This document shows, piece by piece, positions 1 to 64,000 of a stretch of DNA of 64,000 nt. A model generated the notes under the pieces. It was not told where the DNA came from. It worked only from the letters and a program-made list of their open reading frames with translations, and made no database searches. Both the position numbers and the translations under genes were made by a program. Numbering within the stretch: position 1 is the stretch's first letter; the number at the start of each line of letters is the position of its first letter. Source of the DNA: Eledone cirrhosa (Eukaryota); the NCBI GenBank assembly GCA_964016885.1, contig OZ024762.1:6200001-6264000 (forward strand), written 5' to 3'.

Positions 1-39
1 ATTGATGTCCGAAAGGAGTCTTTACAACTACTTCACCTT

Positions 40-375
40 AGGCGGTGAATTGGCAGAGTCGTTAGAACATCAGATAGAATGCTTTGCAGTATTCGCTTCG
101 GTTCTCTACTCCCTGACTTCAAATCCCACTGAAGTCAACTTTGCCTTTCATCCATTTGAGGTTGATAAAAAAATGTACCAGTCTAATACTGGGGCCAATT
201 CTTCCACTGTGTCTCTTCCTCACTTCCATTCTCTCACTTTTTATCCTTCTCTGGAAAATATCTGCTGTATTCAGACGTGGAGAGGAGATGGTTTCTGCCA
301 GGTTTTAAAAAATACCCTAGAAATGCTGTATGTCAATATGGAACTCCTGCAGGAGATATGGGTCCATACATACAT
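40..375 (+). mobile_element. SINE family 2 variant with a different tail (inverted copy 11185-11530; others 44690-44990, 51800-52085, 62640-62935)
   Basis: Near-identical translated pseudo-ORFs at 2-409 and 11079-11576; tail 'ctggagaggagatggtttctgccaggttttaaaa'. Confidence 0.75.
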
Positions 376-511
376 ACACTTCACCTTGTCATATTATTTC
401 ATTGTTTAACATTATGTATATACTTGATTCTGTAGTTAACAATACAATGACATATATATACCCATGCAAGCGTGGAACACGGACGTTAAACGTTGATGAT
501 GATGATGATGA

Positions 512-554
<43 letters not shown>

Positions 555-1746
555 GGAATATAATCTTTCCACTAAATCAGATTTTATTTTGCTTTGATGA
601 GTTATTCACATCAAGTTCTAAAATGGTTATAAACTGTACCTTTATTAGGTAAAACACTAATGTATGTGTATATGTATGTATGTATGTGTGTACAGTTAGT
701 TTATGTCTCATAACTTAGTAACTTAATGGTTCAACAAATAGAGATTGATAAAATATGTACCAGGCATGAAATAAAATAAAATAAATACTGGAGTTGATAT
801 AATTGACTAAATCCTTTTGATGTGGTGCCCCAGCATGGCCACAGTCTAATGACTGAAATCAATAGAAAAATAAAGTTGGGTTTCCTATTCAATATTTCAT
901 TTTATTGAGATAAATATCAGAACTAAAATTATAGTTTTTCATTTTTCTATCTATTGGAATCCTTAAACATCATAATTATCTAATAATCTCAGACCTGATT
1001 TCATTAATCCCAATCTAACTTAGACATTGTGTTTATATTATATGTCTCGACATACCACTGATAATATGGATTAAATTAATCTCTTGTTAAGCATCTTAAC
1101 ATCTCTCCCTAGCCCCTCTCTCTCAAACCTCTCGAGATTTCATTTTCATTCCTAACTTACCTTCAGATCAGTTCAAGCCCCTAACTTTGGTTTAACCTTT
1201 TTTTGATACCAAACTGCTTGAAACCGTCCCTGGTTTTATGATCTTATTCTTCCTCTTCTTTGCTCACTTATTCCTTTGAGGTTTGTGGAGGCAGAGTCCT
1301 CAAGCACATATCCCAGTATGTCCTGTCAGAAGCAATCGTCACCAATTGTTATGTTATGTTCCTAACACCCCTGGTTTGATGATACTAAGCTGTTTATTTT
1401 AAAGTGCTTATATTTCTCTAAAACCCTATCATTATGATATGTAAGAACCTTTGTTAAATTATGTTCCAAACACCAACTTAATAATTTTTTCTACTTTTGG
1501 CACAAGACCAGCATTTTGATAGGAAGGTAAAATCGATTAAATCATCCCCATAAAGATGAAAGGCAAAGGTAACCTCAGCGGGATTTGAACTCAGAATGTA
1601 AAGGCTTGTAACTATATGCCGCAAAGCATGTTATCCAATACTCTACTGATACTGCCAATTCACCACCAAATAGTAACTTGATAATGAAATATTTTACTAA
1701 ATCTTCCAAATTATTATTTTCAAAATCATAGGCAGTGTCTTTCATC

Positions 1747-1955
1747 AGAAATATGGTAATGAAAGGGTTAAACATAGACAGTGTCTCTCTTTAGAAATAT
1801 GGTAATGAAAGGGTTAAACATAGACAGTGTCTCTCTTTAGAAATATGGTAATGAAAGGGTTAAACATAGACAGTGTCTCTCTTTAGAAATATGGTAATGA
1901 AAGGGTTAAACATTGGCTGTGTTTTCACCAAAAATATGGTAATGAAGAGGTTAAA
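1747..1955. repeat. 46-bp tandem repeat (~4 copies) of a piggyBac-type right terminus
   Basis: agaaatatggtaatgaaagggttaaacatagacagtgtctctcttt repeated. Confidence 0.85.
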
Positions 1956-2159
1956 ACATTGTAAATTCTAACAATCTATTTCTCTTCCAACTACATCAAT
2001 ATTAAGACTAAGGTACTCCAAATATAAAATAGCAAGACTTTTATATACATAGCCTCAGCAATGGAAAGACCAAAGGAAAAGACCAGCTTTTGACCTATTT
2101 TTCATTAAACTTTACGATATTTGATTTGGCTCAGTGTGTTCTGAGTTCAAATCCTGCCT

Positions 2160-2690
2160 GCTTCTGTCAGGAGTTGTGTTTGACAGATAGCATTAGTAAT
2201 GGAAAGACCAGTGGAAATATATTTTCCTTGGTTTGATCTGATGATCAGCTCCCTTCTTCTGCCAGGAGTTGTCCAACAGATAGCATTAGTAATGGAAAGA
2301 CCAGTGGAAATATATTTTCCTTGGTTTGATCTGATGATCAGCTCCCTTCTTCTGCCAGGAGTTGTCCAACAGATAGCATCAGTAATGGAAAGACCAATAG
2401 AAACATATTTTCCTTAGTTTGATTTGATGATCAGCTCCCTTCTTCTGCCAGGAGTTGTTATTGACTGTCAGTCAGCAATGTAAGCATTGTTTCCTTGTCT
2501 TCTCCCAGAAGTTAAGACTGACTGACAGATAATATCAGCAATGGAAAGTCTATTGGAAACAGTTTTTTGGTTCAATCTGATGATCAGTTCCTCTTTTCTG
2601 CCAGGAGTTGTGACTGATTGATAGTACCAGCAATGGAAAGACCAAGGGAAACAGTGTCTCCTTGGTTCAATCTGACAATCGGCTTCTTTT
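2160..2690. repeat. ~93-bp tandem repeat (~5 copies) of a SINE family 1 tail
   Basis: 'cagatagcattagtaatggaaagacc...gatctgatgatcagctcccttcttctgccaggagttgt' repeated. Confidence 0.85.
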
Positions 2691-4151
2691 CTTTTCCCTT
2701 TTCAGTAGATAAGCAAAGTACAAAATCCTACTTGTGTCAATTTTGACCCAATATCTTGTGAGTGAATTTTGTTAGACTGAAACTATTTGGAAGCCTGTTA
2801 AATGTACTGGACTTGTAATACAAAGTAGCAAATTTGTTGTACACTGTACCAAACTATATCTCCCTGAAAAATTATGTTATGGGTACTGGTGTCTATGGAA
2901 TGCTCAGCCACTTACATTATAATACAAGATGGACTGTAACTGTAATTCAAAGAGCCAGCCATGTCACACACTGTGTCATGCTGAATCTCCCTGAGAATTA
3001 TGTTATGGGTACATGTGCCTGTGGAATGCTGAATCATATTATGGACTGTACCTATAAAGGTCCAGCCTTGTCACACAGTGTCATAATCATCATCTTCATT
3101 ATGTTAAGGGTACACATGTTTGTGGAATGCTCAGACACTTGCTCATTAATTTCACAAGCAGACTGTTCCATTGATTTAACAACTGGTACATTCATCATCA
3201 AAACCAATGAAGGACCAATCCATATCTAAATCAATGTCTAAATCAATATCTTATCTCAAACTACTTGGTTCTATGATACAAAACTTTTTTTTTAATTGAA
3301 AATCCTTTTATCATAATTTTATGTTAGAACCTTTCCCAAACACCAACTTAATAATGAGAAAGCTAGATATATTGGTAAATCCTTCCAAATTTTTTATTAT
3401 TTTGAAAATGATTTGAAAATCATAGGAAGTGTCTTTCATTAGAAATATAATAATGAAAAGGTTAACGTATTTATATTTATCTAAAAACCTTCCATCATTA
3501 TTTTATGTAAGAACCTTTCAATCAATCGACAAAATCCCAGACCTCATTTGAGTACCGAGTGGGGTATAACTCATCAAATCAGAGCAAAGAAACAATGTTT
3601 CCATTGGTCTTTCCATTGCTGGTACTATCTACCGGTCGCAACTCCTGGCATGAGGAGCAATGTGAAATAAAGCGTTTGGCTCAAGGACATAACATATCGC
3701 CCAGTCTGGAAATTAAACTCACAACCTCGCGTTTGCAAATCCAATTGTCTAACCACTAAACTACATGCCTTCACAAGAACCTTTAGGTCGTTTCAAACAC
3801 CAGCTTAGTTACTTCATCATCATCATCATCATCATCACCGTTTTACGTCCGTTCTTCCACGCTAGCATGGGTTAGACGGGTTGTCCTGTTGTGGGCAGTG
3901 TCTGGTCGGCTGACCATGCCTTGCTCATACAGGAACTGATCTGGCTTGATTTCTACAGCTGGATGCCCTTCCTAACATATATTACTTATATTACTAAATC
4001 CCTAAAATTCTTATTTTCAAAATTATCAGAATCATTATTGTCATTTATTCAAAATATGGTAACGAAAGGGTTAAATTAATTTCTTCTTTTTACCTTTCTT
4101 TCCACAGATCTGTTGCTGTGATATTCATTTCCGGGCCTAACTCTCATAAAC

Positions 4152-4548
4152 ATGGATCAATTTTCAGAGTTTACCGCATACAAAAGGCTACTTCAGAGGA
4201 AAAATTTTTCAGCATGGATGCAGTCAGCTGCTTATAATTTCTCTAGTGCTCATAACATCCTCCAAGATTTCACTGAAACTTTCTATTTATTCAATAATTT
4301 TCAAGACTTTGTTCTTGTTATGTTGTATGTTCCGATATTTGTGACAGCACTCTGCGGCAATATCCTCATAATAATGTCAGTTTTAAAGGATGTGTCATGG
4401 TGCAAAGCAAGGAATTTCTTTCTCTTCAATTTATCTGTTGCTGACCTTTGCGTTACACTCATTTGCATGCCTATGGCAGTAGGTATGCTTATCTACCGAC
4501 TGTGGATTTACGGGCAGTTTCTTTGTAAAGTTACTGCATTTATGCAAG
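4152..4548 (+). CDS. Class A (rhodopsin-like) neuropeptide GPCR, orexin/allatotropin/QRFP-receptor-like, coding exon 1 (N-terminus to TM3)
   Basis: ATG at 4152. TM1 'GNILII', TM2 'NLSVADLCVTLICMP', ECL1 'WIYGQFLCK'. Donor CAAG|gtaagt at 4548/4549 (phase 1). An upstream acceptor (tccacag| at 4107) implies a non-coding 5' exon. Confidence 0.9.
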
Positions 4549-5409
4549 GTAAGTCTTGAAGTTTATACTCTCAATTATTTAAATTTTTTGATACCAAACT
4601 GCCTGGAACCATCCCAGGTTCTATAATATAAAGCCATATGTTTTAACCCTTTCATCACTGTATTTCTAATAAGACACACTCTATTTCAATTAATCAACTC
4701 TTATCCTGTAATGATTTAATAGAAAATATTTAAAAACAGCCTTGTTAATTGAAATGTTTACAGTATTTTTACTGGTGGACATATTGCTGTGGAAATTTGC
4801 AGTATTAGAATAAAGGCTTTAATATGTAATTGTTTCTACTTATGGCACAAGGCCAGCAATTACCCAGTACATTACTGGTACTTTATTTTATCGACCCTGT
4901 AATATGATGTGGTCATAATGTTGTTTTGTACTTTTACAACAATGGCTAGCTAATGTGGTTTCATGTGATTTGTTAATTCAAATGTTTATAGTATCTTTAC
5001 TAGTGGACATATTATTGTGAAAATTGGCAATATTAGAGTTAAAGACTTTAATTTCTAATGCGATGCAGTTGGCATGGTGTTTTGTTGTACTTTTTCAAGA
5101 ATGTCTTGCTAATGTGGTTTCATGCAGTACAGGATGTCAATTGTTGATGAAGTAGTTTGAGGGTTAAAATAATATGAGGTAGAGAGTAAGAAAGATAGTG
5201 AAGGAGAATGTGTGTGTATGAGAGAGAGAGGGGGTGAAATGTGCCAGAGAAAGATAGAGAGGCAGAAAGAAAGGGAGGATGAGAGAGAAGCAGAATGTTT
5301 GTGTCTGATGTAGAGAGAGAGAGGGAGAGAGAGAGGGGGTGAGTTAAAGAGAATGTGAAATAAAACATGAAAGAGAAATTATTTTATTACTAACATACTA
5401 ACTTAACAT

Positions 5410-6130
5410 CTCTCATCTCATCTCATCTCATCTGTCCCCTAGTCTGGACTGTTGGGGCGCCACAGATGACCTGGCAGCCAGCTTCCTCCATCCCTCTCGC
5501 CTCTCTGCCCTCTTCATGGTTGCACTCAGTTTCATGCCTGTCCATTCTGGGATGTTGTCCACCCATCTCTTTTTCTGTCTGCTTCTCTTCCTTCCTCCTT
5601 GTATTGTTCCCTGCAGGACAGTCCTTGCAAGCCCTGAAGATCTTGTCAGGTGCCCGTACCATCTCAATTTGTGTTTCTTTACAATGGTCAGTAAGTCTTC
5701 ATAAGGACCGATGGCTTGCCAAACTCTGTTTCGCACCTCCTCATTAGAGATGCAATCTCTGTAGGTGATGTCAAGGAGCTTTCTGAAGCATCTCATCTCC
5801 GTAGCCTGTATCCTCCATGTCCGACCACAGCTGATAACCTCCAACTAGGGGGCTCATCTTGGTCACAAACTTGTGGTTGTTGTAGGTCATCTGGGAACTC
5901 GTCCACTTGGGCCAGTGACCTCCACTGCGGAGATCCTTCACCCAGTGGTGCTGTGTTAACACCACTCCCTCACAGGGTTTGGCCTGCCAGCTGAAGTGGT
6001 TTACCAGGACATGGTGCTTGGTGCCACATGTGAGAGATTTAGAGGATGGAGGACCAGTGAAGCCCGTTCACCCGAAGGTGCAGCGTGCCAGACAACAAAT
6101 GTACTACCCCTATTCAGAGTCCCCTATCCT
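5410..6130 (-). mobile_element. Bipartite (internally deleted) non-autonomous RTE-clade LINE derivative
   Basis: RT C-terminus 'RIQATEMRCFRKLL...LRWYGHLTRS...GGRKRSRQKKRWVDNI' with (GAGAT)n tail, fused to a GC-rich 5'UTR-like segment. 8-bp TSD cttaacat at 5402-5409 and 6131-6138. Confidence 0.8.
5966..6130 (-). ncRNA. Candidate HDV-like self-cleaving ribozyme at the element 5' end
   Basis: Hand-folded P1, P1.1, P2, P3 and P4 occur in HDV order. C(UUCG)G hairpin in J1/2. See findings. Confidence 0.6.
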
Positions 6131-6689
6131 CTTAACATACAGTTCTTATATAAAATTATGTTGGAAAATTTTAATTTAAATAGGAATCCTTTAAAATGAG
6201 TGGTTTTGTTTCATAGAATCTGAGAGTTAATGAAAGGTTTTGAAGGATTTACTATAATTAATTATTTCATTACTAAGATAGCAACCTAACATATAGTTCT
6301 TATATAAAACTATTTTGGAAGAGTTTAATTTAAATAGAAACCCTTTAAAATGGGTGGTTTTATTGTATAGGGCCAAAATCAGATTTGGCTGGTTGGTAAG
6401 GTAAGGGTTAACATTTTTGTTTTTAACATCATAAGTTTATGTTAGAAAATCTTATTAAGTTACAACTTCACAATGTGAGCTATCTTATTAAAGCCCTATA
6501 AATTTTTGATTGTTATTTTCAAAATTAATTGAAATGCAATTAATTTCAAAATTAATTGAAACACAGATGGTGTATTTCATTTCAAATACAGAAACAAAAC
6601 ATGTTATTAAATGGTACAAAAAAAGGAAAGGAAACGAAAAGAAAAAGAAAAAAAGAATTAAGCAACAAAGAAAGGGAAAGGGGGAGGGA

Positions 6690-6990
6690 CAGACATTTCA
6701 CCCCAGTCAAAATATCAGTCTCAGTTGCACCCCAAGGACAAAATATCAAAGGCATTACCTCAAGGTGCTCCTTCTTCAAGCTGGCCACCGTCTCTCCAGC
6801 TTTACGGATAAAAGCAGCAATCCCAAAACTAAGAACATTAGAAGTTTCGATGGAGATTATTACAAAGAGGAAGCAGTTGGTCAGGCCCTGGTATTTGACT
6901 ATCTCCTTGTCCGTTGCATTGCGAGCAGTGGAGCCTGGGTTTGTGGTCAAAGTGACATGGTTGGAGGATAACAAACAATGAAAGCGTTAA
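6690..6990 (-). mobile_element. CRE-clade non-LTR retrotransposon 3' remnant (restriction-like endonuclease region)
   Basis: 'PGSTARNATDKEIVKYQGLTNCFLFVIISIETSNVLSFGIAAFIRKAG' resembles the CRE REL-domain pattern GSAA..AE..K..KY..L...F.F.P.A.ET.G. Confidence 0.6.
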
Positions 6991-7604
6991 AAGTTATAAC
7001 ATCAGATAGAATGCTGTGTGGCCTTCATTCTGGCTCTTTGCTCTCTCAGTTCAAACTCTTTCAATGTCAACTTTACATTTCACTATTTCAAGATCAATAA
7101 AAAGTACCCTAGTCATGTACTGGGGGTGGTTCTTCTATATCTCTTTCTTACTTCCTCTCTCAGACACACACACACACATTCTTACACACAATCTACATCT
7201 CTCTCTCTCTCTCTCTCTCCTTCTCTCTCTCCTTCTCTGGGCGAAATCAGTTGTGTTCAGACTTGGTGGAGTCACAACAGCACCTCTATGACCCCATTGG
7301 GAATTATGGCTCCTTACATACATAGAGAACTAGAGATTATTTTGACTGTAGTATAGAGAGTGGTGGTGGTGGTGGTGTAATAATGACAACAACAACAGCA
7401 ATGATTATGAAGACATTGACTATGACAACAATGCAATTATTAAACTGTCTGCTGTGCATAGATTTTTAGGACAGGACAAGACAGGTAGTTTTGGCTCTTC
7501 TCCAACATCCATTCATCTATCTTACTATCCATTCATCTAACCATGTATACATCCATTTAACCATCCACCCACCAACCCATCTATCCTTCCATCCATCCAT
7601 CAAA

Positions 7605-7637
<33 letters not shown>

Positions 7638-7644
7638 CACCCAA

Positions 7645-8612
7645 GAATGGCCCGTGTGAATGGGCCTTCACTCTACATCAGACTATAGGTGAGGAAGATG
7701 AAAGACCAAGGGAGCACCCCTTCTCTGTGCTCCTGAGGAGAAGGGTTGCACACTTTTTTTCGGGGGTGTGTGCGACCCCCCAAGGCGCCTCCTCTCTATT
7801 GAGGACTTTGTTATAAATTTTATTTTTTGTTATATTTTATTTTATTTTTATATATTGTTATTGCCTCCTCCTTATTGAGGATGCCTTGTTTTGTAAACTC
7901 CCCCCATTGTACTTGTCCCACTTTTGATGCCCTGGTGGAAAATAAAAGAAACATATCTATCTATCCACCCACCCATCTATCTATCTATCTATCTATCTAT
8001 CCAATTGTACACTCCCCGGGTGTAACTGACCTGTGGAACTATGCAGAACAACTGCTGTCGCGTATGGGACAAATCCAGTTGACTGCCGAGTCCATAGTAA
8101 GGATCAAACCGCCAGCCTCTTCCAAAAACGAAAGAGAGGCAGTTTTCCTCTGTACGGTGGCTATGGTGAAAGAAGTTATATGATGGACGAGGTTGAGAGG
8201 ACTGAGGACAGATGCCTTTCTCTCCGGACAACAATTGATTTCCTTCTTTAAGTATCACTTTAGAATGAGAATCAGGGTAGAGAGAGAGGCACTGCACCCC
8301 AGTAAATTTACTGAAAGGTGGGAGAATGAAGCGAAAATGGCCCGAGTGATTGGGCCTTCTCTGTTTATAAGCCTGTAGGTTGAAGAAGAGAGCAAAAGGA
8401 AGAAAGGAGCACTTGCACAACATGCTCTTGGAGTTGAGGGTTGTTCTATCGACGGGGTATTAAACAACCCATTTGTGGCGCCTCCCCCCTATTGGGGATT
8501 TCGATTGTTGTAATTGTTTGTTTTTATATTTTTTACACGACTGTATGTAAAATCCTCGGCATGTCTTTGTATTGTCCTCTTTTCTTGTGCGCCCTTGTGG
8601 CTAATAAAGAAA
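7645..8612 (+). mobile_element. Two 5'-truncated L1/Tx1-like LINE 3' ends embedded in TCTA/TCCA microsatellite
   Basis: ORF ends 'MARVNGPSLYIRL*' and 'FFKYHFRMRIRVEREALHPSKFTERWENEAKMARVIGPSLFISL*'. Each ends AATAAA(A)GAAA followed by (TCTA)n. Confidence 0.6.
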
Positions 8613-8939
8613 TCTATCTATCTATCTATCTATCTATCCACCCATCCATCTACTCATTGTTTGCTGCCTGTTGTTGGATCTATGCGATCTCCAACAAGGA
8701 GTGTTCCAGTTGTATGGTGAATGGCACAGCCAGCTCATGAAATTGAAATGCAAGTGACTGAGCATTCCACAGACAGGAGAAGTCTTTAATATAATTCTCA
8801 GAGGGGTTTGGGTATGACACAGTCTGTGATAAAGTCGCCCCTTCGAATTATAGGTACAACTCCTTTATTTTTCCTGCTGATTGCTGTCACTGGAGCAACA
8901 TGGAATAAAGTATCTTGCTGAAGGACACAATGCACTGCC

Positions 8940-9615
8940 CAATCTAGGAATCAAACACACAATTTTACAATCGTGAGCTGAAAACCCTAACCATTACGCA
9001 AGGCGTCATCACCACATGCTGGTCATGGAAGCAAACACAAATTTACAATCTTGAGCTGGACATCCTAACCACTAGGCTATGTGTGTTCACCACTGGCTGG
9101 CCTTGGAATCAAACTCACAACTTTACAGACTTGAACTGAAAACCCTAACCATTAAGCCACAACATGTTGTTTGTCTGGGAATCAAACTCACAACTTTACA
9201 ATCTTAAGCTGGGCACACTAACCACTAAGCCACACAATATGTTACTTGATCTCAGGAATCAAACTCACAACTTTACTGGACATACTAATCAACTAAGCCC
9301 ACATTGTTCACCACCGGCTGGTCTGGGAATCAAGCATATAACCTTACCATCTTAAGCTGGATATCCTAACCACAAAGCTACCAGTGTTCACCACTGGCTG
9401 GTCTGGGAATCAAATTCACAACTTTACAGCATTGAACACCCTAACCACTAGGTCACACAATATGTTGCTTGGCCTAAGAACTGAACTCACAATTATACAC
9501 CTTGACCACTAAGCGATGAGTCATCACCACTGGCTGGTCTGGGTATCAAACTCACAACCTTACAATGTTAAGCTAGATACACTAGCCACTATGCTAGCAC
9601 TGTTCACCACTGGCT
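8940..9615 (-). repeat. Degenerate ~75-bp tandem array of tRNA-SINE heads (~9 units)
   Basis: Each unit reads GTGGCTTAGTGGTTAG...GTTGTGAGTTTGATTCC on the minus strand. Confidence 0.75.
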
Positions 9616-9721
9616 ACCTGCCTCACGCTACAATAATCCCAGATCATTACAGCGGCTAATTTGTTAAGAAGCCTAAGGTTAGTTAGTAGTGTGAGATTTC
9701 AGTTAATCCGAATGAAATATC

Positions 9722-10440
9722 TGGTGTAGTGGTGATGGTGGTGGTGGTGTAGTTGTGGTGGTAGTGGTAGTAGCGTAGTTGTGGTGGTGGTGGTGGTGGT
9801 AGTGTAGTTGTGGTGGTGGTGGTCGTGGTGGTGGTAGTAGCGTAGTTGTGGTGGTGGTGGTAGTGTAGTTGTAGTGGTGTAGTTGTGGTGGTGGTGGTCG
9901 TGGTAGTGGTAGTAGCGTAGTTGTGGTGGTGGTGGTGGTGGTAGTGTAGTTGTGGTGGTGGTGCTGGTGGTAGTGGTGGTAGTGTAGTTGTGGTGGTGGC
10001 GGTGGTGATGATAGTGTAATTGTGGTGGGGGTGGTAGTGAAGTTGTGGTGGTGGTGGTAGTGAAGTTGTGGTGGTGGTGGTAGTGCAGTTGTGGTGGTGG
10101 TGGTGGTGGTAGTGTAGTTGTGGTGGTAGTGGTAGTGTAGTTGTGGTGGTAGTGTAGTTGTGGTAGTGTAGTTGTGGTGGTGGTGGTAGTGTAGTTGTGG
10201 TGGTAGTGTAGTTGTGGTGGTGGTGGTGGTGGTAGTTGTGGTGGTGGTAGTGTAGTTGTGGTGATGGTGGTGGTGGTAGTGTAGTTGTGGTGGTGGTGGT
10301 GGTGGTAGTGTAGTTGTGGTGGTGGTGGTAGTGTAGTTGTGGTGGTGGTGGTAGTGTAGTTGTGGTGGTGGTGGTGGTAGTGATGTAGTAGTAATGGTAG
10401 TGGTGGTTGTACTAGTGGTGGTGTAGTGGCGGAGGTGGTA
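9722..10440. repeat. Compound (GTG/GTA)n microsatellite
   Basis: gtagtgtagttgtggtggtg higher-order units. Confidence 0.95.
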
Positions 10441-11596
10441 TCTGCAAACATTAAACAATACAGAGACCATAAGAGAGATATCAGCAGATTTGGTTTTCCT
10501 AACCTCGTTACCATTAATTAATTGTTTCTACTTTTGGCACAAGGCCAGCAATTACCCAGTACATTACTGGTACTTTATTTTATCGACCCCGTAAGGATGA
10601 AAGGCAAAGTTAACCTCGGCGGGATTTGAACTCAGAATGGCATGGGCCGTAACTCTATGCGTCAAGGCATGGCGTCCGACCCTCTACCGATACTGCCAAT
10701 CCACCGCCATTAATTAATGTTTATGGGCCTTTACGTTCTGAGTTCAAATCCCGCTAAGGTTAACTTTGCCTTTCATCCTTACGGGGTCGATAAAATAAAG
10801 TACCAGTAATGTACTGGGCAATTGCTGACCTTGTGCCAAAAGTAGAAACAATTAATTAATGTTTATTAAACATCAATATTTTCAAACACAGCACCTACTT
10901 AATTAACAGTCAATTATTAATAACTGAGATTTCGTTTTTCCTTTTATGATTTTTTAGCCTTGCTTGAAAAATGTCTGGTGTGTAGATGGCGAAACTGAAT
11001 TTCTGCTGGGCTTAAATACCTGTATGTTTTGTGATAGCTATTTCTGGTTATAACATCATACTTATTTTGGCTTGCAGTTCAATAGTTCAATATCCACAGA
11101 TTTACCTGGAATAAATTTGCCAAACATATATTTTCTTCTTGTCCCTTCCCTCCCCCAAATTTGCCAGCCTTGTGCCGATGTTGTATGTATGTATGGACCC
11201 ATATCTCCTGCAGGAGTCGTAGGAGTTCCATATTGATATACAGCATTTCTAGACTAGCACTTTTAAAATCCTGGCAGAAACCATCTCCTCTCCAGGTCTG
11301 AATACAGAAGATTTCTTCCAGAGAAGGATAGAAAGTGAGAGAATGGAAATGAGGAGGAGGCAGTGGAAGAATTGGCCCCGGTATTAGACTGGTACATTTT
11401 TTATCAACCTCGAATGGATGAAAGGCAAAGTTGACCTCAGTGGGATTTGAAGTCAGGGAGTAGAGATTCGAAGTGAATACTGCAAAGCATTCTATCTGAT
11501 GTCCTAACGACTCTGCCATTTCGTCGCTTATTGTGTCTAAGTTAGAAATCAATAATACTATATATTTTATTGACATAAAAAAAATAGTATTGATTG

Positions 11597-11928
11597 TGTA
11601 GTGACTAGCGCCACCTTTGTCCGGGGAACAAAACTAATTTGGAGTTACTTCCCCGTGGTCCGAATATAAGGGAGTGTTCTGGCGCCTCTCTCTCTCTTGC
11701 AGCTTGACCTTGCTAAGATAAACACCAATTCTTCTTTTTCTCCGCAAGCACGAACAATATGTAACGACAAAACATTACTATGGGCCTGGCCAACACCTCA
11801 GCCAGTCGACCAAACTTTCCTTACAATCTTAATTGGTTTATTTCATTTCTTTTGGCATGCCAGCTTAATCCACCTCTTAACCTTTGTTAATAAATTATGT
11901 AAAAACTTGCTAAAGTCTTGGTGATACA
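11597..11928 (+). mobile_element. Possible solo LTR (related segment ~55500-55675)
   Basis: TGTA...TACA ends, internal TATAA (11664) and AATAAA (11889). The 3' part is similar to 55570-55670. No clear TSD. Confidence 0.35.
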
Positions 11929-12023
11929 TATATTATATCTTATTACTAAAAAAGATTTACAGAGCTTCAGTGTTATTAAATTTTGCTGATATATATAAAT
12001 ATATTTTCTTCTTTTATTTTTAG

Positions 12024-12724
12024 GTGTGTCAATAACAAACAGCATCTTTACACTAATGGTGATGTCTGTAGATCGCTACTTGTCTTTACAATATGCTCAA
12101 AGCACTCAACGAACCACAACTCCTCAGCAAGCAGTATTCATTATCCTAACAATCTGGGTCCTGGCTGCTTTGATTATGGGACCTTTATTATTCATTCGTG
12201 AAATTGATGTCCTTGTTCTGCCGACATTAGCACCTATGACGTTCTGCATCGAAAACTGGCCCCAGAGTACCGACCGAGAGGCCTACGCCATCTTCTTATT
12301 CTTCGTGGTTTACATCATTCCATCGACAACACTGTTTCTCTGTTATATCCGAGTATTTAAGTATGTCTGTAAGCAAGAAATGCAGCGAGAGAACTCAGAC
12401 TGTAGCACAAAACGCCTGATTAGTCGCAGAAAAGCTGCGCGGATGCTTATCATCCTGGTATTGATGTTTATGATGTGCTGGCTACCTTACAACATAGTAT
12501 CCTTGATCAGCGATATTTGGGGCAGTTCGTGGAACTTGATGGATCTACTGCGTTACACACTGTGGCTAGGACATTCCCACAGCGCAATCAACCCTGTTAT
12601 GTACTGGCTACTTAACAAGAGGTTTCGGCAACACGTTCGCAGAATGTTCCGCCAGACGAGAAACTGTGGCAGTTCGCACACTTGTCATGGGTTTATTAGT
12701 TTACCTACCCCTAAATATGTATAG
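12024..12724 (+). CDS. Class A neuropeptide GPCR, coding exon 2 (TM3 to C-terminus)
   Basis: Acceptor tttttag| at 12023. G+GT gives Gly, then VSITNSIFTLMVMSVDRY (DRY), CWLPY (TM6) and NPVMY (NPxxY). Stop TAG at 12722-12724. Spliced protein about 365 aa. Confidence 0.9.
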
Positions 12725-12836
12725 GGTGGAAGTCCACCTCAATACTGTACTGAGAGGGACAATGCTGATGAGACAGGGAGAGGGAAAAACATAAGGGAAA
12801 ACTAGGCAGCTGCATGTAAGGTGATTGAATGTGTGT

Positions 12837-12873
<37 letters not shown>

Positions 12874-13403
12874 TATGTGCATGTGTTTATATACATATAT
12901 GAGTGTGTGTGTGTGTGTGTGCATATATATATGTATATATATATGTGTGTGCATATATATGTATATAAATATATATATATACATACACACATACATAATC
13001 ATTGTCATTCAGCATCCATTGTCCTTGCTTGCAAGGTTCAGATGTGTTTTCATGTTATGAAGCTAGCCAGATCAGGTGACCAAATCTTGCTCATACAGAT
13101 CTTTCTTTGGTTTTCTTTGCCGTGGCTGGATACATTTCCTAACACCAACCACATTAAACAGTGTACTAGCAGCTTTTCTCATAGCACCACCATTACCACT
13201 TTACAGGGTGGACTGGGTGCATTTTTGTCACACACACACGTGTGTGAGTGTACATATTTGTGTGTGTGTGTGTGTGTGTGTGAGTGAGTATTCAGAGGGG
13301 CATCCGGCTGAAAAACCTCCATTTAACCCATGCCAGTGTGGGATAGCCTTCATATATATATATATAGATATATATATATATATCTATATATATATATATA
13401 TAT

Positions 13404-13470
<67 letters not shown>

Positions 13471-13509
13471 CGAAACATAAGTCAATTGTATGAACTCATA
13501 ATCCTTTAT

Positions 13510-13569
13510 TTACCGCTATATATATTTCGATGATAGCCATTGTATGGCTATGACCTCATCAGGCAGTAA
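13510..13569 (-). ncRNA. Type I hammerhead ribozyme (Penelope-like element type)
   Basis: Minus strand: ttactgc CTGATGA ggtc-atagcca-tacaa-tggctat-catc GAAA t-atat-a-TA gcggtaa. Helix I 7 bp, helix II about 10 bp, minimal palindromic helix III. Confidence 0.75.
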
Positions 13570-14032
13570 GTAAGTTCTTAGATATGCCAGCTCTGGGTTT
13601 TGGGTGTTGATGGTTTTAGAGTCTTATATAGTAGTGTGGAAAAATGGACATTAAATGGTGATGATGATGTTGATGATATATATATATATATGTGTGTGTA
13701 TGTATCAGACCTGTTAACTCACCCTGTCCAACAGAGAGATTTGCAATAGCCTTTGGGGTGGATGAGAGATGTCTTCTCTTGTGGAAATGGTTTCATGTAA
13801 AATCTCCCTCGTTTTGGGGCACTTTTTTTCATGGTACTCTCCATTTGGGTTTTTAGAGGATGGCAGGTCTGGTGTGTGTATAAGTATATAAATATTTGTG
13901 TTCGCACGAGTGTATGTGTGTGAATGTGTATAAGTGTATAAATATTTGAAGTGAAAGCACGTGGTTTAGTGCTTAGGGAGTTTGGCTTGCAAACATAGGT
14001 ATATGAGTTTGGTTTCTGGACCAGGTGGCATG

Positions 14033-14345
14033 TTGTGTCCTTGAGCAAGACACTTTATCTCATGTTGCTCCAGTCCATTGTGTCCTTGAGCAAGACACTT
14101 TATCTCATGTTGCTCCAGTCCATTGTGTCCTTGAGCAAGACACTTTATCTCATGTTGCTCCAGTCCATTGTGTCCTTGAGCAAGACACTTTATCTCATGT
14201 TGCTCCAGTCCATTGTGTCCTTGAGCAAGACACTTTATCTCATGTTGCTCCAGTCCATTGTGTCCTTGAGCAAGACACTTTATCTCATGTTGCTCCAGTC
14301 CATTGTGTCCTTGAGCAAGACACTTTATCTCATGTTGCTCTAGTT
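14033..14345. repeat. 45-bp minisatellite, 7 near-perfect copies inside a SINE
   Basis: tgtgtccttgagcaagacactttatctcatgttgctccagtccat x7. Confidence 0.95.
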
Positions 14346-14770
14346 CACTCAGTTGGAAAATGAAGTTGAGTTGTACCTGTTATTCAAAAGACCAGCCTTG
14401 TCACACACTGTGTCATGCTGAATCTCCCTGAGAACTACGTTAACAATGAATGTGTCCATAAAATGCTCAGTCACTTGCAAGTTAATTACTTGAGTAGGCT
14501 TTTCTGTTGTGTGAACATTTGAAACATTCATCATGGAAACAGAAGGAAGTCCAACAACAACATGTGTGTGTATATATTTGTTTGTCTGTGTGTGTGTGCC
14601 TATATTTGTGTGTATGTGTTTAAATGCATGTGTATGTGTATATAAATACATGTGTGTTTGTGTTTAAATGCATGGGGCCCCTTGCATATATATTGTTGTA
14701 AAATATAAATTTGGGGAGGGGGCTTTAAATATTGTGGTGGTTGCTTTGAATTATGTGACTACAGTTCAAT

Positions 14771-15530
14771 CAGGTCCCTGGACACAACCCAGTGAGGCCC
14801 CTAGCAACAACCTAGTCAGGTCCCTGGACACAACCCAGTGAGGCCCCTAGCAACAACCTAGTCAGGTCCCTGGACACAACCCAGTGAGGCCCCTAGCAAC
14901 AACCTAGTCAGGTCCCTGGACACAACCCAGTGAGGCCCCTAGCAACAAGCTAGTCAGGTCCCTGGACACAACCCAGTGAGGCCCCTAGCAACAACCTAGT
15001 CAGGTTCCTGGACACAACCCAGTGAGGCCCCTAGCAACAACCTAGTCAGGTCCCTGGACACAACCCAGTGAGGCCCCTAGCAACAACCTAGTCAGGTCCC
15101 TGGACACAACCCAGTGAGGTCCCTAGCAACAACCTAGTCAGGTCCCTGGACACAACCCAGTGAGGCCCCTAGCAACAACCTAGTCAGGTTCCTGGACACA
15201 ACCCAGTGAGGCCCCTAGCAACAACCTAGTCAGGTTCCTGGACACAACCCAGTGAGGCCCCTAGCAACAACCTAGTCAGGTCCCTGGACACAACCCAGTG
15301 AGGCCCCTAGCAACAACCTAGTCAGGTCCCTGGACACAACCCAGTGAGGTCCCTAGCAACAACAGATCCCTGGTCACAAGCCAGTGAGGTCCCTAGCAAC
15401 AACCCAGTCAGGTCCCTGGACACAAGCCAGTGAGGTCCCTAGCAACAACCTAGTCAGGTTCCTGGACACAAGCCAGTGAGGGCCCTAGCAACAACAGGTC
15501 CCTGGACAACAACCCAGTCAGCTCCCTAGT
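14771..15530. repeat. 46-bp GC-rich minisatellite (~16 copies)
   Basis: caggtccctggacacaacccagtgaggcccctagcaacaacctagt repeated, degenerating at the 3' end. Confidence 0.95.
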
Positions 15531-15620
15531 TACAACCAAGTTAAGCCCCAGTCTTTTGTCTGCAGTCTAATCTGACCCCTTCCCTCCAGCCTAGTCAGGC
15601 CTAACCCCTTAATCTGCCAC

Positions 15621-16066
15621 TGTGTGTATGTGTGTATATGTTGCTGTGTGTGTGTGTACAAGTGTCTGTGTATGCTTGTGTGTATCCATGTATGTGTGGT
15701 GTGTGTGTGTGTGTATCCAGGTATGTGTGGTGTGTGTGTGTGTGTGTGTGTATCTATGTATGTGTGGTGTGTGTGTGTGTGTATCTGTATGTGTGGTGTG
15801 TGTGTGTATCCATGTATGTGTGATGTGTGTGTGTATCCATGTATGTGTGGTGTGTGTGTGCATGCATGTATGTGTATGTGTGTGTGCATGCATGTATGTG
15901 TGTGTGCATGCATGTATGTGTGGTGTGTGTGTGTGTGTATCTATGTATGTGAGGTGTATGTGTACACATGCATGTATGTGTGGTGTGTGTGCCTACATGT
16001 ATGTGTGGTGTGTGTGTGCCTACATGTATGTGTATGTGTGGTGTGTGTGCCTACATGTGTGTGTGT
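15621..16066. repeat. (TG)n-derived compound satellite
   Basis: tgtgtgtatccatgtatgtgtgg units. Confidence 0.9.
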
Positions 16067-17177
16067 TTATTTGAAAGTATTTCAGTTTATAAATCCAAGC
16101 CAACAAAGTAATGACAACAATAAACATCCAAATGTAATTTTGTTTAATAACAGAACCTCCCCCCCCTCCTCCTCCTCCATTCCCAAACATTCCATCTTTG
16201 AAATTGTACTTTTGCTTACTGTATGCCTTTTGTTATTATCAATATGTTCTGAATTCAAATCCTGCCCAAAGTTAGCTATTACTTTCATCCTTACGGGTTT
16301 GATAAAATAAAATACCAGTAATGTACTGGGGTTGATTTAATTGACTTCCCTTCCTGTAAAATTGTTGGCCTTGTGTCTAAATCAGAAACCATTGGAGGAT
16401 CGGACACCATGCTTTGACGCATTCTTGCCATTCTGAGTTCAAATCCCGCCGAGGTTAACTTTGCCTTTCATCCTTACGGGGTCGATAAAATAAAGTACCA
16501 GTAATGCACTGGGATAATTGCTGGCCTTGTGCCAAAAGTAGAAACAGTTATTATTAGGGTGGTAGATTGGCAAAATTGGTAGAGTGTCAGACAACATGCT
16601 TTGTGGTATATAGTTACGGCCTCGAATCCCACTGAGGCTAGCTTTGCCTTTTAACCCTTACGGGGTTGATAAAATAAAGTACCAGTAACACACTGGGGTT
16701 GATTTCATCAACTTTCTCCTTCCCCACCAAAAGTTGTTGGCCTTGTGCCTAAATCAGAAACCATTATTATTATTAATATTGTGAAAGTGCATGGCTTAGT
16801 GGTTAGGGTGTTCAGCACATGACCACAAGGTCATGAGTTCGATTCCCGGTGGTATATTGTGTCCTTGAGCAAGACACTTTATTTCATATTACTTCATTCT
16901 GCTCAGCTGGAAAAATCTTTTTTTAATAAATAACTAAAAATGAGTTGTATTTGTGATTTTAAGATGAGCAAGCCATATCACCCCTGTACTGTGTCTCATT
17001 GAACCTACCTGGAAACTACGTTAAGAGTAGACATGAATTCATGTGGAATGCTTGCCCCTTGCACATTAATAACCATGAGCAAGCTGTTGTCAGAATAGAA
17101 ATCTAACACATAATTTGTCAATATTGTTGCCGTTTTTGTTGTTGTTACTATTATTATTACTATTATTATTATTATTA

Positions 17178-17395
17178 TGTGGATTAGCAGTATCGGTAGA
17201 GGGTCAGATGCCATGCTTTTTGACGCATACAGTTATGGCCCTTGCCATTCTGAGTTCAAATCCCGCCGAGGTTAACTTTGCGTTTCATCCTTACGGGGTC
17301 GATAAAATAAAGTACCAGTAATGCACTGGGGTAATTGCTGGCCTTGTGCCAATAGTAGAAACAATTATTATTATTATTATTATTATTGTTATTAT
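17178..17395 (+). mobile_element. tRNA-derived SINE family 2 (many copies, e.g. 16395-16555, 37195-37385, 10513-10709 -, 49320-49495 -)
   Basis: 'tggcagtatcggtag' A box, 'gagttcaaatccc' B box, core 'aactttgcctttcatccttacggggtcgataaaataaagtaccag', (ATT)n tail. Confidence 0.8.
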
Positions 17396-18106
17396 CAATG
17401 AGAGAAAGAAACATTGGCTTTATGGTGGTAGAAGGAGAGCAGAAGTTATGTTTGTGCCTTCTTTCCTAAGAACATTACTGGTATAAGTGGAATGGTTCTG
17501 ACTAGGAGTTGAACCAAAGTCAGGAACTCAGTTTGCTGAGAAATTATTTATCACAACGATTTGCCACTCACAGAAATTGTAGATTTTTTTTACAATAAAA
17601 AAAATATATGATTTATTAATTTATTATTAAAGATAAAATTATTTTATTAGAAAAAAAAATTCATGGCAGAAAAAATTATTTATTTATCTATTATTTATTA
17701 CAGACAAAATGGATATATTATAAGTGAAAAAACTAACTTATTACAGACCAAAATTATGTATAATTTTATTGCAAACAAAATTAATTTATTATAAAAAAGA
17801 AATTAAATTATTGTGAAAAAAAAAAAAATTAATTTATTATTACAGCCAAAATTAATTTATTACAGAAAAAAAATTATGGATTAATTATTACAGATACAAA
17901 TAGTTTATTACAGAAAGGAAATGATTTAATAATATGTTGGTGTTGGAAGACAAAGCTGTCTTTTTTGTTTTGTTTTTTTTTCATTCTACTAAATAAACTA
18001 ATATTATTGAACCAAAATGATGTCTCGTGTGTAATATTTAACATATTGTTATTATTTTTGTTACTATTCTTTACTGCTTTGACTTTTTAAAGTAAAAGAT
18101 TATTGG

Positions 18107-18790
18107 TGTGTAGAGAACTAGTGGTTACTGTAGCTGTTGTGTAGAGAACTGGTGATTACTGTAGCTGTTGTGTAGAGAACTGGTGGTTACTGTAGCTGTT
18201 GTGTAGAGAACTAGTGGTTATTGTAGCTGTTGTGTGGAGAACTAGTGGTTATTGTAGCTGTTGTGTAGAGAACTGGTGGTTACTGTAGCTGTTGTGTAGA
18301 GAACTGGTGGTTACTGTAGCTGTTGTGTAGAGAACTAGTGGTTATTGTAGCTGTTGTGTGGAGAACTAGTGGTTATTGTAGCTGTTGTGTGGAGAACTAG
18401 TGGTTACTGTAGATGTTGTGTAAAGAACTGGTGATTACTGTAGCTGTTGTGTAGAGAACTGGTGGTTACTGTAGCTGTTGTGTAGAGAACTGGTGGTTAC
18501 TGTAGCTGTTGTGTAGAGAACTAGTGGTTATTGTAGCTGTTGTGTGGAGAACTAGTGGTTATTGTAGCTGTTGTGTAGAGAACTGGTGATTACTGTAGCT
18601 GTTGTGTGGAGAACTAGTGGTTATTGTAGCTGTTGTGTAGAGAACTGGTGGTTACTGTAGCTGTTGTGTAGAGAACTGGTGGTTATTGTAGCTGTTGTGT
18701 AGAGAACTGGTGGTTACTGTAGCTGTAATGTAGAGAACTGGTGGTTACTGTAGCTGGTGGTTATTGTAGCTGTTGTGTAGAGAACTGGTG
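18107..18790. repeat. 31-bp minisatellite (~22 copies)
   Basis: gtgtagagaactggtggttactgtagctgtt repeated. Confidence 0.95.
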
Positions 18791-20299
18791 ATGGCAAATG
18801 AGCAGAATAGTAAGAACCTTGTATAGAATGCCTTGCTGTATTTGTTCCAGCTCTCTACAATCTCCAATTTCAAATTCTAGGGAGATCAACTCTGTATTTC
18901 ATCCTTTCGAGGTGAATAAAAAAATATCAGTTCAGTACCGGAGTCAATGCATCATTATCATCATTTAAAGTCCATTTTTCGTACTAGCATGGGTTAGACA
19001 GGCTGTCTTGTATTGAGACATGTCACATTAGGTGTCTTGCTCACATAGAACCATCTCTTGTTTGGTTTCTACAACTGGGTGCCCTTCCTAATGCCAACCA
19101 CATTTATATTGTGGACTGGGCACGTTTTACTTAGGACTCTTGAGATATCTCAAAAACATGACTACCTCCATAGTTCTGGTGCCACAAAAAAATACACTTG
19201 GTAGAGTGCAGGAACCTATGAAAGCAAGAATTCAGCTCTCCCTTACCTCCCCCAGTTTTTTTAGCTATTGGTAGTACATGGTAACAAATGTAATTACAGA
19301 TGAAATCCTTACTTAATCAGAGCTCTTCTGAGCTTCACCTAAATACATTTAACTATTTTCTAATTCAAGACACTGCATAAAATTTTCAAATAATTTTGTA
19401 AATAGTCAAGAACTGGAAAGTATTTAGAAATATAATTAACTTTCTCATTATTTTAGTTGGTGTTTCAGGGTAGTGGATTGGCATAATCGGTAGAACGTCC
19501 AACATGCTTTGTAGTATATAGTTATGGCCCTTTACACTCTGATTTAAATTCCCGCTGAAGTTAGCTTTGTCTTTCATCCCTACGGGGTTGATAAAATCAG
19601 TACTAGTAATGCACTGGGGTCAATTTAATCAACTTTCCCCTCTCCTCAAATTGTTGGCCTTGTGCCTAAATCAGAAATCATTATTTAGAAAATAATTTTG
19701 ATGGAAAGTGTTTATATAAATATGAACACTTTAAAATAGACTGTTTTGTATGATAGAACCAGGAGTGGTTTCTGGCGGCTGGCATCAGAAGGGTTAATGT
19801 TCTTTTTCAGTTTTATCCATGGATTAGACTGTGCAACAGTATCTAGAGTGAGATGTGAATGGCAGAAATTCTGAGAAGTGGGTGGTGAGCTAAGGAGAAT
19901 GGGAGCAGCACTGAAACTGAAGGAGAAAGTGTAAGCCGCATGTGTGAGAAATGTCATGATTTATGGGTGAATTTATTCTGAAGATCACCAGAACTCAGGG
20001 TAGAGGTGTTAATCTTTGAGACAACTGAAGTATTCGCTCAACTCTTTGTTTGGCAAGCTGACTAGATGCCCCTCCTATCTCAACAAACACTTACAGAATG
20101 TATTGGGTGTGTTTATCATGTAGATCACAAACACTAGGGAGATTGTCATGTCTTTTACACAACTGAAACACCTGATATTATATTATCAGCTTCAAATAGT
20201 GTTGCAGTCGAGCAAACGTTAACGGCTTCAGTTTACAAATGGTTGACATAGAGGTACGAGTCTTGTAATTTACAAAAATAGTTTTGTATGAAGAATAAA

Positions 20300-20700
20300 A
20301 AATGATGGGAGATTACTCTTGTTGACAGTAAATATCCATTCGGTAATAGACCCAGGTTTCGTTACCTAACAAGTTGTTGAAGTATTGGCTGCTTTCTGGT
20401 AGGTTTCTTGTTGAACCTGACGTTTTGAGTCAGGTCCCTAAACCACCTCCCTATTCACTGTAATTGGGGCGATGTTGACCACCTGCTGGAATGAACCGTG
20501 TGAGTTGGAATGGCTATTTCCATGTATCTTGTTATCCTCTGGGGTAACACTTTTTCCCTTGTCTGCAGAGACCAGGAGGTGGCTTGCACCTGGTGCTTTG
20601 TATGCCAAAGAGCATTCTCTCACATTATCCAGGCATGTATCACTGGGGTAGCGATGGTATTCATGCTTACACACACATTTAGCTACACACTTTAATTGTA
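20300..20700 (-). pseudogene. Highly degenerate mariner transposase remnant
   Basis: Minus-strand 'NNLLGNETWVYY' at 20341-20378 resembles mariner 'IVTGDETWVYY'; upstream 'SHGSFQQVV' resembles the HTH region. Confidence 0.45.
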
Positions 20701-21676
20701 GATTTTGAAAAAAAAAACTGCATGAGAAGGCATCCATTATTCTTGCCTGAAAGATAAGCAAGACTAACATGTATAGTGTCTCTATAACCTATGCTAGAGT
20801 AGTCTTTGAAAGCTTAGGTAGCAACTGAGTTAAGAAATTAGTTATATGATATATATATAGAGAGAGATTCGGCTTGTATTCAGTAAGCCTTTTCAAGGAT
20901 GCATTCCCTTTAAAAGGCTTGTCGAATACAAGCTGAAACAGCTAGGCAGGTTTTTACCTTCCTCTGTACCCATTCTGCTTCTTCCCATACACAGAGTACT
21001 CCTCTGATTTGAGGTCTCCCCAGTCTCAGCAATGCAGAAGTTATATATACACATGTTATATATATATATATTATACACATTCATTCATACATGCAGATGA
21101 TAGGACTGGGGTCCCCATCATTCCACTGCAAAGTGGTCGTGGAGGTGCCACGGCAAAAAAGCACCCAGCCCACACTGTAAAGTGGACATGTAGGCGCCAC
21201 AGAAAAAAAAGCACCCAGCACTCACTGTAAATGAGGTTGGTGTTAGGAAGGGCATCCAGCTGTAGAAATCAAGCCAGAATCAGTTCCCGTCCCACCCTTG
21301 CAAGCAGGGAAAAGCGGACGTAAAATGATGATGATATATATATATATATATATAATGCACACACATTTACACATAGGTGTATGTTTGTGTGTTATTATTG
21401 TTACAGCTCACATACAGGAGGTTTATCTGGCCTCCTACAAGGTTATATATATTTCATAGGTGTTTTAATGATAGGGGGCCCTAATCCTATCGTATGTGTG
21501 TGTGTACGAATATCTGCACATGTGTCGTGTTACTTGTATCGAATAAGGAAATCAACACAGAAGTAGACAGATTTATCACATAACTTTTATCCCACAGCGT
21601 TATTATATCAAGACAGGATCTACAAGCAAGGTAGTACGGGGTGTCAAAATAAGATCTTTATTTCATAATCAATTAT

Positions 21677-21933
21677 TTATTCTTGTTCGTCAGCTTCTTC
21701 ATAAAATGGTTCAAACTGGTCAAAAGAATCCTGTTTACTGCCTGATTTTACATTGGTGTTTTCATCAGGTTCATCATTGTCGGTGAACTCAAACTGGATC
21801 AGACCAATTGCAAATGCATAACCAACCATAGCAGTAATAGCAAATATTCCAGCTAAAACCATATTCCGTAATTTGTTGGGGTTGTCTTCACTTAAGCCAG
21901 TTGTGTTCCTGCTCTCTGACGTACTTTCACTTT
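21677..21933 (-). CDS. MTX1: Metaxin-1 exon 8 (C-terminal membrane anchor and acidic tail)
   Basis: ttcatag|ESESTSE...RNMVLAGIFAITAMVGYAFAIGLI...EQE*. The TM anchor is typical of MTX1. Total CDS 990 nt. AATAAA on the minus strand at 21657-21662. Confidence 0.9.
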
Positions 21934-22714
21934 CTATGAAAGAGAATTAAAAAAGAAAAGGTTGAAAAGATGAAATTAATTGTTTCTACTTTAGGCACAA
22001 GGCCAGCAAATACCCAGTGCATTACTGGTACTTTATTTTATCGACCCCATAAGGATGAAAGGCAAAGTAAACCTCGGCGGGATTTAAACTCAAGATGAAA
22101 TTAATATAAGATAAAAAGCATACAAAACAGTTAAGAAGCATTAGGGAAATTGAAATGTGAGCATCCCAATTGCAAATAACTATTTGATCCAAATCAAGGA
22201 GATCCCAGACCTCATTCATTTACCGAGGGAGGTAGAACTCATCAGATCGAAAGTTGTAAGTTTGATTCCCGGATCGGGCGATGTGTTAGGGTTAGGGTTA
22301 GACACCTTATTTCACATTGTTTCCTTGGTCCAATTTGATAAGTTCCACTCAGTAAGGTCTGGGATCTTGTTGATTGATTCCATTCCACACTTCCTATATT
22401 TCAAATCATTTTTAAAATAATCAAAAATTCAGAAGAATTAAGTTAAATTTTTAATTAGGACATTATTAAATTGGTGTCTTAGAATGTAAAGGTTTTAAAC
22501 ATAAAATTATAATGGAAGGTTTTTATATAATTATAAACAGTATAAGAATGATAAGTGTTGCATCATAAAATCTTGGGCAGTTTCAGGTGATTTGGTCTGA
22601 AAAGAGATAACATGATGAAAAGAAAGGGATCTGGGATTGATGATTGTTAGTAAATAGAGGGGAAATAAGTAGACTGCTGGATAAAATGAAAAAGTTTAAG
22701 AGAAATGAATTCAC

Positions 22715-22872
22715 CTTCATGACTCCGAGGAAAATAATCCTGCAATATTCGTTTGCAAAAATCTGTCAGTTTTGTACATGCAAGCAAATGGTTCTGCAGT
22801 TGGTTACTGGTCAGTGGGGCCTTCATGAGAGGAGCCAAGTAGCCAAAGACAATGGCATCAAATACTGATGGC
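22715..22872 (-). CDS. MTX1: Metaxin-1 exon 7
   Basis: ttcaag|PSVFDAIVFGYLAPLMKAPLTSNQLQNHLLACTKLTDFCKRILQDYFPRSHE|gtgaat; 158 nt. Confidence 0.92.
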
Positions 22873-23476
22873 CTTGAACAGAGACAGAGAGAAAGAATTT
22901 ACAATAGAGTAGTTTTTATAGCAAATTGGTAATTTTGTAAGAAATGAAATTTAAATTATAATCACAAATCAACAGAGCAGAGAGGAAATGTACAAATACT
23001 AAGAACTGGTAGAGAAATGCTGAGACAGGGGTTGAAAAAATGAAGTATCAATTGAGGGCAATGGGTTAGCGAACTTGTTAGAATAGTGGACAAGACACCC
23101 TCCGATACTTGTTCTAGTTCTTTGCATTCTACATCCAAATTCCACTTTGGCCTACATTAATGGTAGATTTAATCTATTACCTGGTCTAGTATAATTACAT
23201 GGTCTTTAGCTACCTTTAACAGACTTCACTACTCTGACTTAATCTATTATTACCTATTTTAATATGATCACTTGGTCATTAGCTACCTTTAACAGAATTC
23301 ACTCTGTGGCAAGCATTCACATGAGACCTTCAATTTGAGAATATCTTCCTCCTTCCCTCACACTAGTCTTGGAAGGCTTAAAAAGATTCATGACTAAACT
23401 GTAAAAATCCCCTAAAAAGAAAAATGGTTTGACTCTATAAATTGAAAAAAATAAAAATAAAAGAAATTATAACTAC

Positions 23477-23553
23477 CTGTCACCAAAAAAATATAAATTG
23501 TCCCCTAACTTCTTCTCCAATAAATTGAGACATATTTTTGCTTCTTTGTAAAT
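23477..23553 (-). CDS. MTX1: Metaxin-1 exon 6
   Basis: ttttag|IYKEAKICLNLLEKKLGDNLYFFGD(R)|gtagtt; 77 nt, GST-C-like domain. Confidence 0.92.
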
Positions 23554-23736
23554 CTAAAAGAAAGGAAAATATTTCAATAAAACATCAGAGGTTTACTGTG
23601 TTTTCTCTTTACAACAGCAATCAATGCTTTTACATTTAGAATTTCTCCTCAATTATTTCCTCTTATTTTTTTTATTCATTTTCTTTTATATATTCATTTT
23701 TTTATTTATATCATCATGATTATTTTATATCAAATG

Positions 23737-24070
23737 TATAGAGGTAGCACTGGTGCCATGATAAAATGTATCCAGTACACTCTGTAAAGAGGTAGCACTG
23801 ATGCCATGATGACATGTAGACAGTACACTCTGTAAAGTAGTAGTGTTGGTGCCATGATAAAATGTATCCAGTACACTCTGTAAAGTGGTAGTGTTGGTGC
23901 CATGATGAAATGCACCCAGTACACTCTGTAAAGTGGTACTGTTGGTGCCATGATGAAATGTACCCAGTACACTCTGTAAAGTGGTAGTGTTGGTGCCATG
24001 ATAAAATGTACCCAGTACACTCTGAAAAGAGGTAGCACCGGTGCCATAATAAAATGCAACCAATACACTC
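23737..24070. repeat. 48-bp minisatellite (~7 copies) derived from an abundant dispersed repeat
   Basis: gtaaagtggtagtgttggtgccatgataaaatgtacccagtacactct repeated; similar to 21143-21230 and 45520-45605. Confidence 0.9.
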
Positions 24071-24355
24071 TATGGATTATTATGTGTGGGGCGTGGTTGA
24101 GAAAGACACCATCTGCACTGCTTGTAACACCAACACCCAGCTGATCAACAGGATTAAGGAGGCATTTGAGGCTCTCCCTAGGGACACCGTGAAGACGGCA
24201 TGTGCCAGATTCCGGAGCCAGATTGAGATCGTGGTGGATGCTGAGGATAGCTTCTTTTAGTGAATTTTCTATTTTGATTGTTTTAATAAATTTGTTTTGG
24301 GGCTGAGATATTCACTTTTTTAACCTTAAAAAAACCCCCAAAACTGTCAAATTTA
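24070..24355 (+). mobile_element. Tc1/mariner (DD37D/maT-like) transposase C-terminal fragment
   Basis: 'MDYYVWGVVEKD...LINRIKEAFEALPRDTVKTACARFRSQIEIVVDAE'. Confidence 0.7.
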
Positions 24356-24634
24356 GTCCGTGGCTGAGTGGTGAGAGAATTGGATTCACAATCGTGAGGC
24401 TGTGAGTTCGATTCCCAGACTGGGCGATGCGTTATGTCCTTGAGCAAGAAACTTTGTCTCATGTTGCTCCTTCAGCCTGGAATTGTGACTGACAGATAGT
24501 ATTAGCAATTGAAAAGACCAATGGAAACATTGTTTCCTCGGTCCGATTTGACGAGCTCCACCGCATTTGTTAAGCAAATGAGGTCTGGGATCTTGTTGAT
24601 CGACTGTCTTTATAAATATATATTGGGTCCTTAC

Positions 24635-24811
24635 TTTCATATCAACTTCTACGTCTGTGACATTCTCACTGCTTTTCGAATAAATTCTTGATTTGGCATT
24701 CCTCCTCATCTTGTTTGGTATATAGAAATTCAATGGAAATGGTGAAGCTTTAGCAAAGCCTGGTCTGGTGAGATCTATATACGTCTTGGCATCAACCCAC
24801 CACAAATGAAG
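24635..24811 (-). CDS. MTX1: Metaxin-1 exon 5
   Basis: ttatag|LHLWWVDAKTYIDLTRPGFAKASPFPLNFYIPNKMRR...DMK|gtaagg; 177 nt, metaxin PFPLNF motif. Confidence 0.93.
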
Positions 24812-24885
24812 CTATAAAAACAAACCATCAAGACAATATCACTGGAACATAAAAACATGTGTGGTTTTAACAAATACCAAGTTAA

Positions 24886-25082
24886 CCCTTTGGCATTCAC
24901 ATTACCCTATATATACTATTGTATTTTCATGGTAAAGGCTTTATCTCACATAATATCGAATCTATGAGATTTTGAAAGTATTTATTTTGAGAACAATACC
25001 TTAACATCAGTTTGAGTGACCAGTTTCAACAGAAAGAGGTAGAGAATTCTGGCCAGTTTTGGCCGGTTTGAACATTAAAGGG
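24886..25082. mobile_element. piggyBac-type MITE
   Basis: TTAA|ccctttggcattca ... tgaacattaaaggg|TTAA. Confidence 0.7.
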
Positions 25083-25116
25083 TTAAATGTATAGAAATTA
25101 GCCTCTAATACATATA

Positions 25117-25534
25117 TGAGGGTGGGCTGAAAAGTTCATAGGTCGACTACGATGGAGGAATGCTAAAGCTGAGAAACCTTGCATGCATTAATTTTAACTC
25201 TTTTTATTAATAACTGCCTTGTTTCTTTCTAGGGACTATGTTGAAAAATTTGGTCATTCCATGGGAGTATCTTGGTCGGTCTTTGCACTTTACAGCTGAC
25301 AATTGTACATATAGATGACACCCACTGAATGACAGTATATAAACGATAAAGAAATTATTTGTAATACAAGGGTCGGCTGAAAAGTTCATAGGCTGACCAA
25401 GATACTCTCATAGAATGACTAAATGAGGTAATAATGCAGTTATTAATAAAAAGAGTTGAAATTAACGCATGCAAGATTTCAGTTCTAGCATCATTCCTTC
25501 ATAGTCAGCCTATGAACTTTTCAGCCCAGCCTCA
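25117..25534. mobile_element. Mariner-type MITE
   Basis: TA|tgagggtgggctgaaaagttcatagg ... cctatgaacttttcagcccagcctca|TA. About 100 bp of imperfect inverted arms, with an extra internal left terminus near 25366. Confidence 0.8.
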
Positions 25535-26344
25535 TATGTTGCTGAGAAAATAGAATATATTTTGAGTATGAAATATTTAATTTAGATAAAGAGGAGTTAT
25601 TTGTCAAAATTCTAAATTGATCTATAAAATGTATAAAATTCTACACAACCTTTTGTGCACCAAGGCCCAACTCGACATCTCAAAAAATTTGTTATGTCCC
25701 TCTTTGATATGAAAACAAATTGAATTTTGTAAAAGTATACTATAAAATTAAATCCAGATGCATAATAACATGTGTGGAGGAGGTGAGACAGGAGTTTCTG
25801 ACAGTAATGTGTACCAAGGTTGCCTTGGTGTAAAAGTAATAAAGTAAAACCTGAAGTTTGTTCATATTAACATCATTTTCAAATTGATCCTCTGTGGAGT
25901 GTGCGCCCCATGTTGGGAACTGAAACTTAGGTAAACATATGATACGGAAACAGCACCAATATAATATATTATATATCCACATAAGAAGCTAGGTATTGTT
26001 ATGAAGGCTGCCAATCATAAGGATTCACAATTCTGGCCCAAGGACAGCATCTTGAGGAAGTAAGGAAAGTTGATTAAATCAGTCCCAGTACTTGACTGTT
26101 ACTTTATTTTATCAACTCAGGGAGGATGAAAGGTTGAAATTGGTGCGATTTGAACTTAACTTAGCATGGTAATGAGACATAAGCAGTGAATGTGGAGGAT
26201 GGGAAAAGACTGGAAAGAAATTAAGCAAGCATGTTCCGATGGATGTGCAATGTTAATGAGTGTGAAAGGCAAAGCTTAGGTGAACTGAGAGAGGCTGGAT
26301 ATAAGAGGGATCAGATATAGTGTGCAGCAGAAAAAAAAACTTAC

Positions 26345-26437
26345 TACAGCAGGCAAAAGTTTTTCTTCAAGCAGTGAACAAAATGCTATTGTGTCTGCAC
26401 ACTGAGTGGTGGATAGCCGGTCATCACAGCCCCACTC
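26345..26437 (-). CDS. MTX1: Metaxin-1 exon 4
   Basis: ttgtag|EWGCDDRLSTTQCADTIAFCSLLEEKLLPAV|gtaagt; 93 nt, conserved ADT-x-AF-x-SLLEEKLLP. Confidence 0.92.
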
Positions 26438-27341
26438 CTACAAATAAAACAGATACAGGAAAATTAATTATTTTTATTAAACCTCTCATAATTATTTATT
26501 ATTTTCATAATTAAACCACAAAAGCAACATATTCTTGTTAGAAATCATTTAATGTCCATTTTCATGCTTGCATGAGCTAGACGAGTTGTCCCGTTATGAG
26601 TCAAGTCAGATCCAGAGACAAAGTCAGTTATAGGGATCTGTAATTTTGGCTTGGTTTCTATGGCTGGATGCTCTTCCTAACACCCACCACATTACAGTGT
26701 GGACTGGGTGCTTTTCACTGTGGTGCCAAAACGACCGCCTTACAGGGAGGACTGGGCATTTTTGTTGTCACCAGCACAACCACCTTACAGAATGTAAAAG
26801 GGTTACTGGCAGCACACAAGGCCAACAATTACCCAGTACATTACTGGTACTTTATACAATCTAATAATGGAGCGAAATAGGTGGCAGCACACATATGTCA
26901 ATGAAGCTTCTATTTCTATTTCAATTCCATTCATACTTATATTAAAACATACTATCATAATTTTAATGAAGTAGTGTTCCAAATATCAGTTTACTAATGA
27001 TCAATTAGTTTTATTGATTTTTTCTTAAATTCTTTCTTCTTCTTCTTCTGTGTCCATTTATTTGGGTGATGGAGGCAGAGTCTCAAACATACCTTCAAGA
27101 GGTCCTATCAGAAGCATCCATCTTCAATTGATTTGCATGAATCTCCAAGCGAGAACAACCAAGCTTATGTTATCAATCCAACTATCTTGCTTGTGGTCTA
27201 TCTCTAGGTCTCCTGCCAGTTGGCTTTGCCCATAAAATTTGTCCTGTGATTTTTTTTTCTTAGACATTCTAATTAATTGAACCACATAGGCACTGTATTT
27301 CATTAGAAATACAGTAACAAAAAGGTTAACAAACTACTTAC

Positions 27342-27418
27342 TCTGTCTCGAAGGTAATTTATTATATTTTCTGTGGAACTCTGAAGTTCAGTGCCATGTC
27401 GGAGAAGGGGGAATTCTC
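27342..27418 (-). CDS. MTX1: Metaxin-1 exon 3
   Basis: catatag|(G)EFPLLRHGTELQSSTENIINYLRDR|gtaagt; 77 nt. Confidence 0.9.
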
Positions 27419-28122
27419 CTATATGAAGTAGAATAAATATTCACTTATTAGAAATTGAAATGACATATGAAATATATATATTTATTGATTGCAACAATAA
27501 CTACCAATTAATCAATGTTTAGTTACTATTGGTTCACCAGTTTCAGCACTCAATGCTAATATGGATCTAGTTGCTCATGTAGTATTCTACATGTGGTATT
27601 CCACTGTAGTCAGTATCCTTAAGAAGCAGAGTGTTAATAATAATAATAATGAGCAGGAATGAAGTATCAATATAACATCATCATCATCATCGTTTAACTT
27701 CTATCTTCCACGCTAGCATGGGTCTGGACGGGAATTGTCCCACTTGAGGCAAGATTGGTTGTCTTGCTCAGGACTGTCTGGCGGGCTTTCTACGGCTGTA
27801 TGCCCTTCCTACCGATACTGCCAATTGATTTTATATTGATACTAGAGATGCGCATTTCATGATTGATCAGATCAGCTCAAAGTACAATGAGTAATGATTG
27901 CACCCAACTCTGCAATCAACAGCTCATCAGGCATGTGGAGTCTTCCCATTGTACTTTGAGCTGATTGATCACAAAATGTGTGTCACATGTGAATAAACAT
28001 ATTGATGTTATATTCATACTTCCTCCCTACTCATTATTATTATTATATATATATAGAGAGAGAGAGGGCAGGAGAAAGAGAGAGGGAGAGATTTATTTGT
28101 GTTATATCTCTGACATTCTTAC

Positions 28123-28192
28123 CTGATGGAGAACGGAATGGATTCCCAGTTTTCTGTACAGAGACAGGAACCCCAGAAAATTTGCAATATGC
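28123..28192 (-). CDS. MTX1: Metaxin-1 exon 2
   Basis: ttacag|AYCKFSGVPVSVQKTGNPFRSPS(G)|gtaaga; 70 nt, phases consistent. Confidence 0.92.
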
Positions 28193-28447
28193 CTGTAAGA
28201 AAATAATGTGTATTTAAACTAAGACATTGGAAAATATATCTTCAATGCATAAACATTTTGGTATACATCAATATCATTACCATCAACATCATCTAACATT
28301 TGTTTTTCCCTGTTGGCATGGGTTTGACATGTCATCACAGACCAAGCTAGAACTTGATCCTACTTATTGTACTGCAAAGCAGGCCAGAATCAACCTTATG
28401 GTTGTGAACCCAACACCCTAACCACTGAACCGTGCAACTTCACTACA

Positions 28448-28512
<65 letters not shown>

Positions 28513-28601
28513 AACATGAATGGACCTGTTATTTTTATCTCAAGACATTTTTTCCAATTCCAACCCACCCGTCCTCTCAATCCATCTTATTTCTCATTGT
28601 T

Positions 28602-28637
28602 TCTTCTGATGAAGGACTAGCATCCGAAACGTTAAGA
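28602..28637 (+). ncRNA. Minimal type I hammerhead ribozyme in a Penelope-like pLTR fragment
   Basis: tctt CTGATGA a gga-ctagca-tcc GAAA cgtt aaga; palindromic AACGTT helix III. Lies in a ~210-bp segment bounded by (TA)n and (TACA)n. Confidence 0.6.
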
Positions 28638-28777
28638 CCCTCTTCCTGCTATATCAAGCGTTAACTTAATATATCCCTTCCATATACTGTACCGATTGTC
28701 TTATTTCTGTTTACCTTTTAGATACATACATACATACATATATATATATTACAAATAATGAAGTATACTTTATTTAA

Positions 28778-29146
28778 CCCTTTTAGCACCAATCCACCCT
28801 CGATTCCATGATGCAAAGCTGTATATTTTAAAGTAGGCATGTCAAACACGCGGCCCTTTACAAGCACATCTGCGGCCCGCACAAAGGTTTTATCACCGTT
28901 TTATCTTCGGAATATAAGATAAAAAAAACTAGTTGTCGTGTGTGGCCCTCAGACAACACATATGTAACCCATGTGGTCCTTGGGTTACCCTCAGTTTGAC
29001 ATGCCTGTTTTAAAATATATATATTCTACCCTTGGTTTTATGTTATGCTGCAAACACCAGCTTAATAATGAAAAAAGTTAGTTAAATTGCTCAAAATGAT
29101 TTGAAAATCGTAAACAGTATCTTTCATTAGAAATATAATGAGAGGG
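28778..29146 (+). mobile_element. piggyBac-type non-autonomous element (related copies near 1195-1770, 3250-3465, 4580-4700, 44450-44640)
   Basis: TTAA|cccttt ... gagaggg|TTAA; internal 'caaacaccagcttaataatg' shared by many copies in the window. Confidence 0.7.
28834..29007. mobile_element. hAT/Charlie-type MITE nested in the piggyBac-type element
   Basis: TIR taggcatgtcaaac / gtttgacatgcctg; 8-bp TSD ttttaaag / ttttaaaa. Confidence 0.8.
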
Positions 29147-29375
29147 TTAAAGAGGTTATATTTTTGTAAAAAAAGTACCTTTCCAATCCCTCAAAAATAC
29201 TTGATTATTTTCAAAATCATAAAGTGTAATTTCTTAAAAATATGGTAAGCAGTACCAGATTTATCTAGTAGTAAAAGTAGCATTTGCTAAGGGCCCCACA
29301 TTTTCAGGTGCTTTATAATATACTACTATGCTGCCTTTAACTTTCATTTAGGGTCCCTTTATAGTATATAAAGAG

Positions 29376-29620
29376 TGAAGGCGCATGGTTTAGAGGTTAA
29401 AGAATTGGATTCGCAATCGTGAGGTTGCGAGTTCGATTCCCGGATCGGGCGACGCATTATGTCTTTGCGCAAGATACTCTATTTCATGTTGCTCTTCCTG
29501 TCAAGAGTTGCTACCAGTAGATAGTATCAGCAATGGAAAGACCAATGGAAACATTGTTTTCTTTGTCCGATTGGACGAGTTCCGCCTCACTCAGTAAGTG
29601 AATGATCTCGGGGATATCGT
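29376..29620 (+). mobile_element. tRNA-derived SINE family 1 (other copies ~3525-3775 -, 13950-14550, 16785-16910, 24360-24605, 29800-30100 -, 33975-34205, 57525-57780, 63155-63440)
   Basis: A box 'tggtttagagg', B box 'gttcgattccc', then a 'tgtc.ttg.gcaaga.act.tatttcatgttgctc' core. Confidence 0.8.
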
Positions 29621-31264
29621 CGATATATAATAGTATTATAATATATACTGTAGGCCCCGCACTAATCTAATGCGGCACTGCATTTAATGTATAAAATACG
29701 TGGTGAGTGCAAAGATATTTTTTTTTTTTCGAGAATCAAATACAAAAATTATTAGAGTGGAAAAGCAGAGCCCCTTGTTGTGGAGTGTGATTGAATGTGC
29801 GTCTTCCATTTGATTTTAAAATTGCATTAGTATATTGGACCTCCGTCGTTGCCAATGTGTGCTCCAGGTGATTCAAACTGCCTGCTCGTGGAATTAACGT
29901 GCAAATGGCTGAGCATTCCACATACACGTGCACCCTTAATGCAGTTCTCAGGGAGATTCAGCAACGTGTGACGAGGCTTTCCCCTCTTGAATTACAAATA
30001 CAACTCATTTTTGCCAGTTAAGTGGACTGAAGGAACGTGAATCGAACTCACGACATAACCATTTTTAGTCCCGTACATTAAACACTACGCGCCTTCACAC
30101 TGTATTTATATACAAATATATAATTTGTGTTTATCAATAAAGATCCAAATACAATTTCTGTCAGGAAAACCGATATATTTATTACAAAGAATTCTTAATT
30201 TGTAACAGGGAAATGATCAAACTTAATTTGTAACAGGGAAATTAACAAACCCCCTAGCGGATGAGATTGTTAAGGGCACTTATGACAGAAGATAGTGAAC
30301 ACAAATTAATTATTATTAATCTTTAACAGATATATTTTATTTAATTAGTCTTGTAGAAAAAGTCATATAAAGGTGAGAGGGAAAACAGGTTCACTCAACC
30401 ACAGGAGGCGGTGGTGATTTCCATGTAATCATTTTTGAAGCGAGCCAACTCACTCGTAGCATCCAGATTCGCTTCCAGTATCAGATTTCATCGACTTTAG
30501 AAGGAAAGTCAATTGAATCTCAGATCATATAAGACAGTGTGAAAGGTACGGAGACGTTCCTTGGAATTCTCAAGGGCATTACTAGTCCCTTAAATGATAG
30601 GGCCACTATCGAAATTGAAAAAAGGATATGTGTACTCGCATAGATATTTATATTAAAGGAATTATATATATATATACACACACACCCACGCAACTTTGGC
30701 ACTTCTGCAGGTTATCGACAACATAATTAAGGTTATTTCCCTTCAAGTATATAGATGAACGATTTACAGTTCGTAAAATAACAAAATAAATGCGTATTTC
30801 CCGCTCTCTTTAATAAAATCTTCTACAATATATACGCTATAATTCTGAAAATTGTATTAGAGTTGAGAAAAATAAGGTTTAATCAAAATAGCGATCAGTT
30901 AATATAGTTCGATTAATAAGTTAAGGAGTAAGCACCCGGTATATCGAGTGTTTCAGGTAACCTTATGTAACAATTACTAACTGTCGTTTCAATTTGCTTA
31001 CGACCTTCAGAGAAGTATGAATCTCACGAAATCTCATTCATTGTGGTTCCGTAAAAAATGTCATTAGGCCTTATGCCCCTGTATGAAATAAATTCAATCA
31101 ACTGGCAGGGACACGGAACAGTACTGTGTATGTATGACTGACACTCATATATATGTGTATGTTAATAGCCTCGCTTTTCATAGATAGATAGATAGAGAAA
31201 GAAATATAAGTGATCGGTCAGAATTATTACAAATGAATAAAGATAAAAAATAGCAGACAATTAC

Positions 31265-31345
31265 CAGGACAGCGAGACATTGCGGTTCAACAGTTGGTAA
31301 TCCCCAGTCTCCGTGCCAAACGTCTAATTCTATACATTCTGCCAT
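31265..31345 (-). CDS. MTX1: Metaxin-1 exon 1
   Basis: MAECIELDVWHGDWGLPTVEPQCLAVL matches the metaxin N-terminal W-x-G-x-WGLP motif. Donor CTG|gtaatt. Confidence 0.9.
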
Positions 31346-33072
31346 ATTAGATTGGTTTATTGATATCACTCTTTCCTGGGTATCACCGCCACCAGCCACG
31401 TGATAACCACCAAACCATTACTACCAGGGAAGTCGGAACAAAGATAGCTAGTCTATTAGGCTTTAAATCTACTCCTATTATTAAGTTCCTCTTTGCTATT
31501 AAATATCATCTGCTTTCGTTAGTTATTTAAACAAATTTAATTCACTATTTATATTTATTGTCACGGAAATAAAAAAAAAACAGATTGCTATTTAATCTGG
31601 CTTATAAATCTACTCCTATTAAATATACCTGCTTTTGTTCGTTCTTTAAACAAATCTCCAGTTATCAAGACAGAGATATGTTTCTTTATTAGCCACAGGG
31701 GCACAAAAGAAGGGGACAAATACAAAGGGGGAAGTTTACATACAATAAAAACGTGTAAAATATTATCACAAATGTAATTTAAAAATTTTACCCATTCATT
31801 CATTCATTTGCTAACATTCTACCTTCCCGTGTGTCCCTCTCCACGCACCCCCTTCTTTTCTCTCTTGTCTTCTGATACCTCCATATCTGATGTAGGTGAG
31901 CTATGAGGCCCTCTTATCAGCACTTTCCTTTCCACACAGTTGTGCCTAGCACCTAGGCTGGTGATAACCAGCCACTCATCCCAGATGCCGATTGGTGCCC
32001 CAGTCCCTGGCCCCACGCCCCATCCTCCATCCCCACCAGTCAACACCTGTAGCATTTGCACCACCACAAATAGGTGGAAGAGGGGCCGGAACTGTTCAGG
32101 GTGCGGCTGCTTCCACCATGTCACCTGTGCTGGCTTGACGCGTCGAGCCTCCAGTGCCCTCGCAACGTGGAGATGCAGAAACTGTCTCTTCCCCTCGTCT
32201 GCCCAGCCACGACCGTCTGGCACACCACCAGATGAGACAGCGAGCTTGCCTGACGCCCAAGCCTCGCTGGTCAACATCGCTCGTCTCAGGCGGTTCCGGA
32301 AGATCCCACTCAGGATGCCGAGAGCGGCCCGGGTGCCGGTAGCCGATGCCCTCGCTTCCTCTATTGAGAGCGCCCTGGGCTTCAATCGAGCCAGGGACTC
32401 TTCTATTTCGCCCACTCGCCCTCGGCCTCCCCAGCTCTGGCGCTGACTGAGGCGGCCGGTCAACAGCAGCTTTTGTCAAAGCCAATGTTTCGTCCTTTGG
32501 GCAAGCGCCCATTCCAAGCATGCCTAGGGAAGCCACACACCCTACTCTTGAGTACCCCCCATCCTCCACCCCTGAGACCAGCGCCAAGCGTTTGCATGAC
32601 CGTGTAAATGCCAAATTAATCGTGGGTGATGTCTTGGCCTCAATCAGAGTTGTTGCTGTGGCACTAATGAAGCAAATTGCAATATTTAAAGAGCGTTGTG
32701 AGTTTCTGAAACAATTAGAGGTTCTTGTGGTTTAGCACTAAATTTTTCCTATGATCTAAGACATTCCAGCCGTGACAACCCAGACTTTTAAGGCGGCTAT
32801 TCCTTGCAGGTCGAATGAATATGTAGAGGCTTTCTGTGTATTACAGGTGACACAATATTAGCAAGAAATAACAAAAAAACAAACCACAATTTGAGAATTG
32901 GCAATAAACTAAATTTAATGATTTTTTTTTAGATAGCTATTGAAGAGGCGGAGATAATTTACGTAGTGGGGACAGCTTTGATATATCACCGCTAACAACT
33001 TTCATTACTGCATTACGTTCCTATTACGAATATATCAACTACTCGGTTATATTTATATGAATTCGACGAAAA
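31346..33072. promoter_or_regulatory. Divergent promoter interval MTX1/RIOK2
   Basis: Start codons 1.7 kb apart on opposite strands, with local CpG retention near both starts. TSSs not determined. Confidence 0.5.
31810..32660 (+). mobile_element. CRE-clade non-LTR retrotransposon 5' remnant with PHD finger
   Basis: GC-rich island. C4HC3 pattern CSIC...CSGC..HHVTC...WRCRNC, then 'RMPRAARVPVADALAS' and 'RVNAKLIVGDVLASIRVV' (pre-RT motifs). Frameshifted. Confidence 0.65.
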
Positions 33073-33138
33073 ATGGGAAAACTGAATGCAACATTACTTC
33101 GTTATTTAACTCAGGAAGACTTCCGAGTTATCACTGCC
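33073..33138 (+). CDS. RIOK2: Ser/Thr kinase RIO2 exon 1
   Basis: MGKLNATLLRYLTQEDFRVITA|gtgagt, the RIO2 N-terminal winged-helix start. Confidence 0.93.
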
Positions 33139-33656
33139 GTGAGTATATAGTTGTTTTCTGTGTTTGGCTACTTCTGTAATAACAGCCTATACGTGTGTTC
33201 TCACGTGTATGCTTTTAGTATAGAGATTTACTGTATATTTATATATATATATATATATGTTCCTCTCTTCATTAAACGGTATATTTATATCAAAGTGGTT
33301 TTTGCTTTGTGTTGAAAAGCAGTTCTACGATTTAATGGCTTAAATATGAAATGTTCCCTTCCTTCATAGTTTTCATCTCTCCGAAAGAAGTTCTCTTCGC
33401 AATTAATTGGTTTGGGGTTCAATCTCCCTGGGCAAGTTTAGTAGGCGAGAACTACAGAAGGCCGTTACACACACATATATAATGTGTATGTATAAAATAA
33501 AATTAAAATAAATAATTATAAATGGCGAGGAACCGCCACTAGCTTCACAAGAAGAGATAACACATGGCACCATCTGGTACTTTCTTGTTTTTATTGATCT
33601 CAAAAGAGTGAAATAGTTTCTACATAATTTAATTCTAATTTTTACTTCTCATTTAG

Positions 33657-33860
<204 letters not shown>

Positions 33861-34652
33861 TAATGCTAATTTTTGTTTAGCCCTTGGTCAGCCTTGATCA
33901 AGCAAATCTATAATCAGTGGATTTCCAGCTATGATCATCCTATCTTTTTAGTGGCAAATATGGCTCTATATTGGCGTGTGGCTGAGTGGTTAGAGAACTG
34001 GATTCTCAATTGTGTGGTTGTGAGTTCAGTTCCTGAACTGGGCCATGCATTATGTCCTTGAGCAATACACTTTATTTCACATTGCTCTTTCTGCCAGGTG
34101 TTGCAACCAGTAGTTAGTATCAGCAATGGAAACATTGTTTCCTTGGTCCAATTTGACGAGCTCCACCCCACTCAGTAAGTGAGTGAGGTCTGGGATCTTG
34201 TCGGTCATTTAAAATATATACATATTTATATTCTGTGAAGAGTTGTGACTAGTAGATAGTATCAGCAATGGAAAGTCCAATGGAAACATTGTTTCCTTGG
34301 GCTAATTTGATGAGCTTCACCTCACTTGGAAAGTAAGTGAGGTCTGAGATCTTGTTGATTAATTCCTATATGTAGTGAATTGGCAGAGTTGCTAGAAGAA
34401 AGCTCTGTAGTCTGAAGACACATGATTTCTCTCAGAGAAGGAGAGAAAGAGATATAAACGAAGTGTGAGAAAGAGATATAGAGGAAGTAAGAGAGAGGGA
34501 GAAGTAGTGAGAAAGAGATATAAAGGAAGAATCTACCCCAGTACTGGTACTTTTTCTTATTGACCTTGAAAGGATGAAAAGCAAAGTTGACCTTGAAGGG
34601 ATTCAAATTCATTCAGAATCAATACCACAACGTATTCTATTCAATGTTCTAA

Positions 34653-34826
<174 letters not shown>

Positions 34827-35831
34827 TAACAAAACATTGAACCTAACCTATCTTATCTCTCCTGTGTCCTGTTGAGTGAACAACTGGAACACCCATTGCC
34901 ATATATCCTTGAATATAAGCTGACCCCTTTATTTTATGTCAGAAAAATGGGCCAAAATCCAAACCTTATCTACATAAAATTTGCAGTTGCTGAAAATCAT
35001 AAAAATATTGATTCCTAATTATAAGCCGACACCCTTCTCTCTGCCATTGATTTTTTAGTGTTGGTTATCTGCACAATAAACAACCATACAGTATACTCTA
35101 TAAGGTGGTAGTTGATAGGAAGGGCACCCAACCATAGCAAACCTGCCAAACAAAGAGTCAAGAAAACTCTTCAGCTGGGCCATAGACATGATAACCTCCT
35201 TAGTGTTGCTACTTGATAAACTATCACCCAGTATACTCACCCAGTAAAATGGTTGGTGTGACAAAGGGAATTCAGCTGTAGAAAACTTGCCAAAACGTCA
35301 AGAGAACTCTTCAGTTGTGTCAAAGATATGCCAACCTTCCTATTGCTGGAGCCATGATAACCTGCACCCAGTGCACTCTGTTGTGTGCAGGAATGTATTT
35401 TAGCAAGATGCAAGCTCTGGTCCATCTGAGAGATCAGTTGCTCCAATTCAGTTCTGACTTGGTCTGTGACTGATGATCCAGCCCATGTTAGCTGGGAAAA
35501 TGGATATTAACCAATGAAGATGATGATGTACAGGTGTGTATCAGAAGTACACTGTATCCCTGTTATAGACATGATAACCTCTTTTGTGTTGGTAATTTAC
35601 ATGATAAGCGATCACCCGCTACTCTGTGTAAAGCGATTGGGGATAGGAAGGTCATCCAGCTGTAGAAAACTTGCCAAACCAAGGTTCATAAAGACTCTTC
35701 AGCTATGCCAAAGACTTGACAACTTCCCTAATGTTGGTGCCATGATAAAATGCACTCAGTAGAGTGTGGGATTATTGACCCTATTATGATGATATACAAT
35801 AATGACATTCTTTACTATATTCCTTTTACAG

Positions 35832-35886
35832 ATGTCTATCTCGTTGCTACAGAATCTGGAGTTCAACATGTCTTAAAATTACAAAG
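35832..35886 (+). CDS. RIOK2: RIOK2 exon 4
   Basis: ttacag|(D)VYLVATESGVQHVLKLQ(R)|gtacaa; 55 nt. Confidence 0.9.
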
Positions 35887-36229
35887 GTACAAGAAATTGG
35901 CTATTTTTATTGTTTTATTGTGTTGTTATTGTTGAATATCTCATCAGTCCCTGAGTAGTTTTATTATTTTGTTTTGTGGTGGTGATGATGATGGTGGTAG
36001 CAGTAGGGTGGTTGTTGGTGGTGGTGATAGTGGCAGCGCAGTCGCAGTGGTGGTGGCAAAGGTTGTTGGTGGGGATGGGGTGGGTGGTGGTTTTGGCGAC
36101 AGTTGTTGTTGGTGGTGGGAATCTAATGAGGTAACAAACCTTTTCATTAGTAAGCTCGTGTTTGAAAATTACTTAACAAACATTACTTACTTAAAATTAT
36201 AAAGGAAGGTTTTAATATAAGCAGCCAAC

Positions 36230-36590
36230 ATTGGGTTCCTTCAAAGGGTCTCTGAAGTAACATTACTCGATAGAATGCATAGATCAGAGAGTTGCTCCAG
36301 GTAAAACTGCTACTTTTCGGAATTGAAAGATCACAGCTCCGATAATACGGGCATGTGATTAGAATGTCTCAGGAAAAAATTGCAGATTTTTACAGGCAAA
36401 ACCAACTGGCAGGAGACCCAGAGGTTGATCCCAAGCAAGATTGTTTGATAACATCCATGAACTTGGCTGGTCTTGCTTGGGGATTCAGCCAGATCAATTG
36501 GAGACAGTTGCTTCTGATAGGACCCGCTGGAAGGAGTGAGGACTCTGCTCCCGTGACTCTCCCAGGAATAAGTGAGCGAAGAAGAAGAGC
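36230..36590 (+). mobile_element. 5'-truncated 3' end of the same RTE family (other copies at 27035-27270 -, 52505-52745 +, 1245-1350 -)
   Basis: Shares 'gatcacagctc..atac.ggcatgtg.ttagaatgtctcagg' and 'ccaggaataagtg.gcgaagaag' with 57030-57370. Confidence 0.75.
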
Positions 36591-36684
36591 TTTTAATATA
36601 AATATGAACATTGTGAAATGTTCAGTTGTGTATCATAAATCTAGGTTGATGTCAGGTAGGTTGGGATCAAAAGGGTTAAAATAG

Positions 36685-36918
<234 letters not shown>

Positions 36919-37678
36919 TGAAGAATTTTGAGGGATTTACTTGAATTATTATTTTATATGGTGGTAGAGCATCAGACAAAATGCTTTGCAACATTTAGTT
37001 ACGACCCTTTATGTACCAAACTTGAATAACATATCCAAACTGGGGACACTGATACCGACATCATTTTTTTTCCTCTTCGGCTTTTGAAAATAGAAATACT
37101 TTTATTCGTTTTAATTATTATTTGTGGCATATAGTTATGTCCCTTTACATTGGTCTTGTACCTAAATCAGAAACGACTGTTATTATTATTGGGGGGTGAA
37201 TTGGCAGTGTCGGTAGAGGGTCTGACGCCATGCTTTGACGCATAAAGTTACGCCCCTTGCCATTCTGAGATCAAATCCCATCGAGGTTAACTTTGCCTTT
37301 CATCCTTACGGGGTCGATAAAATATAGTACCAGTAATGTACTGGGTAATTGCTGGCCTTGTGCCAAAAGTAGAAACAATTGTTATTGGGGGATTGGTAGT
37401 ATCAACAGAGCATTGGACATCAGGCTTTGCAGCATTTTATTATGACCCCTTATGTTGTGAGTTCAAATCATGCTAACATCAACTTTGCTTTTCATCCTTC
37501 TGGACTCGATAACATAAAGTACTAGTAAAGATATAATCAACTTTCTCCATCCCCAAATTTCTGACCTTAGGGTCAAAATTAGAAACAATTATTTCATATA
37601 AAGATTGTAACTTAACATATGATTCTTATATAAAATTATATTGAAAGATATTAATTCAAATAGGAACCCTTTAAAATA

Positions 37679-37869
37679 GGTGGCTATGTTTCATAGAACC
37701 AAGGTGGCTATGTTACATAGAACCAAGGTGGCTATGTTACATAGAACCAAGGTGGCTATGTTTCATAGAACCAAGGTGGCTATGTTACATAGAACCAAGG
37801 TGGCTATGTTACATAGAACCAAGGTGGCTATGTTACATAGAACCAAGGTGGCTATGTTACATAGAACCA
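37679..37869. repeat. 24-bp minisatellite (8 copies)
   Basis: ggtggctatgttacatagaaccaa, with internal ctatg/catag inverted repeat. Confidence 0.95.
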
Positions 37870-37976
37870 GAGCCAGTTTTGGTTAGGTTGGTATAAAAAG
37901 GGTTAAATAAGAACCTATTTATATGGGTGATTTTGTTACATAGAACCAGAGCCAATTTCTGTGTCAAGGGGTTTAA

Positions 37977-38099
<123 letters not shown>

Positions 38100-38240
38100 T
38101 GATATCTTGCCTATTATGTCTGTTGGATGTGGATTAACAGAATAGGTAGAGTGTTGGACAACATGCCTTGTGGCATATAGTTACAACCCTTTACATTCTG
38201 AGTTTAAATCCTGTCAGGATCAATTTTGCTAGACTTTCTT

Positions 38241-43630
<5,390 letters not shown>

Positions 43631-44263
43631 TTCATGTCTTCTTGTTTTGAAACATCATCATTTAACTCCTGTCTTCCCTACTAGCAAGTGTTGGACAGGT
43701 CTTCACAGACCAAGTCAGTACTGAAGCGGAGCTACTGACCTCTTGGATGGACTAAGAGCCTACATCTCACTTATGTTTCCATGTTCTACTGAGTGCATTG
43801 TATCATGGACCCATCACTAGGGCAGTTGTCAGATCTTTGACACTGATGAAAAGTCTTCTTGGCCCTTTTCTGGCAAGCTTCTATGGCTGGATGCCTTTCC
43901 TATCACAAACCACTTTACAGAGTGCTTATGATCTATACAATAAACACACCCAGTATATGCTGTAGTGTTTGATGACAGGAAGGACATCCAGTTGTAGAGA
44001 GCTTGCCAAACAAAGGGTTGCAAGGACCCATCAGTTGTGTCAAAGACATGACAATCACCCTAGTGCCAGTGGCAGGATAAAATGCAATTGTTAGAATGTG
44101 GGATCATATGTAAGTGAAAAGGTGGGCTCCTGCTCTGCTAGGAGCTCAGTAGACCCCTATTTCAGTACTGACTTGGTCTGTGGAGACCAGTCCAACCTTT
44201 GTTAGCAGGGAAAACATGTTAAATAATGTTGATGATGATAATACAAAATATATATTAGAATAA

Positions 44264-44395
<132 letters not shown>

Positions 44396-45064
44396 TAAGA
44401 ATCTTGAAGAATTTGCCTTAAAATCTTATTTTAAATCATTGTGTCAAACATCTTGAAGCTGCTCCTGTTTTTTTTTATACAAAGCTGTTTATTTTTAAAT
44501 GTTTATATTTATCTAAACCCCTTCCAGCATAGTTTTGTGAAAGAAACTTTGTTTGTTTCAAACACTAGGTAAATAATGAGAAAGTTACTAAATCTCTTCA
44601 AAATTGTTTGAAAATCATAGACACGTTTCATTAGAAATCATCATCATCGTCACCATTTTACGTCTGTTTTTCCATGCTTGCGTGGAAATTAGCAGAATCT
44701 TTAGGATATCGGATAGAGTACTTTGCGGTATTCGTTTCAGCTCTCTGCTCTCAAATTCCACTAAGGTCAACTTTGTTTTCATCCTTTCCAGTCAAGTACT
44801 TAAGTTGATTCTTCCTCTATATCTCTCTCTCTCATCTCCATTCTCTCACTCTCTCTATCCATCTATGGAAGAAATCTGCTGTATTCAGACCTGGAGAGAA
44901 GACAGGTACCGCCAGGTTTTAAAAATGCCCTAGAAACACTATGTCAATACGGTGCCCCTACGAATTCCCCTGGAGTTATGGGACCATGTATGCAATCATC
45001 ATATAATGTTAGTTCAAAATATTTTAGTGTATTGTAAAAACAATATTTCTGCTTAATTTTTCAG

Positions 45065-45137
45065 TCGTACTGACTCAATGGATATTGAAGTTGCTGCGAG
45101 TGGTTTTACAAAAGAGATTGCTGAACCATTTGAAGAG
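45065..45137 (+). CDS. RIOK2: RIOK2 exon 9
   Basis: tttcag|(N)RTDSMDIEVAASGFTKEIAEPFEE|gtaaat; conserved D-x-EV-x-ASGF. Confidence 0.92.
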
Positions 45138-45977
45138 GTAAATCATTTCATCTTTACTGCTATCTTTTTCATATCTGTATATATTATCATCATCATCATT
45201 TAACATCAATTTTTCCACGCTTACATGGGTTAGGCGGGTCATCCCATTTGAGGCAGGTTGGGTCAGATAACCATGTCTTCATACAGCTGCATAAAAAGGT
45301 GCAGAGCACTAAAAGTCAACGGAAACCTTGGAGTGGGGAGACCCAAGAAGACCTGGAATGAGGTGATAAGAACTGACCTTGCCCAGTTGCACCTCTCAAA
45401 GGCAATGACACAGGACCGAGACCTCTGCTGTTACACAGTAATACAGGAGACCCGGTACAAGCCGAAGCTGAAGCATATAGACAATATGCCCCCACCCCCT
45501 CCCACTGCAAAGTGGTCGTGGAGGTGTTACGACAAAAAAAGCATCCAGTCCACACTGTACAGTGGTCGTGTAGGCGCCATAGTAAAAAAGCACCCAGTAC
45601 TCACTAAATGGGATTGGTGTTAGGAAGGGCATCCATCTGTCGAAATCAAGCCAAAATCGGTATGAGCTAGACATTGTCAGTCGACCAGACACTGCCCACA
45701 ACAGGACAACCCGTCTAACCCATGCTAGCGTGGAAGAACGGTCGTTAAACGGGGATGATGATGATATATATATATATAAAGAATCAAAACAGCAAATATG
45801 TTAGAATTTTGTGCTTCTCGATAAACGAGCTCAATAGACTTTCTCCAGAGCAATAATAAATCAAATGTAAAAGATATATCTAGAGAAAGAAAGAACCATA
45901 TATCGTAGAGAATACACAGTATATTGTATATATACTAAATACATATATAGAGATAAATAGATAGATAGATACATACA

Positions 45978-46949
45978 TCTATACTAATAAAGTTGACGGT
46001 CCTATGTAAACAAACTTTTTCGCCAAACGGCACCAAATTTGCACCATAGATGTAACTTTTTCCAAGTAAATTTTGTTAAAAGATTAAAGATATTATTTAA
46101 ATATTCACTTCTTTAAAATTTTCAAATGGCAACACTTCCGGTTATACGACATTCCCCTCTCTTTCTTAGTCTGTCTTTTTAGATAGAAACATAGCTATAA
46201 CGTCGCACCCTTATAATATGTCTCTGTATGTCTGGCTGCCTGTATTACAAAACCCATTCTGTACATTGACTTCACTATCCGTGTGTATATAAGTATATAT
46301 ATATATAATGTTAGTATCATAAATAAGAGACAGTTTAATTTGTACATTTTATTGCAGCATTCCTTTATACGTCTCTATACATACATAAACATGTTATTTG
46401 CAGTTGTATAAAAAAGAAGTTTCTACTTTTGGCACAAGGCCAGCAATTATCCCAGTACATTACTGGTACTTTATTATATATAATATATATAATACGACAT
46501 TCCTCTCTTTCTTACTCTGTCTTTTTAGATAGATACATAGCTATAACATCGCACCCTTATAATATCTGTCTGTCTGTCTGCATTGACTTCGCTTCTAACC
46601 AACTTTTAATTAATTCATCATCATCATCGTTTAACGTCTATCTTCCACGCTAGCATGGGTTAGACGGGAGTTGTCCCAATTTGATGCACGGTTGGTTGGG
46701 TGACCGTGTCTTGCTCGTATAGGACTAATTATATATATATATAATTATATATTCTTGTACATATTTTCAACAGTAATACTGTACTATATATTTTCAATGT
46801 TAATACTATACTATACTATATATTTTCAACAGTAATACTATTCTACATATACGGCTTATCGTCTGTTTATCAAAGCAAAGCTAGGTATGTCAGCTATATA
46901 TATATATCTGGATGCCATAGAACACGCCAATGGTAGCCGGGCCAGCTAG
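45978..46949 (+). mobile_element. Possible degenerate Helitron-like element with nested repeats
   Basis: A|TCTATACTAATAA start and ...GCTAG|T end; internal duplication 46145-46230 / 46490-46580. The 3' hairpin is poor. Confidence 0.35.
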
Positions 46950-47174
46950 TAGATATATAAGTTCATAACCTTGATTTTTTTCTTATATTGAATTATATAT
47001 ATATATATATATGGAAGATAGACATTAAACGATGATGATGATATAATTCTCTTACATGTTTCAGCCAGCAGGCTGGGACTCTGCTGGGGCACTGCCATTA
47101 GCTGGGTGTGTGTGTGTATATATAAATTTTTCTGGGTGTGTGTGTGTGTATATATACATTTTTTTTTTTCTCAG

Positions 47175-47792
47175 GCATTGAAAGATATTGGTATTTTGAA
47201 AGATTTTGATGAGACTAATTCTAATGTTGAAGAAGAGGATCAATCTGAGAACGAAAAGGCTGAAGATCTTCCAGATGATTCTAGTAATTCTACAAACATG
47301 AAAGCGCAATCAAATTCTAAATCTAAATCCATTGAAGCATGGCTGAAAGGCTGTGAAGAAGATAATGCTATCCGAGAATCTGATGAAGATTTCTATTGTA
47401 CAGCAAACATTGGTGAAGAAAACCAAATTACTAAGACAGCAAAGTTTGAAGATAAAAAAGACAGTAAAGATACTTTGAGTAATCCTGCCAAAGGGATCCC
47501 ATCAGACAATGTTGTGACAGACCAAAAATGTGAAGCAACAAATAATGAGATTGAGAGAGATGAAAAAGAGCAATTTACTGAGTGCAGCAGAAGCATGAGA
47601 GCTACTAGTGTGACCAGCTCTACTTTTGATCCTAGGTTTGTGAAAGATAAAATCAAAAAGGAAATACATAAGAAAATGACCAGACAAGCTTCTAGTAATA
47701 TCAGAAAGACTGGCGAGAATTATTTCATTAATAAGCAAAGACAAGTCATGAAATTTGATATTAAAGATTCTATTGATGGTCTTTGGTCATAG
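47175..47792 (+). CDS. RIOK2: RIOK2 exon 10 (acidic region and basic C-terminus)
   Basis: tctcag|ALKDIGIL...SVTSSTFDPRFVKDKIKKE...DGLWS*. Total CDS 1563 nt, 520 aa. Confidence 0.88.
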   Translation, partial: ALKDIGILKDFDETNSNVEEEDQSENEKAEDLPDDSSNSTNMKAQSNSKSKSIEAWLKGCEEDNAIRESDEDFYCTANIGEENQITKTAKFEDKKDSKDTLSNPAKGIPSDNVVTDQKCEATNNEIERDEKEQFTECSRSMRATSVTSSTFDPRFVKDKIKKEIHKKMTRQASSNIRKTGENYFINKQRQVMKFDIKDSIDGLWS

Positions 47793-49599
47793 GGATTTCA
47801 TTAACATTTTCACCCTGGTTTCTTTAGCAGAGTTGACCTGACTTTTAAGAATATGTCACAATGTCACTTTGCTGAAGTACCAGATATACTCGAATATAAA
47901 CTGCCCCCCCCCCCCCCCCCCCCCATTTTATGTCTGAAAAATGGGCAAAAATCCAAACCCGATTTATAAGCTTAAGCAGGTAATCAATGCATTGTTTAGA
48001 TGGCGTATATAAGCTGACCTTCCATTTTACCATAAAAATGTTTTGGTCACATATTCCTCGACTTATATTCAAGTATATACAGATATGGCACCATTTTTGT
48101 GGGAGAATTATGTTGATTCTGAAATGAAAACAGTAAAATCTCAGAAAAGTATGTGACGATGACAATACTAGATGTCACCTTCATTAAATGGTCAGTTGTC
48201 GACCTTTCACCTCAGAAACCTACTATGGAAGATCGGAGAAACTGTTTAAGACTCATTCAGAGAATTGTTTGCTCATCCCATTGGAATATACTGGCTTCAA
48301 AGAAGTCAAACTTGGATTTTGTTTATTTTTCAAGAACTTCAATTAAAGATGCAATAATCCTCTCTGTTTTGTTGTATTATTTTGTTATGATGAGAGAATT
48401 GGTGGAGCATCGTATAAAGAGTGGGGACTTGCATGCACAGGTGACTGTTGATCTTCCGCAAACCACCTTACCCAGGCTTGTTCCTTGGAGAGGAATTTTC
48501 TAGGTGAAAACCCATAGTGAAATAATACCGTCGGTTGGGGTGGGGAATTATGTGTGAGTATTGGTAATACCTAGCTTGACCAAGGTGGTGGTTTGGCAAA
48601 ATTGGTAGAACGTCGGATAAAATGTGGTATTTGTGCTGACTTTTTACATTCTTGTGTTCAAATCCTGCCACGGTTAAATTTACCTTTCATCCTTCCAGGG
48701 TCAATAAAATAAAGTACCAGTCATGTACTGCGGCTGATTTAATCCACTTTCTCCTTCCTCCAAAATTTGCTGGCGTTGTGCCTGAATTAGAAATCAACCT
48801 TGACCCACAAAATGATATCAAGATATGAAGAATACTTAAGTTCTCTTTATTCTTGTCATGTCTGTTAATGGACAAAGTGACGTCTGTTCTATAATATTTT
48901 CTTATCAGCTTAAATATATTTGTTTTAACTTCTTTTGATACCAATTTGCCTTAGGTGACTTCACATTTTATGATCTAAAATCTAGTAATTTTAAAATATA
49001 TTTAAATTTAAGCTGCCCATCACAACTTTATCTCAGAATATATTAAGTTATGTTTCAAATGCCAGCTTGCTAACAACAAAGTTAGTTATTCTTTTAAATC
49101 CTACCTGATATGCTCAGTCTATTGATGCAGGCATTTTACTAATAGTAGTAATTCTGCCTGTATCATCACCTGACCTTTCTCAAAAGAGGAAGACCAGGTT
49201 GGCAGTTATTTACTGGCTGTGAGAAAAAAAGGGATACTCACAGCCTGAAAACAAAAGCTCTCAACTTGCCTTTGTAAACAAAAGTAACTAACATATCATT
49301 GATTGTGTAGAAGCTAGAATAATAATTGTTTCTACTTTTGGCACAAGGCCAGCAATTATCCCAGTACATTACTGATACTTTATTTTATCGGCCCCGTAAG
49401 GATGAAAGGCAAAGTTAACCTTAGTGTGATTTGAACTGTAGAGGTTTGTAACTCTTTGCTGTAAAGCATGGCATCCAACCCTCTGCCAATCCAGTAGGTC
49501 ATCTCATATTTTAATAATATTGGATAGGAATTAATGTTGTAGCTTCCATATAGCAAGTACTAATCGATTTGTTTGAGACAATCACAAAGCATTCAATGG

Positions 49600-49912
49600 A
49601 TCGATAAGCTAAACATTATCATCTAGAGTGTTTATGTGTATATAACGCTCAGAGTTGCTGAAGCATGGAACAAACTACCTGCATCGGTTGTTAGCTGTCG
49701 AGACACTGCATCCTTTAAGGCCTCCATGCTTCCCGAGATTCGGCAACACTACACCTAATGTTCCCCTTCCATACACATACACACATGTATACCATGACTC
49801 ATACACTATTCACTTCCCTGACATTTGTGTTTTATTCTATGTACTATACATGCACCTTTGACGAGTTGTAGTGCACCTGAGCACTTTACACAATAATTTC
49901 ATTATTATTATT
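49600..49912 (+). mobile_element. CR1/L2-like LINE 3' end
   Basis: 'LRVAEAWNKLPASVVSCRDTASFKASM' (WN-x-LP...SFK motif), 3'UTR and (ATT)n tail. Confidence 0.7.
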
Positions 49913-50461
49913 ATATAAAAATGTAGTTTTCTGTATGTGTGTGTGGACAATTTTTAATGAGGGCTCATATTCTAAACCATTCATGCGATTTCTTTGACAT
50001 TTTTTACAGAGCTTCTCCTTGCACAAAACCTGTACATGATCTACAAAGGCTTTCAAAAATCGATATTGGGGCCTTTGGAGACATTGAAAAAGTTTCGGTT
50101 TTTTGTGTCAATTTTCGTGATTAAGTAAGACAAGAGTTATCTTTCGTCAATCTCATTTTTTATGTCAAAAATTTTGTTTATTACAATTCGGCTCATTCGG
50201 ATTTTACTTTACTCTTTGTACTTGAAACAAAAGATCTTACTGTTGTCAAAATAATTTATACCTAGAATTGATTTCTGTTGTTACATGGGATAACGGATGA
50301 CACCGAGCTCACATATTAATTATTTTGCTGGAATAGTGCCTAAGGTTTTCATGTTTACATAAAGTACGTTTTTCTTCTATGTATTCAAATTTACTTTGTT
50401 TAGTTTAATGAGCTACATCGAAAGCTACTTGAACCGTCCAAGGGACGGGTACTTTACCTAG
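49913..50461 (+). mobile_element. Non-autonomous Helitron-like element
   Basis: 3' hairpin ccgtcc/ggacgg (50434-50448), then CTAG|T at 50458-50462. 5' 'atataaaaatg' followed by tgta/tg repeats. Confidence 0.6.
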
Positions 50462-50494
50462 TATATATATACACACACATATATGTATACATAC

Positions 50495-50870
50495 ATACCT
50501 AATCATTGTGACCACTGTCCAATATTCCTGACAAAGTCTCTCCACAATTCAGGATTTTCCATTGCTCCTGGTAACCTCTTGCTACTGAGGTTTGTATCGT
50601 CTGAGAGTTGATTGATGAAGGTTCGAGCAGGTCTTCCTCAACTGCGTCTCCTGTGAGTTGGTTCCCACCATTGTAACTTCCTGCTTACTTCTCCAGCAAA
50701 TCATAACCATCTTTGAACAATTGTAGTTACCTTGGGCAAGTTTCCATATAAACTTTCATTTGTAATAAGTTGATGGTAATTTATATTTTGTACAACCCTA
50801 AGCATTTTAGTGTATGCACCATCTAGTCTCTTCTCAAGTGCTTGTATCAGGCTCCATACAACAACACTGA
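50495..50870 (-). mobile_element. RTE/RTEX-like LINE 3' remnant
   Basis: 'LEKRLDGAYTKMLRVVQNI...ITNESLYGNLPKV...GRPARTFINQL' with stops; (ATGT)n tail. Confidence 0.7.
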
Positions 50871-50959
50871 CTTAATAGATGCTCTGAAGAATGGTAAAGC
50901 AGAGGTTAAAAGTAGGTCATCTCATATTTTAAGACAGTATGCGCAACAAAGAGGCTGGC

Positions 50960-51590
50960 ATTGGTATGGATGATGAGCATTAGGTGAAGAAGCACCAAGA
51001 AATTCCTATGGAAGGAAACTGCAGTAGAGAGACCAAGGAAGATTTGGGCAGAGGTTGTGAGAGCTGATCTCTGAAACTCAAAGACATGGCAAAGGGCTGT
51101 AACGAGTGGAGGAATGCTGTGCTGAAAATGACCCATCCAATGACAAAAAGTTTCTTTCTGTGAACAAAAGACCAGCTGTATGATGCCTACGTGCAACATG
51201 CAATGTTGCATGGAAGTGAAACATGGGCAGAAAATGCAGAGGCGAGAGAGAAAGAAAGCAAACATGCTTTGATGGATGTGAGACGTTAATATGCCTAGAT
51301 GGACTGAAAGAAAATCTAGGTATAAGAGGAATCAAATGTATACAAGAAAGAAAACTGCACTGGTATGGACATGTGATGTGTATGAATGATAATTGTTGGG
51401 TGAAGGAGTGACAGGAGTTCCCAGTGGAAAGGAGCTGTGGTAGAGGAAGCTACAGGTACAGATGTTGAGAGCAGATCCCAAAATGCTGAAACTGACAGAG
51501 ATGATGAAGGAACACAGTAGGTGGATGCAAGCTATACTAGAAAAGACCCATGCAAGCATGGAAAAACAGACATAAAATGGATGATGATTG
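50960..51590 (+). mobile_element. RTE-like LINE remnants ending in the abundant ...GATGATG tail (related piece at 45270-45450)
   Basis: 'LHGSETW', 'IQERKLHWYGHVMCM', 'RPRKIW' motifs; tail 'gacccatgcaagcatggaaaaacagacataaaatggatgatg'. Confidence 0.7.
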
Positions 51591-52338
51591 GGTGTCTTAT
51601 AGCATAAGTTAGGCTGCCAACCTTCAAATACAAATAGTATCCAGTTTTTCAGTTCAGTAAACTGGAGCAATGTAAGGGTCTAGCTCAAGGACAAATACAA
51701 TGCGTTACCTAGTCTAGGAATTAAACCCAACACCCTAATCACTAGGCCACAAGCCTTCACCAAATTAAATATATATAATTAGTTATCTTGAGTCCAAGAG
51801 GTGGCAAATTGGCAGAGTTGTTAGAACATGTTGAGGTATTCGTTTTGGCTCTGAGTTCAAATCCGAGGTCAACTTTGCCTTTCATCGATTCAAAGTCAAT
51901 AAAAAAAAAAGTACGAGTCTAGTACTGTGGTTGATTCTTCCTCACTCTATATTATTTTCTGGAAGAAATTTGCTGTACTCGGACCTGGAGAGATGGACTC
52001 TGCCAGGTTTTTTTTAAATGCCCTAGAAACGTTGTATGTCAATACAGCACCCATATGATTTCCACAGAAATTACGAATCCATACATATATCTTGAGTCCA
52101 ACAGCCTGGCAACAAGCTTTCACCATAAATAAATAAATAAATAAATAAAAATAATTGATTAGAGAAAAACAACAGACATTTTAATTGGTAAAGTTTTTAT
52201 AAAATAAAATATGTCCGTTATTCCCAACAAAATCTTATTGAAAACACTAAGAAATTACACCCACACCTATGTCCATGCCATAAACTAGAATTCTGTGACT
52301 TGAGATGAAAACAAAATGGATCTTCATGAATCTCCACA

Positions 52339-52401
52339 TTAATCGTTCTTTTTGTTGGAGACCGGCTCTGGAATTGGTTTGGCATCACAGACTGTAGCAT
52401 C
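52339..52401 (-). CDS. C18orf32: C18orf32 homolog, exon 2
   Basis: ttgcag|DATVCDAKPIPEPVSNKKND*; phase matches exon 1, 75 aa total, KKxD end as in the family. Confidence 0.8.
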   Translation of the reverse strand, partial: DATVCDAKPIPEPVSNKKND

Positions 52402-54537
52402 CTGCAATAAGTAAAGTAGATTTGATTAGATATATATATATATATATATATGTATACACATACTCACAAACACATATATATATATATATATATATATATG
52501 TGAGGTTAAAATATCTCATGAAAAAAAAAAAATCGCTGGACAGATTTTAAGGGAAAAAAAACAACCAGCAGATGACCCAGGAGCAGACCCTAAGCAAGTA
52601 GGTTGGATAACATCCATGAGTTCAGTTGGTCTTGTTTGGGGGTTCAATCTGGATCAATTGGAGACAGTTGCTTCTGAAAGGACCTGCTAGAAGGAGTATT
52701 TGAGGACTCTTCTCCCATGACCCTCCCAGGAATAAGTGGGCGAAGATACATATATATATATATATATACACATACTCTTAACAGTAAACACATTTTAGAT
52801 TATGTAACAGGGCCAATGAGAAAGATCTGTAAGTAATCACTGGACCTCCTAGAAATAATAGTCAAATTTCCCTCAAATAACACCAGATTGTCTTTAAAAA
52901 AAAAAAAAAAGGAAAGATACATTGGGTAGCGTAGGTTGAGGTACACTAAGCCTAGAAAGAAGGAAACGGAATGACTACAGCTGGGGCAGTACCGTGCTTT
53001 TGTTCTTGAGGGGGGGGGGGTGTCAGAATAATATATCTAAACTACAATAAAGTATGGAGTGCGGGACTGCGTACGGTTTATTTCTTTTAATCCAGTTAGT
53101 AAAATAAATTGGATTACTTTGAATAAATAATGAATGAATATTACATAATTTATCTACTAAATTTCGTAGCTGTTGATTAAATATATTTTAATGTTTATTT
53201 AAAGATTCAAATGTCATTACTTCCGGTTAGCGATCGTTTAAATAAATATTCATATATTTCCGTCACTAATTTTCTCTTAATGCAGTTTATATATAATATC
53301 GTCTTTTTTTAATGTATCGTGGATTACGTTACTCATTACATAAGACAGTGTAACGCAGTCTTCGTTCAATTTCTGTGTATATTGTCAATTACGATTTTAT
53401 TTGATGTATATCATATATTTTTCTTTTATTAAATAACATTACAAAGCATATAAATAAATTTACAGTAGAATAACATGACAAATATGTTTTAAATATATAC
53501 ATAAATAATATTACAAATGCTTAGACAACATTATAAATGTATTCTTTTTATGTTGCAATATTAAAGAAAATGTAAAGGAAGGGGTAAACAACCGAGCCAC
53601 CACCAGAGCAAAAGACAGCAGCGATGAGTACTGGGCAACCTCTCTAATGATTTTTGAGGCAAGCCAGCACACCTGCAGTGTTACCTCGGGTGATGGCGAG
53701 GCTAATATCAATATGCACACTCCACATGCTAGCAGAAAACCACCCCATTGCGGAGGTTTTCTGCTAGTATATATAAATATATATGTGTGACCACTTTAAT
53801 ACCCTAGGGAATTTTTCGACAAACTCCTTTGGTTAGCTTTTTCAGTTGTTTCTTTTATTTTATTTAGTTTTGTTTGTTGTCTTGTTTTCAGAAGTTACAG
53901 CAAGAAAGGTTTTCCTTTTTCTTTTTTTTTAATAAACTCTATTTTCGAAATCTGTGGTTACACCATTGTAAGGTAAAGAGAGGCGCGCTGATATCCAATG
54001 CTCCGAACAGGACGCCTTTCACTCAGATCTATATAACAATTCATTGAAATATCGAAGACCAAAACCTTCATCGATATATTAACTCCTGGCTTGATGTAGG
54101 GGGATATCAGGAAACTCAAATGAATCCGAAACATTTCCCCTTATCTTTTAGTATTACCCTATCACTTTCCTGGTACACATCAAATCAGGCAACAACAAAA
54201 TATATCGATGACGAGTGGTATAGATTTTCTTAAGCACACAGTCATGTCAATACAAATTGACATATCTATGTGGTTAGGGAGTTCACTTCGTAAATTTCGG
54301 GATCAATCCCACTGCGTAACATATTGATTAAGAGTCTTTTTTTTCAACAGCAACCAAGTGAAATTTGGTAAACGGAAAAACCGATGGATGACTCGGCAAA
54401 TTTAAACGAAAGATTACCAATAGCGATTTCCTTGTCAACACAAACGCAGTGAACTAAATAAAATTAAATAATATATATATATGTGTGTGTGTGTGTTTGA
54501 TGGCTAAAAATGATGAGAAGAGAACAAACAGACTTAC

Positions 54538-54702
54538 CTTTACAGGTGTGTTAATTTCTGGTGAATTATCAGATGTTTTCTGGGAGTTGGCAGAGTTAAT
54601 TGGTTTCTTCCATGGATCCCAGAATTTTAAAATAAACGGTCGCAAGAAACGGTGGAATATCCATAGGAAAAACGGAATTACAATACAAGGAATACACACC
54701 AT
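54538..54702 (-). CDS. C18orf32: UPF0729 protein C18orf32 homolog, exon 1
   Basis: MVCIPCIVIPFFLWIFHRFLRPFI carries the UPF0729 N-terminal signature MVCIPCIVIP. Donor AAG|gtaagt, phase 0. Confidence 0.9.
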
Positions 54703-55849
54703 AGTTTGACGGGGAGGTAGATATATATATATATATATTATTATATTATATTATGTATTAAGTGTGTTTTCTTATCTTGTTGACATATGTTTTTATGTTT
54801 GTACATATATGTATCAACAATTACCTCCCTTTGTACCACGTGAGCTAATTCTCTTGTCAGCTGACTAACTAAAGTGGATCGATTATGTAACCGGAGATTC
54901 TAATCTATGTGGTCAATGACCTGCTAGAAATGACAGCCAAATCTGCTTCACATCGCATCCTCCTGTCTTAAATAACTCACTTCAGTTTCAGTTCAATTCG
55001 TTTATTTCGGCCATGACATAACTGTAAATTACGATGTCTCGTTTGGGACGCCAGTTAGCGATTCGTTTGCTCCATCCCACAGCCTGTAATGTCGCAGGTT
55101 TGATTCTTAGACAGGTTGGAGCATTGTGTTCTTGAGCAAAACATTTCATTTCACGCTGCCCAGTAGCTAAGAGGTAACCTTGTGATGGACTGGGGTCCTG
55201 TCCAAGAGGGGGGGATTCTACTCCCAGACTCTTCTTAATGTCAATGAAACCAGTAGAATAGAGTATAGTTTAGTAGCAAGGTATTTTATCCAACACTCAT
55301 ATTCACATTCTCTTCTCATTTAATTTCCTGGTCGTCACTCCCCTTCAAAACTAATCTTTTCATGTGTGATTTGGTTACTTTGACCAATCGTAAATCGTGC
55401 ATGAATATTTTGACGCTTCTTTGTTGATTAAATACTAGTTGCTGCTTTGACATCAAGAAGTTAACATCCATCTTTCCGTGCTGTGTCAACACTTTCAAAT
55501 ATGTAACAGTAAATTACAACGTCGGCACGGTCGGTGATATGTCAGCAAGGGACTGCTTTCTTTGCATATAACACTTGATTTTGTTTATTCACTTTATTTG
55601 GCATGCCAGCACAACTTTTGTAAACCTGTCTCGGTTGTAAATAAATCATGTAAAAAGTTATAAAGTTTTATAATACTTTTACTGCCACCACCTTGGACAT
55701 GATAGGCGAAAATCCTTTTCCCAAGGTTCTATCACCACAACAGCAAATTCTCTTCTTTCGTGGTGGCAACTGAATAACAACTAACTTCAACTTCTACGTT
55801 ACATTCACATTTTCTTGCTAGTACAACAAAACCATCTTTCTGCTATAAG

Positions 55850-57370
55850 ACCACTGGGGAAGATGAAATCCGGCTCAAGATGTTAAAATACTTAAATAGA
55901 GAAGGTATTCTCTGGCTAACTCATGTGTGCTGGGTGGCCTGGATCTCTGGAAAGGCACCTAAGCAATGGGAGTCATAATCCCAATTTTCAAAAAGGGAGA
56001 CAAGAGATTGTTAAGCCTCCCTGGTAAAGTCTATGCTAAGTGTCTGGCAAAGAGATGCAGGGAGATTGTCGAGTCCATGCTAACTGATGAATAATGTGGC
56101 TTTAACCCCGGACGCTGCACAGCCGACCAAATATTCACACTACGGCAGGTCTTCGAGAAATCGTGGGAGTATTGCCTAAAGGTATATTTTTATTTTGTCG
56201 ACCCTGAAAAGGCATATAACCACGTTCCTCGTGACCTGCTGTGGAAGGTTCTGCAGGAGCATGGGACCAATGGTCAGTTTCTTGCTGTCCTGATGTTTCT
56301 ATACGAATGCCCAAGTATTTATATTCGGATAAATGGTGCTAAACCAAAACCAATCAATGTGAGAGTTATACTCCGCCAAAGGTGCGTACTGTCACCTCTC
56401 CTGTTCTTTATTTATATGAACAGTATTGATATGCGCAGTCGGGTTGGAAGTGGTGTCATGATTGGTGGGGTTTAAAATCAGTCGACTGGAATTTGCAGAT
56501 GACATGATGTTACTAAACTCGACTGAAGTGATCTCCGACTTGCGCTTGATAGGTTTGATGCCGAGTGCTGCATGGCTGGAATGAAAATCAGTGCTGCAAA
56601 AACTGAGACACTCATTCTCTCACGGGAGCCTGTGCAGTGCACTCTACATGTGAATGGAGTTCCACTGAAGTAGGTAGAGGAGTTCAAGTATCTCGGGGTC
56701 ATGTTCACAAGTGTTGGAAGGCAGGAGGCTGAATTAAATGCAAGAATTGCAGGAATTGGTGCAGTAATGCACCAACTTCAGCATTCAGTATTCAGTAATC
56801 AGAAGGGAATAGGCGTAAAAGCCAAACTCACTATCTTCAATTCGGTATTGGTGCCAACCCTTACTTAGGGTCATGAATCTTGAGCAATGTCCGAAAGAAT
56901 ACGATCGAAAATACAAGCGGCCGAAATGAGGTTCCTCTAAAGGGTCTTTGGATTAACGTTACTCGATAAAGTACGTAGCTTGGAGATCAGAGTCACTCCA
57001 GGTAGAGCTACTACTTCTCTGAATTGAGAGATCACAGCTCTGATACTATGGACATGTGGTTAGAATGTCTCAGGAAAGATTTGTAGCTCTGAGATCAGAG
57101 AGTCACTCCAGGTAGAGCTGCTACTTCTCTGAATTGAGAGATCACAGCTCCAATACTATGGTGGGCATGTGGTTAGAATGTCTCGGGAAAGAATCGCTGG
57201 CCGGATATTACAGGCAAAACCAACCGACAGGAGACCCAAAGATAGATCCCAAGCAAGATAGTTGGATAACATCCATGAGCTTGGCTGGTCTCGCTACAGG
57301 ACCTGCTGGAAGGAGCGTTTGAGGAATGTGACCTAACAACCCTCTCAGGAATAAGTGGGTGAAGAGGAGG
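55850..57370 (+). mobile_element. Degenerate RTE-clade LINE reverse transcriptase with 3' end
   Basis: Motifs 'IPIFKKGD', 'DQIFTLRQVFEK', 'FVDPEKAYNHV', 'RQRCVLSPLLFFIYM', 'FADD', 'FKYLGV'. Multiple stops and frameshifts; internal duplication ~56980-57185. Confidence 0.9.
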
Positions 57371-58201
57371 AAATATGTATCCGTGAATTTCTTGGTGGAG
57401 TAATGTAAGAAAAAGCTGATACTTCAAAACAATACTCTACACCGAAAAGGTATGAATGCCATACCCCTTTCCCCCATAATTCTTATGTCTAGCTATCTAA
57501 CAGATCCCTATTTTATTGCAGTAAATGTGCATAGCTTAGTGGCTAGGGTGTTTTATACATGATCGTGGGTCCGGTTTATGGCGACGCGCTTGTCCTTAAA
57601 CAAGACACTTTCAGTTGTATCTTTAATTCAAAGGGCCAGCTTTGTCACACGCTGTGAATCTTCCTGAGAACTATGTTAAGGATGCTCGCGTTTGTAGAAT
57701 TCTCAGCCACTTTCACGTTAGTTTCACGAGCAGGCTGTTCTATTGTTAGAATCAACTGGAACACTTGTCATCGGAACTGATGGTAGCCCGATATATATAT
57801 ATTGTTGGTTTTGGTATCTGACCGCTTTAAACAATTGAAGCAGTTAACTTGGCTCCGTTTGCAGGGCTGGGCAAATTTGAAGAAGTACACTTTCATCGAT
57901 GACACCGTTACTTCCGACTGCCATTGATTATTTTTAAGCAAATAGGCCATTGCTATGTTATCTTCTGTATATCGTTCAGCTCTAACAGATTTAGACCAAA
58001 ACGGCAATTATTTATTATAAGAAATTATTATTTTTACATGAAACAATTTAAACCAATGGAATAACTTGTTGTTTGTGGTCACCGTTTATCCAGGTATTTA
58101 TCTCGATACAAAAAACCTTGTCAATATTTCACTAACAACTTGCATTACGCCGGAGGTTAGGCGTTAGTCCTAATTCCTTGTCCATTCAACACAACATACA
58201 A

Positions 58202-60496
58202 ATGAACACTAACTATATATTCATTTTGCTGACTGGCAGTTTAACTGCTTTAAATATTTGTGTTGTTACTGGCACAGAGGACCTGTATGACGTTTTAGGT
58301 GTGAGCAAGTTCGCCTCGTCCCAGGAGATTAAAAAGGCCTATAAAAACTTAGCGAAAATATGGCATCCTGATAAAAATAACGACCCTCATGCTACGGACA
58401 AATTTATGAAAATTAACGAGGCTTATGAAACTCTGGCTGACAATGACAAACGCTCCCTGTACGACAGGCATGGCTACAGCTCTGCACAAGAACCACCCCC
58501 AGGTAGTCAAAGAGGAGCTGGTTTCGGTGACTCCATGTTTTTTAGGCATGGACCCTTCAGTTCATTTAATTTTAATTTTGGAGGTGGTGAATCTATTGTT
58601 GATAAATATACTATTTCTTTAAGATATTACGAGAGTCATGTTGTTCCCAACAGTTACAAACAGCCCTATTTTTTATACGCTTATACAGACTTTTGTTTTG
58701 CTTGCATGCATTACGAACCTTTGATTGAAAAATTAATCAAGGAACTCGAAGAAATTGGTTTTGGCGTAGCATCAGTTAACGTGGCTTCCAGTCGCCCCCT
58801 TGCTAGTAAACTCCGGTTGCATGAAATACCCCAAATCATGGGAGTGATAAACGGGCAGGTACATTATCTGAGAAAACAGGTATCAATGCAGATTCTCAGG
58901 GATTTCATCCGCAACCTTTTCCCAGCTAATATTATTCAACGTTTAGATGACAAAAGCATCCAAGAATTCTTGCTTGGTTGGTCAGATAATCGAGTGCGTG
59001 CGTTATTTTTCTCTCCAAAAGATAAAATTCCAGGTAGGTTTCTTGTACCTGCATTAAAATTCCAAGGGAAGATAGTATCTGGTTTCATAAACACAAAAGA
59101 GCAGTCTCTTGTGAGCAACAGTTTACAGAAATATAATATAAATAGTGGCAGAGATACTCTTGTCCTTGTGGGAGAAAACATCAACAGTACACTAGCAGTT
59201 ATCACCATGCCTTCATTGTCAAAAGCTAACGTGGAGGAATATATGAACACCTTCCAATTTTTGATACTGCCACGATTATCTTCTGAACTGTTTTTTGATG
59301 AAATCTGTTCCATTGAGAGCAGAGTTAAACAGAGAAAGTTGTGTGTTGTTCTTTTGACTCAGAAAACTGAGGAACATGATGCTCATCGAAGACTATTTCG
59401 AAAATATGTTCAGCAGACACCTTCCTTTGAGAATCGAGTGAAATTTTCATACATCTACAAAGATATTCAGTATCGGTTTGTTGACACTCTCGTAGATGGC
59501 AACCGCTCAGACAAGGCTGATGATGACAACATTATCAAGATTGTTATTCTATGGAGAATGAACAAAAACCATATAAATTATGAATGGGTTAAACCTGGTT
59601 GGTCACAAGAACCTCATGAAAACCAACTGGTTTGTCAAAACTTGGAAAAACGTTTGCATGAATTAATCTCTACTTCCAACAAACTTCATTACACTGCAGT
59701 ATATACCTCATTTTATAATGAAGATTCATCTGGAATGATTATGGAGATTCTAACAAAAATATCCAACGGCTTATATAATTTCTATGAATATATTACAGTA
59801 TGTGTAAGTAGCTTTGATGGTGCAACATGGCTTACTATTTGGTTATCTATAGTTATTACTGTGGTACTGTTTCAAAGGAAACTTTTGATGAAAGAAATGA
59901 AAAATAGACAAGCAGAGAAGAGAAAGCAACAGGAGTCGAGGGCTTCTGGTGAAAGATCACTGTACAGTAACTCAACTGTACATCTCCATGAACTTTGCAG
60001 TCAATCCTTCAATAGGTTGATAAAAAATGCAGATGCATGTTTAACAATCACAGTATTAGTTAACAAAGAAAGCAAAGAAAAATTATTGGCAAAATTTTTG
60101 CAAATCATTCAGCCATATTCTCGATCAACAACATTAAAGTTTGCATTCCTTCGATTAGATCATCATTTGAATTGGTATCAACAGTTATTGCAAGATAGTA
60201 AAGGTCTATCTGAGCCACTCTCTGAAACTAACTGCATTGGTACAGTAATTGCTATTAATGCTTATCGCAAGTACTATTACATTTTCCAATCAAAGAATGC
60301 CTCTAAATGGGCAAAAAAGACAAACTGCGGTAAGAAATGTTCCATATTTGACTCTGATTCAGATGAAGCTTGTGAAACTGAAAATGTCTTTGACGGATTT
60401 TTGGTAGGTTTGGAAATCTGGTTAGATAAAATAGTCGATGGATTGTTGCAAAGGATTTCTATTCAGAATTGGCCAGAAATGGAAAATTCTCTCTAA
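58202..60496 (+). CDS. DNAJC16: DnaJ homolog subfamily C member 16 (signal peptide, J domain, thioredoxin-like domain, TM); single coding exon
   Basis: First ATG at 58202 gives 764 aa. Hydrophobic leader, J domain (DLYDVLGV...WHPDKN...INEAYETL), Trx-like 'YTDFCFACMHYEP', TM 'WLTIWLSIVITVVLF'. Confidence 0.92.
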   Translation: MNTNYIFILLTGSLTALNICVVTGTEDLYDVLGVSKFASSQEIKKAYKNLAKIWHPDKNNDPHATDKFMKINEAYETLADNDKRSLYDRHGYSSAQEPPPGSQRGAGFGDSMFFRHGPFSSFNFNFGGGESIVDKYTISLRYYESHVVPNSYKQPYFLYAYTDFCFACMHYEPLIEKLIKELEEIGFGVASVNVASSRPLASKLRLHEIPQIMGVINGQVHYLRKQVSMQILRDFIRNLFPANIIQRLDDKSIQEFLLGWSDNRVRALFFSPKDKIPGRFLVPALKFQGKIVSGFINTKEQSLVSNSLQKYNINSGRDTLVLVGENINSTLAVITMPSLSKANVEEYMNTFQFLILPRLSSELFFDEICSIESRVKQRKLCVVLLTQKTEEHDAHRRLFRKYVQQTPSFENRVKFSYIYKDIQYRFVDTLVDGNRSDKADDDNIIKIVILWRMNKNHINYEWVKPGWSQEPHENQLVCQNLEKRLHELISTSNKLHYTAVYTSFYNEDSSGMIMEILTKISNGLYNFYEYITVCVSSFDGATWLTIWLSIVITVVLFQRKLLMKEMKNRQAEKRKQQESRASGERSLYSNSTVHLHELCSQSFNRLIKNADACLTITVLVNKESKEKLLAKFLQIIQPYSRSTTLKFAFLRLDHHLNWYQQLLQDSKGLSEPLSETNCIGTVIAINAYRKYYYIFQSKNASKWAKKTNCGKKCSIFDSDSDEACETENVFDGFLVGLEIWLDKIVDGLLQRISIQNWPEMENSL

Positions 60497-63400
60497 ATCA
60501 TTAAATTTTGTCCATTTTTTTTTATTGTATCGTTTGTATCTAGCAATTTTATTCCTGGTAATCTGTTGAGGCTGTCTTTTTGTGGCGACTGCTGTAAAAG
60601 AAAGAACTCAGTGCTATTCCATTGAAATTTAAAGTCATACATTCAACAGATCTCTCCTTGCAACAACATAAAACAGGTAAACAAAAATTGATTTACAGAT
60701 AGGATTATTTATTTCTAGTTTACTACCAACTAAAACACAGAATCAAAGTAAGCATGAGTCCAGATAACTTATTATTTAACTTCATATTGTTGTTTTTGTT
60801 TTGAAATTCTTATTTGTTGCAATTCTCTGGAACTTTTCTGTTACTCAAACAATGTCAACTATGTCGCCATCTGTATTCTCTCACTCTCTCTCTCACTCTG
60901 ATCACATTTTGGTGCCATTTTAGCATGTGGTCACTTACCTGGTCATTTTTCACTTTCATGTGCAGTCTGCTCTAACCACATCAGCTGAGGTCTCAGTAGA
61001 GAGGTCAGATGAGGTCAACACAGATATTGCACCCATATTTCATCAGTGAAAAATTCTTTAGAAAACAATGTGAACACAGAAAATAGTTTGGAATAGCTAA
61101 GCTATGTTATTTTGTGCAATACAACTTTGCATGAACATATATAACACCAACTGAATAAAGCAAGAAGATGAAGCCAACTTCCATTTTTTAAAAATCATCC
61201 TTTCCTCTCCATTTCCCCGCTTCAGTGATGTTGGTTGTCAAACTGATATGTCTTCTGATTGAGAGAAGCTATTTCTCATTTAAAAAATTTTTTTTTTTTA
61301 TTGCAATCAAGTTGGATTTTTCCATCCAGTCAAAACTTTGTCCACTTCATAAAAAGTAAAAAACTCCTTAATCTTCTACTCCATTATGTTGCACCACAAA
61401 AAAATAATAATAATAATAATAAAATTCATTATTTATAGCAAAACATCACATTTGTTTCTACCAATGAAGAATTTTTGTTTCTTTTTTACACATTTCACAT
61501 CTTTGCCAAATATTAAACAATTTTTATATGGAGAGAAAATACAAGAAAGAATTTTAACCCCCCCCCCCCCCCTCCATTATATATAATTCTTTTATACCTC
61601 TTCAAACAAAGACCAAACACTGATTTAATTAGATCTTAACCTCTGCACTCATTAATCTACACTATTCTAACACTAGTTTAGTATCTTATATATTGCTATC
61701 TACTCTTTATATTATTTAAGTAGGAGGTAGCTTCTATGTGGTTGCTTGACCTGCTGAAAATAGCAGCCAAATATTCTTCCTCACTAAGATCTTAGAAAAG
61801 AATGATACATCAGAAAATGCATTCTTAGGTGCACTGTGCCTAGGAAAATAGAAAGGATGGTTATGGCTAGAACAGCTTTGATCATATGTTTGCTTAACTA
61901 GGGCTGTTGACCTTGGGCTAAATAACCACAGCTCTTTGAGTACCACTGATACTTAGGTGATAAAGAACAGATGGTTATTATGGGTAGGGTACAGCTTTGA
62001 TCCAAGGCTGGAATGGAGCTAAATAACTATTTAAGTACCACTGTTACTTAGGTAAAATACTTCCAGCTGCCTGAGATTTGTGCAAGTCAACAAGTTAAAT
62101 ATGAAATCAAATGCTTCTAACTTTGGTATTGTAATTCATCTTTTAAGGTGTGTGGTGGAAGGCAAGAATAATCTTGAATATACTACCTGGTTGAGAAGAG
62201 CTACACCATATCCCAGCATGTCATAAAAAGTGACTAAAAGGGTTGGTGTCAGGAATGGAATCTGGCTATAAAACATTGCCTTAAAAAGCCTCGTGCAACC
62301 CATGCCGGTATGGAAAAGTCAACATAAAAACGACAATGCTATTCAAAATATTATTAAAACTAATTTATAATTTCAATTCAGTTCTGTACCTTCTCTTCTG
62401 AAGAGGTTGGAGATCTCTTGTTTCCAATCTAGTTGCCTCTGCATCCATCATTTCTTTAATGAGGCTTATTTCTAATGTTTTACTTAGAGATGTTCATGGA
62501 CAATTTGTTATACATGAGTAGGGTGGGCATTGTCCAATTCCTTGTCCATGCACAGATTCTTTGTGATAAACCGTAGTTGATGCTGCTGCCCATCAATTTG
62601 GGGCAGGTTTTTAGATAAATATAAAAATTTTAAAGCAGCAAATTGACAGAGTCTTTATAACATCAGAATGTATTGCAGTATTTGTTCCAGCTCTCTGTGC
62701 TCTCTGAATTCATGTCCTACCAGGATCAACTTTCAAAGTCAATAAAAAAAAAAAGTTAGCAGTTCACTTCTGGGGTCGATTCTTCCTTTCTATCACTCTC
62801 TCTCTCTCTCTCTCTCTGGAAGAAATTACTGTGTTCAGACGTGGAGAGGCTCTGGACTATGCCAGGTTTTAAAAAGTGCCCAAGAAACATTGTATATCAC
62901 AACAGTTCCCCTATAACTCCATCAGGAGTTACAAGTCTACACTAATTGACACACATATATACAAACATTTTAAAATAAACAGCTTAATATCACAGAACCA
63001 AGAGCAGTTTCAGGTGACTTAGTATGAAAAGTATTAATAGGATTAGAAAAAAAGAGTTTAATTTGGAGTGTTTTGGTCGAAGATAATTATGGAATAGCTA
63101 GTTGTGTGTGAAGATGGTTAAATGGAAAAGTTAGTGTTTGTGAAATGAATGTGAAGGCACATAGCCTAATGGTTAAAGTGTTGGACTTGCAATCATAAGG
63201 TTGTGAGTTTGATTCCTGAACCAGGTGGCACATTGTGTTCTTGAGCAAAATAATTCATTCCACATTGCTCCTTCTGTCAGGAATTGTGACTGACAGATAG
63301 TATCAACAATGGAAAAATAGTTTCTTTGGTCTGATCTGATGATCATCTTTCTTCTGCCAGGAATTTTGACTGACAAATAGTATCAGCAATGGAAAGACCA

Positions 63401-64000
63401 ATGGAAACACAGTTTCCTTGGTCCGATCTGACAGTCAGTTCTTTTCCTTCCTTTCTGAATGTGATCTTGTGAAGATGATTTTAGGAAAGTTGTTTCCTGG
63501 TAGGCAGTTTTTAAAATGGTAAGAAAAGAAAAACATTTTTTAATTGTTTCCTCTTGATGTTTTAAACCAATGACGATTGTTAATATAATTCCTTTTGATG
63601 ATGATGATTGTTACACTTTGTTTGATATTTTTCTTTTATATATATAATTTATATGCATTTATGACAAAATAATGTTGATGGTTGTAACTTATATTGTTTT
63701 TTTTAATCTCTTTTAATGTTTGTTTATTTTTTTTCCACAAATTGTGTGTGAAAACATTTATAAGCATATACCATATATACTCACACCCCCTCCTTTGTAT
63801 TGTAATATTTTGGATATATATAAAGTTATATCTGTGAACACAACAGACAGGGTAACTGAGACTGCACCAAATGATTAAACATCACTGATGATGGATAAAC
63901 ATTTTAAAACACTAGTGTCTGACATTCTCTCATGCCTACTGAGATAGCTGTGACATGATAACAGCTTAAAACCTTAGCAAGACATGTTTATTATACATAA

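Follow-up and report, generated by a model that had tools for sequence, protein, structure and literature searches.

The insertion at positions 5410-6130 raises the question of whether a short element capped by an HDV-like ribozyme has spread as a family of its own or whether a single damaged copy of a longer retrotransposon is present. The window, that is, the whole stretch of 64,000 nucleotides analyzed here, was compared with read contigs, protein databases, and metagenome loci. Quite probably, the locus holds a single RTE-type LINE copy that carries an internal deletion and is bounded by an 8-bp target-site duplication (TSD), and whose first 164 bases correspond to an HDV-like fold that is likely decayed and inactive.

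Insertion Site and Parental Element

The 8-bp TSD proposed from the sequence alone was confirmed on both sides, and a single insertion was retained, with its size corrected from 720 to 721 bp (table 1). The target is an AT-rich host repeat (window 6131-6218), and the empty site noticed earlier in a neighboring repeat copy was found at 6260-6376 and also at 37587-37702. Contigs of the empty form that run upstream past 6131 amount to 250 in run X1, which comes from the same organism as the window and is possibly its own source, and to 189 in X4, which comes from another organism. One X1 contig of 390 nt is identical to the window over 5771-6160 (0 differences); thus, the deletion junction and the 5′ border are not assembly errors, if X1 is not simply the source of the window. 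The target repeat itself is very abundant, with a summed depth of >300,000 in X1.

The two exons around the host intron match positions 1-65 and 63-260 of the 7tm_1 profile. The element is antisense to this plus-strand GPCR gene and within its intron, and therefore would not cut the host transcript.

Table 1. Positions of the Element, Its Predicted Ribozyme Parts, and Its Surroundings in the Window
Feature	Positions	Strand	Evidence or remark
Host intron of rhodopsin-family GPCR gene	4550-12024	+	7tm_1 on flanking exons; GT and AG ends
Left TSD copy (8 bp)	5402-5409	.	Sequence
Whole insertion, internally deleted RTE-type LINE copy, 721 bp	5410-6130	-	Relatives and X1 contig
3′ tail of 5-nt repeats, starting at the stop codon	5410-5432	-	Sequence
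C-terminal 129 codons plus stop of the single APE-RT ORF, in another frame than the 5′ part	5428-5814	-	Protein identity
Deletion junction, 2-4 nt fitting both sides	5813-5816	-	Alignments; family contigs stop at 5809-5814
Remainder of 5′ leader, as far as the relatives' MERDG-like motif	5813-5966	-	tblastn; similarity to L001 and L005
HDV-like ribozyme fold, large J1/2 type	5967-6130	-	Alignment, covariation, model search
J4/2 (5982-5979) and P2 3′ strand	5967-5982	-	Candidate catalytic C at 5982
P4, weak in window copy	5983-6003	-	-0.7 kcal/mol (L001 -10.6, L005 -2.7)
P1 3′ strand (6012-6006) and P1.1 GG (6005-6004)	6004-6012	-	GG pairing with 6021-6020
P3 (6025-6023/6015-6013, C x A mismatch) and 7-nt L3 (6022-6016)	6013-6025	-	
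P2 5′ strand	6026-6036	-	Extended helix of 11 bp formed with 5978-5967; one C bulged and one pair mismatched (5975)
J1/2 with long P1.2-like hairpin	6037-6123	-	Folds; includes UUCG hairpin 6080-6069 and segment 6054-6043
P1 5′ strand	6124-6130	-	L043 alignment; 6/7 pairs with 6012-6006, A-U at cleavage site
Right TSD copy	6131-6138	.	At 6131, -1 base relative to predicted cleavage site (minus-strand G)
Shifted register (alternative)	P3 6027-6025/6016-6014, P1.1 6023-6022/6006-6005	-	Cleavage one base further in

In the element, the initial 318 nt of an RTE-type LINE are joined to the last 129 codons of that LINE. The frame at 5814-5431 gave 117 matches among 782 candidates, some of them proteins of ~1000 residues with endonuclease (EN) and reverse transcriptase (RT) domains. 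The identity of this C-terminal part is 53-71% to the C-termini of the ~1000-aa EN+RT proteins and up to 77% to shorter ones; no Pfam family was found for the 138-aa frame. Toward the 5′ end, bases 5869-5804 match residues 2-23 of P0018, a ~1000-residue EN+RT protein (tblastn, E 1e-4). In a metagenome scan with an N-terminal alignment, 381 of 555 candidates were confirmed and 80 loci kept, four of which (L001, L005, L043, and L068) resemble the 5′ part of the element.

L001 has an 11-bp TSD, and its protein is 70% identical to P0018 over 1044 columns. It is similar to the element over bases 1-318 at 75% (E 1e-57) and over the 3′ part at 68-70% (68% over 405 columns), with the 5′ leader at 5813-5966 showing 75% to L001 and 67% to L005. 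L043 carries an intact EN+RT ORF of 1017 aa and an 11-bp TSD ending at 1263. The earlier description of a TSD-bounded, bipartite, RTE-type element was borne out. Relative to L001, ~2.7 kb is missing (L001 1117 to 3828). The junction, which had been spread over ~5812-5845, is placed by the alignments at 5813-5816. The two parts are out of frame, and an ATG at 5818 opens 15 codons. It was an overstatement that only the ribozyme/5′ UTR and the RT-binding 3′ end were kept, as the 3′ part includes 387 nt of coding sequence.

The architecture, that is, a single EN+RT ORF in ~3-3.5 kb, a short repeat-ended 3′ UTR, and a TSD, is what we take to be that of the RTE clade; the assignment is made by architecture, the relatives being named in the sources only as endonuclease-reverse transcriptase. 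In detail, the relatives have one ORF of 985-1053 aa with PF03372 and PF00078 (total length 3,429 nt in L001 and 3,430 nt in L043), and the element has a very short 3′ UTR, short tandem repeats at its end, a TSD, and a tail that begins at the stop codon. The RTE clade's single ORF is noted in a passage of PMC9115989.

The autonomous parent would have measured ~3.4 kb with one endonuclease-reverse transcriptase ORF. Its RNA would be cut out of read-through transcripts by the 5′ ribozyme, which would set the first base of the element, and would then be copied into the nicked target from the 3′ repeat tail, as is established for non-LTR elements. The window copy would have lost ~2.7 kb at a microhomology of 2-4 nt. 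RT skipping during insertion has a slightly better than even chance of being the cause, and DNA loss at a later time, after insertion, a slightly worse than even one.

Other features of the window include a second, distant, and broken RT fragment (55948-57300, plus strand), 27% identical to P0018, and an intron-free frame of 786 codons (58136-60496, plus strand) for an animal-type DNAJC16-like protein, possibly a retrocopy or one large exon. A RIO kinase exon is located at 40819-41160. A GC-rich frame (31907-32446, plus strand) has a PHD-finger match below the cut-off (E 0.013) and is perhaps the ORF1 of another LINE. Long tandem arrays occur at 38241-40845 (units of ~25-50 bp), 14770-15549 (~92 bp), and 18104-18790 (~62 bp).

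The HDV-Like Fold at the 5′ End

In the alignment of the window copy with its relatives (A3), the order is a 7-bp P1, a long J1/2, an 11-bp P2 with a bulged C, a 3-bp P3, L3, a CC:GG P1.1, P4, and a four-base J4/2. The five helices follow the nested double-pseudoknot order, with P3 having 2/3 pairs in the window copy and 3/3 in all four relatives. A purine-pyrimidine pair (A6130-U6006) is found at the predicted cleavage site at the 5′ end of the element. The P1 5′ strand aligns with L043 1264-1270, where all seven pairs are Watson-Crick and the strand starts, with a G-C pair, at the first base after the TSD. The candidate catalytic C is in a J4/2 of the form C-N-R-A (5982-5979) and is present in 5/5 sequences; its neighbors 5981, 5980, and 5983 vary among local copies.

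The coordinates that the sequence-only reading gave for P2 (6036-6027/5976-5967), the P1 3′ strand (6011-6006), the GG of P1.1 (6005-6004), the UUCG hairpin (6080-6069), and the segment 6054-6043 proved correct, and its P1.1 and catalytic-C region agree with the invariant CC:GG pairs and with the C in 5/5 sequences. Its L3 of 9 nt was abandoned. In the four relatives, the C at 6023 has as its partner a G at the position equivalent to 6015; thus, L3 is 7 nt long and starts with U, the 9 nt being a result of the C x A mismatch in the window copy. The pair U6026-A6012, which had been assigned to P3, can form in 5/5 sequences, but so can U6026-A5978, both letters being invariant. One mismatch in P2 does exist in the window copy, but the position 5975 is paired in the four relatives and in other local copies.

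Covariation was examined in the window copy and the four metagenome relatives, three of the five sequences including the P1 5′ strand. Pairing was found in 87.3% of 126 cells, compared with 76.4 ± 2.0% after shuffling (0/500 shuffles as high) and 33-49% in slid controls, for a structure that was drawn by eye on the same five sequences and is thereby favored in both controls. Changes on both sides were counted in 15 of 29 pairs (P1 5/7, P2 4/11, P3 1/3, P4 5/6, and the invariant P1.1 0/2), and these compensatory changes support the helices. Along with the TSD border of L043, the covariation of the relatives supports the earlier claim that an HDV-like fold begins at the first base of the element.

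The search with HDV models, which had been proposed as a check, gave no Rfam HDV match at gathering score in the window, nor at E ≤ 10 in 5300-6300. A strict HDV descriptor had 0 matches in the window, and the fold energy of 5955-6135 is unremarkable (z -0.91). Therefore, the fold is argued from homology and covariation and not from the window copy by itself. A relaxed descriptor gave three matches in 128 kb, among them the fold of the element. A search with a model built without the window found only 5961-6133 in 64 kb, with 94 bits that mostly reflect sequence likeness to L001.

Energy does not by itself choose the P1 strand in the window copy, in which 6123-6117 gives -6.6 kcal/mol versus -5.9. 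For L001, the values are -7.4 and -6.6 kcal/mol at two internal G-runs versus -4.1 kcal/mol, and the descriptor picked 812-818. The alternative strands at 6123 and 6110 were set aside by the alignment with L043 and not by energy. L043 is the best single witness, as it combines an intact ORF with a perfect P1 strand from the first base after the TSD, aligned with 6130. In the case of L001, the five pairing P1 bases lie inside its TSD (787-797), the last 5 bases of which pair with the P1 3′ strand; this suggests that its 5′ end annealed to the target and that its first two bases were lost through microhomology at insertion.

The strict descriptor matched 6 of the 80 metagenome loci and missed L005, L043, and L068. 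The other five matches, in RTE-like loci (L006, L018, L026, L041, and L052), are unrelated in sequence to the family of the element, and the one in L026, located downstream of the endonuclease region, could be due to chance. Model R1 found only its four training loci among 93. No RTE relative was detected among 141 candidates from viral contigs, in which the core patterns had 13 and 0 matches, with 0/13 scoring with model R1. Two core-pattern matches in GTDB were rejected as chance (best model score 4.5 bits).

A hairpin of ~20 nt with near-identical loops is inserted at the end of L3 in L043 (1373-1405) and L068 (42-78), two distant relatives, both of which have open EN+RT frames (1017 and 943 aa); the window copy, L001, and L005 have no such hairpin. 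No description of a hairpin insertion in L3 was found in the literature searched.

State and Copy Number of the Window Element

The window copy has A at the first L3 base (6022), where the four relatives have U, so the U-G reverse wobble is absent. Unlike in the four relatives, the loop-closing pair of P3 is broken (C x A). These departures at the core had escaped the sequence-only reading. The P1 strand shows a gap in the alignment, and the -1 base is G. In HDV, it is reported that the L3 U-to-A change is inactive in the antigenomic ribozyme, that only U/G, C/A, U/U, G/G, and U/A are active at that L3 pair (PMC3386971), and that G at -1 costs >25-fold in the genomic ribozyme (PMC1874588); defects of P3 and P1 are described as tolerated by R2 ribozymes (PMC3774820). 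Because of the A in place of the conserved L3 U, the broken P3 pair, the weak P4, and the G at -1, the ribozyme of the window copy is likely inactive. In the 3′ part, the element departs from the X1 majority at 26 of 32 listed sites, a divergence of at least 6.8% over 380 nt. Eleven of these differences are silent and 15 are not, the neutral expectation being 33% silent (p 0.20), and such a lack of silent excess is as expected of an aged copy. The window copy is likely a fossil.

An active natural variant is unlikely; on that view, the unusual core letters would belong to the local family, and the ribozyme would work either with A as the first base of L3 and the P3 of the sequence-only reading or in the shifted register (table 1). 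The 40 variants listed, beside which there are 304 others, include two-contig variants at 5974-5983 and none at 6006, 6015, or 6022, though the X4 depth is 46-66 there; thus, the core letters may be shared locally, and the L3 A and the P3 mismatch may be common to the local family rather than private. In the shifted register all three distinguishing letters pair, with 3/3 and 2/2 Watson-Crick pairs in the window copy. On the contrary, this register fails in the four relatives (P3 0-1 of 3 Watson-Crick, P1.1 1/2), has no L3 U-G pair, and needs a 7-nt J4/2. A at the first place of that L3 pair also falls outside the active set reported for HDV (PMC3386971), and in the window copy P4 is nearly unfolded and P1 is trapped.

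Membership in a non-autonomous RTE family that spreads with only a ribozyme leader and the 3′ end is improbable. It would agree with the clean TSD, the exact 5′ end and tail, and the report that RTE is among four clades that form such families (PMC5786205, in part). The ends of a LINE are indeed joined here by an internal deletion, but a junction common to several copies was not found. The counts come from filtered Logan contigs, in which copies <80% alike are uncounted, a few copies could be hidden by the filters, and depth is not a copy number. In X1, the summed depth is 559-3122 over 5433-5804, 12.9 over 5836-5928, and 17-40 over the ribozyme region, the median ratio of the 3′ part to the single-copy level at the junction being 83. 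The depth of 12.9 comes from the one unbroken 390-nt contig, which spans the junction (depth of the contigs listed, 3.6-13.9). In X4, the 3′ part has a depth of 472-1423 versus 0 at 5836-5866, plus a few 5′ ends. Accordingly, the search for copies sharing the junction, which had been proposed as a check, yielded one contig in X1 and none in X4 at 5836-5866. The unbroken contig is a stronger point than depth, because a near-identical copy would presumably break it. No second copy exists within the window, and no RAD read of X5 or X7 falls in 5836-6114, a weak point since RAD samples few sites. The element also keeps 387 nt of coding DNA, versus the 214 + 70 bp given for RTE-N2_Lch (PMC5786205). 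The depths follow the usual LINE pattern, in which 5′-truncated copies are many and full-length ones few, with one deleted copy in addition.

A combination of these ideas, in which a local RTE family of two species has an active slipped-register ribozyme lacking the L3 U-G and the window copy represents a rare non-autonomous derivative, capped by the ribozyme and gated by a refold of P1 and J1/2, is very improbable.

The J1/2 segment had also been proposed as a possible conformational switch. In the minimum-energy fold of the window copy, P1 bases 1-5 are paired with 6054-6043 (probability at least 0.94). Freeing the P1 5′ strand costs 7.9 kcal/mol in the window copy, 1.3 in L001, and 0.0 in L043 without the flank, and 13.3, 3.9, and 2.9 kcal/mol, respectively, with it; the L001 value is a weak test, because the first two P1 bases are absent there. 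The segment forms the 3′ arm of a hairpin in J1/2 and, in L001 and L043, closes a long hairpin directly between P1 and P2, a homologous pairing read by eye; the z-scores of the hairpins are weak (-0.40, -0.18, and -1.94). P1 being trapped only in the window copy (7.9 vs. 1.3 and 0.0 kcal/mol), a conserved switch is not supported. That the segment is a selected anti-P1 switch regulating cleavage is very improbable: the pairing in the window copy and the attenuating refolds described for the L1Tco and NARTco ribozymes (PMC4035085, in part) speak for it, but the release cost is low in both relatives with or without flank, their hairpin arrangement is the one said to activate Agam-2 ribozymes (PMC4908430, in part), and the trap is formed partly with two TSD bases. 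The prediction for the long J1/2 is an activating hairpin in the intact relatives and a trap for the P1 strand in the window copy.

Relation to Known Ribozyme-Bearing Elements

The large HDV-like ribozymes drz-Agam-2 are linked to RTE elements, and Ruminski et al. 2011 reportedly described 5′ HDV-like ribozymes of RTE-clade LINEs. Such ribozymes are reported in PMC5786205, PMC3774820, and PMC6765202. The deleted LINE copy resembles them in a nested double-pseudoknot that starts with the first base of an APE-RT element of the single-ORF type and in a cleavage site predicted at the 5′ junction, where PMC3774820 places it for RTE; it differs in the A at the first L3 place, the P3 mismatch, and the A-U at the cleavage site. 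As in drz-Agam-2, P1 and P2 are separated by a long, structured J1/2, and P2 is extended (11 bp versus 12 bp in Agam-2), but Agam-2 is described as fast and activated by P1.2, whereas the J1/2 of the element is predicted to mispair with P1 (PMC4908430).

Bipartite non-autonomous RTE families (Bov-A, RTE-N2_Lch, RTESINE1/2, WALLSI3, and MAR4_MD) likewise have an RTE 5′ end joined to a 3′ end by internal deletion, and are discussed in print together with RTE ribozymes; those families are multi-copy, whereas the junction of the element is seen once and 129 codons are kept (PMC5786205, as excerpted). R2 SIDEs (PMC3414825) and NARTc/NARTco/SIDER (PMC4035085) also combine a ribozyme with the 3′ end of a non-LTR element whose ORF is lost, but they belong to other clades and have spread as families, several with measured cleavage. 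The copies of Hebe provide a parallel in their intact 5′ end and private internal deletion at microhomology, in another element and host, with the deletions attributed to end-joining repair (PMC2861651, in part). No published description of an octopus RTE with such a ribozyme was found in the literature searched, and Ruminski et al. 2011 and supplements may contain the family.

In conclusion, ribozyme-capped elements of RTE are already known, and no family with the deletion of this element was seen. The locus and its relatives add a predicted set of RTE-type ribozymes in which J1/2 is long and P2 has 11 bp, and L043 offers one clean case in which the first base of the ribozyme is the first base of the element. 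They also call for caution, as an element may be bipartite and bounded by a TSD without forming a family.
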